Source: a virus. From it: a DNA stretch of 44,862 nucleotides. Shown here piece after piece: positions 1 to 44,862 of this stretch; within the stretch, counting starts at the first letter, position 1; each line of letters starts with the position of its first letter. The stretch lies in the IMG/VR virus record IMGVR_UViG_2547132370_000003, positions 1-44,862 of that record; one strand, written 5' to 3'. Under the pieces are notes generated by a model. The model worked only from the letters and a program-made list of their open reading frames with translations, ran no database searches and was not told the DNA's origin. The position numbers and the translations under genes were made by a program.

Positions 1-44
1 TCATAATCCCTTGGTCGGCGGTTCAAATCCGTCCACCGCTACCA
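1..44 (+). tRNA. 3' portion of a tRNA gene with anticodon CAU (Met or Ile2 type); the 5' half lies left of the window
   Basis: The sequence parses as anticodon loop tCATaa, stem tccct, variable loop tggtc, T-stem ggcgg, T-loop ttcaaat, ccgtc, acceptor caccgct, discriminator a, then CCA. The anticodon stem is not the GGG/CCC type of initiator tRNA. Confidence 0.65.
1..44. repeat. attL core (tRNA-proximal copy of the 44-bp att duplication)
   Basis: tcataatcccttggtcggcggttcaaatccgtccaccgctacca is identical to 44819-44862. Confidence 0.9.
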
Positions 45-105
45 TCACGTTAGGGTTTATCCTCAAGGACTTAGACAACTTTTCTACGGCTTGGCCGGTA
101 TCGTT

Positions 106-146
106 GTTAGTCACTTTTTTTCCCCTGTTTAGAAATGTTAGTCACT
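106..146 (+). promoter_or_regulatory. Two direct copies of GTTAGTCACT (106-115 and 137-146), putative integrase arm-type binding sites
   Basis: The 10-mer occurs twice here and once near attR (44724-44733), all in the same orientation. Confidence 0.4.
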
Positions 147-1219
147 CCCCTCTTTTCCTGCCGCTGCTCCAGGGCGCGATTGGAGAGCTTGGCGATGGCA
201 TTCACCGCGCGGGTTTTCTGCTCGGCATGACGCACATATACGCTCACGGATGCGGCCGTAGTGTGTCCCGTGATCGACATGATTTCCCGTTCCGTGCATC
301 CCATTTCCGCCAACCATGATGCCGCTGTCGCCCGCAGGCCATGCCACACAATTCCTTTCAGCCCGGCAGACCGGATTGCCTTACTGACAGCGGATTGAAA
401 CTGCCCTAGTTCCCATGGCCTGCCCGGTGCGTACGTCAGGATGGTATCCGCAGTGCGCAGCGTCAACTCCCGTTCAAGGACGCTTTTCAGTTCGGGATGG
501 CAAGGTATCCATACCTTTGCGCCCGTCTTCTCCTGCACGACCTCGATCACGTCCCCATCAAAGGCGCTCCAGGTCATGGCAATCTGGTCGATCCCGCGTT
601 GCCCCGTACCCAGCGCAAGCAGAAGGGGCAGCCGAAACTGCGGCTTTTCCCGCAGGAAGGTCTGAATTTCATCACGCGTCCATGCCCGATAGCCCGGACC
701 GGTCTTGAGCCGTTTGGGACGAAGGGCCGGGTTATCGGAACGCATGCCGATCTCGATGGCGTAGCTCATCAGGATTGAGAGCATCGATACCGTCTTGTTG
801 GCACGACGCGGGCTTGGAATCGGGTCATCCCCTTCTTTCCGGCCGGGGCGGAAAGCGTAGCGATCGCGGACCAGCCTTACGGCTGCCCTGTCCAGTTCAG
901 ACACCAGCGCCATGCCGAAATCATCCTCCAGCGGCTGGAGAAACTTTTCATAGTCCTTCCGCGTGCTGGGCTTGAGCTGCGTCCATTCCGGTGTTCCCCG
1001 ATAACGGGCTATCAGTTCGGCCAGGCTGCCGGGAATAATGCCCGGCCGAGGCCTTTCGCTTTGCTCAAAACGGTTATGGATTTCCTGGTAGGACTTCAGA
1101 AACTCGGGGCTGCCGATCTCGCCCGCGATCCGCAGGCGAACACCATGCCGACGGTAATAAGCGTATTTTTTGCGACGGGCCTGATAGGTATTAACGTAAG
1201 GTAGAACGACGTTGGCCAC
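107..1219 (-). CDS. int: Tyrosine-recombinase phage integrase
   Basis: This lies within ORF 107..1435. The C-terminus carries HGLRATAASWLAEMG and ITGHTTAASVSVYVRH (H-x-x-R, H, Y catalytic pattern). The start is set at GTG 1219, with GGAAG 4 nt upstream, giving the N-terminus VANVVLPYVNTYQ. The upstream ATGs at 1324 and 1435 would overlap the xis-like gene heavily. Confidence 0.85.
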   Translation of the reverse strand: MANVVLPYVNTYQARRKKYAYYRRHGVRLRIAGEIGSPEFLKSYQEIHNRFEQSERPRPGIIPGSLAELIARYRGTPEWTQLKPSTRKDYEKFLQPLEDDFGMALVSELDRAAVRLVRDRYAFRPGRKEGDDPIPSPRRANKTVSMLSILMSYAIEIGMRSDNPALRPKRLKTGPGYRAWTRDEIQTFLREKPQFRLPLLLALGTGQRGIDQIAMTWSAFDGDVIEVVQEKTGAKVWIPCHPELKSVLERELTLRTADTILTYAPGRPWELGQFQSAVSKAIRSAGLKGIVWHGLRATAASWLAEMGCTEREIMSITGHTTAASVSVYVRHAEQKTRAVNAIAKLSNRALEQRQEKRGVTNISKQGKKSD

Positions 1220-1499
1220 TGGTCTTCCCTGCTGCCGCTGCAGCAGCAGTCCATGAATTCGTTGTCCGTTTCTGTCCGGGCCTGGCTGAGGCGGCCTGAC
1301 CCTTGATCCGGTCCATCCAGGCATCGAGTTCTTCAATGAACCAGACGACCCGGCGGCCGGAAATATGATGGGGTCTGGGCGCATTGCCTTCGGCCACTTC
1401 TCGCCGCAGCGTCGTGACACTGATGCCACCGGCATACGCGGCCGCCAGTTCCTCGCTCATGGCACGCGGCCAATACGGCAGGCGCGATGCATCCTTCAT
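1191..1499 (-). CDS. Small HTH DNA-binding protein, excisionase/AlpA-like
   Basis: MKDASRLPYWPRAMSEELAAAYAGGISVTTLRREVAEGNAPRPHHISGRRVVWFIEELDAWM has the Xis/AlpA-type pattern. It sits directly upstream of int. Its ATG at 1499 overlaps the upstream stop codon (ATGA). Confidence 0.6.
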   Translation of the reverse strand: MKDASRLPYWPRAMSEELAAAYAGGISVTTLRREVAEGNAPRPHHISGRRVVWFIEELDAWMDRIKGQAASARPGQKRTTNSWTAAAAAAGKTSGQRRSTLR

Positions 1500-1930
1500 G
1501 CCGTGACGTCCTTCCGTTCCTTTGCCATCCATGCCTGCACGCCGCGCGCACGGATCAGCTTCACATTCCCTTCCCTGACCAGCGGCCCACGGAATACAAT
1601 CCGGCAGGGGCTACCGCTTTCGACCACCTGGCCAAGGTACTGACCGGTCCCGTCGCCGTAGATTTCCACGTCATAGATCTCCTGCCCAAACTGGAGACCA
1701 CGCAGGCACGGATGCGCCTGATCGTTCAGGGCATGCGGTTTCAGTCCTTTGGATGCATACGCGGCCGCGATCAGGACATTGGCGGCTGCCCGGCGGTAGT
1801 TCTGCCAGTTGGGCACCAATGTGCCGCCATGGATGGTCTCGACCATGGCGTCAGGACCGCGCGGGTCATTAGAGGATTCGCACAGCGCACGCGCTCCGGC
1901 TTCCACGACTTCGCTGGGAATGGTGCTCAT
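1496..1930 (-). CDS. Hypothetical early phage protein
   Basis: A 144-aa ORF with ordinary amino-acid composition, linked to both neighbours by 4-nt overlaps. Confidence 0.6.
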   Translation of the reverse strand: MSTIPSEVVEAGARALCESSNDPRGPDAMVETIHGGTLVPNWQNYRRAAANVLIAAAYASKGLKPHALNDQAHPCLRGLQFGQEIYDVEIYGDGTGQYLGQVVESGSPCRIVFRGPLVREGNVKLIRARGVQAWMAKERKDVTA

Positions 1931-2640
1931 GGGACATCCCCCGCGATAGCCAGCCGCTGTTCACCTGCCATAGGGGCATGCAGTTGTGCCTTGCGCCCTT
2001 CCCTGTGGCCATCACAGAACGCCTGGTCAGACCGGCGCGAGGGCGGCGCAGCACGTCCTTCCGTCATTTTCTCCATCTCGCCCAATGCCGTGTCCTCATA
2101 ACGCAGCAGCAGCTGCTCTTCCTCGGGCGAGATGACAAGGCGCTGCGCCTTGCTGCGCACGGCAAGGATCCAGCCCTCGGCAAAGTTATCGGCCCGGCTG
2201 ATCTTGGTGGTGCGTTTGATGCGTTTGTTCTGCGCCCCCAAGAAGTCAGCACGCGCCTGGCGCAGCTGGCGGCTGAGCACATCGCACGTATAGGCTGCGA
2301 TCTCGGCACGGTCTGTCAGGCCGTAGAAACGGATCTGGCCAGATCCTTCCATAAAGACCGATCTTACCCCGAAGACGGCATTGATCATTGACCACAGACG
2401 GGTCTGGTATCTGGTCGGCCGGGTCTTCGCGCCCCACGTGAAGCGGCACGCAAAATCCCCTATATTCGACAGGACCAGATCATCCTCGGTGATCTGGTGT
2501 TCGTGCATGAGCTGCTGCGCGCGCGCCAGTGCGGCGGCGGCTTCGTGCGCGTTGCTGGACCTGGACAGCGCCAGCAGCTTCTTGAGGCGCTCCATGACTG
2601 CTTTCTGGCTCATGCCCTTTCCGGTAGTTGTCCCGGTCAT
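1927..2640 (-). CDS. DUF2786-like phage protein
   Basis: The N-terminal MERLKKLLALSRSSNAHEAAAALARAQQLMHEHQI matches the signature helix pair of the DUF2786 family, as recognised by eye. Confidence 0.65.
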   Translation of the reverse strand: MTGTTTGKGMSQKAVMERLKKLLALSRSSNAHEAAAALARAQQLMHEHQITEDDLVLSNIGDFACRFTWGAKTRPTRYQTRLWSMINAVFGVRSVFMEGSGQIRFYGLTDRAEIAAYTCDVLSRQLRQARADFLGAQNKRIKRTTKISRADNFAEGWILAVRSKAQRLVISPEEEQLLLRYEDTALGEMEKMTEGRAAPPSRRSDQAFCDGHREGRKAQLHAPMAGEQRLAIAGDVP

Positions 2641-2891
2641 GATTGGCCTCCCACTTTCCGAGGCATGCTGTAGGTCGTGACGAAGCTGCCCCGGTCGTCG
2701 TACCCGGACTTGGCCAGCATGCCGCTGCGCACCAGGTCGTTGAGGATCCGCGTGACGTGGCTCTGCCGTTTCAGGCCGGGCATGAAACGGCGTACGGTGG
2801 TGGCCGGGACGGCAGGCGCATGGGTGTAGCGGATGGCGTCGCGGTGGGCGTCCAGCACCTTCTGGCGCATGCCGATGTGGACTGTCTTCAT
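2637..2891 (-). CDS. Hypothetical small protein, possibly winged-helix
   Basis: This lies within ORF 2637..2930. The start is chosen at ATG 2891 (MKTVHIGM), which forms an ATGA overlap with the upstream 41-aa ORF. Confidence 0.5.
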   Translation of the reverse strand: MKTVHIGMRQKVLDAHRDAIRYTHAPAVPATTVRRFMPGLKRQSHVTRILNDLVRSGMLAKSGYDDRGSFVTTYSMPRKVGGQS

Positions 2892-3013
2892 GGCAGGCAC
2901 TCCAGAATGATCAGCCCCAGGCAACCCCATACGACGAAGAAAAACAGCACATGCGCGCCGACTTCCTGCGCTGTTGGCAGGTTGAGCCGGACGTGTTCAG
3001 GCAGGTGGATCAT
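2888..3013 (-). CDS. 41-aa hydrophobic peptide, below the ORF-track size cut-off
   Basis: Hand translation gives MIHLPEHVRLNLPTAQEVGAHVLFFFVVWGCLGLIILECLP. Its ATG overlaps the stop of the 3010..3324 gene and its TGA overlaps the ATG of the 2637..2891 gene, an ATGA junction at both ends. Confidence 0.45.
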   Translation of the reverse strand: MIHLPEHVRLNLPTAQEVGAHVLFFFVVWGCLGLIILECLP

Positions 3014-3324
3014 GCCGACACCTCTTTGCAGCGTGCCCGGTTCTCATCCCTGACGGCCAAAATATATGGCCCCAGATGCTCACCGATCTCGCCCTGCATA
3101 TCGATGCCCATGTCCACCAGTTCGACGGCGATACGTGCCGCCTGCTTCCCCAGCAGCGGGAGCACCTCCACGCCCTGCAGTTGCGCAATATCCGGGCCAG
3201 AACTGAAATGGGTTCCTAACGGAAACAGGCATTGAGGAAATTCGGCGGCTTCATTGAACGCCTTTACGGCCTTCCGATACTGCTCACGGATCTGCAGTGC
3301 CCGATCCAGACCACGAAGCTTCAT
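3010..3324 (-). CDS. Hypothetical early protein
   Basis: This is the C-terminal 104 aa of ORF 3010..3864 (MKLRGLDRALQIREQYRKAVKAFNEAAEF...). There is an ATGA overlap at 3321-3324. The longer N-terminal extension is Arg/Ala/Pro-rich and looks like out-of-frame sequence. Confidence 0.55.
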   Translation of the reverse strand: MKLRGLDRALQIREQYRKAVKAFNEAAEFPQCLFPLGTHFSSGPDIAQLQGVEVLPLLGKQAARIAVELVDMGIDMQGEIGEHLGPYILAVRDENRARCKEVSA

Positions 3325-3617
3325 GACGCCACCTTCCCCGCCTTTCGGCGCGCGGCGAAAATGGTTGCTTCGATCTCGCCACTGGCGTTGTCGATGGGGG
3401 CTGCGCGCAGCAGCAGGCTTTCCATGTCCATCCAGCGGGCATCGGCCTGACTGGTGGCGTGGCGGCAGGCCTGCTCGATGCCTTCGGCCTTTGCCTGCTC
3501 GGCATCGATCATGAATCGGTTGTGCTGGTGCAGCAGGTTCATGGCGACGGACTGGTTGGTCAGGGTCGAGCGCGATGCCAGATCGCGCGGCGCCATGGGG
3601 CGGAAAATGTCGGTCAT
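3321..3617 (-). CDS. Hypothetical early protein
   Basis: Starts at MTDIFRPMAPRD within ORF 3321..3812, with ATGA overlaps at both ends. Confidence 0.55.
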   Translation of the reverse strand: MTDIFRPMAPRDLASRSTLTNQSVAMNLLHQHNRFMIDAEQAKAEGIEQACRHATSQADARWMDMESLLLRAAPIDNASGEIEATIFAARRKAGKVAS

Positions 3618-3886
3618 GCTGCAGCGTCCTTCTTGTTCGGAACATGGCTTGCCACGCGGTGGCAGCCGATCTGCTGGGTGATGATATCCTCGGCATCCAT
3701 GGCGCGGGTGAGCAGCGCCATGCACTGGCGGATGCGCCAGCGTTCGGCGTGGGTGAGGACAATGCCGGGAGCGGGATTGGTGCACAGCGCCAGGCGCAGC
3801 TGGCGTTCGCATTCCTGCCGGCGCAGGACCGCGGTCTGCAGGTCACGCGCCTCACTGGCGGCAATCTCGGGGAGCGGAATGGTCAT
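3614..3886 (-). CDS. Hypothetical early protein
   Basis: Starts at MTIPLPEIAASEARDLQ within ORF 3614..3946, with ATGA overlaps at both ends. Confidence 0.55.
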   Translation of the reverse strand: MTIPLPEIAASEARDLQTAVLRRQECERQLRLALCTNPAPGIVLTHAERWRIRQCMALLTRAMDAEDIITQQIGCHRVASHVPNKKDAAA

Positions 3887-4245
3887 TTCCCCTCCCCCAT
3901 GCCTGCGACCTTCTCGGCAAGGATCGCGGCCAGCAATGTCTCCCATTTCCTATGGATATCGATGACAGCCCCGGCTTCCATTTCCGATGCATGGGAAGGC
4001 TGGCCGCTGAGGGCGATAATCAGATCGAGCGTTTTTTCCCGCCGGGTGCTGCGGAGCACATGGATACGGAACGGCCTTTCATCGCGCAGGTCGGACCGTT
4101 CGGCATCGGCGATCAAGGCGCGGGCACGGGTCTCATCCGCTGCGGTAAAGGCAACGTAGGGTTCGAGGCGGGAGCCATCCAGACGCATGGTGCGCAGCTC
4201 GATGACCTTTTCCGGCGGCTCGATGCGGGACAGGTCACCGCTCAT
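3883..4245 (-). CDS. Hypothetical early protein
   Basis: Starts at MSGDLSRIEPPEKVIELRT within ORF 3883..4290, with an ATGA overlap with the upstream gene. Confidence 0.55.
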   Translation of the reverse strand: MSGDLSRIEPPEKVIELRTMRLDGSRLEPYVAFTAADETRARALIADAERSDLRDERPFRIHVLRSTRREKTLDLIIALSGQPSHASEMEAGAVIDIHRKWETLLAAILAEKVAGMGEGK

Positions 4246-4724
4246 GACTGTGCACCCATCTGCTGGAGCACCTGCGCCATGCGGGCGCATACGCCCTCCA
4301 CATAGGCACGATCCCGGTAATCCCCACGCGGGCTGTGCCGCTTCATCTGAGCAAATACCGGTTTAAGATCACCCCAATGCCCGCAATCGAAGCCAAGCCA
4401 CCATACGGTGTCGGGCTCGCCGTCGTCAGGGATATGGCAGATCGACGTGGCTTCATCGCCATGCGAACAGCCGCCGGTAAATGTCAGACCGCCATGCGCT
4501 GCCTCATGAACAGCGTCCGGCATGTCATCATACGTCAGGCCATAGAGCGGATGCTGGGGCGGAATGCCCACATATCCGCACAGGATCCCGAGCTCCGGAT
4601 TTCGCTTGATCAGGCACGGCAGGCCAGTCGCCTTGTCCTGCCATTGAGTCTTGTCGGGCTCATTGTCCCAGGGACCGGGGCCAAACGGTTGTTTGTCCAC
4701 CGTGTGGTATTCACGGGTCTGCAT
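4242..4724 (-). CDS. Hypothetical early protein, first gene of the early-left operon
   Basis: A 160-aa ORF (…WWLGFDCGHWGD…). A GGAGG Shine-Dalgarno sequence lies 6 nt upstream of the ATG. Confidence 0.65.
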   Translation of the reverse strand: MQTREYHTVDKQPFGPGPWDNEPDKTQWQDKATGLPCLIKRNPELGILCGYVGIPPQHPLYGLTYDDMPDAVHEAAHGGLTFTGGCSHGDEATSICHIPDDGEPDTVWWLGFDCGHWGDLKPVFAQMKRHSPRGDYRDRAYVEGVCARMAQVLQQMGAQS

Positions 4725-4730
4725 AAAGAA

Positions 4731-4755
4731 CCTCCATCGCGGGTGGCGATGGAGG
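4731..4755 (-). promoter_or_regulatory. Perfect 10-bp hairpin between the repressor gene and the early-left operon; possible terminator/attenuator that also sequesters the SD
   Basis: The structure is cctccatcgc, loop gggtg, gcgatggagg. On the minus strand the 3' arm contains the GGAGG SD of the 4724 gene and is followed by TTCTTTATG. Confidence 0.5.
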
Positions 4756-4758
4756 TAG

Positions 4759-4806
4759 TTTCATTTAATGAAAGTATCTAGTCAAGAATAATTTCATTTA
4801 GTGAAA
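4759..4806. promoter_or_regulatory. Two direct copies of TTTCATTTA(A/G)TGAAA (4759-4773 and 4792-4806), putative left operators
   Basis: Two near-palindromic 15-mers lie 33 bp apart and flank a minus-strand TTGACT (4780-4785). The same TTTCAT/ATGAAA half-sites recur in the 5161-5252 switch region. Confidence 0.4.
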
Positions 4807-4809
4807 CTG

Positions 4810-5160
4810 TCATTTCGTGGACATCGCTTTTCCTGTTTTGATCCAGATATCCAATTTCTCCGAATCCAATTCATTAGCCAGCTCAGCGATTTCCTTATAA
4901 CGCGCGGCTTTTAGGCTTTCTTTTGGATCAAATAACAATTGCTCGGGGGTGGCTTTTAACAATTCCGCCACCCTTACGAATTGCGACAACGTCATATTTA
5001 CCTTACCATTCAGCCACTTAGAGACAGATGGTTCGGACATCCCAAGTCCCTCAGCTAGGTGTCGCTGAGTCACGCCACGCAAGCGCATCCAAGGTCGAAC
5101 GAACCGCAACGTGTGGCAGTTCAGCTCTACTTCTTCGGGTGTGAGATGCTTGTCGCTCAT
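4810..5160 (-). CDS. XRE-family HTH repressor (CI-like candidate)
   Basis: The HTH is GVTQRHLAEGLGMSEPSVSKWLNGKVNMTLSQFVRVAELL. The gene is divergent from a second XRE gene across a 92-bp spacer. Confidence 0.8.
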   Translation of the reverse strand: MSDKHLTPEEVELNCHTLRFVRPWMRLRGVTQRHLAEGLGMSEPSVSKWLNGKVNMTLSQFVRVAELLKATPEQLLFDPKESLKAARYKEIAELANELDSEKLDIWIKTGKAMSTK

Positions 5161-5172
5161 GGCGAAACGGTG

Positions 5173-5245
5173 CCACTACACGTGCACATAGTGGATGCCA
5201 CCACATGAAAACTTTCTTGACCTGAAAGTTTCATCTGAATAAATC
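5173..5245. promoter_or_regulatory. Switch region with inverted repeats overlapping a candidate rightward promoter
   Basis: ATGAAAACTTTC (5205-5216) and its near-complement TGAAAGTTTCAT (5223-5234) flank TTGACC (5217-5222). TAAATC lies 17 nt downstream (5240-5245) and 7 nt before ATG 5253. A second inverted repeat pairs CCACTA with TAGTGG (5173-5194). Confidence 0.4.
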
Positions 5246-5252
5246 TCGGTGC

Positions 5253-5486
5253 ATGAGCTTACGTGTCTTCCTTAAGCAGGCCGACCTGACCCAACGGCAA
5301 CTGGCAAAAATCGTGGGTGTTAGCGAACCCACTGTTTCTCGCTGGATCACGGGAACTGCTCTGGTACCGACGGAAAAGCTCAGAACTGTCGCCGATACAT
5401 TGGGGATATCGATCGAAGAATTGGTCCCGAAAAGCCCTGTTCCATCGTCTTTGACCGATATCTTCGAGCAGAGGGGGGCGGCATGA
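5253..5486 (+). CDS. XRE-family HTH protein (Cro-like candidate)
   Basis: The HTH is LTQRQLAKIVGVSEPTVSRWITGTALVPTEKLRTVADTLG. No SD is visible, so the mRNA may be leaderless. Confidence 0.8.
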   Translation: MSLRVFLKQADLTQRQLAKIVGVSEPTVSRWITGTALVPTEKLRTVADTLGISIEELVPKSPVPSSLTDIFEQRGAA

Positions 5487-5506
5487 ATATGATCCCCGCC
5501 CAAGAC

Positions 5507-6703
5507 CTAACTCTGCGTTCTGCGTTGCCAGAGATATTCTCCTATGTCGGGAATCGTCTGTCGTGTCTCTGCGTCCACTGCGGCCGTGATTCGGTCGATC
5601 TTGAACTGCCTGTCGTCCTTAACCCCCTCGCAGTATGCGTAAAGATCGACGACCTGGTGGGTATCCTCGGCAGGGCACAAAAACCCGATGCGGTGCGGGA
5701 CAACAGTCCGAGAGGTTTTGGTGCCGCTTATCTCGGTATAATCAATATTTATTGGGGCCGATTTCACATAAGCATCTTCCGGCGTCTCACGTCGATCGCG
5801 CACGATCTCTTTGACGGAAGTAGTGATGGACTGCAGGAATGCGACCAGCCCTGCGCTGTCGAGTACTTCGCCAGTATCCGGCAGCCATGCTTTTTCAATA
5901 TTGGTGAAAAGAAAAGCACGGCGTCCATCCCTCAGTTCGCAAAACGCATTAATGTTGGCGATCTGATCACATCCGGTTTTCCTATTTACGTAGACTGTAT
6001 AAGACGTAATGCAAATAGTTCTTTCGGTTCGACTATAGCCATCATTGTTATAGATGATTGTGATACGCTCTTTTTTTGTATTGCATCGTTTATAATCATC
6101 ATTCCAAAGGATGTCGGCTCTCGGAATTTTTTGTATTTCTGGCTCTTTATCAGAAGAAATTACTGTGTTTTGGGGGCTAACAGGTTCCACATTACGCGGC
6201 TGGGTATCGTTCCATATTCGCCGAAGCCACAGGTATTTCCCAATGTTTGGGATATCTTCTCCGGTTTCGGCATCAGCAGCTCCCTTGATCCGGCTGTATT
6301 TGAACTGGCGCGGAGCCTTCCGCAATTCGCAGTAGGCATGAATGTCTGTGATGATGACCACGTCATCCTTGTTGACGTAGAAATCGAGCTTCTGCGGCAC
6401 GATGGTGCGCTGGGTCGCGTCCCCTGCCCCATCCTGATAGTCGATGATGATTCGTGTCTTCTGGATCTCGACCGTGGAGATTTCCTGTTTGGCGCGGCGA
6501 CGTCGCGGATTGGGCGGTTCGACCTCAGCCGTGTTCCAGTCATGGAGGGCCTTCTTCGCGCCCGTTCTGGCAAACAGGACATGGATCATGGCTATCGGGA
6601 ACAATACCCAGCCGTAGATCAGCCATGGAAAGAAGGATCGGCCCTTCATCGCGGCAATAATGCCGGGCAGAGAGGCCACAAGAATAATGGCGATAATAGT
6701 CAT
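5507..6703 (-). CDS. Membrane-anchored protein with three tandem WYL-like modules (accessory gene)
   Basis: Two N-terminal hydrophobic helices are followed by three repeats of about 75 aa (nt 6227-6457, 5834-6070, 5531-5758). Each repeat has the pattern ..Y.D....(R)T..P....A(Y/F)CE....R.F...(R)I....TGE. The GC content is lower than in the flanks. The opposite-strand ORF 5483..6751 has no recognisable structure. Confidence 0.7.
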   Translation of the reverse strand: MTIIAIILVASLPGIIAAMKGRSFFPWLIYGWVLFPIAMIHVLFARTGAKKALHDWNTAEVEPPNPRRRRAKQEISTVEIQKTRIIIDYQDGAGDATQRTIVPQKLDFYVNKDDVVIITDIHAYCELRKAPRQFKYSRIKGAADAETGEDIPNIGKYLWLRRIWNDTQPRNVEPVSPQNTVISSDKEPEIQKIPRADILWNDDYKRCNTKKERITIIYNNDGYSRTERTICITSYTVYVNRKTGCDQIANINAFCELRDGRRAFLFTNIEKAWLPDTGEVLDSAGLVAFLQSITTSVKEIVRDRRETPEDAYVKSAPINIDYTEISGTKTSRTVVPHRIGFLCPAEDTHQVVDLYAYCEGVKDDRQFKIDRITAAVDAETRQTIPDIGEYLWQRRTQS

Positions 6704-6747
6704 TGTTTAATCTGTTCTTTTCCTGAAATCAGCCGCTGGGGGAGAGC

Positions 6748-6933
6748 ATGAGCATCACCCTGTCCATCCAGAAACGGGAAAAATATGTCGCTCAATTTTT
6801 TGGGCTTCCCGAGGACATGTTTTCGCAGATGTCCCTTCCCGTGGATGAGCTGGAAGAGCGGCTGCTTGAGTGGGAGTGCAATGCACGCAGGATCGCCTCC
6901 TGCGTGAAATCTGACCGACGGAGTGCAGCATGA
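6748..6933 (+). CDS. Hypothetical small early protein
   Basis: A 61-aa ORF with a GGGGAGAG SD just upstream and an ATGA overlap with the next ORF. Confidence 0.5.
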   Translation: MSITLSIQKREKYVAQFFGLPEDMFSQMSLPVDELEERLLEWECNARRIASCVKSDRRSAA

Positions 6934-7943
6934 AAATCGACATGCTCGGTTTCCGGGTCGATGAATGGGAAATTTCCAACGCCGACCCGGATCAGACCTG
7001 TGCCATCAGCCCCCGGCAACTGGTTGCCCTGCTGAAGGCGCTGGAAAATGCGTGTGAAGATAGGAACAGGCCGACGCAATCCAGTCCTCTGTCGTCGTGG
7101 CTGGAAGGGTTTGAAGCCGGATGCGAATTGTCACGGAACCGTCAGGGAGTATCGCTTTCCTCTCTCCCGCCCCTCCTGCAAGCGGCGGCAGCGTTTTCGC
7201 CTGCATGGGGCTTAACTCCATCTCAACCTGAAATGCCTGTTTCGTCTCCTTCAGGTCGTGGAGAATCGACAGCTTCACAAGCCTTATCTGATTCGGATCA
7301 AGGTTCATCGGATTCCTCTCCATCGTTGTGTGTGGTAGCCGACAAGGTAGAGGATACGGGGGATGACGTCATGTCATCCCCCGGCACGACAGCCATTCCT
7401 GACGGGATCACCGCCGCCCGGTCGCAGCACGCCGGTACGAAAAAAAGCCAGGTGTCTCACCTTGTGGACTTTCTCGTTTTCCATGGGATGGCGACCGATG
7501 CCGAGGATGCACGCTGCCTCATCCGAAAGGGTTCGGTCAGTATCAACGGTGTTGCTGTCAGCAGTGAGCATTGCCGCCTGTTTCCGGGTGACGTGATTAC
7601 GCGGGATTTCGCGTGGCATCCGCCTTTCTGTGCCCCCCTTGTCGATGGAATCCCGGTCAAGCCGCGTGATCCCATCACGGTTACGGTCGATGCCGATTTC
7701 GACGCGGTGCTGGCCCAGCGCCACGGTGAAAGGCTGGAAATCGTGACCGGGCAGAGTGGCGTGTCCGGTTTCATGAACGGCATTCGTCCCCCCACTTTGG
7801 CAGATGCCCAGAACACGCACGCGATGGTCATGCGTCTTTTTGCCAATGCGCGGCGGCTCAACGCGAAAATCAAGGCATTGCGGGGGGCGACCACCGGCGC
7901 TGCAGGTAGCAAGGCAAGGCAGAAGGGGCAGCCCCGTGGCTAA
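6930..7943 (+). CDS. Hypothetical early protein with an S4-like RNA-binding motif in the C-terminal half
   Basis: SHLVDFLVFHGMATDAEDARCLIRKGSVSINGVAVSSEHCRLFPGDVI resembles the S4 fold consensus. The middle third (about 7100-7330) is low-complexity with poor third-position GC. An alternative start at ATG 7371 has a GGGGGA SD. Confidence 0.5.
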   Translation: MKIDMLGFRVDEWEISNADPDQTCAISPRQLVALLKALENACEDRNRPTQSSPLSSWLEGFEAGCELSRNRQGVSLSSLPPLLQAAAAFSPAWGLTPSQPEMPVSSPSGRGESTASQALSDSDQGSSDSSPSLCVVADKVEDTGDDVMSSPGTTAIPDGITAARSQHAGTKKSQVSHLVDFLVFHGMATDAEDARCLIRKGSVSINGVAVSSEHCRLFPGDVITRDFAWHPPFCAPLVDGIPVKPRDPITVTVDADFDAVLAQRHGERLEIVTGQSGVSGFMNGIRPPTLADAQNTHAMVMRLFANARRLNAKIKALRGATTGAAGSKARQKGQPRG

Positions 7944-7950
7944 AGCGCCA

Positions 7951-8223
7951 ATGCCGCCACGCCCCCGCCATCGCGACACGGAGCCAGTCGTTCCGATGGT
8001 CCCCGGATTCTGGTGCGCATTGCTCATGCCGTGGAAGTGGCCCGCGCGCAGGCGCGGCCTGCTGCGGCGCGAATGCATATCGCGCGCCCAGAATGTCGGG
8101 CTGCAGGACCCGCAAGAAATCGTCAAGGCAGCATGCATTTTCGAGCAGTACCTGTCCGGAATGCTGCCTTCCGAGGTGCGCGATGAAGACGCGGCACCAT
8201 CCCCGTTTCCTCCAACTGTCTGA
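7951..8223 (+). CDS. Possible small hypothetical protein
   Basis: Only the C-terminal part (GLQDPQEIVKAACIFEQYLSGMLPSEVRDEDAAPS) looks protein-like, and the start is uncertain. Confidence 0.3.
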   Translation: MPPRPRHRDTEPVVPMVPGFWCALLMPWKWPARRRGLLRRECISRAQNVGLQDPQEIVKAACIFEQYLSGMLPSEVRDEDAAPSPFPPTV

Positions 8224-8239
8224 ATAGGAAATTGCCCCT

Positions 8240-8860
8240 ATGGGTAAAAAAACTGACTACTGGACGCATCCCCAGAACAGGCGCGCGGCGTGCCTGGCCA
8301 TGGCCATCCGGCATGCCGATGCGGCCGACTACACTTATGAAGCCGAGGACGTAATCGAGCATGCGGCTATGTTCGGTGATTACATCATGACTGGAGAAGT
8401 GCCGTCGGTGGATGACGACACGGACATGGGCAATGGCGCATCTGAGCCGGTTGTCGGTCTCAATGCCGGTCTGGGCACGCTTGATAATGAACCGTTGCTG
8501 GACACGCCTGTGGGGAAGGCTGCTGACGAAGCTGATGCGAAGCCGACCGGGACTGCCCAGGACAAGGCAGCTTACGACATCGAGCGCGAAAAGCGGAATG
8601 TCGAAGTCGCGTTGGCTACGGCTGCCCGGTGTGGCCTGAACGTGAAGCGTATCGATGTGAAGAACGGTCGGCTGGTCGCTGACTGGAGCGTCCCCTTTCA
8701 GATCAGTCCGTTCCAGGCAATCGCCTGTGAAATTGCTTGTGATGCGATTACTCGCAGCCTGCAGGAAATTTACGGCCATGGGCAGATCTGCAGCATCCGT
8801 TATGACCGGAGTAGTTTTCCGTGCGTGTCGTGGTCGTCGGCAGTAGGCGCGGCGGCCTGA
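8240..8860 (+). CDS. Hypothetical early protein with an acidic central region
   Basis: A 206-aa ORF that fills the gap in the plus-strand operon. Confidence 0.55.
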   Translation: MGKKTDYWTHPQNRRAACLAMAIRHADAADYTYEAEDVIEHAAMFGDYIMTGEVPSVDDDTDMGNGASEPVVGLNAGLGTLDNEPLLDTPVGKAADEADAKPTGTAQDKAAYDIEREKRNVEVALATAARCGLNVKRIDVKNGRLVADWSVPFQISPFQAIACEIACDAITRSLQEIYGHGQICSIRYDRSSFPCVSWSSAVGAAA

Positions 8861-9069
8861 TGACCCGTCGTTCACCCACCGCCACGACCAGCGGCGCAAC
8901 CTGCCAGTGGATCGAGGGGACCGTGCGCCATGGCGTGCGGCCCGCGTTCTGCGGCAGGCCTGCGTGCGTGCGTCGTGTGTGGTGTGGTGAACATGCGGTG
9001 CGTGTGTTCGCGGCCCCTGCACGGGCTGCGGACCTGGGCAATCCTGAACAGAATGAGGTGTCAGCATGA
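8860..9069 (+). CDS. Small Cys-rich protein resembling the GcrA C-terminal motif
   Basis: Starts at MTRRSPTATTSGATCQWIEGTVRHGVRPAFCGRPACVRRVWCGEHAVRVF. It has a C-W-x-x-G...FCG...C-x-x-H pattern. A TGATG overlap links it to the upstream gene. Confidence 0.45.
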   Translation: MTRRSPTATTSGATCQWIEGTVRHGVRPAFCGRPACVRRVWCGEHAVRVFAAPARAADLGNPEQNEVSA

Positions 9070-9247
9070 TGGTGGCATCAGGTCTGACGCAGCACATGCC
9101 CCGTCCCTCACCCGCGATGGCTGGGACATGCGCTGCTTCATATAGACCCCTTTCCTACCCGGTCCTGATCTCACTTGTTGCTGAGAGAGATCATGGAGGA
9201 AACGGGTGGGAAAGAATTGGTCAAATTGCACTCAGAAGATTCATTTT

Positions 9248-9493
9248 ATGACGGCCGCTGTTTACCGCGACACGGTCCGGGGCGTGTTGACGCGCCAGTA
9301 CGGACGGATCCGGAACGGCGCCAAGCTTCTGGCCGGCCGGATCGATACCAGTCCGCGCACCGTGCGCAACTGGCTGGATGGTGTCTCCGCCCCGCGTGGC
9401 GAAGAACTGATGAAACTGATGATCGAGTGCGACGAGCTACGCGACGAAATTTTCCGTCTGGTGGATGAAGGTAGGCAATGCCCAAACGAATAA
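9248..9493 (+). CDS. Small HTH-like regulatory protein
   Basis: Starts at MTAAVYRDTVRGVLTRQYGRIRNGAKLLAGRIDTSPRTVRNWLDGVSAP. Confidence 0.55.
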   Translation: MTAAVYRDTVRGVLTRQYGRIRNGAKLLAGRIDTSPRTVRNWLDGVSAPRGEELMKLMIECDELRDEIFRLVDEGRQCPNE

Positions 9494-9750
9494 AACTGCC
9501 ACGGGGCATCTCTTTTGACTTCGGGCGCGGGTTTGGGCTGCGGCTGGACCGTGGAAGCTACTTTCCGTCCCTAAGCCTGTTCCTGACCCGAATCTATGCG
9601 CTGCCTGATGGCCTGACGGGCATCGTCACCCACCTGATCGCAAACCGACAGGCATTGCGGCTGGCGACGGACGAACTGGAGCGCCTGCGCGCCCGGTGCG
9701 CGGACTGTCCGCACCAATGTCCGCCCCAAGACGAGGAAGGCGACGCATGA
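9478..9750 (+). CDS. Hypothetical protein
   Basis: A 90-aa ORF whose end forms an ATGA overlap with the start of the replication-like gene. Confidence 0.5.
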   Translation: MPKRIKLPRGISFDFGRGFGLRLDRGSYFPSLSLFLTRIYALPDGLTGIVTHLIANRQALRLATDELERLRARCADCPHQCPPQDEEGDA

Positions 9751-10949
9751 CAACCCTGCCAACAGTTGCCGATTTCGACGCCGAGGCCGTGCCGCCGTGG
9801 TCCATGATCCGCACCATGCCGGCCGAGGCGCGTGGCGTGGCACATTCCCTGATCGATACCCTCAAGGCCAACCGGATGATCGTGCTGCGCAGCGGCACGC
9901 ACATGCTGACGGATGCCGAGGTTGCGACGTTCATAAGCGAAAGCCCGGATGTGCTGGCCCACACGCTGCCCATGATCGAGCAATGGGGCTTTGCCGCGCG
10001 GGATGATGATGGCGCGCTGTACAGCCCCCATCTGCTGCAGCGCGAGATCCGCCGGCAGGAGCGTGCGCGGCGGCGTGCCCAGCGGGACGAAAACCTTCGC
10101 CGCTTTGAAGCAGCACAGGCCGCTGGGGAAATCCCGGCCGGAGATACGCTCAAGGCACAACAGGCACGCAAAAACGGGATGCTTGGTGGCCGTCGCCGCA
10201 ATGGAGAAACGATAGAACAGGCCAAAGCCCGTCGTCTCCAGGCAGCCGAGGAAGCCGTACGCCAGCGGCATCTCGCGCTGATGGTCTCCGTTCCCTCCAC
10301 CCAATCGGCAGAAACCGAAAACCCAAACCAAAACCGAAATCGGTTTTCGGTTTCCGGTGGTTCGGTTTCCCCGGTCGGTTCTTCGGTTCCGTTAGGTATA
10401 GATATAGAATTAGATAATTATCCTATTTCTACACCTACACCTGACGAAACCGACCAAACCCAAAACCCGGCACCTGCTGCGAAAGCCCCTGTCCCCCAGG
10501 CCGTCCTGACCGACACGGTGGAAAGAGTGATGGAGATAGCGGATTTCACGGAAGGCAAGCGGCAGCAATACCCGGCAATCCGCAAATGGCTGTCCGAAGG
10601 CTGTCCGCCGCACATCCTGATCGAAGCCGTCAGGGCGCATAAGCAGGTTCTGACCGCCCGACCCAACCACATGGGCGCATTCCAGGGTCCGATCCGGGCT
10701 GCGTGGGAACAGTATCAGGTGCAAGCCCCTGATCCGATGCCAGAACCGGTCATGGAGGAATGGGAAAAGCAGGCCCGCGCGGATCTGGCCGAAGACCGGC
10801 GCAAATGGTCTGACCTGATGCAGCAACTGGGCGACTACGGCCGCGCCAAGCGGGAATGGGCACAGACTGCCGCCAGCCTTGGCAGACCAACGGAACTGAC
10901 CCTTGATGCCTATCTGGATGCCTACCGCCCGCAGGACGTGGCGGCATGA
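9747..10949 (+). CDS. Putative replication initiator/organiser (lambda O analogue)
   Basis: The start is MTTLPTVADF, at an ATGA overlap. The gene sits in the early-right operon. It contains an embedded iteron and AT-rich block in a low-complexity linker, as in lambda O. The function is inferred from this architecture only. Confidence 0.55.
   Translation: MTTLPTVADFDAEAVPPWSMIRTMPAEARGVAHSLIDTLKANRMIVLRSGTHMLTDAEVATFISESPDVLAHTLPMIEQWGFAARDDDGALYSPHLLQREIRRQERARRRAQRDENLRRFEAAQAAGEIPAGDTLKAQQARKNGMLGGRRRNGETIEQAKARRLQAAEEAVRQRHLALMVSVPSTQSAETENPNQNRNRFSVSGGSVSPVGSSVPLGIDIELDNYPISTPTPDETDQTQNPAPAAKAPVPQAVLTDTVERVMEIADFTEGKRQQYPAIRKWLSEGCPPHILIEAVRAHKQVLTARPNHMGAFQGPIRAAWEQYQVQAPDPMPEPVMEEWEKQARADLAEDRRKWSDLMQQLGDYGRAKREWAQTAASLGRPTELTLDAYLDAYRPQDVAA
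10311..10470. other. Putative phage origin of replication inside the replication gene
   Basis: GAAACCGAAAACCCAAACCAAAACCG (10311-10336) recurs as GAAACCGACCAAACCCAAAACCCG (10446-10469). A perfect inverted repeat AAAACCG-aaat-CGGTTTT lies at 10330-10347. About six CGGTT(T/C) units follow up to 10392. A block of about 40 bp of AT-rich sequence lies at 10393-10432. Confidence 0.5.
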
Positions 10950-11149
10950 ACATGCGGCGGCACAAGCATGTGCGCGAACTGATCGCGCGTGCTCGTGCCA
11001 AAGGCTGGCGCGGCAGCCTGACCAGCAAGGGGCATATCCGCCTGATGCATGATCGTGCGGCGCAGTTTGTCATCGCGCCTGGCACGCCATCGGACTACCG
11101 GTCATGGAAAAACACGCTGGCGCAGATGAACCGGCTGGTACCGGCCTGA
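10946..11149 (+). CDS. Small basic protein, possibly with a HicA/YcfA-like fold
   Basis: A 67-aa ORF with …AKGWRGSLTSKGHIRLMHDRAAQFVIAPGTPSDYRSWKN…. The resemblance is weak and by eye only. An ATGA overlap links it to the upstream gene. Confidence 0.35.
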   Translation: MNMRRHKHVRELIARARAKGWRGSLTSKGHIRLMHDRAAQFVIAPGTPSDYRSWKNTLAQMNRLVPA

Positions 11150-11208
11150 TCCCATGTGGATTATTTCGCGGTCTGTGGCGGTCCGCACCCATTAAAACTG
11201 GCGGAAAA

Positions 11209-11272
11209 CAGGAATTGGCGACTCGGCTACTGACCTGTGTACAAAAGGGGGATATATTGTGGCCAATTCCTG
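11209..11272. promoter_or_regulatory. 11-bp perfect inverted repeat with a 42-nt spacer, upstream of a putative regulator gene
   Basis: CAGGAATTGGC (11209-11219) pairs with GCCAATTCCTG (11262-11272). Confidence 0.4.
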
Positions 11273-11326
11273 GCCGCTGATCGATCCTGCCTGATGCCCA
11301 GATGCAGCAGGTTCCGCAAAGAGACG

Positions 11327-11908
11327 ATGACGCCGGGAGTCCTGCTTACTGAAAGGCTTCGCGTGTCAGTCGCCGCCCTTTCCCGTCGTCGGGCACAGTC
11401 GCCCGATCAGTCCGCCTACCGTCCCGACTTCCGTCCGTCGGAGACACGTATCGCCCACCATGACCTTGCGCTGGTGGATGTCGAGATCACCAGGAAATCC
11501 CGCCCTGTCGAGGTCTGGCGTCGGTGCGCCGGGCTGTATGGCCTGTTGCGTTCCAAGGCGATTACCGAAGGTCAGGTCCAGTCTGCCCAGTTCTGGGCAA
11601 CCGATTACGAAATCAGCGCCCTTGGTGGAACCGATCCGAAAATGGAACACGGTGCAAAACGCGGTGACATTCATGACGCCATGATCGGGCGTATGGGATC
11701 TGCCGCGCGCCGTGACTACATCCGCCAGCGCATCGGTGCGCGCGGCGAGCAGCTGCTGGTGCTGCTGATGATCGATGGGCTGTCCCTCAATGACATGGCG
11801 GCACGGCTGAAACAGGACAAACGCAACACGTCAGGTGCGCTGTGTTTTCTGCTGGAACAGCTTTCCGAACATTATGACGGGATGCCGGGACCTTTATGGA
11901 AAGGTTGA
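11327..11908 (+). CDS. Putative transcription regulator with a C-terminal sigma-region-4/LuxR-like HTH (late activator candidate)
   Basis: GEQLLVLLMIDGLSLNDMAARLKQDKRNTSGALCFLLEQL. The start is uncertain (ATG 11327, ATG 11294 or GTG 11237). Confidence 0.5.
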   Translation: MTPGVLLTERLRVSVAALSRRRAQSPDQSAYRPDFRPSETRIAHHDLALVDVEITRKSRPVEVWRRCAGLYGLLRSKAITEGQVQSAQFWATDYEISALGGTDPKMEHGAKRGDIHDAMIGRMGSAARRDYIRQRIGARGEQLLVLLMIDGLSLNDMAARLKQDKRNTSGALCFLLEQLSEHYDGMPGPLWKG

Positions 11909-11950
11909 CGTGCCACCGCTTTTAAGTCATTTGTGGCAAACTATCGTTAT

Positions 11951-11985
11951 GCGTGGGTCCAGAGAATGGACGCCACGCTTTTTTT
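11951..11985 (+). terminator. Rho-independent terminator
   Basis: The stem is GCGTGGGTCC, loop agagaat, GGAC(g)CCACGC. It is followed by T7 (11979-11985). Confidence 0.65.
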
Positions 11986-12021
11986 ATGCCCGCTCGGGCG
12001 TTCCCAACATAGAGCCATCAG

Positions 12022-12429
12022 ATGAAATCACAGCTGCCGACCCTGTCGCGCGGCGACATTGTCCTGCGCGGTAACCGGCACGGCATTGTCGTGACCCTGA
12101 CAAACCGGCGCATGTTGGTCGTGCCGCTGGAATGGAGACCGTTCCCCCGTCATCGGGCTGATGTCGGAATCGGGACACTGGCGTCGCAGGTCATGTTCCA
12201 TGATGCGGTTGCGCGGTGCGGAGATAGCCAGTGGGTAAGCCGGGAAGCCCAGCGTTTCGTTGGGCGCGTGTCCCCTGTTGTCGTGACGGCAGTTGTGAAC
12301 GCCATCCGCCGGGAAGAAATAGACCGTCAGAGTGAGCAGTTTCCCGCCGGCCTGGTCAAATCGACATTGGCCTTCGGTCCCATGATGGGCAGTCGCGGGC
12401 GGCGCGTTGGCGCGCCTTCGCTGGGATGA
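12022..12429 (+). CDS. Hypothetical protein with a possible PemK/MazF-like SH3 fold
   Basis: LSRGDIVLRGNRHGIVVTLTNRRMLVVPLEW…AVARCGDSQWVSREAQRFVGRVSPVVVTAVVNAI has the spacing of MazF/CcdB-type toxins. The fold call is by eye and has low certainty. Confidence 0.4.
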   Translation: MKSQLPTLSRGDIVLRGNRHGIVVTLTNRRMLVVPLEWRPFPRHRADVGIGTLASQVMFHDAVARCGDSQWVSREAQRFVGRVSPVVVTAVVNAIRREEIDRQSEQFPAGLVKSTLAFGPMMGSRGRRVGAPSLG

Positions 12430-12605
12430 GCGGGGGAAAGTTCACCGCCAAGGTTGCAGCGCGAATTAGTTTCGGTGGCATTATCGGCGGCCTGGCCATG
12501 AATGCTGCTCATGACATTGCGGGGCATAATGCTGGAACGGCGCTTAGCATCGCTTTAGCGATCAGCGCGGCAGCCGCTGTCCTGTCAGTGATCGGGGACA
12601 TGTAG
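12426..12605 (+). CDS. 59-aa Gly/Ala-rich hydrophobic peptide, below the ORF-track cut-off
   Basis: Hand translation gives MSGGKFTAKVAARISFGGIIGGLAMNAAHDIAGHNAGTALSIALAISAAAAVLSVIGDM. An ATGA overlap links it to the upstream gene. Confidence 0.45.
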   Translation: MSGGKFTAKVAARISFGGIIGGLAMNAAHDIAGHNAGTALSIALAISAAAAVLSVIGDM

Positions 12606-12609
12606 ATCG

Positions 12610-12912
12610 ATGAGCGATAGCATTGGCGGAAAACCGCCGGTCCCGAGGAAATATCTAGAAGCAGTGGCCAACCAGAAAGCCGGGATCATCAATGCCGGCC
12701 CTCTGCGCAGCTTCCGCTTTTTGGCACGTCGGCCGGATGGCATTGAGTTCATTTTCTGGGTGAAAGCACACGACAGCGCAGGCGCGGCGGATCTGGCTGC
12801 CGTTTATTGCATGCACCACGGCTATCACGATTGTGGCCGTGTAGTCGGCAACAGGAGCGCATTCGACCGCGCAGCAGCCGAAGCGACCCACCGGTTAGGG
12901 ACGAAACAATGA
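12610..12912 (+). CDS. Hypothetical protein
   Basis: A 100-aa ORF in the same operon. Confidence 0.5.
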   Translation: MSDSIGGKPPVPRKYLEAVANQKAGIINAGPLRSFRFLARRPDGIEFIFWVKAHDSAGAADLAAVYCMHHGYHDCGRVVGNRSAFDRAAAEATHRLGTKQ

Positions 12913-13031
12913 TCGATCTCATCCATGCACTGAGCGCAATGCCGATCGTCCGGTTCTTCGATCTGCTCATTCTCGCGGGCTGGATCGTGGCGCAGCCCAT
13001 GCTGTGCATCGCCATCTGGCGCGCCCCATAG
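12909..13031 (+). CDS. 40-aa hydrophobic peptide
   Basis: MIDLIHALSAMPIVRFFDLLILAGWIVAQPMLCIAIWRAP, with an ATGA overlap with the upstream gene. Confidence 0.4.
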   Translation: MIDLIHALSAMPIVRFFDLLILAGWIVAQPMLCIAIWRAP

Positions 13032-13131
13032 CCGCAAGGATAACTCAAAGTTATCTGGCAGCGCCGGATCGGGCATCCGCAAGATAACCCCATGCAGGGG
13101 CCTGATAGCCGCAAGATAACACCAGTTATCT
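13028..13131. repeat. Three direct copies of (A/C)(T)(A/C)(G/C)CCGCAAG(G)ATAAC, two of them extended into GATAAC-N4-5-GTTATC palindromes
   Basis: Copy A is at 13028-13044, with the inverted repeat 13039-13044/13050-13055. Copy B is at 13074-13088 and is followed by CCCCATGCAGGGG. Copy C is at 13105-13120, with the inverted repeat 13114-13120/13125-13131. Copies A and C lie 77 bp apart. Confidence 0.8.
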
Positions 13132-13178
13132 GGCGGATTTCAGGGGGGCTTAACCACCCCGTTTTATAATGAAATCAT

Positions 13179-14054
13179 ATGGTTAGCGGAGACCGCGCCA
13201 TGCCGTCCACTGATGAGGCCCCAAAAGCCCCTCAGAACTCGGCCGACAATCTGCTGATCAAGACATGGCTTCACAACCGTGGTGCGAACACGCGCCGCGC
13301 GTATGAAAGCGATGTCCGCGCCTTCCTTGCGCATGTGGGCAAACCGCTGGCGCAGGTGACGGCGGCCGACCTGCAAAGCTGGTACGACAGCCTGACGGGA
13401 GCGGACGCCACGCGACGGCGGAAGCTGATGGCCGTCAAGTCGCTGCTGTCCTATGGCGCTGCCATGGAAATGCTGCCCCGCGATGTGGGGCCTGCCGTCC
13501 GTGTGCCGAAGATGCGCGACAGCCTTCATGAGCGGATCCTTACGCAGGAACAGGTGCGCGACCTCATTGATGGGGAAACGGACCCGCGCAGGCGGACAAT
13601 GCTGCGCGTCCTGTATGCCACCGGCCTGCGTATCTCCGAGCTTTGCGCCATCCGGTGGAAAGACCTCAAGCGCCGCCAGCAGGGCGGCGTCGCCCATGTG
13701 TTCGGCAAGGGCGGCAAGAACAGAACCGTCGAGATCCCCGCCAAGGTGTGGAAGGAGATCGTGGCGCTGCGTGTTGATAGTCGGCCAGAAGCGCCGATGG
13801 TCCCCGGCCACGATGGCGGTCCGCTTAGCGTCGATGCGGTCCACCGCTCCGTTAAGCGGGCCGCGAAGCGCGCAGGCCTGCCATCGCAGGTTTCCGCGCA
13901 CTGGCTGCGCCACGCGTACGCCAGCCACATGCAGGACAACGGCGCGCCGGCGCATGTGGTGCAGCAGCAGCTGGGCCACACATCGCTGGCGACCACGACA
14001 CGATACAGCCACGCACGCGAAGGCGCGGGCGCTGGGAAATTTCTGGACCTGTAG
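13179..14054 (+). CDS. Second tyrosine recombinase, XerC/XerD-like
   Basis: ATGLRISELCAIRWKDL, HWLRHAYASHM and LGHTSLATTTRYSH give the R, H-x-x-R and H..Y catalytic pattern. A perfect TATAAT lies at 13165-13170, 8 nt before ATG 13179. An alternative start at ATG 13200 has a GGAG SD. Confidence 0.85.
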   Translation: MVSGDRAMPSTDEAPKAPQNSADNLLIKTWLHNRGANTRRAYESDVRAFLAHVGKPLAQVTAADLQSWYDSLTGADATRRRKLMAVKSLLSYGAAMEMLPRDVGPAVRVPKMRDSLHERILTQEQVRDLIDGETDPRRRTMLRVLYATGLRISELCAIRWKDLKRRQQGGVAHVFGKGGKNRTVEIPAKVWKEIVALRVDSRPEAPMVPGHDGGPLSVDAVHRSVKRAAKRAGLPSQVSAHWLRHAYASHMQDNGAPAHVVQQQLGHTSLATTTRYSHAREGAGAGKFLDL

Positions 14055-14098
14055 CGTCACGCACGCCGGTCCCCTCACCCGTGAAGCAAGGAAGCCTC

Positions 14099-14278
14099 AT
14101 GAAGCCGAGCCGCAAGCCGCGCCAGCCCGCAACGGATGTCACTGTCTGGGAGCGTGCCGCCGCGCATTATCGTCGTATTGCGGGCCGTGACCGTCGCCCT
14201 GGCGTGAAGATCTGGGCCAGCGACCGCGCGGCGGAATGCGCGGCCAACATGCGGCGTGCGCAGCGGGAGGCCGCATGA
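14099..14278 (+). CDS. Small basic hypothetical protein
   Basis: Starts at MKPSRKPRQPATDVTVWERAA with an AAGGAAG SD 5 nt upstream. Confidence 0.45.
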   Translation: MKPSRKPRQPATDVTVWERAAAHYRRIAGRDRRPGVKIWASDRAAECAANMRRAQREAA

Positions 14279-14883
14279 TGGTGCCCGAAGGCTACATGCA
14301 GGATTCAGGCGGTCGCCTTGTGCCCCGTGACAAGGTCAAGCCTGAACACCTGATGGTGGATGAGCTGGTGCGCGAGACGTTCACCGGCGCAGCGGAACTG
14401 CGAAAGGCGCTGAGTGGGTTTCGCAAAAAAGCCTTCGAGGACATCCGCACCGTCCTGGCGCTCATTGCCGAGAAGTATGGCACCACATATGGCGGCCAGA
14501 AGGGCAACATCACGCTGACCAGTTACGACGGGCTGAAAAAGATCACCATCGCGATGGGTGATTCCATTTCGTTTGGGCCAGAACTGCAGGCTGCCAAGTC
14601 GCTGATCGACAGCTGCCTGGGGCGCTGGTCCAAGGGCGCTGACGAGAACCTGCGCGTCATCGTCACGGATGCGTTCGAAGTCGGCAAAGAGGGCAAGATC
14701 CGCACGGACAAGATCCTCAGCCTGCGCCGCCTCAATATCGATGATGAGGAATGGCTGCGCGCGATGCAGGCCATTTCCGACAGCATCCGCATCGATGCAA
14801 CCAAGGCTTACATCCGTTTCCATGAGCGCGCGCGGCCGGAAGATGACTTCCGCCAGGTGCCGCTGGATATCGCCCGGGCTTGA
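14275..14883 (+). CDS. DUF3164-like protein (family common in Mu-like phages)
   Basis: MMVPEGYMQDSGGRLVPRDKVKPEHLMVDELV…LRRLNIDDEEWLRAMQAI, recognised by eye. It has a GGGAGG SD and an ATGA overlap. Confidence 0.65.
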   Translation: MMVPEGYMQDSGGRLVPRDKVKPEHLMVDELVRETFTGAAELRKALSGFRKKAFEDIRTVLALIAEKYGTTYGGQKGNITLTSYDGLKKITIAMGDSISFGPELQAAKSLIDSCLGRWSKGADENLRVIVTDAFEVGKEGKIRTDKILSLRRLNIDDEEWLRAMQAISDSIRIDATKAYIRFHERARPEDDFRQVPLDIARA

Positions 14884-14912
14884 CCCCCGTCCTCTCATCA
14901 CAGGAAATCGTA

Positions 14913-15596
14913 ATGCACCCCACGCACCATGTGCATATCAGCACGGGCTTCATGTTCGTGTGCCTGCTGTTCATTGTCGTCATCGTTGCGCTGTTCGTAT
15001 GGCTGTCCTGGTCGGATCGGCGTGCCAAGCTGATCAAGATGCAGATCGATCAGCGGCACGCAGAACAGATGGAGCGGATCCGGCGTGGACATGATGACCA
15101 GATTGCCCGGGCCGTTGCCGCTGATACCCGACAAAAGGCTGAGACGAATGACGCAAACCCTAAGCCTGCTTTCGCAAGCTGCATTGCGTCCGATGGTAGT
15201 CGTCTCGGGGATCGCACTTATGGCGATCCTTCTGACCCGTTTGGACGACGTGCGCGGCGTGATCGCGCCCCGGTCTGCAATGACAGCACCCCAGCAGCCC
15301 CCGTCATAGTCAATACCGGTTCCGGTCGTTCGGGTGGGTCTGACTTTGTCGAAGGTGCGCTCCTGGGCGGTATCGCCGGATCCATGATGGGCGGCCGCGA
15401 CCATGACACCGTCATCGAACGCGATGTCAGCGCACCGGCAGCAGCTCCCGCGCCTGATCCATTCGCAGGCAGTGGTAACGACGCCGGATCCAGTGGCGGT
15501 GGTTTCGACTACAGCAGCGGTGGCGGCGATAGCGGTGGGGGCTTTGACTGCGGCGGCAGCAGCGGCGGGTTCGATAGCGGTGGCTGCGACTTCTGA
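14913..15596 (+). CDS. Single-pass membrane protein with a Gly-rich tail
   Basis: The TM helix is FMFVCLLFIVVIVALFVWLSW. The C-terminus carries GGGFDYSSGGGDSGGGFDCGGSSGGFDSGG repeats. An AGGAAA SD precedes ATG 14913. Confidence 0.55.
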   Translation: MHPTHHVHISTGFMFVCLLFIVVIVALFVWLSWSDRRAKLIKMQIDQRHAEQMERIRRGHDDQIARAVAADTRQKAETNDANPKPAFASCIASDGSRLGDRTYGDPSDPFGRRARRDRAPVCNDSTPAAPVIVNTGSGRSGGSDFVEGALLGGIAGSMMGGRDHDTVIERDVSAPAAAPAPDPFAGSGNDAGSSGGGFDYSSGGGDSGGGFDCGGSSGGFDSGGCDF

Positions 15597-15598
15597 CC

Positions 15599-16228
15599 AT
15601 GGGTGATTTCAGCATCACGCTGGATACATCACGCATCCAGCGTGATCTGTCAGACATGCAGAAGCAGATCCCGTATGCGACGTCCACCGCCGTAAACAGC
15701 CTGGCCTTCGATGCCATGCGACTGGAGAACAGCGCGATGTCGGAAATCTTCGATCATCCGCGCCCGTTCACCACACGCGCCACGCAGGTGGACAAGGCGA
15801 CGAAAAGCAACCCGACTGCGGTGGTATCGCTGCGGGACCAGCAGGCGAAATACCTGACGCCATACGAGACCGGCGGCGACCACTGGGTCGGCGCAAGGGA
15901 TGGCACGGGTGACCTTCTGGTGCCAGTGGATGGCAGGACGGACGCATACGGCCAGATCCCACGTGGGCTGATCAAACGACTGCTGGCGCGCCCTGACGTG
16001 TTCGCGGGCACCGTCCGTGGCATCCGTGGCATCTGGCAACGTCCGACAGCACGGGGCGCACGCCGCAACGCAGCCCCCGCGAAGCTGAAACTGCTCTACA
16101 TGTTCAGGGCCAACAAGGCAGTGGACAAGCATCTCGACTTCGAGCAGCGCGCGGCGGAGATGGTCCAGCGTGAAGGCCCGAAGGCCATCGAGGCGGCGAT
16201 CCTGAAAACCATCCGCACGGCCCGCTGA
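15599..16228 (+). CDS. Hypothetical phage protein
   Basis: A 209-aa ORF with ordinary amino-acid composition, directly upstream of the packaging genes. Confidence 0.6.
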   Translation: MGDFSITLDTSRIQRDLSDMQKQIPYATSTAVNSLAFDAMRLENSAMSEIFDHPRPFTTRATQVDKATKSNPTAVVSLRDQQAKYLTPYETGGDHWVGARDGTGDLLVPVDGRTDAYGQIPRGLIKRLLARPDVFAGTVRGIRGIWQRPTARGARRNAAPAKLKLLYMFRANKAVDKHLDFEQRAAEMVQREGPKAIEAAILKTIRTAR

Positions 16229-16359
16229 CCCACGGGCGGCCCAGATGCACGGGAGGGTCGCCCTCCCCGCGTAGGGAATGCCTTGGGTCCTTCCTGCGAC
16301 TTTTCGCATCGCGGGGTTGCGCGAGCCCGTACGATCTCTAGCTGAGATAAAATTTTCAG

Positions 16360-16599
16360 GTTGCAGTTGCAGTTGCACTTTCCGTGAAAAAACCCTCGAT
16401 CAGCCATAGTGAGGCCGCGCGCCGCGCAGGCGTAAGCCGTGCGGCAATTCAAAAACATCTAGCTTCCGGCAGGATTGTTTCCGACGGCAAGCGCGTGGAT
16501 GTCGCGTCGTTCGAGGAATGGCTTGCCGAGCGCACGGACCTGCAACCCGACCTGCAACCAGAGGTGCAACCCGGGTTGCAGGTTGCAGATGAGGTTGCA
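16360..16599. repeat. Nine copies of the hexamer GTTGCA/TGCAAC around and inside the small-terminase gene (candidate terminase recognition site)
   Basis: GTTGCA is tandemly repeated three times at 16360-16377. TGCAAC lies at 16541, 16553 and 16565. The inverted form GTTGCA lies at 16575, 16582 and 16594. Confidence 0.75.
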
Positions 16600-16968
16600 C
16601 CCATCAATGAGCTGCGTCCGGACCTGATACCGGACGAAGCGTGTCAGCAGATCGAGAAAGGACTGGCTCCCTACACGACGCAGGAAGCCAACCGGATTGA
16701 GAAGAACTACAAGGCGCTCATGCGCAAGCTGGAATACGACCTGAAAGCTGGAAAGGTCGTTGAAAGTTCGAAGGTGGTCGAGACCGTTGGCGAGGAATAC
16801 GCCCGCGTGCGCACCAAGCTGCTCGCCATGGCCGCCGAGAAAGCCCCGTCCCTGCACCGCTGCAAGACCGTAGCCGAAGTGCAGGACCGTCTGACCACGC
16901 TAGTGACACGCGTCCTGGAAGAACTGACTGCGGATGGCGATCCTATCACCGGGCAGCAGCCTCTATGA
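16384..16968 (+). CDS. terS: Terminase small subunit (HTH N-terminus)
   Basis: GTG start. The HTH is ISHSEAARRAGVSRAAIQKHLASGRI. The gene lies immediately upstream of, and overlaps, the large terminase gene. Confidence 0.7.
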   Translation: MKKPSISHSEAARRAGVSRAAIQKHLASGRIVSDGKRVDVASFEEWLAERTDLQPDLQPEVQPGLQVADEVAPINELRPDLIPDEACQQIEKGLAPYTTQEANRIEKNYKALMRKLEYDLKAGKVVESSKVVETVGEEYARVRTKLLAMAAEKAPSLHRCKTVAEVQDRLTTLVTRVLEELTADGDPITGQQPL

Positions 16969-18955
16969 GCGGGGGCTGAAGCTATTCCGGGCTGAACTGG
17001 CGCGCGTGCGCCGGGAGACACTCAAGCCGCCGCCGCGCCTGACCCTGAGCCAGTGGGCGGCAAAGTATGCCGTCCTCTCTCGTGAATCGAGCGCGGAGAC
17101 AGGCCGTTTCGAGGCATTCGCCTACCAGAACGGCATCATGGATGCCTTCACGGATCCGGCTGTCGAGCGGATCTACGTCAAGAAGTCCGCCCGCGTCGGT
17201 TACACGAAGATCCTCGACCACGCTGTCGGCTATTACCTGCAGCAGGACCCCTGCCCGATCCTTCTGGTGCAGCCGCGTGAAACGGATGCCGAGGACTACA
17301 GCAAGAGCGAAATCGCTCCCATGCTGCGGGACACGCCCGTCCTGGCAGCCCTGACGGGTGATCCCAAGTCGCGTTCGTCGTCCCAGACGCTGCTCAAGAA
17401 GACCCTGCTGAACGGGTCATCGCTGACGCTGGTGGGAGCGAACAGCCCGGGCGGCTTCCGTCGTATCACGGCCCGCATCGTGCTGTTCGACGAGGTGGAC
17501 GGCTACCCGGTCAACGGCGCGGGCAGCGAAGGCGACCAGATCGCGCTGGGTGCCAAGCGGTCGGAGACATTCTGGAACCGCAAGATCGCGGCCGGATCCA
17601 CCCCGACCATCGCGGGCCTGAGCCGGATCGAGAGCCTGTACGAGCTGGGCGACCAGCGGCGCTACTACGTGCCGTGCCCCCATTGCGGGGAAAAGCAGCC
17701 TCTGGAATGGGGTGGCCCCGACACGGCCCACGGCATCAAGTGGGACAAGGACCAGGACGGCAACCATCTGCCGGAAACCGCACATTACGTGTGCCGGCAC
17801 AATGGTTGCATCATCGAGGAGGCCGACAAGCCCGGCATGATCGATGCCGGGGAATGGGTAGCGCATGCCCCGTTCAAGGGCATCGCCTCTTTCCACATCT
17901 GGGCAGGTTACTCCCTGTTCCCGAATGCCAGCTGGACCAAGCTGGTAGCAGAATGGCTGGACGTCAAAAACGACCCGCTCAAGCGCCAGACCTTCATCAA
18001 CCTGACGCTGGGCGAGGCTTACGAAGATCGCGGCGACGGTGCGCTGAATGAAATCAGCCTGGCCGCCCGCGTGGAAGTCTGGCCCGGGGAAGTTCCGGAC
18101 GGCGTAGCCATACTGACAGCCGGCGGCGACACCCAGGACGACCGTGTCGAACTGGAGATCGTGGGCTGGGGCCGGAATGAGGAACGCTGGTCCATCGCCC
18201 ATATCGTCATCGAGGGAGATCCGGACGGCCCCGAACTGTGGGAACGAGTGGACGAGGTTCTCAAGCGGCAGTGGTATCGCGCCGATGGCCGCCCGTTCAC
18301 CCTGGCAGCTGCCTGTATCGATTCAGGCGGCCATCATACGCAGAAGGTCTATGAGTTCTGCCGTGCCCGTCTGGGCCGCAAAATCTGGGCCGTGAAGGGT
18401 GAGTCGGCGCGTGGCGGGGCCAGATCCCCCGTCTGGCCGACAAAGCGCCCCAGCGCGCGCAACAAGGCGGCTTTCCGCCCTGTCATCATCGGGGTCAACG
18501 CGGCGAAGGATGTGATCCGCAGTCGCCTGCACCTGCCCCAGCCGGAACCCGATGAGCCATCGCCGGGCTACATGCATTTCCCGGCTGACCGCGACATCAA
18601 CTACTTCGCCCAGCTGGTGGCAGAACGGTCCGTACGAAAGACCAAGGGCGGCCAGACATACCGGGTCTGGGAAAAGATACCCGGCCGCGCGAACGAGGCG
18701 CTCGACCTTGCGGTCTACAGCTACGCCGCCCTGTGCGGCCTCCTGTATCTCGGTCTGCGGCTGAACAAGAAGGCCGATGACATCGCGGCCGAGAAAGTCG
18801 AGCACCCGCCGCCACCACCTGCCGAACCGGTGCAGGAGGACGGCAGCCCGCTGCATGACGGCATGGCGGTACAGTCGCTCACCGTCACGCGCCGGGATCC
18901 GCAGTCAACTGACGGATCCAAACGCAAACGATCATGGGCGGAACGCCTGCCCTGA
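16934..18955 (+). CDS. terL: Terminase large subunit, lambda GpA-like
   Basis: A 673-aa protein with …KKSARVGYTKIL… (Walker-A-like), …VLFDEVDGYP… and the Cys pair CPHCGEKQ…CRHNGC, all typical of the GpA family. Confidence 0.9.
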   Translation: MAILSPGSSLYERGLKLFRAELARVRRETLKPPPRLTLSQWAAKYAVLSRESSAETGRFEAFAYQNGIMDAFTDPAVERIYVKKSARVGYTKILDHAVGYYLQQDPCPILLVQPRETDAEDYSKSEIAPMLRDTPVLAALTGDPKSRSSSQTLLKKTLLNGSSLTLVGANSPGGFRRITARIVLFDEVDGYPVNGAGSEGDQIALGAKRSETFWNRKIAAGSTPTIAGLSRIESLYELGDQRRYYVPCPHCGEKQPLEWGGPDTAHGIKWDKDQDGNHLPETAHYVCRHNGCIIEEADKPGMIDAGEWVAHAPFKGIASFHIWAGYSLFPNASWTKLVAEWLDVKNDPLKRQTFINLTLGEAYEDRGDGALNEISLAARVEVWPGEVPDGVAILTAGGDTQDDRVELEIVGWGRNEERWSIAHIVIEGDPDGPELWERVDEVLKRQWYRADGRPFTLAAACIDSGGHHTQKVYEFCRARLGRKIWAVKGESARGGARSPVWPTKRPSARNKAAFRPVIIGVNAAKDVIRSRLHLPQPEPDEPSPGYMHFPADRDINYFAQLVAERSVRKTKGGQTYRVWEKIPGRANEALDLAVYSYAALCGLLYLGLRLNKKADDIAAEKVEHPPPPPAEPVQEDGSPLHDGMAVQSLTVTRRDPQSTDGSKRKRSWAERLP

Positions 18956-18981
18956 TCCGGTCAAAAAGGAGATGCCCCTTT

Positions 18982-19278
18982 ATGATGGGCAGTCCCTACC
19001 CCTTCCTGCCGCAGGCTACCTACAACCCTGCAACCAGCATTCTGGCAGGTATGTCGCAGGCTCAGCTGCAGGCGGCACTGAGCACCGCGCAGCAGACCCT
19101 TATCGCCCTCCAATCCGGGCAAAAGGTGGTATCGGTCAGCTATGCGCAGGGCGATGGCAGCCGGTCGGTTACCTACAATCAGGCCTCCATTTCCAACCTG
19201 ACCATGCTGATCCAGCAACTGCAGCGCCAGCTGGGTATCCCCGGCGTGCGCCGCAGGGCACTGAGGCCTGTATTCTGA
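18982..19278 (+). CDS. Head-tail connector protein, lambda gpW-like
   Basis: MSQAQLQAALSTAQQTLIALQSGQKVVSVSYAQGDGSRSVTYNQASISNLTMLIQQLQRQL. It sits between the terminase and portal genes. An AAGGAG SD lies upstream. Confidence 0.7.
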   Translation: MMGSPYPFLPQATYNPATSILAGMSQAQLQAALSTAQQTLIALQSGQKVVSVSYAQGDGSRSVTYNQASISNLTMLIQQLQRQLGIPGVRRRALRPVF

Positions 19279-20927
19279 TGGGCGTTGGTGATTTCATCCG
19301 CAGGGTGGCATCGCCTCTGGTTCCGAAATCTGGCCCCGGGCGGCGCATCCTCAACGCGCTGACCTCGCCGTTCGGCACACCGTATGATGCGGCCGACATG
19401 TACGGCCAGCGCATGCAGGGGTGGCAGCCTTACCTGGGGTCCGCTGATACGGAATTAAGCCCGTATCGTGACCGGATCGTCAGCCGCGTGCGTGACCTGG
19501 TCCGCAATGACGGCTGGGCATCCGGGGCGGTTACACGGACACTGGACAATGCCATCGGCGTCAAGCTTCGCCCCATATCGAAGCCTGACTACCGTGCCCT
19601 TGCCCGCCTGAGCGGCACCACCGCTTTCGATGCGGTCTGGGCGAAGGAGTATGCGCAGGCCGTGGACGCCCACTGGCGCACATGGGCGGACGATCCGCTG
19701 CGCTACAATGATACCGAGCGCATGCTGACCTTTGGCCAGCAGATGCATCTGGCCTTCCGTCACCTGATCGTGGATGGCGATGCCCTGGCGCTGCTGCCAT
19801 GGATGGAGGACCGCGTCGGCCTTGGCGCCGCGCAATATGCCACGACCGTCCAGATCATCGATCCGGACCGCCTAAGCAACCCGCAGCAGACCTTCGACCT
19901 GAAGAACCTGCGCAACGGGGTCGAGATTGACCCGAACAGTGGCGCGCCGATTGCCTACTGGATCCGCAAGGCCCATCAGGCGGACTGGTACAGCGCGGCC
20001 GACACGGTCACATGGGACCGTTACGAACGGGAGACCGGCTGGGGCCGTCCCAATGTCGTGCATATGTTCGAGCATCATCGCGGCTCCCAGCATCGCGGCG
20101 GTGCCGGCATCCTGACGCCCGTCCTGCAGCGCCTGAAAATGCTGATCAAATACGACGGGACCGAACTGGACGCCGCGATCATCAACGCGACGTTCGCAGC
20201 CTACATCGAAAGCCCGTTCGATCCCGCCATGACGGCCGAGGGTCTGGAAGGTGGCGACGAGCAGCTCGCCTATTATCAGGACCAGCGCATCGCCTTCCAC
20301 CAGCATCGGAACATCTCGCTTGCGGGATCCCGCATGCCGATCCTGTTCCCGGGCGAGAAGATCAACACCGTCTCGGCAGCCCGACCGGCCAGCAACTTCC
20401 GCGACTTCGAGCGCGCGGTGCTGAACAACGTCGCCAGTGGCGCGGGCCTCTCGCCCATGCAGGTCAGCAATGACTGGTCGGACGTGAACTATTCGTCCGC
20501 CCGTGGATCCCTGCTGGAAGCATGGAAGACCATGAAGCGCCGGCGCGATGATTTCAGCATCGGCTTTCCGACCCTTATCCGCCTGTCCTGGCTGGAAGAG
20601 TCCATGGAAGAGGATGCCCTGCCGCTGCCGCGCGGCGCGCCACCGTTCATTCAGGCGCGCGCAGCCTATGCCCGTGCCATCTGGCTTGGCCCCGGCCGTG
20701 GCTGGATCGATCCGGTGGCGGAGAAACAGGGTGCCGTGTTGGGCATGGATGCCGGCCTCTCCACCCTTGAGACCGAATGCGCGGAGAACGAAGGCGCGGA
20801 CTGGGAGGAAACCCTCGATCAACGCGCCATCGAAGTGCAGGCGTTCAAGGACCGCAACCTGCCCACCCCGGAATGGGCCGGGCAGAACCTTGCATCGAAA
20901 ACCGACAGGAAACCGGAAGCAGAATGA
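19278..20927 (+). CDS. Portal protein, lambda gpB family
   Basis: The start is MGVGDFIRRV, at a TGATG overlap with the gpW-like gene. The protein is 549 aa. The N-terminal 167 aa of ORF 18777..20927 are discarded because they overlap the terminase and gpW-like genes. Confidence 0.9.
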   Translation: MGVGDFIRRVASPLVPKSGPGRRILNALTSPFGTPYDAADMYGQRMQGWQPYLGSADTELSPYRDRIVSRVRDLVRNDGWASGAVTRTLDNAIGVKLRPISKPDYRALARLSGTTAFDAVWAKEYAQAVDAHWRTWADDPLRYNDTERMLTFGQQMHLAFRHLIVDGDALALLPWMEDRVGLGAAQYATTVQIIDPDRLSNPQQTFDLKNLRNGVEIDPNSGAPIAYWIRKAHQADWYSAADTVTWDRYERETGWGRPNVVHMFEHHRGSQHRGGAGILTPVLQRLKMLIKYDGTELDAAIINATFAAYIESPFDPAMTAEGLEGGDEQLAYYQDQRIAFHQHRNISLAGSRMPILFPGEKINTVSAARPASNFRDFERAVLNNVASGAGLSPMQVSNDWSDVNYSSARGSLLEAWKTMKRRRDDFSIGFPTLIRLSWLEESMEEDALPLPRGAPPFIQARAAYARAIWLGPGRGWIDPVAEKQGAVLGMDAGLSTLETECAENEGADWEETLDQRAIEVQAFKDRNLPTPEWAGQNLASKTDRKPEAE

Positions 20928-21751
20928 AGAGCCTCGCGCTTGCCCAGAGGATGCTGGGCCGCCCGCTCGCCCTCACGCCTGACCGCATGGAGGTCGTGCG
21001 GCACCTGCTGGCGCATGGTTCGGACGATATGGCCATGTTCGGCCCCGTTCAGGAAAAGGCGGACCGAGACCCCGTGCTAGGCACAGTGATTTCCGATGTG
21101 GCCGTCATCCCCGTTTCCGGCGTGCTGCTGCCCGGTGAAAGCCCCGGCTGGTGGTGGAGCGGGGCGACGTTCTACGAGGACATCAATGTCGCCTTCCAGC
21201 AGGCCATCAATGATCCGTCCATCAAGGCCGTTGTCCTCCTGGTCGACAGCCCCGGCGGAACGGTCGCCGGCTGCTTCGATCTGGCCGACCGCATTTACGA
21301 AGGACGCGGGGCAAAGCCCATCGTCACGATCGTAAACGAAAGCGCCTATTCCGCCGCCTATGCCCTCGCCAGTTCGGCCGACACGATCATCGTGCCGCGC
21401 ACGGGCGGGGTCGGCTCGATCGGTGTCGTCGGCATGCATGTCGATATCACCGGCGCGCTGGAACAGGCCGGCATCAAGGTCACGACCTTCCAGTTCGGCG
21501 ACCAGAAAACAGATTCCTATCCCACGACCACCATGTCGGAAGAGGCCGCCAAACGGTTTCAGGCCGACATCGATGCGATGGGTGAACTGTTCGTCGCCAC
21601 GGTTGCACGCAACCGCGACATTCCGGCCGACCGTGTGCGCGCCACACAGGCCGGAACCTTCCTCGGCCAGCGCGGCGTCGATGCCGGCCTGGCCGATGCC
21701 GTGATGGGGGCAGAGGCGGCATTCCGCGAACTGCTCGACACGATCGGCTGA
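20924..21751 (+). CDS. Head maturation protease, S49/SppA (lambda gpC-like)
   Basis: LLVDSPGGTVAGCFDLADRIY and ESAYSAAYALASSADTIIVPRTGGVGSIGV. An ATGA overlap links it to the portal gene. Confidence 0.85.
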   Translation: MKSLALAQRMLGRPLALTPDRMEVVRHLLAHGSDDMAMFGPVQEKADRDPVLGTVISDVAVIPVSGVLLPGESPGWWWSGATFYEDINVAFQQAINDPSIKAVVLLVDSPGGTVAGCFDLADRIYEGRGAKPIVTIVNESAYSAAYALASSADTIIVPRTGGVGSIGVVGMHVDITGALEQAGIKVTTFQFGDQKTDSYPTTTMSEEAAKRFQADIDAMGELFVATVARNRDIPADRVRATQAGTFLGQRGVDAGLADAVMGAEAAFRELLDTIG

Positions 21752-21774
21752 TTTCTCCCTTCTGGAGCCATTAC

Positions 21775-22359
21775 ATGTCCGCACCGCGCAAACCCGGCGC
21801 CAGCGCATTTGCACACCTCAAGCCCCGTGCCGAGGGTGACGACAAAGACGACAACAAGACGACCACCGACGGCAAGAAGGCCGAAGGTGACGACACCAAC
21901 GAAGACCCCGAGGACGAGGGCACCAACGGCAAGAAGGCGGGCAAGAAAGCCGGCAAGAAGGCCGACGACAAGGAAGATGATCCCTGCTGCGAAGATGGTG
22001 ATGACGACAGCGACAAGGAAGACGAGAAGGACGACGCCAAGGCATCCGCCCGCGCGCGTGAGCGTGGCCGCTGCGCCGCGATCTTCATGTCTCCCTCTGC
22101 TGCCGTGAACCCGGCCGCCGCCGCTGAACTGGCGTTCGGCACGAACCTGCCCCGCAGCAAGGCCATCGGCATCCTCGACGCCACCGTCGCATCGATGCCC
22201 GCGCCTGCGCCGCAGGCAACCGTGCAGCGTGAACCGTCCCTGCGCAGCCGCATGCGCGGCAATGCCGTGGCACCCGCCACGCAGGACGCATCGGAAAACC
22301 AGAACCGCCCCGGCGCACGCCTTGGCGCGTCCCTGCGCCATGTGCGCGGCGATCGATAA
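21775..22359 (+). CDS. Highly charged protein, scaffold candidate
   Basis: It has K/D/E-rich stretches (KKAGKKAGKKADDKEDD, DDDSDKEDEKDD). It lies between the protease and decoration/capsid genes. Confidence 0.5.
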   Translation: MSAPRKPGASAFAHLKPRAEGDDKDDNKTTTDGKKAEGDDTNEDPEDEGTNGKKAGKKAGKKADDKEDDPCCEDGDDDSDKEDEKDDAKASARARERGRCAAIFMSPSAAVNPAAAAELAFGTNLPRSKAIGILDATVASMPAPAPQATVQREPSLRSRMRGNAVAPATQDASENQNRPGARLGASLRHVRGDR

Positions 22360-22371
22360 GGAGAACGGCTG

Positions 22372-22779
22372 ATGTCCGGTTCCCTCAACAGCTACGGCTT
22401 CTATCCGCAGGCCCGCTCGGCCCTGTTCGTCCCTGACCAGCTTGTCGCGGGCAACATGAAGCTGGTCACGCGCACCGTGACCTTCGGTGCCAGCCAGACC
22501 CTGCCGCGCGGCGCGGTCGTCGGCCGCGTAACGGCGACGGGTCAGTATATCCTGTCCGTGGCCACGGCCACCGATGGCAGTGAGACGCCCTGCGGTATCG
22601 TGGTCGATGCCGTGGAAACGGCGGCTGGCGCGACCCAGACCGGGGCCATCTACGAGATGGGCGAGTTCAACTCGAATTACATGACGTATGACGCGAGCTG
22701 GACCCTCGACACCCTGACGCAGGCGCTGCGCCAGTGGGCCATCTTCATCAAGACGGGCCTCTCGAACGACATCGTCTGA
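22372..22779 (+). CDS. Head decoration protein, lambda gpD-like
   Basis: A 135-aa ORF directly upstream of the capsid gene. …GRVTATGQYILSVATATDGSETPCGIVVDAV…GAIYEMGEFN… has the gpD-family pattern. Confidence 0.7.
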   Translation: MSGSLNSYGFYPQARSALFVPDQLVAGNMKLVTRTVTFGASQTLPRGAVVGRVTATGQYILSVATATDGSETPCGIVVDAVETAAGATQTGAIYEMGEFNSNYMTYDASWTLDTLTQALRQWAIFIKTGLSNDIV

Positions 22780-22814
22780 TCGTTCGCTCTTCCATAGAAA
22801 TCAAGGATTACACC

Positions 22815-23927
22815 GTGGCAGGTTCTGTTACCGGTAGTGCTGGCGTTCAGGGGTCCCTGAACGCCATGCTCGGCGCGTACGACATCGCCGAGTTGGTTTA
22901 TTTCGTGCGTAACCTCAAGACGGCGCAGAGCTTCCTGCTCGACCACATGTTCCCCAACATGGTGGAATCGGACGCCCCGGAAGTTGCGATCGACGTCGAT
23001 GTCGGTAAGCGGCGTCTGGCCCCCTTCTGCTCTCCGCTGGTCGAAGGCAAGCTGGTGGAAAGCCGCCAGTGGCAGACCAACCTGTTCAAGCCGGCCTACA
23101 TCAAGGACTGGCGCAACCCCGACCTGCTCAAGCCCGTGCGGCGCGCAATCGGCGAGCGTCTGATGGGCGGCATGTCGCCTGCGGAACGGCTGGAAGCCAA
23201 TCTCGCATGGGAAATGGCCGATCAGATGGACATGATCCTGCGCCGGCAGGAATGGATGGCGGCCAATGCGCTGGTCAGCGGCAAGATCACCGTCGTCGGC
23301 GAAGGCTACCCTGACCCGATCGTGGTGGATTTCCAGCGTGACCCGGCCCTGACCGTGGCCCTGACCGGCACCGCGCAGTGGGGGCAGACCGGCGTTTACC
23401 CGTCGGACTACATCACCGCCTGGGCTGCGCTGGTCCTGCAGAAGTCCGGTGCCGCACCCACCGAGGTCATCTTCACGAATTCCACCTGGAACGCGTTCAA
23501 GAACGACCCGAAGGTGCTGAATGCCATCGTGTGGCCCGGCCGCACCGGTGATTCCAGCGCGGATCTGGGTGGCCGCGTCGTGAAGGGGGCCATGTATATG
23601 GGCCGCTGGGGTCAGTTCGACCTCTACCTTTACAACGACTGGTACGTCGATCCGGTGACGGATGTCGAGGAACCGATGATCGCGGATGGCACCGTCATCC
23701 TTGGCGGTCCCGGTGTGGAAGGCACGCGCGCCTATGGCCTGATCATGGATCCAGCCTTCAATTATGGCCCGCTCGCCTACGCCCCCAAGCTCTGGTACAA
23801 GGAAAACCCGGCGACCATCAACCTGCTGATGCAGTCGGCACCCCTTGTCATCCCGTCGCGAGTCAACGCCTGCATGGCGGCCACCGTCATGGCTGCCGGC
23901 GCTGACGTTCCCTCCCCGACCCTGTGA
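22815..23927 (+). CDS. Major capsid protein, lambda gpE-like
   Basis: The start is GTG 22815, with AAGGA 7 nt upstream. …YDIAELVYFVRNLKTAQSFLLDHMFPN…APFCSPLVEGK… resembles the gpE N-terminus. An alternative start is ATG 22866. Confidence 0.85.
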   Translation: MAGSVTGSAGVQGSLNAMLGAYDIAELVYFVRNLKTAQSFLLDHMFPNMVESDAPEVAIDVDVGKRRLAPFCSPLVEGKLVESRQWQTNLFKPAYIKDWRNPDLLKPVRRAIGERLMGGMSPAERLEANLAWEMADQMDMILRRQEWMAANALVSGKITVVGEGYPDPIVVDFQRDPALTVALTGTAQWGQTGVYPSDYITAWAALVLQKSGAAPTEVIFTNSTWNAFKNDPKVLNAIVWPGRTGDSSADLGGRVVKGAMYMGRWGQFDLYLYNDWYVDPVTDVEEPMIADGTVILGGPGVEGTRAYGLIMDPAFNYGPLAYAPKLWYKENPATINLLMQSAPLVIPSRVNACMAATVMAAGADVPSPTL

Positions 23928-23936
23928 GGCTGACAG

Positions 23937-24230
23937 ATGGCTGACGACAAGAAGAACAATGGGATCGAGGTTCTTACCCTGATCCCGGTTTACCCTGAAC
24001 CGGGCAAGGCCCCCTATCCGATTGGTACCCGCCTCAAGGTTCCCCTTGAGACGGCCGCATTCTGGAAGGGACGCGGCATCGCCCGTTTCGCCAATGACCC
24101 GCGTGAAAACGCCGCGACCGTGTCTGCCGGCATTGCCGACCACGTCAAGAATGCGCCGCTGCCGCCCGCGCCCGTCATGACGCCGCCGCCTGCATCCATG
24201 CAGCAGGGCTTCACGCCCCCGGCTGCGTGA
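23937..24230 (+). CDS. Hypothetical head-associated protein
   Basis: A 97-aa ORF in the head-to-tail junction region. Confidence 0.5.
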   Translation: MADDKKNNGIEVLTLIPVYPEPGKAPYPIGTRLKVPLETAAFWKGRGIARFANDPRENAATVSAGIADHVKNAPLPPAPVMTPPPASMQQGFTPPAA

Positions 24231-24574
24231 GCATCGATTTCGGGCAGCTTGTCCTCGGTCCGTGCCTGGACGCCTTCGCCAATCCCTACCCGTGGCAATC
24301 CCAGTCCCTATCCGGTCCGGTAATCATCAACGGCATATTCGATGATGGTTTCAGGGGACTGGATCCACAGGGGGATTTCCCTGGCACGACGCCTGTGGAC
24401 ATCACCACCAGCCTGCCCCGCCTTGGTGTCAGGCTGTCGGACTTCCCGATGCCACCTGCCCAGGGCGATGAGTTCGTCATCAATGGCCAGACATACAGCA
24501 TCCGCGAGGTCCAGCCGGACAGTCACGGCGGTGCGTGTCTGGAACTGAACCTTGTGGACATCAATACGACATGA
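24227..24574 (+). CDS. Putative head-tail joining/head-closure protein
   Basis: GTG start at a GTGA overlap. The C-terminal …DEFVINGQTYSIREVQPDSHGGACLELNL is typical of small head-tail joining proteins. Confidence 0.5.
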   Translation: MSIDFGQLVLGPCLDAFANPYPWQSQSLSGPVIINGIFDDGFRGLDPQGDFPGTTPVDITTSLPRLGVRLSDFPMPPAQGDEFVINGQTYSIREVQPDSHGGACLELNLVDINTT

Positions 24575-25095
24575 CGCTTTACCGCGTGCAGCTGCGCGAT
24601 GCAGCCGTGCAGGCGCTGATCGCAGCCAAGACGCTGGTCGGCGCGAATGTGCTGGTCAACCGCAGCCTGCCGCTGCCGATCGCAAAACTGCCTGCCATCC
24701 TCGTCACCGCCCCGCGTGATCAGGGCACAACGACAGGGCGCAACCAGCCTGGCTTCACGCGGGTCACCACGCTGGCCATCCGGGGTCAGCTGTGCGGTGC
24801 GTCCCCTGAACAGGTCGCCATGGATCTGGACCAGCTGGCGGAACAGATCGAGCTGGCCATCATGCTCGATGTCGGGCTGCAGGCGATGATCACCCAGGTC
24901 ACCTCGCTGAATACCGAGTTGATCGTGAACAGCGAGACCCGCGAACATACCGGCGAAGTCCGAATGCTGTTCGGTCTGGAATACATCGAATACTACCCCC
25001 CTGCGGGCACGCCGCTGACCGAGGTCACCGGACAGATGCAGGCGAACGGCAATTCCGATTTCGCCGACATGCAGGTGCCGATCACCCTCAACTGA
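24571..25095 (+). CDS. Putative neck/tail-completion protein
   Basis: The start is MTLYRVQLRD, at an ATGA overlap. It lies between the head and sheath genes. Confidence 0.5.
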   Translation: MTLYRVQLRDAAVQALIAAKTLVGANVLVNRSLPLPIAKLPAILVTAPRDQGTTTGRNQPGFTRVTTLAIRGQLCGASPEQVAMDLDQLAEQIELAIMLDVGLQAMITQVTSLNTELIVNSETREHTGEVRMLFGLEYIEYYPPAGTPLTEVTGQMQANGNSDFADMQVPITLN

Positions 25096-25105
25096 GGTCC
25101 CCCAC

Positions 25106-25345
25106 ATGTTTGTAAAACCCGCCCCGGGCCGCTCAGTGCGGTGGCCCGGCACCATGCGGCTGCTCAAGGCTGCGGGTGAAACCGTGCCCGAAACAGGCTT
25201 CTGGCTGCTGTGCCTGCACAACGGTGACGTGGTGAAGGCCACGCCGCCCGCCGCATCGGCCGCGCCTGTTTCGCCCTCTCCTTCGCCCGCGCACCTGTCC
25301 GGTGGCGCGGCGGCCATCCCTGAACCCGCCGAGGCCCACGCATGA
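25106..25345 (+). CDS. Small protein preceding the sheath gene (Mu gp38/DUF2635-like)
   Basis: MFVKPAPGRSVRWPGTMRLLKAAGETVPETGFWLLCLHNGDVV. The call rests on its position and size. Confidence 0.55.
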   Translation: MFVKPAPGRSVRWPGTMRLLKAAGETVPETGFWLLCLHNGDVVKATPPAASAAPVSPSPSPAHLSGGAAAIPEPAEAHA

Positions 25346-26829
25346 GCGGCTCCATCACGGTGCCGGGTTACCCGACCAACAACCGGGTGCCCGGCTTTTA
25401 TTTTGCCCTGGACAATTCCAGGGCAAATACCGCGTCCTACGGCCGCCGCGTGCTGATCATCGCGCAGACCACGACCGGCGCGGCCCTTGCGGGCACCGCG
25501 CGCCTGTCCGCCGGGATCAGCGATGCGCAGGGCCTGTATGGCATCGGCTCACAGGCCGCGATCATGGTGGCGCAGTATTTCGCCCTCGACCCGCTGGGCG
25601 AGGTCTGGGTGCTGCCGCTGGCCGATGATGCAGCAGCTGCTGCCGCCAAAGGCTCATTCGCCATCGCAGGCCCCGCGTCCGCATCCGGAACGCTGTGCCT
25701 GTATGTGGGTGACCAGCTGATCCCCACGCTGGTCACGGCGGGCGACACGGCAGCCACCATTGCCGAGAACGTCATCACCGCTGCCGCCGCCGTCACCGGC
25801 CTGCCGGTCTCGCTGGCAGTCGATGACACCGTGGCAGGACAGATCAATGTCACGGCGCTGAACAAGGGGCTGTGCGGCAACGACATCGGGCTGGGTGTGG
25901 ACCTGCTGGGCACTGCTGGCGGGCAGTCCCTGCCCACGGGCGTGTCGGTCACGCTGGGCCAGATGACGGGCGGCACGCAGAACCCGACCACGCTCGCCAC
26001 CGCACTCGCCACGCTGGGTGACCGTGTGTACGACCTGTTCATCCATCCCTACACCGACACGGCCAGCCTGACGGCGTTCAAGACGCTGTTCAACAACACC
26101 GATGGCCGCTGGGCACCGATGAACCAGCTGTATGGCCACGGCATCACCGCCTACCGGGGCACGTATGGGGAAGCCACCACGTTCGGCCTGACCCAGAACG
26201 ACCCGCACACCACGGTCATGCCGGTATCGGACAGCCCGTCCAGCCCCATGGTCTGGGCGGCACAGGTCGGGGCACTGGTCGCAGCCAGCATCCGGACCAA
26301 TCCGGCAATCCCCGTGACAGGCGTTGCCCTGACCGTCATGCCGCCCACGGATGCCGGGCGCTTCACGCTGGCCCAGCGCAACAGCCTGCTGCATGACGGC
26401 ATCAGCACTTTCACGGTGGATGACAGCGGCACGGTCAACATCGAGCGCCTGGTCACGACCTATCAGGAAAATGCCGAGGGCGTGCCCGATAACAGCTACC
26501 TCGACATCGAGACGCTGATGACGGCCATGATCTGCCTGCAGGACATGCGCATCTATCTGGCCTCCATGTTCGGCGGCTTCATCCTCGTGGCTGATGGCAC
26601 GAAGATCCCGGCGGGGGCCAAGGCCACCACGGCCCAGCTGATCGGCAAGGCCTGCGCCGCCCGCTACCGCTGGCAGTGCACGCAGCTGTGGGCGCAGAAC
26701 GCTGCCACCTTCGCCACCAACCTGCAGGCGCAGAATCAGGGTGGCGGGCAGGTCTTCCTGCTCATGCCCTATGACTTCGCCAACCAGCTGTGGGTCATCG
26801 CTGGCAACTGCCAGTTCGTGAAATCGTAA
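25342..26829 (+). CDS. Contractile tail sheath protein (Mu gpL-like)
   Basis: A 495-aa protein with N-terminus SITVPGYPTNNRVPGFYFALDNSRAN…VLIIAQ, typical of sheath proteins. Confidence 0.85.
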   Translation: MSGSITVPGYPTNNRVPGFYFALDNSRANTASYGRRVLIIAQTTTGAALAGTARLSAGISDAQGLYGIGSQAAIMVAQYFALDPLGEVWVLPLADDAAAAAAKGSFAIAGPASASGTLCLYVGDQLIPTLVTAGDTAATIAENVITAAAAVTGLPVSLAVDDTVAGQINVTALNKGLCGNDIGLGVDLLGTAGGQSLPTGVSVTLGQMTGGTQNPTTLATALATLGDRVYDLFIHPYTDTASLTAFKTLFNNTDGRWAPMNQLYGHGITAYRGTYGEATTFGLTQNDPHTTVMPVSDSPSSPMVWAAQVGALVAASIRTNPAIPVTGVALTVMPPTDAGRFTLAQRNSLLHDGISTFTVDDSGTVNIERLVTTYQENAEGVPDNSYLDIETLMTAMICLQDMRIYLASMFGGFILVADGTKIPAGAKATTAQLIGKACAARYRWQCTQLWAQNAATFATNLQAQNQGGGQVFLLMPYDFANQLWVIAGNCQFVKS

Positions 26830-26838
26830 GGAGCCGCC

Positions 26839-27222
26839 ATGTCCGGAACCGTCTATCGCGGGCCGCTTGGCGGCACCGCGACCCTCACCCTCAACGGCAT
26901 CCCCTTCAACGTCGTGGGCGAAGGCCAGTGGCAGGCCTCTGGCCCGGTCAACGAGACCGCCAAGGGCCAGTCTGCCGTCGAGGGTTTCACCCAGATGCCT
27001 GGCCAGGGCTTCATCAGCGCCACCTGCCGTGACCGCAGGGACTACCCGGTCAGCAGCCTGCAGGGCGCGTCCGACCTGACCGTCGTGCTGGTCTGCGCCA
27101 ACGGCAAGGTCATTACCTGCAACACCGGCTGGCAGACCGAAAACATCACCGTCAACACGCAGGAAGGCACGTTCGAACTGCATGTCGAAAGTGACACCGT
27201 GACCGAGGATATCGTTTCGTGA
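26839..27222 (+). CDS. Tail tube protein (Mu gpM-like)
   Basis: A 127-aa ORF immediately after the sheath gene. Confidence 0.8.
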   Translation: MSGTVYRGPLGGTATLTLNGIPFNVVGEGQWQASGPVNETAKGQSAVEGFTQMPGQGFISATCRDRRDYPVSSLQGASDLTVVLVCANGKVITCNTGWQTENITVNTQEGTFELHVESDTVTEDIVS

Positions 27223-27893
27223 GCCATCACCACAGACAGCCCACCGATGAAGAAGTCATGGCCATCGTGATTTCTGCTGGTGATGACGTGGAACAGGAAG
27301 ATGACGGGGACCGCACCCTCGTCATCGATCTGGACCCGCCGCTTGAGGTGAAAAAGGCCGGCACGTTCGAGGCGCTGCGCCTGCATGAACCCAACGTGTA
27401 CCAGATCCTGTGCGCGGCGCAGGCCATGGGCCGGCAGATGACACCGGAATCGGTCTACAATTCCCAGATCGGTCTGGTCGCACGCATCTCCGGTGTGCCG
27501 GAACGGGCCATCATCGAACTGCCCAGCACCATCCTCGACCGTGCTGTCGTGTTCGTCACGGGGTTCGAAGAAGACGCGCGGCGCAGGCCCGGTGAAGAAC
27601 CTGACACCGCCCCGTCCTTTTCTTTAATTTTCCCCGACCCGATCGAGGCCACCGGCCGCACATTCAGCGATATGGCGCTGCGTGAGCCAACGGTGCGCGA
27701 ACGCCGGATCATGAAGGCGGCGGAAGCAAAGGGCACGCCGGAAGCCTTCCTGCAGGCGGAAATCGCCCTGGTCGAGGCAGTCAGCGAATGGCCCAAGGCC
27801 GCCGTCCTCAAGATGCCGATCAGCAGGTTTGCAAAAGCTGCCGACTACCTGACCGGTTTTTTTATTTCTGGCCCGGCAACTGGGAACGTCTAG
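27219..27893 (+). CDS. Tail assembly chaperone, short form, with two tandem chaperone-like modules
   Basis: …TFEALRLHEPNVYQILCAAQAMG… and …TFSDMALREPTVRERRIMKAAEAKG… are internal repeats. The gene lies between the tube and tape-measure genes. Confidence 0.75.
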   Translation: MSHHHRQPTDEEVMAIVISAGDDVEQEDDGDRTLVIDLDPPLEVKKAGTFEALRLHEPNVYQILCAAQAMGRQMTPESVYNSQIGLVARISGVPERAIIELPSTILDRAVVFVTGFEEDARRRPGEEPDTAPSFSLIFPDPIEATGRTFSDMALREPTVRERRIMKAAEAKGTPEAFLQAEIALVEAVSEWPKAAVLKMPISRFAKAADYLTGFFISGPATGNV

Positions 27894-28042
27894 GCGCGGA
27901 CCTGTGCCGGTTCTTCACCGGCTGGTCACGCCATGACGTGGAAACGCTGACCGGCACCGACATGGTCGACGCGATCGAGACCGCCAGCCAGATCGCGGCG
28001 GAACAGAAACGGGAGGCCGAACGTGCCAAACGCAGGCGTTAA
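27219..28042 (+). CDS. Tail assembly chaperone, -1 frameshifted long form
   Basis: This fuses frame 0 (27219-27863) with the -1 frame ORF that ends at 28042. It is analogous to lambda G/GT and P2 E/E+E'. Confidence 0.6.
27857..27863 (+). other. Slippery heptamer T TTT TTT for a programmed -1 frameshift
   Basis: In the zero frame the sequence reads ggT TTT TTT att. The -1 frame stays open to 28042 and continues FFYFWPGNWERLG…. Confidence 0.65.
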
Positions 28043-30242
28043 GGTTGTCATCAGCGCGGCCGACCGGGCCAGCCAGACGATCGAGCGGATCAATACCCGC
28101 ATCGCCCGCATGCAGGCCCCCGTCCGCCGCGTGCAGGCGGCCTTTGGCCGCTTTGCCAGCCTGTCGGGCCTGTCCCGCCTGAATAATGGCATCGTCGGCG
28201 TCGGCCGGTCTGCCCTGGGTGCGTTCCAGTCGCTGGGCCAGATTGTCCCCGTGCTCGGCACGCTGACCGGTGCCGCCAGCGTGGCGGGCGTGTACCGCCT
28301 TGCCAGCGCGTGGGCACAGGTCGGCACAGACCTGCGCACCACATCGCGCACCATGGGCATGGCGCCGCAGAAACTGCAGGCCATGCAGAACGCAGCCAAG
28401 CTGGCTGGCGGCTCGGCTGAATCCATGACCGGTGCGCTGCAGCAGCTGTCCCAGACCAGCTGGGCTGCATCCCATAATCAGGACCCGGCCGCTGCCGCCC
28501 AGTTTAGGGCGGTCGGCGTATCCATGAAGGAACTGCAGACCCTCACCCCGGACAAACTGTTCCAGCGCGTAGCCGCACGCCTGCGCGAGATCCGCAACCC
28601 GGCCGCGCAGGCTGTCGCGGCAACCACGTTATTCGGTGGTGCTGCACAGGGTCTGATGCCCATATTCCAGCAGACCGGGCGCGAGTTTGAACGCAACCTG
28701 CAGCTGGCAGAACGCTATGGCGTGATGAACCAGAAAGGCGTGGATGCAGCAAATCGCATGCGGCAGGCCCAGCAGCAGCTTGGGCTGGCTGTGGAAGGCT
28801 TCGGTAACAGTCTGGCGCAGACGCTGGAACCCGCCATCACACCGGTTCTGCAATTCATGGCGGAGTGGATCGCAGTCAACGGCAAATGGATCTCGCAGGA
28901 CATAGGAAAATACGTCGGGCAGTTCGTCACATGGATGCGCACGGCCGGTTGGAAGCAGATCAAGGGCGATATCAGCAGCACCTATCAGGCCATAAGCAAT
29001 GTTGTGGACCGCCTGGGAGGTTGGAAATCAGCCGGACGCGATGCGCTGATCGCCATTGCCGCCCTTTATGCGATGCCAGTCCTTACAGGCCTCGCCTCCA
29101 TTGCGGCGGCGGCCGTCACGATCGGCACAGCACTCGCCGCCATCAGCCTGCCCGTAGCAGCTGCGATCGCCGCTGTCGCGGCACTCGGGGTGGCCGGGTA
29201 TGAACTGTGGTCCCACTGGGGCGGCATCAGCAAGCGGTTCGCCGGCATGTGGAATGGCCTCAAGGGCATATTCCAGAACAATACCGGCTATGTCCGCACC
29301 CTGACGGAAGCCCTGTTTCCGGTGCCCGCAATGATCATCAACCACTGGGGGCATCTGGGAAAGTTCTTCTCGGATATGTGGGACGGGATCAAGGACGCGT
29401 TTTCGTCGGCCTGGAGCTATATCTCGCCCATCGTGGACAAGATCTCGCAGTCCATCGATGCGGTATCCAACAGCTGGATCGGCAAGAAGATCGCAGCGGC
29501 TGCTGGCGCTGTGGAACAGACGGTCATGTCCGGCGTCAGCGCCGTAGGCAGCTACGACCGTAAGGGCATGGACTGGTATGCCGGGTATGTCGATCGCATA
29601 ACCGGATACCGGTCGCCCCGGCTTGCGGCCCCGATACAGCAGGCGGGGATCGCGGCGGCCCAGCGATATGGCCTTGACCCGGACCATTACCTGGCACTCC
29701 TGCGCACGGAAGGCGGCGGCTACAACAACGTCTCCAAGGCCGGGGCCTTCGGTCCCGGGCAGCTCATGCCGGCAACGGCGCGCGGGCTTGGAGTGGCGGA
29801 TTCGATCAATGCCCCGGATTATGACTGGCGCAAGAACCTTGATGCCAGTGCACGGCTATATAGCCAGCTGCTGAAACGGGCCGGCGGCGATTATGCTGTG
29901 GCGGATGCATCCTACAATGCAGGGCCATACAGCAGGTCCGTGTCCCGGTTTGCCCAGACACATGACCTGTCCGTCCTGCCAAAGGAGACGCAGGATTATG
30001 TCGCCACGATCGCGCGTGACAGCCGTTCGGCACCGGCAATGAGCGTTCCCCCCGGGACAGCAGCCGGAACGGCGGCGACCCCGCAGGGTGGAAGTGGCCA
30101 GCCCCAGTCCATGACCGTTCACGTCAGGGCGGATCCGGGGACACAGGGCCGTGTGACCCGATCCACACCGGGTACGCGCGTCGTCAACCAGATGCCCGTC
30201 CAGCAGGCCATGCCGCCCGCGCTCACACCCGTAGGAAACTGA
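28023..30242 (+). CDS. Tape measure protein with a C-terminal lytic-transglycosylase (SLT) domain
   Basis: A 739-aa protein with a GTG start. It has helical and TM-like segments. The SLT motifs are LRTEGGGYNNVSKAGAFGPGQLMPATARGLGV … YNAGP (nt about 29634-29957). Confidence 0.9.
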   Translation: MPNAGVKVVISAADRASQTIERINTRIARMQAPVRRVQAAFGRFASLSGLSRLNNGIVGVGRSALGAFQSLGQIVPVLGTLTGAASVAGVYRLASAWAQVGTDLRTTSRTMGMAPQKLQAMQNAAKLAGGSAESMTGALQQLSQTSWAASHNQDPAAAAQFRAVGVSMKELQTLTPDKLFQRVAARLREIRNPAAQAVAATTLFGGAAQGLMPIFQQTGREFERNLQLAERYGVMNQKGVDAANRMRQAQQQLGLAVEGFGNSLAQTLEPAITPVLQFMAEWIAVNGKWISQDIGKYVGQFVTWMRTAGWKQIKGDISSTYQAISNVVDRLGGWKSAGRDALIAIAALYAMPVLTGLASIAAAAVTIGTALAAISLPVAAAIAAVAALGVAGYELWSHWGGISKRFAGMWNGLKGIFQNNTGYVRTLTEALFPVPAMIINHWGHLGKFFSDMWDGIKDAFSSAWSYISPIVDKISQSIDAVSNSWIGKKIAAAAGAVEQTVMSGVSAVGSYDRKGMDWYAGYVDRITGYRSPRLAAPIQQAGIAAAQRYGLDPDHYLALLRTEGGGYNNVSKAGAFGPGQLMPATARGLGVADSINAPDYDWRKNLDASARLYSQLLKRAGGDYAVADASYNAGPYSRSVSRFAQTHDLSVLPKETQDYVATIARDSRSAPAMSVPPGTAAGTAATPQGGSGQPQSMTVHVRADPGTQGRVTRSTPGTRVVNQMPVQQAMPPALTPVGN

Positions 30243-30243
30243 C

Positions 30244-31542
30244 ATGGCCGGAATCATCACGACCCTTGCGGAAGAATACCTGCAGGGGTCGTTCCGTGGC
30301 GTCCCCTTTGTGGTTGTCGGCAGCGGCGGCAGCAACGGGCGCAATTTCCAGATCCACCGTTACCCGTTCCGCGACCAGCCATGGGCTGAGGATCTGGGAC
30401 GCGCCCCGCGTTCCTACCGGATCCGTGGCTTCCTGATCGGCCCCGAATGCCTGGTGCAGCGTGACCTGCTGGTCATGGCGGCTGAAACACAGGGGCCGGG
30501 CACGCTGATCCATCCCACGGTGGGCGCGCTGCAGGCCGCCCTCACCCGCTTCGAGTGGTACGAACGCGACGGGGTGATGGGCATCGTCGATATCGAGATG
30601 GAACTGGTCGAGGTCGTCAATTACCTCGGCTCGGTCATTACCCTGGCGCTGGACGCCGCCATCGGGGTCGCGGCCGTGGCGTTCGGCGCATCTGCGTCAT
30701 CCGACTACACCGCCAGTACGCTGACCCCGTATTCCTACGGGCGCTCCGTCCTCGGTGCCGGGCGTACCGTCGCCAGTCTCTGGGGCGCGGGTGCCGTCAC
30801 GGCCATCCGTTCCCCCAGCGCATGGCAGGCCTCGCTTGGCGTCCTGCCAGGCAACCTTGGCCGGTATGTGGGTGGTAATGGCGCCGCCACCGATCCCGAT
30901 GCGACCGAGGCCAGCGTGCTGGAAGACCTGACCACGAACGGGCAGGTCGTCAGCGCCAATGTGGCAGGGCTGGCGGATGCGGCAGACGCCACGGCGCTGG
31001 CCACCGGCATCCTTGCCGTGCCGGAATCGGTCCGCTCGGCCATCGCGGATCCGGCGGGACAGATCGCGGTCCTGACCCCGCTGGTGTCCTGCGATGCCAC
31101 GGTGATGGCCTCCAGCGCACCGATCGGCGGGGCCATTGCAACGGCGCAGGCCGCGACTGCAACGCTGTGCCGGCAGGCTGCCCTGCTGTCGCTGGCCCGC
31201 GCCTGCGGGGACTGGCAGCCTTCATCCGCCGAGGACGCGCAGGCCATGCGCCTCAAGGTCGGCACGCTGCTCGATGATGAAGCCATCACGGCGGCCGACA
31301 GTGGCAATGACGCCAGCTTTCAGGCCTTGCGGTCGCTGCGCGCACAGGTGCTGCAGGATCTGGCTGACCGGGGCGCGCGCCTGCCGGACATGATCACCGT
31401 CACCCGCAACGCCGCCCTGCCCGCGCTGGTGCTGGCCCAGCAGCTCTATGCCGACGGATCCCGCGCGCCCGACCTGATCCGGCGCGCCGATCCCATCCAT
31501 CCCGCTTTCATGCCAACCGCATTCGAGGCCCTGTCATCATGA
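30244..31542 (+). CDS. DNA circulation protein homologue (Mu gp43/gpN-like baseplate protein)
   Basis: The N-terminus is EEYLQGSFRGVPFVVVGSGGSNGRNFQIHRYPFRDQPWAEDLGRAPRSYRIRGFLIG. Confidence 0.85.
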   Translation: MAGIITTLAEEYLQGSFRGVPFVVVGSGGSNGRNFQIHRYPFRDQPWAEDLGRAPRSYRIRGFLIGPECLVQRDLLVMAAETQGPGTLIHPTVGALQAALTRFEWYERDGVMGIVDIEMELVEVVNYLGSVITLALDAAIGVAAVAFGASASSDYTASTLTPYSYGRSVLGAGRTVASLWGAGAVTAIRSPSAWQASLGVLPGNLGRYVGGNGAATDPDATEASVLEDLTTNGQVVSANVAGLADAADATALATGILAVPESVRSAIADPAGQIAVLTPLVSCDATVMASSAPIGGAIATAQAATATLCRQAALLSLARACGDWQPSSAEDAQAMRLKVGTLLDDEAITAADSGNDASFQALRSLRAQVLQDLADRGARLPDMITVTRNAALPALVLAQQLYADGSRAPDLIRRADPIHPAFMPTAFEALSS

Positions 31543-32759
31543 GTGGTGCGCTGACTGCCCTGTCCGACTTTCTGGGATGGAATAACGCCCCGTCGGATCA
31601 GGTCTCGATCGTGGTCACGACCGGTGGTGCGTCGCGCCAGATCACCAACTGGACGTCGGCCGTGCTGCGGCTGGGGATCGAGATCATGCCCTGGACGGCA
31701 ACGCTGGGCATGACAGCCGCCCACGCGTCCGCCACCGGGGCCGGCACTCTCAACCCGGGCGATACCTGTCAGGTCTATATCGGGGCTGATCTGGTATTCA
31801 CCGGATACGTCATCACCGTGGTGGATGACCTCGGGCCGGAAGATCACATGATCGAGGTGCAGATCGCCTCGAAATCCGTCGATCTGGTGGAGTGCGCCGC
31901 CGAGTTCAGCACGTTCCAGATGAACAGTACCAACGTGCTGGCCATCGCGCAGGCTGTTGCCAGTCGCATGAACATTGACGTGATTTCCGTCAACGGCGCA
32001 GGCGATACCGACATCCTCGCCTTTTCCGTCATCCTGACGGAAACCGCCTATGAGGTGATCGAGCGCGTCTCCCGTCTTGCCGCCGTGCTGTTCTATGACC
32101 GGCCGGACGGCAATATCTGCATGTCAGCCGTGGGCACGCGCCGCGCGGCCAGCGGTTTTACGGTGGGTCAGAACGTCGAACGCATCCAGACCGTACGCAG
32201 CCTTGGCGGTCGGTATTCCAAGGTTATCGCCATAAACCAGAATACCGTATCCCTATTCACCGATCCGCATGTCGATGCGCTGGCAAGCCAGATGAGTGCC
32301 CTGACCGTAGGCATTGAGGCGACGGACAGTGGCGTGCCGCGTACGCGCATCATGTTCATTCCGGTAGAAAACGGAGACGAGAACAATAAGGTCTGCCAGC
32401 AGCGCGCGCAGTGGGAGGTCAACCGCCGGTATGGTCGCGCCTATCCCGTCACGCTGACGGCCGACAGCTGGCGCGACGCGGCTGGACAGCTATGGCTGCC
32501 CAACACGCTCGCCCCCGTCACCGCGCGCGACGGCACGGTCTCGGACCTGCTGATCGGGGAACTGACCCTGCGCCAGACGGTCGAGGACGGAACCCATGCC
32601 GATGTCGTACTGATGCCCCCCGGCGCCTTCTCGCCTGAGCCTCTGCTTAACCCGGCACTAGCCGATAAATTCCTTCAGGTCATGAACAGTGCGCAGAACA
32701 GCGTGGACACATCCATCCAGACCGAGGACTTGGCTGCCCCGAAGAATACCACATCATGA
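31539..32759 (+). CDS. Baseplate hub protein (Mu gpP/gp44, P2 gpD-like)
   Basis: A 406-aa ORF called from its position and size and an ATGA overlap. Confidence 0.8.
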   Translation: MSGALTALSDFLGWNNAPSDQVSIVVTTGGASRQITNWTSAVLRLGIEIMPWTATLGMTAAHASATGAGTLNPGDTCQVYIGADLVFTGYVITVVDDLGPEDHMIEVQIASKSVDLVECAAEFSTFQMNSTNVLAIAQAVASRMNIDVISVNGAGDTDILAFSVILTETAYEVIERVSRLAAVLFYDRPDGNICMSAVGTRRAASGFTVGQNVERIQTVRSLGGRYSKVIAINQNTVSLFTDPHVDALASQMSALTVGIEATDSGVPRTRIMFIPVENGDENNKVCQQRAQWEVNRRYGRAYPVTLTADSWRDAAGQLWLPNTLAPVTARDGTVSDLLIGELTLRQTVEDGTHADVVLMPPGAFSPEPLLNPALADKFLQVMNSAQNSVDTSIQTEDLAAPKNTTS

Positions 32760-33259
32760 CCGCGCCCCTTCTGCGCACCGCGCGCCGTGTGATGATGGCG
32801 CTGGGCATCGGCCGCCAGACCGCCAACACGAACGAAACCCCCAACACGCCCACCGTGCAGGCCGCACTGGCGGCGGGGGAGATAAAGGCCGACCTGCCGA
32901 TCATGCAGGAATACGGGCTGGCCAGCCGGCCGGTGCCGGGGTCCGACCTGGTCATCGCCTTCATCGGCGGCGACCGCACGCGTGGCGTGGTCATCGCCAC
33001 CGGCGACCAGCGCGGCAGGCCGAAAGACCTGCAGCCCGGTGAGGTCTGCCTGTTCCATCCTTCCACCGGCAGCCGGATCTGGCTCATGGCGGACGGGTCG
33101 ATCGCCCTGAACCCGGCCAATAACAAGGTCACCACCCCCGGCGATTTCACGGCCGGGGGCACCATCACCGGCAATGAGGTCGTGGCGCAGGGCAAGAAGC
33201 TGTCCAGCCACGAACATTCCAACGGTAATAATGGCGCGGATACGGGACCGCCCGTCTGA
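32756..33259 (+). CDS. Baseplate spike/assembly protein V (Mu gp45-like)
   Basis: …GDRTRGVVIATGDQRGRPKDLQPGEVCLFHPSTGSRIWL…KLSSHEHSNGNNGADTGPPV. Confidence 0.8.
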   Translation: MTAPLLRTARRVMMALGIGRQTANTNETPNTPTVQAALAAGEIKADLPIMQEYGLASRPVPGSDLVIAFIGGDRTRGVVIATGDQRGRPKDLQPGEVCLFHPSTGSRIWLMADGSIALNPANNKVTTPGDFTAGGTITGNEVVAQGKKLSSHEHSNGNNGADTGPPV

Positions 33260-33262
33260 TGC

Positions 33263-33463
33263 TTACTCCGCCGCGATCCCATGGACCGGGCGAGACGTGC
33301 GCTCGCGCACATCAAGGACCTCGATGCCGATCAGCCCGCCATCGGCATCGTAATCCAGCATCACGCCGGGGGAGACTTCGCGGGTTTCCACGGATTTTGC
33401 CCCTTCCGGCCCAACCCAGATGAACATGGCGTCGGTCTCGGGATCGTAGCTGGTTTTTATCAT
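33263..33463 (-). CDS. DUF2283-like small protein (putative antitoxin partner)
   Basis: MIKTSYDPETDAMFIWVGPEGAKSVETREVSPGVMLDYDADGGLIGIEVLDV. An ATGA overlap links it to the upstream DUF4258-like gene. Confidence 0.7.
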   Translation of the reverse strand: MIKTSYDPETDAMFIWVGPEGAKSVETREVSPGVMLDYDADGGLIGIEVLDVRERTSRPVHGIAAE

Positions 33464-33720
33464 GACCTTGCTCTCCGCTTCTCTGCATCCCGGTCAGGGA
33501 AAACAGTCAGTACGACTATATCAGAACCCTCGGGCCAATGGACAACACGAAGAATGCGCCCTCCAAGTTCCGGTATGGCGCGATATGAGCGCGTACGCTC
33601 GGGATGGATGGGGTCCGCTTCGGTCCATTCCGAGTGCAGGACCGTGTCCGTTACCCATTCAGGTTCGATGCTGCGGCGCTCCATCGCCTCGCGGGCATGC
33701 GGTTTGAAAATCAGCGGCAT
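33460..33720 (-). CDS. DUF4258-like small protein (putative toxin partner)
   Basis: Starts at MPLIFKPHAREAMERRSIEPEWVTDTVLHSEW…ILRVVHWPEGSDIVVLTVFPD. The longer TTG-initiated ORF reaching 33834 would overlap the gp46-like gene start. Confidence 0.7.
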   Translation of the reverse strand: MPLIFKPHAREAMERRSIEPEWVTDTVLHSEWTEADPIHPERTRSYRAIPELGGRILRVVHWPEGSDIVVLTVFPDRDAEKRRARS

Positions 33721-33821
33721 GGCCGGGCCTGTGCTGTGTCTGTGTTCATGCTGCTCCCCTGCCCGGCAGGCATAGCACACAAGACGGCGGCCTCCACGCC
33801 CTTCGATCTCACGGAAACATA

Positions 33822-34322
33822 ATGGATATCGCAATCACCTGGAACGTCCGCGAAGCCCGCGGCGACTGGCCCATCGTGTCCAGTGATCTGGCGCTGGACA
33901 ACCCCCTGAAATCAGCGGTCATGGTTTCGCTTTTCACAGACCGCGTGGCACCGCAGCAGCCATCATCCGATGACACTGCCGTCGGCATCCAGTCCCCTAC
34001 CGGCCCGACGGGTGCTGCCTCGGCCGACCGGCGCGGCTGGTGGGGCGACGCCTTTGCCGACCTGCCCATCGGCTCTCGCCTGTGGCAGCTCAGGCGCGCG
34101 GTCAAGGTCGGCACGCGGGCCATCCCGCGCGAGATCGAGGACATCTGTTCCGAGGCCCTGCAGTGGCTGGTCGATGACGGTGTCGCGACCTCGGTGGATG
34201 TCGCGGCCTGGTGGAACCCCACCGTGCGGACCATGGCCGAATTCTCCATCACCATCACCGAGCCGGGCAACAGCACGCCCCGGGTGTTCAAGTTTTCATG
34301 GGCCTGGGAGGGTCTGACCTGA
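33822..34322 (+). CDS. Baseplate protein (Mu gp46 family)
   Basis: MDIAITWNVREARGDWPIVSSDLALDNPLKSAVMVSLFTDR. Confidence 0.8.
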   Translation: MDIAITWNVREARGDWPIVSSDLALDNPLKSAVMVSLFTDRVAPQQPSSDDTAVGIQSPTGPTGAASADRRGWWGDAFADLPIGSRLWQLRRAVKVGTRAIPREIEDICSEALQWLVDDGVATSVDVAAWWNPTVRTMAEFSITITEPGNSTPRVFKFSWAWEGLT

Positions 34323-34323
34323 C

Positions 34324-35439
34324 ATGGCCTATCCACGCCCGACCCTGTCACAACTGCGCCAGCAGGCCCTGCAGGATGTCATAAGCGGCGGCATCCCCGG
34401 CGTGACCGCCGTGCTGCGCTTCTCGGTCATCTACGTGCTGTCCATGGTGCTGGCGGGCCTGTCATGGCTGCATTACGGCTATATCGACTGGGTCGCCATG
34501 CAGTCGGTGCCCTGGACCGCCACGGGTGCGTATCTGGCCGCCTGGGGCGCGCTCAAGGGTGTGTATCGCAAGGGGGCCACGGCCGCCAGCGGCACGGCCA
34601 CCTTCACCGCCACCGGCACGGCCGTCATTCCAGCCGGCACGCAGTTCGCCCTGCAGGGCGGCCTGCTGGCGACGGCGTCGGCTGATAGCGTGACGGCCGA
34701 CGGGATCACCACCGTCAGCTGGACCGCCAGCAGCACCGGCACGGCAGGCAACGTCACGCTGGGCACCATCGTCACCCTGTCCAGCCCGGTGCCGGGCATC
34801 CAGACCACGGGCACCGTCACCGACATCACCGTCAGCGGCGCGGATATCGAGGACGATACCGATTTCCGCACCCGGGTCATGGACGCCTACCAGGCGCAGG
34901 GACAGGACGGGAAAGCCGATGATTACGTCGGCTGGGCCGAAGCCGTGGCCGGCGTTACCCGGGCGTGGGTGGTCGGCAATGGTGCCGGTGCCGGCACGGT
35001 GGTCGTCTACATCATGCTGGATGAGGCCAACGCGGACAACGGCGGTTTCCCCAACGGCACGAATGGCGCGGCCACCGGGGACGACCGCTACACCACCGCG
35101 ACCGGCGACCAGCTGACGGTGGCCAACGCCATCCAGCCCAGCCAGCCGGTCACCGCACTGGTCATTGTCTGCGCCCCCATCGCGCAGCCCACGGATTTCA
35201 TCATCACGGATCTGGGCACCGGCAACACCACGGCCAACCAGAAACTGATTACCGAAGCCTTGACCGACATGTTCGTGCGCCTGTCAGCCCCCGGGGGCAC
35301 CATCAACCCGAACGACTGGGAGGAAGCCATCGGCGCCATCGGGCTGGACAGTTTCGAGGTCCAGTCCCCGACCGGGCCGGTCACGGGTGCCAATGCCGGC
35401 ACCATGCCGACCCTTGGCGCCATAAGCTTCGCGGCGTGA
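34324..35439 (+). CDS. Baseplate J-like protein (Mu gp47)
   Basis: A 371-aa ORF with N-terminus PTLSQLRQQALQDV…, called partly from its position. Confidence 0.85.
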   Translation: MAYPRPTLSQLRQQALQDVISGGIPGVTAVLRFSVIYVLSMVLAGLSWLHYGYIDWVAMQSVPWTATGAYLAAWGALKGVYRKGATAASGTATFTATGTAVIPAGTQFALQGGLLATASADSVTADGITTVSWTASSTGTAGNVTLGTIVTLSSPVPGIQTTGTVTDITVSGADIEDDTDFRTRVMDAYQAQGQDGKADDYVGWAEAVAGVTRAWVVGNGAGAGTVVVYIMLDEANADNGGFPNGTNGAATGDDRYTTATGDQLTVANAIQPSQPVTALVIVCAPIAQPTDFIITDLGTGNTTANQKLITEALTDMFVRLSAPGGTINPNDWEEAIGAIGLDSFEVQSPTGPVTGANAGTMPTLGAISFAA

Positions 35440-35442
35440 TCC

Positions 35443-36033
35443 ATGGCAGCACCCAGATACTCGGTGGCGGATTTCCGCACGGCGCTTCTCAACCTGCTCC
35501 CACGCGGGCGCATCTGGTCGCGTGACCCGGATGGCATGCCCTACCAGATGGCAGGCGTATGGGCGCCGTCGTTCCAGCGTAGCGCCCAGTCGGCCGGTGA
35601 CCTGATCGATGACGCCTTCCCCTCCACCACGGTCAACCTGCTGCCGGAATGGGAGGCCACGCTGGGCCTGCCGGATCCGTGTGCGGGCGAAAGCCCGACC
35701 GTGGAACTGCGCCGTGCCCAGGTGGTGGCGCGCCTGACCGATAACGGCGGCGCGTCGGTCGACTACTTCGTCGCCTTCGCCAGGGCCCTTGGTTACGACA
35801 TCACCATCACCCAGTTCGCGCCCTCGCGGTTCCGCCGCAAGTTCGGCACGCCCTTCGGCGGCGATGCATGGGCCTATACCTGGCAGGTCAACTGCCCGCA
35901 GCTGACCATCAACCGCCTGAAATTCGGCCAGTCCTTCGGGAACCCGTGGGCGACATGGAGCAATGCGGTGCTGGAATGCGAGCTGAACGCCCGCAAGCCC
36001 GCGCACACCATCCTCATTTTCAACTACAGCTAA
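35443..36033 (+). CDS. Baseplate/tail protein (Mu gp48, DUF2313/YmfQ-like)
   Basis: LLNLLPRGRIWSRDPDG…TVNLLPEWEATLGLPDPC. Confidence 0.8.
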   Translation: MAAPRYSVADFRTALLNLLPRGRIWSRDPDGMPYQMAGVWAPSFQRSAQSAGDLIDDAFPSTTVNLLPEWEATLGLPDPCAGESPTVELRRAQVVARLTDNGGASVDYFVAFARALGYDITITQFAPSRFRRKFGTPFGGDAWAYTWQVNCPQLTINRLKFGQSFGNPWATWSNAVLECELNARKPAHTILIFNYS

Positions 36034-36042
36034 GGAAAACCG

Positions 36043-37593
36043 ATGGAACTGATCATCGGCACCGGCACCGTTGTCGAGGCTTCACGCGACACGATGCCCG
36101 CCACCGGCACGCCGGGCTGGGCGACTGACGGGGATCCGGCCGCCACCATCCCGGCCACGGATTTCCCCGCCTCCCATTACAACATGCTGGTGGCCGAGGT
36201 GGTGCAGGTCATCCTTGATTCCGGCCTGACGCTGGATCGAACCAATTGGGGGCAGCTCTCGGCCGCCATCCAGAAACTGATTGCCAGTCCCTTCGGGGGG
36301 ACCGCCTTCACCCCGGTCCAGCAGGGCGGCGGTTATGACCAGGTAGCGGGCAAGGTGTTTCTCGGTCGGGATACAACTTATCCGGGGCTTCGTTATTCCT
36401 ACGTTGGCACGGATGGCAAGACCATTACCGGCGGCGGATACCTGATCTCAAGCTATGGCCCGGAAAGCGGTGGCGCATCCGGCTACGCGCAGATTGGTGA
36501 CATTTCGCAGGATGGCGATGGCCGCATGGCGTGGCGTCCGCCCTCGCTGGGGACGTCCTATTCCATCGGCGCGCTCCTGTCCGATGTGACGGCGGAAACC
36601 GAGCGTGCCGAGGCGGCCGAGGCAACGCTGGTGTCGGGCACCCTGTCCATGGCCGCCACGGATTATCAGGCATACGGACTACACTGGTCCACCAGCCTTG
36701 GCGCCCCGATGCTGGTTTACGGGGCGGCCATATCATCTGCGACGGTCGTGCAGCTGGCAAAATACAGTGACGTCACTGCGGAAACCACACGCGCCGAGGC
36801 CGCAGAGGCAAAGCTGGTTTCCGGCACGCTGGCTATGGGAACAAGCGACTATCAGGGACAGGGTGTGCATTTTAACTCCGTTGGTCGGGCGGTCGGTGTT
36901 TACAACGATGGTGACGCCTCGCATTACCCGGTCCTGGCCAATTACGCTGACATCACACGAATACCGACAACATACATATCCAGCGGGTCATTCACCGTTC
37001 CAGCCGGAATATTCCTACTGATTGTCACGCTGGTCGGTGGTGGCGGCTCGGGCGGTTCCTGCAAGGGTACGGATCTTACCAATTCAGTAATAGCGGCAGG
37101 CGGTGGTGCGGGTGGTTACCTCAAGGCATATATATCCGTCTCGCCTGGGGACGTGGTCGCGTTCACCGTTGGCGGTGGCGGGGCATCCCCCGACAGCACC
37201 ATCGGTGTCCAGAACAATGGCGGGGATTCCTACATAACGGTCAACGGCACCGAAGTGGCCCGATGCACGGGGGGGGCCGGTGCGCTGTGGGTGAACACCA
37301 ACAGTTCCGCCGGCGGCGCTGGCGGCGAGCCGGAAGGGAAAAATGGGGCGGCATCCATCGAATGGTCCAACGGAACCGATGGCGGTGACGGGCAGAGCAA
37401 TGGCCAGCAAATCGGTGCTGGCAATGGCGCTCCCGGTCCCTGGGGCGGCGGTGGCCGTGCCGGGGCCGAAGGCGGGGAGGACGGGATGGGCTTTGGCGCG
37501 GGCGGGGGCGGCGCTTATGACCCGAACTATTCCGATACATTCTATAACGGCGGCGCAGGGTATCAGGGCTGCGTCATTGTGGAGATGCGGTAA
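36043..37593 (+). CDS. Tail fibre protein with an internal duplication and a glycine-rich C-terminal domain
   Basis: The repeat SDVTAET(E/T)RAEAAEA(T/K)LVSGTL… occurs at 36580-36687 and 36766-36873. The C-terminus carries GGGGSGGSC…AGGGAGGYL…GGGG runs. Confidence 0.8.
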   Translation: MELIIGTGTVVEASRDTMPATGTPGWATDGDPAATIPATDFPASHYNMLVAEVVQVILDSGLTLDRTNWGQLSAAIQKLIASPFGGTAFTPVQQGGGYDQVAGKVFLGRDTTYPGLRYSYVGTDGKTITGGGYLISSYGPESGGASGYAQIGDISQDGDGRMAWRPPSLGTSYSIGALLSDVTAETERAEAAEATLVSGTLSMAATDYQAYGLHWSTSLGAPMLVYGAAISSATVVQLAKYSDVTAETTRAEAAEAKLVSGTLAMGTSDYQGQGVHFNSVGRAVGVYNDGDASHYPVLANYADITRIPTTYISSGSFTVPAGIFLLIVTLVGGGGSGGSCKGTDLTNSVIAAGGGAGGYLKAYISVSPGDVVAFTVGGGGASPDSTIGVQNNGGDSYITVNGTEVARCTGGAGALWVNTNSSAGGAGGEPEGKNGAASIEWSNGTDGGDGQSNGQQIGAGNGAPGPWGGGGRAGAEGGEDGMGFGAGGGGAYDPNYSDTFYNGGAGYQGCVIVEMR

Positions 37594-37594
37594 A

Positions 37595-38086
37595 ATGAGC
37601 GGAACAACCACCTCTACGGCACAGGTCTATGCGGTCTACCTGACGGCGGCGTCGGGGGGCAATCCTGCGGGCTGCGTCGTCAATAATGTCCTGTGGGACG
37701 GGACGGCGTCATGGACACCGCCTGCGGGCACTGCCGCCATAGCTGATCCGGGGCGCAGATACCCCATCGGTAGCGGCTACGGCACGACCACGGATTATGT
37801 CCTGACCGGGCCGGATACGGCGGTTGCGGCGGAACCCGTAACGCTGTCCCTGAAACCCGGCGGCAGCGGGCCGCAGGCCGATGTCACGGTCACGCTGTCC
37901 GATGGCGGCGCGGGTGGCACGTTTTCATCCGGCACGGTCACGTTTGGCGCGGACGTGAATACGACCCGGACCGTGACCTATACGCCCAAGGCGGCAGGGA
38001 CGGTCACGATCAGCGCCACAAACAATGGCAGCCTGACCAACCCCGCCAGCCTGACCGTTACGGTGGCGGCTGCCGCCACGTCCTGA
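37595..38086 (+). CDS. Tail-fibre-associated protein with an Ig-like beta-rich C-terminus
   Basis: The start is MSGTTTSTAQVYAVYL. …VTLSLKPGGSGPQADVTVTLSDGG…TVTYTPKAAGTVTISATNNGSLTNPASLTVTV. Confidence 0.55.
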   Translation: MSGTTTSTAQVYAVYLTAASGGNPAGCVVNNVLWDGTASWTPPAGTAAIADPGRRYPIGSGYGTTTDYVLTGPDTAVAAEPVTLSLKPGGSGPQADVTVTLSDGGAGGTFSSGTVTFGADVNTTRTVTYTPKAAGTVTISATNNGSLTNPASLTVTVAAAATS

Positions 38087-38114
38087 CCGGCCCTGACAAT
38101 CCGAGCCTGCCCCA

Positions 38115-38136
38115 CCGCCCATTGAGGCGGTTTTTT
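38115..38136 (+). terminator. Weak rho-independent terminator after the tail operon
   Basis: The stem is CCGCC, loop cattga, GGCGG, followed by T6. Confidence 0.45.
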
Positions 38137-38152
38137 ATTGCCTGGAAACCTG

Positions 38153-38461
38153 ATGTTCATTCTGTGGAGACTGCTGGGGTTCGGTGAAGATCCCCAGCTG
38201 CGTGACCGGCTGGTCCGTGTTGAAACCAAGGTCGAAGCGACCGAGACGGATCTGCGCGCCCTGCGGGTCGAGGTCCGCACCCTGTCGACCGAAATGCGCG
38301 AATGCATGGGCCAGCTGATCGGCGGCATGAAAGCGGTCAAGGCGATCGGTACGGCCATCGTGGGCCTGATCACCGTCATCGGCACCGTGGCGGCCGCCCT
38401 GTTCGCCTATCCGCCCTTCTGCGACTGGGTCACGCATCTCCTGCACGGTGGCCATCCATGA
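38153..38461 (+). CDS. Coiled-coil protein with a C-terminal TM helix (holin/lysis-regulator candidate)
   Basis: MFILWRLLGF…AIGTAIVGLITVIGTVAAALFAY. It is the first gene of the lysis cassette. Confidence 0.5.
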   Translation: MFILWRLLGFGEDPQLRDRLVRVETKVEATETDLRALRVEVRTLSTEMRECMGQLIGGMKAVKAIGTAIVGLITVIGTVAAALFAYPPFCDWVTHLLHGGHP

Positions 38462-38934
38462 CCGCGGGCAATGCCCCGAACAAGGAACATGACGATATGA
38501 GCGAAAAGCTCCCGCGCGGGATCCGCAACAACAACCCCGGCAACCTGAACTATGTGGGCCAGCCCGGCGCGCATCTGGAAACGGGCGTGCCCTGCCCCCG
38601 CTTTGCGGCCTTCTCCACCATGGCGGACGGCATCCGCGCGCTGCGCGACCAGCTGCTACGCTACGGTGAGCGGGGCCTGACCACGGTACGTGCCATCATC
38701 TCCGTGTATGCGCCCCCCAGCGAGAACCCGACCGGGGCCTATGTTTACGCCCTGTGCAACCATATGGGCGTGCAGCCCGATACCGTGCTGAACCTGCGCG
38801 ATCCGGCCACGCAGCGGTCGCTGATCGCGGGCATCACGACCGTGGAGAACGGGCCGGGCCATATCAGCATGGCCCAGATCGACCAGGCGCTGCAGACCAC
38901 TCCTGCCGTGCCCCATCCCGTCAGCGAGGCCTGA
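38458..38934 (+). CDS. Putative endolysin/peptidoglycan hydrolase
   Basis: It carries the RGIRNNNPGNLNY motif, which I associate with a phage muralytic protein family. An ATGA overlap links it to the upstream gene. It sits in the lysis-cassette position. Confidence 0.5.
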   Translation: MTAGNAPNKEHDDMSEKLPRGIRNNNPGNLNYVGQPGAHLETGVPCPRFAAFSTMADGIRALRDQLLRYGERGLTTVRAIISVYAPPSENPTGAYVYALCNHMGVQPDTVLNLRDPATQRSLIAGITTVENGPGHISMAQIDQALQTTPAVPHPVSEA

Positions 38935-38935
38935 T

Positions 38936-39274
38936 ATGGATCCTGTCTCCATCATGCAGGATGTCCTGTCGATGATGCCGGCCCAGTATGCCGGCGACAT
39001 CGTGGTCATCGTGTCGTTCCTGATATCGACCTGCGCCCTGATCGCACGGTTCTGGCGGCCGCCTGACCCAACCTCGAAATGGGTGCTGGTCTGGACCCTT
39101 GTCACGGCCATCGCGCAGGCACGCGGCTGGAACCTGCCCGCCTACCAGCCGGGCAAGAAGGCCGCGATGGTTCCGGCCACCGTCCCGCGCAGGGAGGTCG
39201 AAGAGCGCCTTGACGTGCCGCCCGGTTCCACCCGGCCGGGCAAGCCACCGGTGCGCGCTGCCCCGCCGGCCTGA
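38936..39274 (+). CDS. Two-TM membrane protein (holin or spanin candidate)
   Basis: The hydrophobic segments are GDIVVIVSFLISTCALIARFW and WVLVWTLVTAIAQA. The tail is Pro-rich. Confidence 0.5.
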   Translation: MDPVSIMQDVLSMMPAQYAGDIVVIVSFLISTCALIARFWRPPDPTSKWVLVWTLVTAIAQARGWNLPAYQPGKKAAMVPATVPRREVEERLDVPPGSTRPGKPPVRAAPPA

Positions 39275-39381
39275 CTGCTACAGCCCCGGCCCCGTGGTTG
39301 GATGGCCGATAAAGGCCGGGACTGCGCGCGCAGGATACGCAACCAGAGCGCGCATTTGTGTAACAAAACACAACCCAAGGT

Positions 39382-39406
39382 AACCGCCAGCGAGGCGGTT
39401 TTTTTT
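39382..39406 (+). terminator. Rho-independent terminator
   Basis: The stem is AACCGCC, loop agcga, GGCGGTT, running into T8. Confidence 0.7.
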
Positions 39407-39748
39407 ATGGAGATGCCAGACATGGCCGAAGACACCACCACCAGCACCGCGATCCCCGCGCTGGAAAGCCTGCTCGAAACCGCGCTGGGCAAAAAGGATA
39501 CGGCCGCAACACAGGCGGACATCCAGCTGGCCGGCACCGTGCTGCAGCTGCTGATCCCCGTAATTGTCGAACGCGCGGCCCCGAACCTCGATCTGGACGG
39601 CGTCGATGCCGCCATCACGAAGATCGTGGGCGGGGTCACGGACCTGAAAACCGCGATCGAGGCGAAGCCGGCAACAGTGGCCGCCACGGTCGCGCCCGCA
39701 AAGGTCGAGGCCCCGCACCCGGTCGTGCCCGGTCAGCCGATCCGCTGA
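39407..39748 (+). CDS. Hypothetical acidic, Ala-rich protein (accessory gene)
   Basis: It starts directly after the terminator T-run. ATG 39422 is an alternative start with a GGAG SD 9 nt upstream. Confidence 0.5.
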   Translation: MEMPDMAEDTTTSTAIPALESLLETALGKKDTAATQADIQLAGTVLQLLIPVIVERAAPNLDLDGVDAAITKIVGGVTDLKTAIEAKPATVAATVAPAKVEAPHPVVPGQPIR

Positions 39749-39834
39749 TCTGTCAACCTGATCCGGCCGGTCTGTAAACCGGCCGCCGGGCTTCCTGCAT
39801 CCCGCCACCTGTAAACTGGTCCACCTGCATCACG

Positions 39835-39861
39835 CAAAAAACGCCGGATTTCTGCGGCGTT
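39835..39861 (-). terminator. Minus-strand-oriented terminator-like hairpin between two plus-strand genes
   Basis: The stem is AACGCCG, an 8-nt loop, CGGCGTT. It is preceded on the plus strand by an A5-6 run, which becomes a U-run on the minus strand. Confidence 0.35.
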
Positions 39862-39907
39862 GTGGCGAAGGTGGACTATTTTCGCATCAAGACTGGAAAA
39901 CTGGTCC

Positions 39908-40537
39908 ATGACCCAGCGTGTAAACTTCGTCGCCATTGATGGCAGCCGCCGCCGTTTCCTTGGCATGGGGCTGCTGTCAGCGGCCGGCATCGCCGCCACC
40001 GCGATGCTGCCCGGGTGCAAGAGCACCACAACCGGCAATGTCACCACCATCACGATCAACGTGGCCGAGATCAAGGATTACGGGCAGGCTGGCCTGAACG
40101 CCGTCACCACCGTCCTGAGCATCGCGGCCGTCGCCAGTGCGATCGGTACGCCCGCCGTGGGCATCATCGGCCTGGCGGACACGGCGCTGTCCACCGCCCT
40201 GACCGACTTTTCCACGGCGGCCGGCTCCACGCTGATCATCACCTATGACGACACAAACTGGAAAACCCGGGTGGACAGCGTCCTGTCTGCGCTGACCAAG
40301 GTGGAAAGCGACCTGAGCGCCGCGATCACCGGGGTCTCGACCAAGGTCAGCAGCACCGACCTGTCCAACGCCAACACGGCCCTGAACGCGCTGAGCACCA
40401 TCGTGTCGGCCTTCAAGGCCCTGCTGGACAGCGTGGCTACGCGCCGGAATGTCGGGGCACGCCTGTCGGGTTCTGCCGCTGCACCGTCCCAGGCGCAGGT
40501 GCAGCAGGCGCTCCAGGTGCTGGGGGTGACGGCATGA
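39908..40537 (+). CDS. Tat-signal lipoprotein (accessory gene; exclusion-type candidate)
   Basis: MTQRVNFVAIDGSRRRFLGMGLLSAAGIAATAMLPGC has a twin-arginine motif followed by an L-P-G-C lipobox. The mature part is Ala/Thr/Ser-rich and helical. Confidence 0.65.
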   Translation: MTQRVNFVAIDGSRRRFLGMGLLSAAGIAATAMLPGCKSTTTGNVTTITINVAEIKDYGQAGLNAVTTVLSIAAVASAIGTPAVGIIGLADTALSTALTDFSTAAGSTLIITYDDTNWKTRVDSVLSALTKVESDLSAAITGVSTKVSSTDLSNANTALNALSTIVSAFKALLDSVATRRNVGARLSGSAAAPSQAQVQQALQVLGVTA

Positions 40538-40668
40538 CGCCCTTTATGCAGGGCGTCATCTCCGGTGCGGGCGGCGTTGTCGTCCTCATTGGGCTGCTGG
40601 TCACGATCCCGCTCAAGCTGCATGCGCTTTATGTGGCAACACAATTGCAAAACCGTGGGATTGAATAA
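40534..40668 (+). CDS. 44-aa single-TM peptide, below the ORF-track cut-off
   Basis: Hand translation gives MTPFMQGVISGAGGVVVLIGLLVTIPLKLHALYVATQLQNRGIE. An ATGA overlap links it to the lipoprotein gene. Confidence 0.45.
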   Translation: MTPFMQGVISGAGGVVVLIGLLVTIPLKLHALYVATQLQNRGIE

Positions 40669-40670
40669 TG

Positions 40671-41045
40671 TCAGACTGAACGCAAGACGGAAGGACGTTT
40701 ATCGCCATGACGAAGATAGTTAATAATCTCATTAGCAATGACATTCCGAGGATCAATAGATCTTTGAATAAATGAATTTCCTTTGGTAGATACAAAATTT
40801 CCTGAAGGGGTCGTATATTTATCAAGCCATTGAATTATATCATCTCTATCGCTAACATTATCGTAATAAATATTTATATCTATGTGAGTATCTCTCCCCA
40901 ACTTATCTCTCCGTATGTCTGCATCCAATTCAGCAGACACGGTACAAGATGCTCCATAGGCCAATGATATTTTACCGGTAGGATTGGTTTTCAGAAGATC
41001 TACACTAACCAATACACTTCCACCATTATCACTAAAGAAAGTCAT
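40671..41045 (-). CDS. Hypothetical 124-aa protein encoded in a strongly AT-rich cassette
   Basis: It is the only long ORF in the AT-rich block at about 40650-41150. Codon usage differs from the rest of the phage. I recognise no family. Confidence 0.6.
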   Translation of the reverse strand: MTFFSDNGGSVLVSVDLLKTNPTGKISLAYGASCTVSAELDADIRRDKLGRDTHIDINIYYDNVSDRDDIIQWLDKYTTPSGNFVSTKGNSFIQRSIDPRNVIANEIINYLRHGDKRPSVLRSV

Positions 41046-41096
41046 ATTTTATTTACCCCATACGTTAATTGAAAATATTTAATTATAGAATTACAT

Positions 41097-41564
41097 TCAT
41101 AACACAACGGAATTGAGAATATTATTTTTCATATCCGTAGAAACCAATATCTCGACCGTGGGCTGTCGCCCCAGTTCATGCAATGCTGCTTCAATACGCC
41201 CGATCTTGCTTTCATGTAATAGATCCCGCATGCGTCGCACGGACGATTCAGCCACGCCCAGACGGCGCGCCAGTTCTACATTGCTGATCCTGTTCTCCAG
41301 CATGGCCGTATGCAGCGCCAGCTTGGCGGCTTCCAGCATGGGCACATAGACCAGAGGGCGACCATTGGCCGCAGGCGGCACGGGAACGGCCGCACCGTCA
41401 TCCACATAGATGGACAGCGATGTGACCAGCAGGTCCTGGGCCTCGCGCAGGGCTTCCTCCCGGGTTGCGCCCTCGGTTGCCCCCGGCAGCCCCTCGAATG
41501 AAGCCGTGATGGTGCCGTCCGGATTGGTCTCCAGATCGACCGGGTAAGCGTAAAGCATCCTCAT
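41097..41564 (-). CDS. hicB: HicB-family antitoxin with a C-terminal HTH; no adjacent hicA
   Basis: MRMLYAYPVDLETNPDGTITASFEGLPGATEGATREEALREAQDLL…ISNVELARRLGVAESSVRRMRDLLHESKIGRIEAALHELG is colinear with E. coli HicB as I remember it. The start is ATG 41564 or 41558. Confidence 0.75.
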   Translation of the reverse strand: MRMLYAYPVDLETNPDGTITASFEGLPGATEGATREEALREAQDLLVTSLSIYVDDGAAVPVPPAANGRPLVYVPMLEAAKLALHTAMLENRISNVELARRLGVAESSVRRMRDLLHESKIGRIEAALHELGRQPTVEILVSTDMKNNILNSVVL

Positions 41565-41626
41565 ACCGCCATATGCGAGTTCTCTGCCAGAGCCAGCAGA
41601 TGATTGAGAAGGATATGGCGTCCGCG

Positions 41627-41968
41627 CTATTCTGCCGCCACATCCAGCGCCCGGCGCGCCGCATCTGGTTCTCGCCCCAGAATACGCAGCAGCGCCTGCA
41701 CGGCCGGATCCAGTGCTACACGCCCCTGCTCCCAGTTGCGCCATGTCGCCACAGGGATGCCGGTTAGATCCGCGATCTGTTTCTGGGTCATGTGCAGGGT
41801 TTTCCGCACGGTTGCGGGTGTCGGGTATGGGGCGGACAGATGGCTTGTATCATCCGTGCCGTCCTCACGTGCCTGACGGTCGATATCATCCTCTGTGGTG
41901 GCATTCACCTTGTCCCGGTCGATGGTTCCACCGTGCCGGGCGATCTGGCTCAATGTCATCCTTGCCAT
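41627..41968 (-). CDS. brnA: BrnA-like antitoxin (C-terminal HTH)
   Basis: MARMTLSQIARHGGTIDRDKVNATTEDDIDRQAREDG…MTQKQIADLTGIPVATWRNWEQGRVALDPAVQALLRIL. It overlaps the brnT stop codon. An alternative start is ATG 41959. Confidence 0.7.
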   Translation of the reverse strand: MARMTLSQIARHGGTIDRDKVNATTEDDIDRQAREDGTDDTSHLSAPYPTPATVRKTLHMTQKQIADLTGIPVATWRNWEQGRVALDPAVQALLRILGREPDAARRALDVAAE

Positions 41969-42240
41969 TTCTTCCACTCCTTGTCGTGCATGCGGCGCGC
42001 GGAGATGATCCACGTAACATCGCCGCGCCGTGTGTAGACGACCATGTAACGGCACCCTTCGATCATCCCGACTGCCTGAATCCGTGTCTCACCGTAATCC
42101 TTGCGGGTGTCTTCCCGTTCGATCACTTCTCCAAGAAAAATGCGGGCGGCGTATATGAAATCGAAACCACGGATGGAGAGGCACGCTGCGCTTTTTTCAT
42201 CATGCCAGTCAAAGGCGTGGTGTGTTGCCGTCATAGGCAT
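41956..42240 (-). CDS. brnT: BrnT-family (DUF497) ribonuclease toxin
   Basis: FDWHDEKSAACLSIRGFDFIYAARIFLGEVIEREDTRKDYGETRIQAVGMIEGCRYMVVYTRRGDVTWIISARRMHDKE. Confidence 0.8.
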   Translation of the reverse strand: MPMTATHHAFDWHDEKSAACLSIRGFDFIYAARIFLGEVIEREDTRKDYGETRIQAVGMIEGCRYMVVYTRRGDVTWIISARRMHDKEWKKWQG

Positions 42241-42243
42241 TTT

Positions 42244-42294
42244 ATACGCTGGAAGCGTATCAGTCGCAAGGGAAATAATACGCTAACAGCGTAT
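42244..42294. promoter_or_regulatory. Two palindromic operators ATACGCT-N3-AGCGTAT upstream of brnT
   Basis: Perfect 7-bp arms lie at 42244-42250/42254-42260 and at 42278-42284/42288-42294. Their centres are 34 bp apart. Confidence 0.6.
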
Positions 42295-42332
42295 TTCCGA
42301 TCAGAACAATCAATCGTATTGCGTAACCACGA

Positions 42333-42358
42333 GGCGGCTCTCCGGAGCCGCCTTTTTT
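42333..42358 (+). terminator. Plus-strand rho-independent terminator with no plus-strand gene upstream
   Basis: The stem is GGCGGCTC, loop tccg, GAGCCGCC, followed by T6. It lies 13 nt before the ATG of the 42371 gene. Confidence 0.6.
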
Positions 42359-42370
42359 ATTGGAGCCAGC

Positions 42371-43171
42371 ATGAAAAATCGCAAACTGGGCTGCCGCCCG
42401 GCCGAACGCCGTCCCAATCAGCCCCATCTATCCGCCATGCGTGGCTTCTGTGCGCGGCAGGCCCCTGCCCGGCTCGACCGCAGCGGTCTCAATCCCGCAC
42501 CGCTGATGCTGGGCAATGATGTGCTGGGGGACTGCACCAGCGCGGGCATCGGCAATCACCTGCGCGCTACGGCGGCGCTGGCAGGCTTCCAAATTGCCGT
42601 CACCACACCTGCCGCCGTGCAGTTCTATTCCCGCTCCACCGGCTACGTGCCCGGCAATCCCGCCACGGACAACGGCGGCGTGGAGGTGGACGTACTGACG
42701 ACGGCCCTGCGCGACGGCTATGCGTTGACAGACCAGACCCTGTTTCCGATCTGGGGCAGCGCCGATCCGGGCGACCTGAACGGGATCCGCAACATCACCG
42801 CAGGCCTGTCTGCCGCCTATCTGGGTGTGCAGCTTGCCACGGCGGATATGTGGGAGGACCAGGACGGCAACCTGCCGCCAGTATGGGATACGGACAGTCC
42901 GGCTGACCATGGCGATCCGACGCCGGGCAGCGCGGGCGGCCACTGCCTGCTGCTGTGGGATTACGCGGGCACGGCTGACACCGACCTTGTGACGCTCCTG
43001 ACATGGGGTAGCAAGCAGAAAGCAACATGGCGCTGGGTCAGGTCGCGCATCATGGAGGTGCACGGTCTGGCGTGGGGGCAACTGCACGCGCCCGGTGGTC
43101 TGTATCCGGCTGGTGATGACTGGGCTGCGCTGGTCGCGGCGAATGAAGCATACTTGCGCGGTGCGGCATGA
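42371..43171 (+). CDS. Papain-like (C1-type) cysteine peptidase candidate
   Basis: LMLGNDVLGDCTSAGIGNH carries the candidate catalytic Cys. SAGGHCLLLWDY carries the candidate His. LLTWGSKQKATWRW resembles the NSWG-like segment. A GGAG SD lies 5 nt upstream. Confidence 0.55.
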   Translation: MKNRKLGCRPAERRPNQPHLSAMRGFCARQAPARLDRSGLNPAPLMLGNDVLGDCTSAGIGNHLRATAALAGFQIAVTTPAAVQFYSRSTGYVPGNPATDNGGVEVDVLTTALRDGYALTDQTLFPIWGSADPGDLNGIRNITAGLSAAYLGVQLATADMWEDQDGNLPPVWDTDSPADHGDPTPGSAGGHCLLLWDYAGTADTDLVTLLTWGSKQKATWRWVRSRIMEVHGLAWGQLHAPGGLYPAGDDWAALVAANEAYLRGAA

Positions 43172-43794
43172 ACCGGGGCGACCGCGCGGCATTCCTATTC
43201 GCCTGCATGGTCGGACTGTCGGGATGTGCTATTCATCCCGCCAAGGTCAGCACAACCATTCCGCAGGCCATGGCAGGCATCCAGTCCAGTCTGGCACAGG
43301 CCGGAGTGGTATCGGTATCGCACGCGGGCGATTGGACCCCGGCGCAGGATGCGCTGTTCGTCCGCGCCATCCGGGCGGCACAGTACCGTCAGGACCGGCC
43401 CGACCCGGTGGTGGGAACGATTGCGGGCGATGTGACCCTGCAACTGTCTGGGCAGTTCACGCAGGGCGGACAGTTCAGCGTGGAGGCGATCACGACCGCG
43501 CCCACCTTTGGCATGCAGGCCGATGCCAGCCGGGTGCGCGGACAGACGGTCAGCCTGCCAGTGGCCTATGCGCCCCTATCATCCATGCCCGATGTGGAGA
43601 TGGGACGGCAGCTTGGATATGAGACTGAGATGTTGGCACAGAACGATGATACCCGGCATACCGAGGCTGCCCGGCTAATCGCCAACCGGGAAGCATTGCA
43701 GAGCCGGGTGCGAACAATGATTAATAGCTGGAAACAACGAAATTGTATCGGGGCTGCACCGACAGCCCCTTTTGTTGGAAGAACAAAACCCTAG
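43168..43794 (+). CDS. Lipoprotein translationally coupled to the peptidase gene
   Basis: MNRGDRAAFLFACMVGLSGC carries an L-S-G-C lipobox. An ATGA overlap links it to the peptidase gene. Confidence 0.65.
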   Translation: MNRGDRAAFLFACMVGLSGCAIHPAKVSTTIPQAMAGIQSSLAQAGVVSVSHAGDWTPAQDALFVRAIRAAQYRQDRPDPVVGTIAGDVTLQLSGQFTQGGQFSVEAITTAPTFGMQADASRVRGQTVSLPVAYAPLSSMPDVEMGRQLGYETEMLAQNDDTRHTEAARLIANREALQSRVRTMINSWKQRNCIGAAPTAPFVGRTKP

Positions 43795-43817
43795 GAGGGT
43801 ATCTCCTAACGTCTTGA

Positions 43818-44558
43818 TTATCCTTTAAAAATTTTATCTAGAACTGTATGTAGTTCTTCAACTTCTTGAGGTGCCCACTCACGATACATCGCCTCGCAAG
43901 GCGCAGATGGGGCGAGCGCTCCCGATGAAACCTGATCCAGCACCTGCTGCACCTTTGCGTCGTTCGCCGCCGCCTGGACCACCGGAATTTCCTTCGCTTT
44001 TGGGTCCGAATACATAACCTTCCCCTTTGTCTTGAGGGCTACCGCTGTATCGTGCAAGGTAGCCGTCTCATTCAGATTATTCGTTCTGTCCGAGAAAGCA
44101 AGATACCTAGTGCTTCCTCCGCTATAACGATCAGATTGCTGCGCCGTTGCCACTGCCTTAATAGCATCACGGTTTGCTGACCAGCAGTTATATGCATAAA
44201 GACCGCCGGATCCTGCGAAATAAGCTTCTTCACCATATTGCCGAGCTGTTCCATGAAAGAACTCGAGCTTGCTAGTTGTAATGTTGGCGATATGTAGAGC
44301 TATGCTATTCGTGTTCGCACCGGTACCCACCGAAACAGGGGGAATTTTCCCTCGGGTCGTTGGGTCTGACCCAAGCCACCTCTTCCATGCCTCGATTAAC
44401 GCACCGTTGCCGGCAAAAACGAAAGCCCAATTTCCAACGACGGAAATTTTTTCAAACCCGGTGTCATCAACAAACACTATAAAGCCCGGCCCGTCAACAG
44501 ACCACCGCGTGTCACAAGCCAACTGACCAGCGTCAAGGTCGATCACATTTGTTGTCAC
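43818..44558 (-). CDS. Ntn-hydrolase, HslV/proteasome-beta-like peptidase with a C-terminal extension of about 80 aa
   Basis: GTG start with a GGAAG SD. (M)TTNVIDLDAGQLACDTRWSV…FEKISVVGNWAFVFAGNGA… and …AYFAGSGGLYAYN… align by eye with HslV TTIV…DG..IAGDGQ…K…AGFAG… and …IGSGGPYA…. The GC content is lower than in the phage core. Confidence 0.6.
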   Translation of the reverse strand: MTTNVIDLDAGQLACDTRWSVDGPGFIVFVDDTGFEKISVVGNWAFVFAGNGALIEAWKRWLGSDPTTRGKIPPVSVGTGANTNSIALHIANITTSKLEFFHGTARQYGEEAYFAGSGGLYAYNCWSANRDAIKAVATAQQSDRYSGGSTRYLAFSDRTNNLNETATLHDTAVALKTKGKVMYSDPKAKEIPVVQAAANDAKVQQVLDQVSSGALAPSAPCEAMYREWAPQEVEELHTVLDKIFKG

Positions 44559-44723
44559 GTCGACTTCTTCCGCCCCCGTAAAGTTTTGGGGCTTATATCG
44601 ACATGATCTTATCCACGGAAGACCCAGTTTAGCGAATATCGTTCATGCAAGATATGTTACCATCTATCCCATAATAGGCAAATATGACGCAGGCACGTGT
44701 GAGAATTTCGAATCGGAACAATC

Positions 44724-44733
44724 GTTAGTCACT
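44724..44733 (+). promoter_or_regulatory. Third copy of GTTAGTCACT, putative arm-type integrase site on the attR side
   Basis: It has the same 10-mer and orientation as 106-115 and 137-146. Confidence 0.4.
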
Positions 44734-44818
44734 CTTTGAACGACTCGTGATTTTTCCGTGCGCCATCTATGGGCATTTTCTGACCAACCGCATTGATATT
44801 ATTTGAAAAACAGGAAAA

Positions 44819-44862
44819 TCATAATCCCTTGGTCGGCGGTTCAAATCCGTCCACCGCTACCA
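44819..44862. repeat. attR core: duplicated tRNA 3' end, not a functional tRNA
   Basis: It is identical to 1-44. The upstream sequence (…tgatattatttgaaaaacaggaaaa) cannot form the acceptor 5' strand AGCGGTG or a D-arm. Confidence 0.9.

What the first reader, a model, noticed from the sequence alone, without database searches (positions are those of the whole stretch)
5507..6703. Membrane-tethered protein with three tandem WYL-like modules beside the immunity switch
This 398-aa minus-strand ORF starts with two hydrophobic helices (aa 2-19 and 24-45) and a basic PRRRRAK stretch.

Three repeats of about 75 aa follow:
- IIIDYQDGAGDATQRTIVP…IHAYCELRKAPRQFKYSRIKGAADAETGEDIPNIGKYLW
- ITIIYNNDGYSRTERTICI…INAFCELRDGRRAFLFTNIEKAWLPDTGEV
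- INIDYTEISGTKTSRTVVP…LYAYCEGVKDDRQFKIDRITAAVDAETRQTIPDIGEYLW

The pattern Y…R-T-h-x-P … a-Y/F-C … R-x-F … R-I is what WYL-type SH3-like ligand-sensor domains look like. WYL domains are known to me as soluble sensors fused to HTH regulators or nucleases in defence loci. I do not know of a described HTH-less, membrane-anchored triple-WYL protein.

The gene lies in the classic slot for rex/sie-type exclusion genes next to CI/Cro. It has visibly lower GC than its flanks and opposes the early-right operon. That makes it a candidate lysogen-expressed sensor for superinfection exclusion or abortive infection.
Basis: partly seen in the sequence, partly recalled or inferred. Interest (0 to 1): 0.8.

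Follow-up and report, generated by a model that had tools for sequence, protein, structure and literature searches.

The report
Membrane-anchored triple-WYL prophage protein
A Komagataeibacter prophage encodes, beside its cI/cro switch, a real membrane-anchored protein with three WYL ligand-binding modules and no DNA-binding or enzyme domain, and the opposite strand of the same DNA is kept open as a reading frame that links cro to the early genes.

Summary
ORF 5507-6703(-) is a real gene: Pfam WYL E=1e-13, AlphaFold pLDDT 81, Foldseek hits to PafBC/BrxR/CapW, and dN/dS 0.09. It encodes a two-helix membrane hairpin, a basic linker and three WYL barrels; R1 and R3 pass Pfam alone, and R2 is a diverged copy.

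It is not unique. NCBI already names it "WYL domain-containing protein". It belongs to a large unstudied family in which 77 of 88 members with a WYL core carry an N-terminal membrane anchor. Most have one module; a few have two or three.

In all 18 loci examined the gene sits in the same place: convergent with a cro-like gene, co-oriented with the cI-like repressor, and interrupting the rightward early genes. That is not the rex slot. Function is untested. My best guess (0.35) is a lysogen-phase, cytoplasm-facing binder of single-stranded nucleic acid used for exclusion or defence.

Unexpectedly, the rival plus-strand ORF 5483-6751 is not mere noise. It joins cro and the next gene through ATGA overlaps. 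The same bridging frame is open in 9 of 9 non-redundant moderate-GC homologues, against 11 of 88 control ORFs (joint P about 1e-12). Its protein sequence is unconstrained (dN/dS 1.7).

The parts
5507..6703 (-). Gene for the 398-aa membrane-anchored triple-WYL protein (stop codon 5507-5509)
   Evidence: ORF. Pfam WYL E=1.2e-13. Identical to an NCBI K. europaeus protein. AF2 pLDDT 81. dN/dS 0.09 against homologues.
6563..6703 (-). aa 1-47: two-helix membrane hairpin (LPGIIAAMKGRSFFPWLIYGWVLFPIAMIHVLFA)
   Evidence: Hydropathy. AF2 helices 2-19 and 24-47. PHROG 8436 E=1.5e-10. No Pfam or NCBIfam family. The same module occurs alone or fused to SHOCT or zinc ribbons in many small proteins.
6479..6562 (-). 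aa 48-75: juxtamembrane basic linker with VEPPNPRRRRAK
   Evidence: Read from the sequence. The related IEPPN-RRR motif recurs in homologues P0005, P0006 and P0011. K/R-rich flank.
6224..6478 (-). aa 76-160: WYL module R1 with the family tail DAETGEDIPNIGKYLW
   Evidence: Pfam WYL 29.4 bits when scanned alone. AF2 beta-barrel plus helix. 90% identical to the single-module homologue P0004.
5825..6067 (-). aa 213-293: WYL module R2, diverged (N268 replaces the Arg of the 'RI' motif; the YLW tail is lost)
   Evidence: No Pfam hit alone. Blastp to R1 E=2.8e-13. AF2 barrel pLDDT 73-95. Alignment.
5510..5752 (-). aa 318-398: WYL module R3 (TRQ replaces the family's TGE)
   Evidence: Pfam WYL 28.1 bits when scanned alone. 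Blastp to R1 E=5e-26. AF2.
5483..6751 (+). 422-codon antisense ORF 'X', codon-registered with the WYL gene, bridging cro and the early genes
   Evidence: ORF. ATGA overlaps at 5483-5486 with the cro stop and at 6748-6751 with the next start. Equivalent frame open and coupled in 10 of 10 moderate-GC loci. Joint P about 1e-12. dN/dS 1.7. No family and no relatives.
5253..5486 (+). cro-like 77-aa XRE HTH gene, convergent with the WYL gene
   Evidence: Pfam HTH_3 E=7e-13.
4810..5160 (-). cI-like 116-aa XRE HTH repressor gene; HTH only, no S24 peptidase domain
   Evidence: Pfam HTH_31/HTH_3 and PHROG 'transcriptional repressor'.
5161..5252 (.). cI/cro divergent control region containing TTGACC and the palindrome TGAAAGTTTCA (5223-5233)
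   Evidence: Sequence. Repeats D1, I1 and I21.
6748..6933 (+). 61-aa ORF, first early gene after X. Preceded by GGGGGAGAG; ATGA overlap with X upstream and with ORF 6930-7943 downstream
   Evidence: No family hit.
6930..7943 (+). 337-aa early ORF with weak S4-like similarity

Best explanation
SHOWN. The minus-strand ORF is a real prophage gene. Its product has an N-terminal two-helix membrane hairpin, a basic linker and three Sm/SH3-like WYL modules, with no DNA-binding or catalytic domain. It is a multi-module member of a widespread, unstudied family of membrane-anchored WYL proteins. In temperate phages of Acetobacteraceae and relatives, the family occupies a fixed position: convergent with cro, co-oriented with cI, and interrupting the rightward early genes.

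INFERRED.
(a) The WYL modules face the cytoplasm. This follows from the positive-inside rule across the family.
(b) They bind single-stranded nucleic acid or a nucleotide-derived ligand, as the WYL domains of CapW, PafBC and Pif1 do. Having three modules would raise avidity.
(c) The gene is transcribed head-on against the PR (cro to early genes) transcript. It should therefore be made when PR is repressed, during lysogeny or its establishment, and be shut off by convergent transcription during lytic growth.
(d) Its job is to hold single-stranded nucleic acid of incoming or competing elements at the inner membrane. Candidates are cohesive ends of related cos phages, conjugative or transforming ssDNA, or replication and recombination intermediates. 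That would give the lysogen superinfection exclusion or defence without killing the cell.
For: Gene reality and domains:
- Pfam WYL E=1.2e-13; R1 and R3 pass alone.
- AF2 pLDDT 81 with three barrels.
- Foldseek: PafBC 6sj9 E=3.6e-5; BrxR 7qfz and CapW 7tb5 at probability 0.99-1.0.
- Module profile against PDB sequences: Pif1-type helicase WYL 8bnv E=6e-7, PafBC 2e-5, CapW.
- dN/dS 0.09 at dS 0.88.

Ligand site:
- The family-invariant T-x-R, Cys, R-x-F and the Arg equivalent to CapW R184/R200 (R138 in R1, R371 in R3) are kept. CapW contact residues are from PMC11662680.

Family and topology:
- 77 of 88 core-bearing hits have an N-terminal TM helix.
- The 35 single-TM members have short, nearly uncharged N-termini and K/R-rich C-flanks.

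Synteny:
- The order WYL, then opposite-strand cro-like gene, then co-oriented cI-like gene holds in 18 of 18 loci.

Moron-like traits:
- Lower GC.
- Variable module number and swapped anchors.
- Only 2 of the INPHARED phage records have it.

Convergent layout:
- 20 bp separate the two stop codons, with no canonical terminator between them.
Against: - There are no expression, binding or phenotype data.
- No recognisable promoter was found upstream on the minus strand.
- There is no effector domain, so the output step is a guess.
- The two arginines that flank the WYL motif and contact ssDNA in CapW (RWHVR) are not conserved here. Their positions are I118 and H122 in R1, so the ligand may differ.
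- The fixed position next to the switch fits a regulatory accessory as well as it fits a defence cargo gene.
- Some homologues lack a membrane anchor, so membrane location may not be essential.
- PADLOC finds only generic WYL similarity and no known system.
Confidence: 0.35

Rival explanations
1. Switch accessory. The protein is part of the lysis-lysogeny circuit rather than a defence gene. For example, it could be a membrane-tethered sensor of ssDNA from DNA damage that modulates induction. Alternatively it could be a factor made with cI from a PRE-like leftward promoter during establishment. A leftward transcript starting upstream of the WYL gene would run antisense through cro and into cI.
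For: - Same position and orientation next to cro/cI in 18 of 18 loci, across WYL proteins only 30-40% identical and across two repressor types.
- Characterised WYL proteins (CapW, PafBC) sense ssDNA produced by DNA damage.
- The window's cI-like protein is 116 aa with an HTH only and no S24 autocleavage domain, so induction needs another input.
- No canonical terminator lies between the WYL stop and cro.
- The cassette is woven into the operon by the bridging ORF.
Against: - Several homologous loci have LexA-like HTH+S24 repressors that need no extra sensor.
- There is no domain that could talk to cI or Cro.
- The membrane anchor is unexplained.
- All loci were found by searching for the WYL gene, so the fixed position may partly reflect shared ancestry.
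- Most acetic-acid-bacteria phages in the collection lack the gene.
Confidence: 0.25
2. Single-protein abortive infection. The WYL modules sense a phage-derived nucleic acid or nucleotide, and the N-terminal hairpin oligomerises to depolarise the membrane, as Rex or the 2TM effectors of CBASS and Pycsar do.
For: - Sensor-plus-TM architecture.
- Prophage location.
- WYL domains are enriched in defence contexts (PMC4012209).
- PADLOC WYL-model hits.
Against: - The anchor is interchangeable among homologues: different 2TM hairpins, a single TM, a CpXC zinc ribbon, or none.
- The same hairpin is a generic module fused to unrelated domains.
- There is no similarity to known pore-forming effectors.
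Confidence: 0.1
3. Counter-defence sponge. The phage protein soaks up the ssDNA or nucleotide signal that host WYL repressors (BrxR/CapW type) use to switch on defence systems.
For: - It has the same ligand-binding fold as host sensors.
- It is multivalent.
- Many phages carry stand-alone WYL proteins.
Against: - The gene is oriented against the early lytic operon, so it is unlikely to be made early in infection.
- The membrane anchor serves no purpose for a sponge.
- There is no precedent in the literature searched.
Confidence: 0.07
4. The plus-strand ORF 5483-6751 is the only real gene and the WYL reading frame is spurious.
For: The plus-strand ORF is longer (422 aa) and sits in a chain of ATGA overlaps with cro and the next gene.
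Against: - Only the minus frame has domain hits, a confident fold and relatives.
- On the same DNA, dN/dS is 0.09 in the WYL frame and 1.7 in the plus frame.
- AT-rich homologues keep the WYL frame but have 9-15 stops in the antisense frame.
- The plus-strand product has no relatives among 5.8 billion proteins.
Confidence: 0.01
5. The plus-strand ORF is an ordinary 'shadow' ORF produced by GC-rich codon usage, and its junction overlaps are coincidence or inherited by descent without selection.
For: - The codon-registered antisense frame is the one most often open in GC-rich genomes.
- For the window gene alone the probability of no antisense stop is only 0.04-0.08.
- The loci share ancestry, so they are not fully independent.
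- The capsid gene also has no antisense stop.
Against: - 9 of 9 non-redundant homologues have an open antisense frame, against 11 of 88 control ORFs in the same loci. Joint P is about 1e-12 with locus-specific codon usage and 10^-6.7 with window usage.
- The frame also stays open over 15-255 nt outside the WYL gene.
- A start codon lies at the cro-like stop and a stop codon lies on the next start in 10 of 10 loci. The minor Ala codon GCA precedes TGA in 7 of them.
- Synonymous sites are near saturation (dS 0.88), so descent alone would not preserve this.
Confidence: 0.2

Closest known systems
wHTH-WYL-WCX regulators (CapW, BrxR) and PafBC
   Same: Same WYL Sm/SH3-like barrel: Foldseek probability 0.99-1.0 and profile hits. 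The conserved T-x-R, Cys, R-x-F and 'RI' arginine are kept. These proteins bind ssDNA through the WYL domain (PMC11662680).
   Different: There is no wHTH and no WCX domain, so it cannot act as a transcription factor. It is membrane-anchored. It has three tandem WYL modules plus a family-specific tail (D-x-E-T-G-E-x-I-x-N-x-G-x-Y-L-W). The two arginines flanking the WYL motif (RWHVR) are absent.
WYL domain of bacterial Pif1-type helicases (PDB 8bnv, 8bns)
   Same: This is the best sequence-profile match among solved structures: E=6e-7 over the whole barrel. From my own knowledge, not checked here, this WYL acts as an accessory ssDNA-binding module rather than a transcriptional sensor.
   Different: There the WYL domain is attached to a helicase motor. 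Here it is attached only to a membrane anchor.
Prophage superinfection-exclusion and abortive-infection membrane proteins (lambda RexAB, P22 SieA, HK97 gp15, T4 Imm, lactococcal Sie2009)
   Same: It is prophage-encoded, predicted to sit in the inner membrane, lies close to the immunity genes, and is oriented like the lysogeny genes. This comparison rests on general knowledge, not on a tool result.
   Different: There is no sequence or fold similarity to any of them. It is not co-transcribed downstream of cI as rexAB is. It carries nucleic-acid-sensor modules that none of those proteins have. No phenotype is known.
Lambda PRE / anti-cro transcript and convergent-promoter switches (coliphage 186)
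   Same: It is a leftward transcription unit starting to the right of cro and running head-on into the PR transcript. This is a positional analogy from textbook knowledge.
   Different: Here a whole protein gene occupies that leftward unit. No CII-type activator or promoter was identified.
Embedded antisense overlapping genes (for example those reported in E. coli O157:H7; PMC9927249, bioRxiv 10.1101/2020.11.18.388249)
   Same: It is a long ORF fully overlapping an established gene on the opposite strand.
   Different: Here the antisense ORF covers and exceeds the whole gene and is joined to both neighbours by start/stop overlaps. It is kept open across diverged homologues while its amino-acid sequence drifts freely (dN/dS 1.7). 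That points to a role for the act of translation rather than for the product.

Membership tests
WYL domain superfamily (Pfam PF13280) | Sequence match to the family profile above the curated cut-off | tested here: met
   Whole protein 51.3 bits against a cut-off of 21.8. R1 scores 29.4 and R3 28.1 bits when scanned alone. R2 gives no hit alone but is homologous to R1 at E=2.8e-13.
WYL domain superfamily (Pfam PF13280) | Sm/SH3-like beta-barrel fold superposable on solved WYL domains | tested here: met
   AF2 model pLDDT 81. Foldseek hits PafBC, BrxR and CapW at probability 0.99-1.0. Spindlin, which has three tandem SH3-like barrels, also matches.
WYL domain superfamily (Pfam PF13280) | Conserved basic residues and a Cys lining the ligand groove (Makarova 2014; CapW-ssDNA structure) | tested here: inconclusive
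   Kept: T97/R99, C125, R132/F134 and R138 in R1, with equivalents in R3. R2 has N268 in place of R138. The arginines flanking the WYL motif in CapW map to I118 and H122.
WYL domain superfamily (Pfam PF13280) | Binds ssDNA, ssRNA or a nucleotide ligand | not testable with these tools
   Requires purified protein.
wHTH-WYL-WCX transcriptional regulators (CapW/BrxR/PafBC/DriD type) | N-terminal winged-HTH DNA-binding domain | tested here: not met
   No HTH hit in Pfam, NCBIfam or PADLOC. The N-terminus is a TM hairpin.
wHTH-WYL-WCX transcriptional regulators (CapW/BrxR/PafBC/DriD type) | C-terminal WCX extension domain after the WYL barrel | tested here: not met
   Each barrel is followed only by a strand and short helix of about 20 aa, the DAETGE...YLW tail.
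Membrane-anchored WYL family (PHROG 6785 and relatives; unnamed) | N-terminal TM anchor, then a basic linker, then a WYL barrel with the D-x-E-T-G-E...Y-L-W tail | tested here: met
   PHROG 6785 E=3.6e-17 over three stretches. 185 representative hits. 77 of 88 core-bearing hits have a TM helix before the WYL core. Alignments A1 and A3.
Membrane-anchored WYL family (PHROG 6785 and relatives; unnamed) | Position convergent with the cro-like gene and co-oriented with the cI-like repressor in temperate phages | tested here: met
   18 of 18 loci.
Superinfection-exclusion / abortive-infection prophage genes (Rex, Sie, Imm types) | Expressed from the prophage in the lysogen | not testable with these tools
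   This can only be inferred from orientation. No promoter was recognised.
Superinfection-exclusion / abortive-infection prophage genes (Rex, Sie, Imm types) | Protects the lysogen against phage challenge | not testable with these tools
   Needs an experiment.
Superinfection-exclusion / abortive-infection prophage genes (Rex, Sie, Imm types) | Homology to a known Sie/Abi protein or defence-system model | tested here: not met
   PADLOC returns only WYL-domain models. Pfam and PHROGs give no Sie, Imm or Rex family.
Functional antisense overlapping ORF (the plus-strand ORF X) | Reading frame kept open more often than codon usage predicts, across diverged homologues | tested here: met
   9 of 9 against 11 of 88 control ORFs, joint P about 1e-12. 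The frame is broken by 9-15 stops only in AT-rich homologues.
Functional antisense overlapping ORF (the plus-strand ORF X) | Own translation signals or coupling to neighbouring cistrons | tested here: met
   ATGA or close start/stop overlaps at both ends in 10 of 10 loci, with purine-rich SD-like runs upstream in several.
Functional antisense overlapping ORF (the plus-strand ORF X) | Purifying selection on its amino-acid sequence | tested here: not met
   dN/dS 1.7 and 59% identity, against 0.09 and 86% for the WYL frame. No relatives.
Functional antisense overlapping ORF (the plus-strand ORF X) | Direct evidence of translation | not testable with these tools
   Needs ribosome profiling or proteomics.

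The most novel reading that the evidence does not exclude
The locus is a two-strand cassette. A lysogeny-side gene, the TM-WYL gene, has been placed backwards inside the cro-to-early-genes operon. Selection keeps the whole antisense strand of that gene translatable as a 'bridge' cistron, X. X starts on the cro stop codon and ends on the next gene's start codon.

Under this reading the product of X is irrelevant; what matters is the act of translating it. That would preserve translational coupling and shield the 1.2-kb antisense stretch of the PR transcript from Rho-dependent termination. It would also make expression of the WYL protein and lytic transcription mutually exclusive.

I know of no described case of an antisense reading frame maintained purely as an anti-polarity bridge across an inverted gene.
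Probability: 0.5. Interest if true: 0.8.

Novelty: new variant of a known kind. Interest (0 to 1): 0.6.

Why it matters
WYL domains are currently understood as ligand sensors wired to a DNA-binding or enzymatic output. This family has only a membrane anchor, so the output must come from localisation, sequestration or a partner protein. That would be a different logic for a sensor now known to read ssDNA during phage attack and DNA damage.

Its fixed seat beside the cI/cro-type switch in temperate phages of industrial acetic-acid bacteria makes it an easy target. One deletion and one expression construct would show whether it protects lysogens or tunes induction.

The bridging antisense frame, if translated, would show how a phage can insert a backward gene into a tightly coupled operon without breaking it. 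It would also be a clean case of selection for translation itself rather than for a protein. That bears on how overlapping ORFs are annotated and on transcription-translation coupling.

Tried and rejected
1. N-terminal hairpin as a known family. I tested T4 Imm-type 'superinfection immunity', SLATT and others. Pfam and NCBIfam gave nothing significant at E up to 10, only PHROG 8436 of unknown function.

2. Known defence system. PADLOC hits are all WYL-domain similarity. 'RTasWYL-YodC' is merely a UG2-RT accessory protein with a WYL-like C-terminus.

3. Shared cI operators upstream of the WYL gene. The TTTCA-N5-TGAAA palindromes lie at 4757-4806 and 5223-5233. Only a half-site-like CCTGAAA occurs at 6722-6728, which is not convincing.

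4. Promoter and terminator scan. It found no promoter for the WYL gene and no terminator between the WYL gene and cro. The terminator-like hits are weak.

5. Rfam scan of 4000-8000. It returned nothing relevant.

6. R2 and R3 as recent duplicates or captured alleles. Their best relatives are only 35-46% identical, so they are old and have no identifiable donor.

7. Protein-level conservation of X in the stretch upstream of the WYL start. Conservation there comes from a GC-rich hairpin with compensatory stem changes, not from 3-nt periodicity.

8. The search for related loci with broad alignments failed because no stretch was conserved enough. A narrower alignment worked. Two of the three genome hits were ordinary HTH-WYL regulators and were discarded.

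9. My first ORF extraction picked wrong-frame ORFs in GC-rich loci, so I redid it in the frame of the match.

10. The literature searches found no paper on membrane-anchored WYL proteins or bridging antisense ORFs. The paper describing phiKM1 and phiAP1 does not mention the gene.
Full report
WHAT THE WINDOW IS

The window is a lambda-like prophage of Komagataeibacter europaeus.
- The integrase gene is at 107-1435(-).
- A leftward block ends with a 116-aa XRE-type cI-like repressor at 4810-5160(-).
- A 77-aa cro-like HTH gene lies at 5253-5486(+).
- Rightward genes then run to the gpA-type terminase, lambda-type portal and E-type capsid.
- The target protein is identical to an NCBI entry named 'WYL domain-containing protein [Komagataeibacter europaeus]'.
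- The only related isolated phages are phiKM1 and phiAP1 from acetic-acid bacteria.

CHECK OF THE OBSERVATION

- ORF 5507-6703(-) encodes 398 aa.
- Hydropathy and AlphaFold both give two N-terminal helices, aa 2-19 and 24-47, at pLDDT above 93.
- PRRRRAK is at aa 66-72.
- The three repeats are significantly similar to each other: R1-R3 E=5e-26, R1-R2 E=2.8e-13, R2-R3 E=0.005.
- AlphaFold models them as three separate beta-rich modules at aa 76-160, 213-293 and 318-397, joined by disordered linkers.

The WYL assignment rests on several lines of evidence.
- Pfam WYL matches the whole protein at E=1.2e-13. R1 and R3 each pass the curated cut-off on their own, and R2 does not.
- Foldseek returns PafBC, BrxR and CapW at probability 0.99-1.0. 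It also returns Spindlin, another protein with three tandem SH3-like barrels.
- A profile of the modules finds the WYL domains of Pif1-type helicases (E=6e-7), PafBC and CapW among solved structures.

GC is lower than in the flanks, at 0.43-0.45 against 0.60-0.65. The cI region is similarly low.

WHICH STRAND IS THE GENE

The minus-strand frame is under strong purifying selection: dN/dS is 0.09 at dS 0.88 against homologues in L003 and L016. It has domain hits, a confident fold and relatives.

The plus-strand ORF 5483-6751 has no Pfam or PHROG hit. It has no relatives among 5.8 billion proteins. On the same DNA its dN/dS is 1.7. The WYL protein is therefore real.

THE FAMILY

An exhaustive search of 1.84 billion representatives gave 185 hits.
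- Of the 88 retrieved proteins with a WYL core motif, 77 have one or more predicted TM helices before it.
- The usual form is about 165 aa with one module. P0004 is 93% identical to aa 1-165 of the window protein.
- Two-module members are P0002, P0003, P0016, P0025 and P0035. P0020 (500 aa) is another three-module member.

What is conserved is the barrel plus a family-specific tail, A-x-D-A-E-T-G-E-x-I-x-N-x-G-x-Y-L-W.

The N-terminal module is swappable. Versions include the KGRS-type hairpin, other hairpins, a single TM helix, a CpXC zinc ribbon in Commensalibacter, or none. The KGRS-type hairpin of the window protein is itself a generic module. It is absent from Pfam and NCBIfam, and it is found alone or fused to SHOCT and zinc ribbons.

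Single-TM members have very short, nearly uncharged N-termini and K/R-rich C-flanks. By the positive-inside rule this places the WYL part in the cytoplasm. That is an inference.

R2 and R3 are old. Their closest relatives are only 35-46% identical.

Compared with CapW's ssDNA-contacting residues (PMC11662680):
- The Arg of the 'RI' motif is kept in R1 (R138) and R3 (R371) but is Asn in R2.
- The two arginines flanking the WYL motif are not kept.

GENOMIC POSITION

In 18 of 18 loci the gene lies convergent with a small Cro/YdaS-type HTH gene. A cI-like repressor on the same strand as the WYL gene follows 176-805 bp beyond its stop. On the other side are the divergent early and replication genes.
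- The loci comprise the window, phiKM1, phiAP1, and Komagataeibacter, Novacetimonas and Commensalibacter prophages and IMG/VR contigs.
- The repressors are of two types: HTH-only of 108-146 aa, or HTH+S24 of about 215-250 aa.

This is not the rexAB position. It corresponds to where lambda's PRE transcript runs.

The loci were found through the WYL gene, so this shows where the gene sits when it is present. It does not show that the slot always holds it. Only two phage records in the collection carry it.

THE UNEXPECTED PART: THE ANTISENSE ORF

Junctions in the window:
- The plus-strand ORF starts with an ATG overlapping the cro stop (GGCGGCATGA, 5483-5486).
- It ends with a TGA overlapping the ATG of the next plus-strand ORF (GGGGGAGAGCATGA, 6748-6751).
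- That next ORF overlaps the following one by ATGA again (6930-6933).

The same holds in all ten moderate- or high-GC loci.
- The codon-registered antisense frame has no stop across the whole WYL gene, nor across the 15-255 nt beyond the WYL start.
- It begins with an ATG on or next to the cro-like stop: seven ATGA, one TGATG and two TGA-nn-ATG.
- It ends with a stop overlapping the start of the next early gene.

Statistics:
- TTA, CTA and TCA, the codons that read as stops in antisense, make up 6.9% of Leu/Ser codons in 16 other genes of this prophage. They make up 0 of 36 in the WYL gene.
- With each locus's own neighbouring ORFs as control, 9 of 9 non-redundant WYL genes have no antisense stop, against 11 of 88 controls. 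The joint probability is about 1e-12, or 10^-6.7 using window codon usage.
- These figures assume that the loci are independent and that the control ORFs are real genes. Shared ancestry weakens independence, but synonymous sites are nearly saturated.

AT-rich homologues (GC 0.30-0.33) have 9-15 antisense stops and a 224-247 bp gap upstream of the WYL gene instead.

Since only the openness of X is conserved and not its sequence, I propose that X is translated as a bridge. Translating it would maintain translational coupling and prevent Rho-dependent polarity on the PR transcript as it crosses the inverted gene. This is an inference with no expression data behind it.

When PR is active, transcription and translation run head-on through the WYL gene, so the WYL protein should be made mainly when PR is repressed.

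FUNCTION

Nothing was tested experimentally, and no paper I could search describes this family.
- I commit to a lysogeny-phase, inner-membrane-anchored, cytoplasm-facing multivalent binder of single-stranded nucleic acid serving exclusion or defence (confidence 0.35).
- The main rival is an accessory of the lysis-lysogeny switch (0.25). The invariant position favours it, as does the fact that characterised WYL proteins sense damage-derived ssDNA.
- A pore-forming abortive-infection effector is less likely because the anchor is interchangeable (0.1).
- A counter-defence sponge is unlikely given the gene's orientation (0.07).

VERDICT

The protein is a new architectural variant of a known domain family. 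It is already labelled WYL in databases, but it belongs to an unstudied membrane-anchored family with a fixed seat at the phage switch. The antisense bridging frame is the most surprising element and deserves an experimental test.

Noticed in passing
window 5483-6751 (+); junctions 5483-5486, 6748-6751, 6930-6933: The 422-codon antisense ORF over the WYL gene is chained to cro and to the next two plus-strand ORFs by ATGA overlaps. The equivalent frame is open and coupled in all moderate-GC homologous loci (joint P about 1e-12), yet its protein sequence is unconstrained.
   Followed up: yes
L003 about 4830-4900, L007, L016, L001, L002, L018, L020, L023 (upstream of the WYL start); absent from the window (6704-6747): A conserved element, GCAAC(A)CCATGGTGG, is followed by a 10-bp GC-rich hairpin with compensatory stem changes between loci and a G(G/A)CAAT loop. 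It has no T-run on either strand, so it could be an RNA element (nut/put-like?) or a protein-binding palindrome.
   Followed up: partly
window 4757-4773, 4790-4806 and 5223-5243: Operator-like palindromes of the form TTTCA-N5-TGAAA. Two copies lie just downstream of the cI-like gene, and a related TGAAAGTTTCA lies in the cI/cro intergenic region next to a TTGACC -35-like hexamer.
   Followed up: partly
window 6563-6703 (aa 1-47); proteins P0030, P0040, P0048, P0058, P0067, P0089, P0113, P0137: The two-helix module LPxxIAxxKGRSFxxWxxYGxxLFPIALIHALL is widespread as small stand-alone proteins and in fusions to SHOCT and zinc ribbons. It has no Pfam or NCBIfam family and is often followed by an (I/V)EPP motif.
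   Followed up: partly
window 4810-5160 (-): The cI-like repressor is only 116 aa, an HTH with no S24 peptidase domain. RecA-stimulated autocleavage is therefore unlikely, and induction must use another route. Homologous loci have either this type or LexA-like HTH+S24 repressors.
   Followed up: no
L020 4340-4365 and 3690-3715: The two junctions flanking the WYL/X cassette share a direct repeat of about 21 nt (GCGGCATGATCGTATCYCATA). X and the next early gene therefore begin with the same residues (MIVSH), which suggests the cassette entered by recombination at a gene-boundary sequence.
   Followed up: no
L003 5510-5962 (-) against 5641-5901 (+); the same in L015 and L016: Between the WYL gene and the cro-like gene there is a second ambiguous pair. 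A called 86-aa gene lies on the WYL strand. A 150-aa opposite-strand ORF spans it and starts with a 4-nt overlap on the cro-like stop. Neither has a family hit.
   Followed up: partly
window 14044-14119 (-): A tRNA-Val (CAC) gene lies inside the prophage on the strand opposite to the surrounding rightward genes.
   Followed up: no
window 5313-5332: A terminator-like hairpin with T-runs on both strands lies inside the cro-like coding sequence. It is a weak consensus match only.
   Followed up: no
L001 (phiKM1, LC644974) 5001-5510: The GenBank annotation of phiKM1 calls only a 121-aa C-terminal fragment ('YafY'). It misses the N-terminal membrane anchor, which tblastn and the in-frame ORF show. 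The cro-like 81-aa ORF at 5588-5830 is not annotated at all.
   Followed up: partly

What the first reader, a model, noticed from the sequence alone, without database searches (positions are those of the whole stretch)
43818..44558. Prophage-borne HslV/proteasome-like Ntn hydrolase next to attR
The minus-strand 246-aa ORF begins (M)TT. It aligns by eye with HslV/proteasome beta subunits. It has an N-terminal Thr nucleophile after Met removal, then DAGQLACDTR, a conserved Lys (FEKISV), FAGNGA, and later AGSGGLYAYN compared with GSGGPYA. An extra C-terminal region of about 80 aa follows.

The gene is alone, in a lower-GC segment, at the extreme end of the prophage. That is a typical position for lysogenic-conversion or defence cargo. 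No HslU-like ATPase partner is present. I am not aware of a described function for stand-alone proteasome-like peptidases in prophage cargo.
Basis: partly seen in the sequence, partly recalled or inferred. Interest (0 to 1): 0.65.

Follow-up and report, generated by a model that had tools for sequence, protein, structure and literature searches.

The report
Prophage-borne stand-alone proteasome-like peptidase gene
At the far end of an integrated virus sits a lone gene for a proteasome-like enzyme with an intact catalytic site and no ATPase partner; it fits a family already catalogued in 2021 (function still unknown), so it is real but not a new kind of thing.

Summary
Window 43818-44558 (-) is a 246-aa ORF with a GTG start, beginning M-T-T. 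It lies in ~50% GC DNA inside a ~63% GC prophage, 260 bp from the 44-bp attR repeat.

AlphaFold gives pLDDT 95.8. All top Foldseek hits are proteasome beta subunits, BPH and HslV. Across 199 relatives the catalytic set is essentially invariant: Thr1, Asp17, Lys33, Gly47, Ser129, Asp166 and Ser169 equivalents.

It is not an HslV orthologue:
- Helix H2 is missing.
- A ~60-aa C-terminal helical domain has no match among solved structures.
- Pfam, NCBIfam and a profile comparison with HslV give nothing.
- No gene co-occurs with it in 39 distinct contexts except integrases.

These features match the "RPC" cluster (related to the phage proteasome homologue PPH, with a C-terminal extension) of Fuchs, Alva and Lupas 2021. 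PHROG 1040 "peptidase HslV family" also matches. RPC membership is inferred from features, because I could not obtain the reference sequence.

Relatives sit at accessory-gene positions of temperate phages (beside att/integrase, CI-like repressors or lysis genes) and in islands carrying defence genes. A role in phage-host or phage-phage conflict is plausible but untested.

Verdict: new member of a known, uncharacterised kind. Interest is moderate to low.

The parts
43818..44558 (-). Complete gene for the 246-aa proteasome-like (RPC/PPH-type) N-terminal-threonine hydrolase. GTG start at 44558-44556, stop at 43820-43818.
   Evidence: ORF list; PHROG 1040 at E 5.4e-15; AF2 pLDDT 95.8; Foldseek hits to proteasome beta, BPH and HslV.
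44004..44558 (-). Ntn/proteasome-like core, residues 1 to about 185. Proposed catalytic residues: Thr2 (nucleophile after fMet removal), Asp16, Arg18, Lys37, Ala49-Gly50 (oxyanion hole), Gly116-Ser117-Gly118, and Asp143 with Ser146-Gly147-Gly148. Helix H2 is absent, and a helix at 168-178 is inserted before the last strand.
   Evidence: Conservation in 199 relatives; alignment to yeast beta5 at AG / GSG / D..SGG; secondary structure.
43821..44003 (-). Family-specific C-terminal helical domain, residues about 186-246. It carries conserved AAAND-like, Gly213, Ala219-Pro220 and Trp228 positions. No structural relative is known.
   Evidence: Conservation; AF2 of the isolated region, pLDDT 84.8; no Foldseek PDB hit below E 4; no significant PDB sequence hit, best E 0.55.
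44564..44571 (-). Purine-rich Shine-Dalgarno-like GGAAGAAG, 5 nt upstream of the GTG start.
   Evidence: Read from the sequence; function inferred.
43791..43809 (-). Terminator-like hairpin followed by a T run, directly after the stop codon. It makes the gene its own transcription unit.
   Evidence: Consensus scan. This is a pattern match only.
43750..43769 (+). Terminator-like GC hairpin ending the convergent + strand phage genes (42371-43171 and 43168-43794).
   Evidence: the neighbouring genes match phrog_19005 and phrog_28078.
44819..44862 (+). attR: a 44-bp copy of the 3' part of a tRNA, running from the anticodon loop to CCA. No intact tRNA is found in the DNA beyond this end.
   Evidence: Exact repeat search; sequences; no tRNA found in L001.
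1..44 (+). attL: the identical 44-bp repeat, with the integrase beside it.
107..1435 (-). Tyrosine integrase of the prophage. In the circular phage form it is the neighbour of the peptidase gene across attP.
   Evidence: phrog_1 at E 4e-46; Pfam Phage_integrase.

Best explanation
The gene encodes a stand-alone proteasome-like N-terminal-nucleophile hydrolase. It belongs to the PPH/RPC branch of the proteasome-like family, not to HslV. A temperate myovirus carries it as a self-contained accessory ("moron") gene between the last late-region genes and attP.

Proposed mechanism. These steps are inferred unless marked as shown.
1. Host methionine aminopeptidase removes the initiator residue and exposes Thr2 as both nucleophile and free alpha-amine.
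2. Lys37 and Asp16 (equivalent to Lys33 and Asp17 of 20S beta subunits) activate Thr2.
3. The Gly50 backbone forms the oxyanion hole.
4. Ser117, Asp143 and Ser146 (equivalent to Ser129, Asp166 and Ser169) hold the N-terminus in place.
5. The enzyme cleaves an amide bond, or conceivably transfers an acyl group.

Three things are shown. No unfoldase or other partner gene travels with it. The ring-contact helix H2 is missing. A conserved family-specific C-terminal helical domain is added. From these I infer an ATP-independent enzyme whose substrates are chosen by that C-terminal domain rather than by an HslU-fed chamber.

The gene is predicted to be transcribed on its own. Its recurrent positions suggest it acts on a host or competitor-phage protein in phage-host or phage-phage conflict, such as superinfection exclusion, defence or counter-defence.
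For: Fold:
- AF2 gives pLDDT 95.8 and pTM 0.91.
- Eighty-four PDB hits have E <= 1e-3, and all 50 listed are proteasome beta, BPH or HslV.
- The best viral hit is a 146-aa Caulobacter phage 'proteasome subunit beta', TM 0.74.
- PHROG 1040 'peptidase HslV family' matches at E 5.4e-15.
- The family profile weakly hits yeast beta5 with AG, GSG and D..SGG in register.

Catalytic set in 199 relatives:
- Thr2 184/184 and Lys37 198/198.
- Asp16 189/191 and Arg18 190/190.
- Gly50, Gly116, Gly118 and Asp143 199/199.
- Position 117 and position 146 are always Ser or Thr.
- 174/199 start (M/V/L)TT.

Match to the RPC/PPH description in PMC8665760:
- H2 is absent.
- The C-terminal domain has no known structure.
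- There is no propeptide.
- Named relatives are all Proteobacteria.

Stand-alone status:
- No shared neighbour was found in 17, 34 and then 61 loci (39 distinct groups), apart from integrases.
- The gene has its own terminator.

Mobile cargo:
- Low GC.
- Seventeen IMG/VR viral contigs carry it.
- Neighbours are CI-like repressors, integrases, holins and spanins.
- It lies within about 300 bp of a tmRNA or tRNA gene in L005 and L006.
- It lies next to type I R-M, NACHT, RVT genes and Bil/E1-E2 systems in islands.
- Copies >= 90% identical sit in different contexts.

Not the head protease: the prophage has its own at 20777-21751.
Against: - Nothing biochemical is known for this family.
- Pfam, NCBIfam and PADLOC give no hit.
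- phmmer against PDB sequences gives none.
- The profile hits to PDB proteasomes are only E ~0.1.
- The oligomeric state could not be modelled. Isolated proteasome subunits are usually inactive outside an assembly (PMC8665760).
- RPC membership is inferred from features. The reference sequence WP_140207863 could not be retrieved.
- The conflict role rests only on gene position and neighbours.
- Some loci, such as L009 and L018, show only housekeeping-looking genes among the few neighbours that were annotated.
- tblastn finds no copy in 50,697 deposited phage genomes.
- No minus-strand sigma-70-like promoter was detected upstream.
Confidence: 0.7

Rival explanations
1. It is a phage-borne HslV orthologue that docks onto the host's HslU ATPase to form an altered HslUV protease.
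For: The protein starts with TT and has a GSGG motif like HslV. HslV structures appear among the fold hits (1m4y, 4hnz). PHROG 1040 is labelled 'HslV family'.
Against: NCBIfam has no HslV hit. H2 is missing and an extra C-terminal domain is present. No HslU lies near any of 61 loci. Proteasome beta and BPH score at least as well as HslV.
Confidence: 0.05
2. It is a single-gene anti-phage defence or superinfection-exclusion effector expressed by the lysogen. It would cleave a protein of an incoming phage, or a host protein to abort infection.
For: It occupies moron hot spots next to att/integrase, CI-like repressors and lysis genes. In islands it sits beside type I R-M, NACHT, reverse transcriptases and Bil/E1-E2 systems. 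In the window it shares the prophage end with BrnT/antitoxin and HicB-like cargo. It has low GC and a patchy, mobile distribution.
Against: There is no PADLOC match. The argument is guilt by association only, with no enrichment statistic computed. Several loci have housekeeping-looking genes among the neighbours that were annotated.
Confidence: 0.3
3. It is a counter-defence or host-takeover protease used by the phage itself, for example to destroy a host immunity protein or ubiquitin-like conjugates. Alternatively it acts on the phage's own lysis-lysogeny regulators.
For: It is carried by phages and viral contigs and often sits next to CI-like repressors. Two loci sit beside ubiquitin-like conjugation systems (L003 BilC/BilD-like; L012 JAB-ThiF plus Multi_ubiq-E2).
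Against: The ubiquitin-like neighbours were found in only 2 of 61 loci, and none appeared in the 45 added viral and metagenomic loci. That fits chance co-location in defence islands. In the window the gene faces away from the lytic operons and has its own terminator, which suits expression in the lysogen rather than during lytic growth.
Confidence: 0.15
4. It is not a protease but a specific protein ligase or transpeptidase, as connectase is within the same superfamily, or an amidase acting on a non-protein substrate.
For: Connectase shows that a monomeric proteasome homologue with added helices can be a ligase (PMC8665760). Missing H2, an added domain and the lack of an unfoldase all argue against a classical degradation chamber.
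Against: There is no sequence or structural resemblance to connectase beyond the shared core. The top fold hits are true proteases. Connectase lacks both H1 and H2, whereas H1 is present here.
Confidence: 0.1

Closest known systems
[quoted passage not shown]
   Same: Proteasome-like core with the full catalytic set; no propeptide; lacks helix H2; extra C-terminal domain without a known structure; Proteobacteria only; a small family (79 nr90 sequences in 2021, against 191 50%-identity clusters at E <= 1e-30 here).
   Different: Identity with the cluster was not checked against its reference sequence. The paper does not mark RPC as phage-associated, whereas here the family is found in a complete prophage, in 17 IMG/VR contigs and in integrative islands. 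No function is known for RPC.
[quoted passage not shown]
   Same: A stand-alone proteasome homologue of tailed phages and prophages. It lacks H2. The best viral structural match of this protein is a 146-aa Caulobacter phage protein of this size class.
   Different: PPH has about 140 residues and no C-terminal domain, whereas this protein has 246. No copy of this family was found by tblastn in deposited phage genomes.
HslV (ClpQ), the peptidase of HslUV
   Same: Ntn fold; TT N-terminus exposed by Met removal; GSGG motif; bacterial.
   Different: No significant profile similarity; no HslU partner; H2 missing; C-terminal domain added. The double-hexamer assembly is untested.
BPH (Betaproteobacterial proteasome homologue; PDB 5ovs/5ovt)
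   Same: A stand-alone bacterial proteasome homologue with no known ATPase partner. It is among the best fold matches (TM 0.56-0.57 on the target).
   Different: BPH is about 185 aa with H1-H4 and forms double heptamers. It has no C-terminal domain and is not known as phage cargo.
PHROG 1040 'peptidase HslV family'
   Same: Significant profile match over residues 1-178 (E 5.4e-15). It is a family of phage proteins.
   Different: The match covers only the core. The annotation is a label, not a tested function.

Membership tests
Proteasome-like family (Ntn hydrolase clan) | Alpha-beta-beta-alpha Ntn sandwich fold | tested here: met
   AF2 pLDDT 95.8. All 50 listed Foldseek PDB hits are proteasome beta, BPH or HslV, at probability 1.0 and E down to 3e-5.
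Proteasome-like family (Ntn hydrolase clan) | N-terminal Thr/Ser nucleophile with Asp17, Lys33 and Gly47 equivalents | tested here: met
   Thr2 184/184, Asp16 189/191, Lys37 198/198 and Gly50 199/199. The AG motif aligns to A46-G47 of yeast beta5. The Asp and Lys equivalences are inferred from spacing and invariance, not from coordinates.
Proteasome-like family (Ntn hydrolase clan) | Ser129 / Asp166 / Ser169 equivalents (GSG and D..SGG) | tested here: met
   G116-S/T117-G118 and D143 at 199/199, and S/T146 at 199/199. They align in register with yeast beta5 GSG and RDAYSGG.
Proteasome-like family (Ntn hydrolase clan) | Match to the Pfam Proteasome model (PF00227) | tested here: not met
   No Pfam family matched, even at E <= 10. 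The protein is too divergent for that model, as PMC8665760 reports for its new clusters.
RPC cluster (PMC8665760) | Lacks helix H2 (shared with PPH) | tested here: met
   A single helix at 52-63 is followed by a loop and then strands at 84-92. The Gly50-to-Ser117 spacing is 67 residues, against 82 in 20S beta subunits.
RPC cluster (PMC8665760) | Additional C-terminal domain with no match to known structures | tested here: met
   Residues about 186-246 are helical. There is no Foldseek PDB hit below E 4 and no significant PDB sequence hit.
RPC cluster (PMC8665760) | Restricted to Proteobacteria | tested here: met
   All named homologues are alpha-, beta- or gamma-proteobacteria. Metagenomic members are unassigned.
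RPC cluster (PMC8665760) | Sequence clustering with the reference WP_140207863 / KEGG OC.1493145 | not testable with these tools
   The reference sequence is not retrievable here. Accession look-ups of 20 family members did not contain it.
PPH | Compact subunit of about 140 residues with no extra domain | tested here: not met
   The protein is 246 aa. The family median is 246 and the range 195-328.
HslV | Significant sequence or profile similarity to HslV | tested here: not met
   hhalign of A1 against E. coli HslV gives probability 0.3% over 11 columns. There is no NCBIfam hit.
HslV | Genetic or functional partnership with the HslU AAA+ ATPase | tested here: not met
   No conserved neighbour of any kind other than integrases was found in 39 distinct contexts. 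Interaction with a host HslU encoded elsewhere was not tested.
HslV | Double hexameric ring | not testable with these tools
   Only single-chain prediction was available.
Known anti-phage defence systems (PADLOC 2.0) | Match to a defence-protein model | tested here: not met
   No PADLOC family matched at E <= 1.

The most novel reading that the evidence does not exclude
The RPC-type proteasome homologue is a single-gene, ATPase-independent immune or anti-immune effector of temperate phages and genomic islands. Its C-terminal domain would recognise a specific phage or host protein, which the threonine active site then cleaves. That would be the first biological role for a viral proteasome homologue and a new class of protease-based phage conflict gene.
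Probability: 0.25. Interest if true: 0.7.

Novelty: new member of a known kind. Interest (0 to 1): 0.35.

Why it matters
Proteasome homologues carried by phages have been catalogued, but none has a known substrate, assembly state or biological role. This example is a clean test case. It has a fully conserved catalytic set and its own transcription unit. It sits in a complete prophage with defined att sites, and it has relatives in Pseudomonas, Chromobacterium and Paraburkholderia that are easier to work with.

Two outcomes would be useful. One is showing that it protects lysogens or disarms host immunity. The other is showing that it works without a ring or an ATPase. Either would extend what proteasome-type enzymes are known to do. 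As a sequence finding alone it is an expected member of an already described family.

Tried and rejected
- Pfam, NCBIfam and PADLOC scans of the protein gave no hits.
- phmmer against PDB sequences gave no hits.
- hhalign of the family profile against E. coli HslV was not significant. I therefore rejected the HslV-orthologue reading.
- tblastn against 50,697 phage records found no copy.
- I looked for a conserved partner by all-against-all BLAST of neighbours in 17, then 34, then 61 loci. Only integrases recur.
- I followed the lead that two loci carry ubiquitin-like conjugation systems next to the gene. phmmer with those E1, E2 and JAB proteins found none in the other loci, so I treat it as co-location in defence islands.
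- I modelled the C-terminal domain alone and searched the PDB. There was no relative.
- I tried to find the RPC reference accession among 20 family members and failed.
- I considered the head-maturation protease role and rejected it, because the prophage has its own.
- The ARAGORN tRNA-Val call inside the window is not supported by Rfam.
- Literature searches found no functional study of PPH or RPC.

Full report
**What is there**

The window is a whole prophage. An exact 44-bp direct repeat, the 3' part of a tRNA from the anticodon loop to CCA, lies at 1-44 and 44819-44862. Between the repeats are:
- a tyrosine integrase at 107-1435 (-);
- terminase, portal, head-maturation protease, major head protein, tail sheath, tape measure, baseplate and tail fibre genes;
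- a transglycosylase-type endolysin.

The DNA comes from NCBI assembly GCA_025994375.1, contig BAQH01000014.1. The nearest deposited phage is Komagataeibacter phage phiKM1, at about 80% identity over a quarter of the last 6.9 kb.

The reported ORF is real. It spans 43818-44558 on the minus strand, is 246 aa long and starts with GTG. A purine-rich GGAAGAAG sits 5 nt upstream of the start. A hairpin with a T run (43809-43791, -) follows the stop codon. The convergent + strand genes (42371-43171 and 43168-43794; phrog_19005 and phrog_28078) end in their own hairpin. The gene is therefore an independent transcription unit, as far as pattern scans can show.

Its GC is 0.48-0.53, against about 0.63-0.68 in adjacent phage DNA. 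The start codon is 260 bp from attR. In the excised circular phage the gene would sit next to attP and the integrase.

**What the protein is**

Standard libraries are silent. Pfam, NCBIfam and PADLOC give nothing, and phmmer against PDB sequences gives nothing. PHROGs gives phrog_1040 "peptidase HslV family", E 5.4e-15, over residues 1-178.

A search of 5.8 billion proteins found 56 relatives of 219-263 aa, all unnamed and with no Pfam domain. Named sources are Roseateles, Paraburkholderia, Cupriavidus, Chromobacterium, Pseudogulbenkiania and Pseudomonas. An exhaustive profile search of 1.84 billion cluster representatives found 191 clusters at E <= 1e-30. Nearly all of the 150 listed are about 220-270 aa and match along most or all of the profile.

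The family profile hits yeast proteasome beta5 only weakly (E ~0.1). The alignment is still in register at AG (Ala46-Gly47), GSG (Ser129) and RDxxSGG (Asp166, Ser169).

AlphaFold2 with the 43-sequence alignment gives pLDDT 95.8 and pTM 0.91. Foldseek against the PDB gives 84 hits at E <= 1e-3. All 50 listed are proteasome beta subunits, Thiobacillus BPH or HslV. Against viral models, the best hit is a 146-aa "proteasome subunit beta" of Caulobacter phage CcrBL9 (TM 0.74 on the target). Many other phage proteins of 130-280 aa follow.

**Catalytic site**

In a MAFFT alignment of 199 family members:

| Residue here | 20S beta equivalent | Conservation |
|---|---|---|
| Thr2 | Thr1 | 184 of 184 with an intact N-terminus |
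| Asp16 | Asp17 | 189/191 |
| Arg18 | Arg19 | 190/190 |
| Lys37 | Lys33 | 198/198 |
| Gly50 | Gly47 | 199/199 |
| Gly116, Gly118 | GSG motif | 199/199 |
| Position 117 | Ser129 | always Ser or Thr |
| Asp143 | Asp166 | 199/199 |
| Position 146 | Ser169 | always Ser or Thr |

In addition, 174 of 199 sequences start (M/V/L)TT. The nucleophile is therefore exposed simply by removal of the initiator residue, with no propeptide. This equals the Thr1/Asp17/Lys33/Gly47/Ser129/Asp166/Ser169 set of 20S beta subunits. The Asp and Lys equivalences rest on spacing and invariance, because I could not inspect coordinates. Such conservation argues for an active enzyme.

**How it differs from HslV**

- The model has a single helix (52-63) where HslV and proteasome subunits have H1 and H2. 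The Gly50-to-Ser117 distance is 15 residues shorter than in 20S beta subunits.
- The last core strand (180-183) follows an inserted helix (168-178).
- About 60 further residues form a small helical domain with conserved Gly213, Ala219-Pro220 and Trp228.
- Modelled alone (pLDDT 84.8), this region has no PDB fold match below E 4 and no significant sequence match.

**Comparison with what is known**

Fuchs, Alva and Lupas (Bioinformatics 2021, PMC8665760) catalogued many new proteasome homologues. Three of them matter here:
[quoted passage not shown] - AAH is also found in phages.
[quoted passage not shown] It is found only in Proteobacteria, with 79 sequences in nr90.

They state that PPH and RPC are the only groups lacking H2. 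They also state that the C-terminal domain of RPC matches no known structure, and that propeptides occur only in proteasome beta and HslV.

Every one of these features was tested here and met. I therefore place the protein in RPC with about 75% confidence. The direct test, clustering with WP_140207863, was not possible. No paper in the library reports a function for PPH or RPC.

One modest addition to that paper: its table does not mark RPC as occurring in phages. Here the family is found in a complete prophage and in 17 IMG/VR viral contigs.

**Genomic context of relatives**

I collected 61 loci, from five exact-protein look-ups (besides the window's own contig, L001), 11 species genomes, 17 viral contigs and 28 metagenome contigs. 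They fall into 39 groups after merging copies >= 90% identical. All-against-all comparison of neighbouring ORFs finds no gene that travels with it. Only an integrase family recurs, in four groups. There is no HslU or any other ATPase partner.

| Setting | Loci |
|---|---|
| Within about 300 bp of a tmRNA or tRNA-Lys gene, at an island edge | L005, L006 |
| Directly beside an integrase | L003, L007, L010, L034-36 |
| Beside a CI/S24-type repressor in a prophage early region | L004, L015 |
| Beside Rz/spanin and tail-fibre genes at a prophage end | L017 |
| Next to type I restriction-modification | L006, L013 |
| Next to a NACHT protein | L014 |
| In the same island as reverse transcriptases (about 7-10 kb away) | L005 |
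| Next to a Bil-like system | L003 |
| Next to a JAB-E1 plus multi-ubiquitin-E2 system | L012 |

Pooled scans of 121 flanking proteins most often return transcriptional repressors, integrases, holins and spanins, and methyltransferases. Copies >= 90% identical occur in different contexts.

In the window, the same prophage end also carries BrnT, an MqsA/HTH antitoxin-like gene and a HicB-like gene.

The pattern is that of a mobile single-gene accessory cassette of temperate phages and islands. Only some of the neighbours at L009 and L018 were annotated, and those look like housekeeping genes. I did not compute an enrichment statistic.

**Mechanism and role**

The fold, the intact catalytic set and the lack of a partner are shown.

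The rest is inferred. Thr2 would act as the nucleophile after Met removal. The enzyme would be ATP-independent, and the C-terminal domain would provide substrate choice or assembly. The biological role is the weakest step. Position and neighbours favour phage-host or phage-phage conflict. Within that, a lysogen-expressed defence or exclusion function is somewhat more likely than counter-defence. The reasons are that the gene faces away from the lytic operons, has its own terminator, and shares its end of the prophage with toxin-antitoxin cargo.

The two ubiquitin-like neighbours are tempting for a proteasome relative. They are only 2 of 61 loci, and none appeared in the 45 added viral and metagenomic loci. 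I treat them as coincidence within defence islands.

A head-maturation role is excluded, because the phage has its own protease in the structural module. A ligase activity like that of connectase cannot be excluded.

**Verdict**

The gene is a new member of an already catalogued but functionally uncharacterised family, not a new kind of system. Interest is moderate to low as a discovery. It is higher as an experimental entry point to the unknown function of viral proteasome homologues.

Noticed in passing
window 40600-41200 (ORF 40671..41045, -): A very AT-rich patch (GC 0.35-0.37, against about 0.63 for the prophage). It holds a 124-aa ORF with only a sub-threshold Pfam hit to the TNT (tuberculosis necrotizing toxin) domain (E 1.2e-3, 19.7 bits against a cutoff of 27) and no PHROG. 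It looks like another recently acquired cargo gene.
   Followed up: partly
window 41097-42240 (-): A toxin-antitoxin cargo block: BrnT toxin (41956..42240), an MqsA/HTH antitoxin-like gene (41627..42055) and a HicB-like gene (41097..41744), according to the precomputed Pfam hits on the source contig. Phage phiKM1 carries RelA/SpoT-like and HicAB genes at the corresponding place.
   Followed up: partly
L001 9274-9525 (host DNA just outside attR of the window): An 83-aa ORF matches the prophage integrase (E 1.6e-8). It lies beside the att copy in the same att-integrase arrangement as attL. It is probably the remnant of an older element integrated in tandem at the same tRNA site.
   Followed up: partly
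window 14044-14119 (-): ARAGORN calls a tRNA-Val(CAC) inside the prophage, overlapping long ORFs. Rfam finds no tRNA or any other RNA family in the window at gathering score. This is probably a false call.
   Followed up: yes
window 5000-7000 (ORF 5483..6751, +): A second lower-GC stretch (0.51-0.52) holds a 422-aa ORF with no PHROG match. It may be another accessory gene near the integrase end.
   Followed up: no
L003 6458-9589 (Paraburkholderia terrae) and L012 11149-13604 (Ca. Methylopumilus MAG): Ubiquitin-like conjugation systems lie immediately next to homologues of the peptidase. L003 has a four-gene operon with BilC-like and BilD-like proteins. L012 has a JAB-ThiF fusion plus a Multi_ubiq-Prok-E2_E protein. 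They are not seen at the other loci.
   Followed up: yes
L019, L062, L063 (Rhodospirillales MAG and bog metagenome contigs): These are among the closest relatives found by DNA scan (59% identity over the matched segment) but match only residues 1-130. In L019 the ORF is only 87 aa, so the copies are apparently truncated or disrupted.
   Followed up: no
L007 10772-12013 (Roseateles sp.): A 413-aa protein with a CLP_protease domain lies convergent with the peptidase homologue, just beyond an integrase. Two unrelated protease genes therefore sit side by side at an element edge. There is no PADLOC match.
   Followed up: partly
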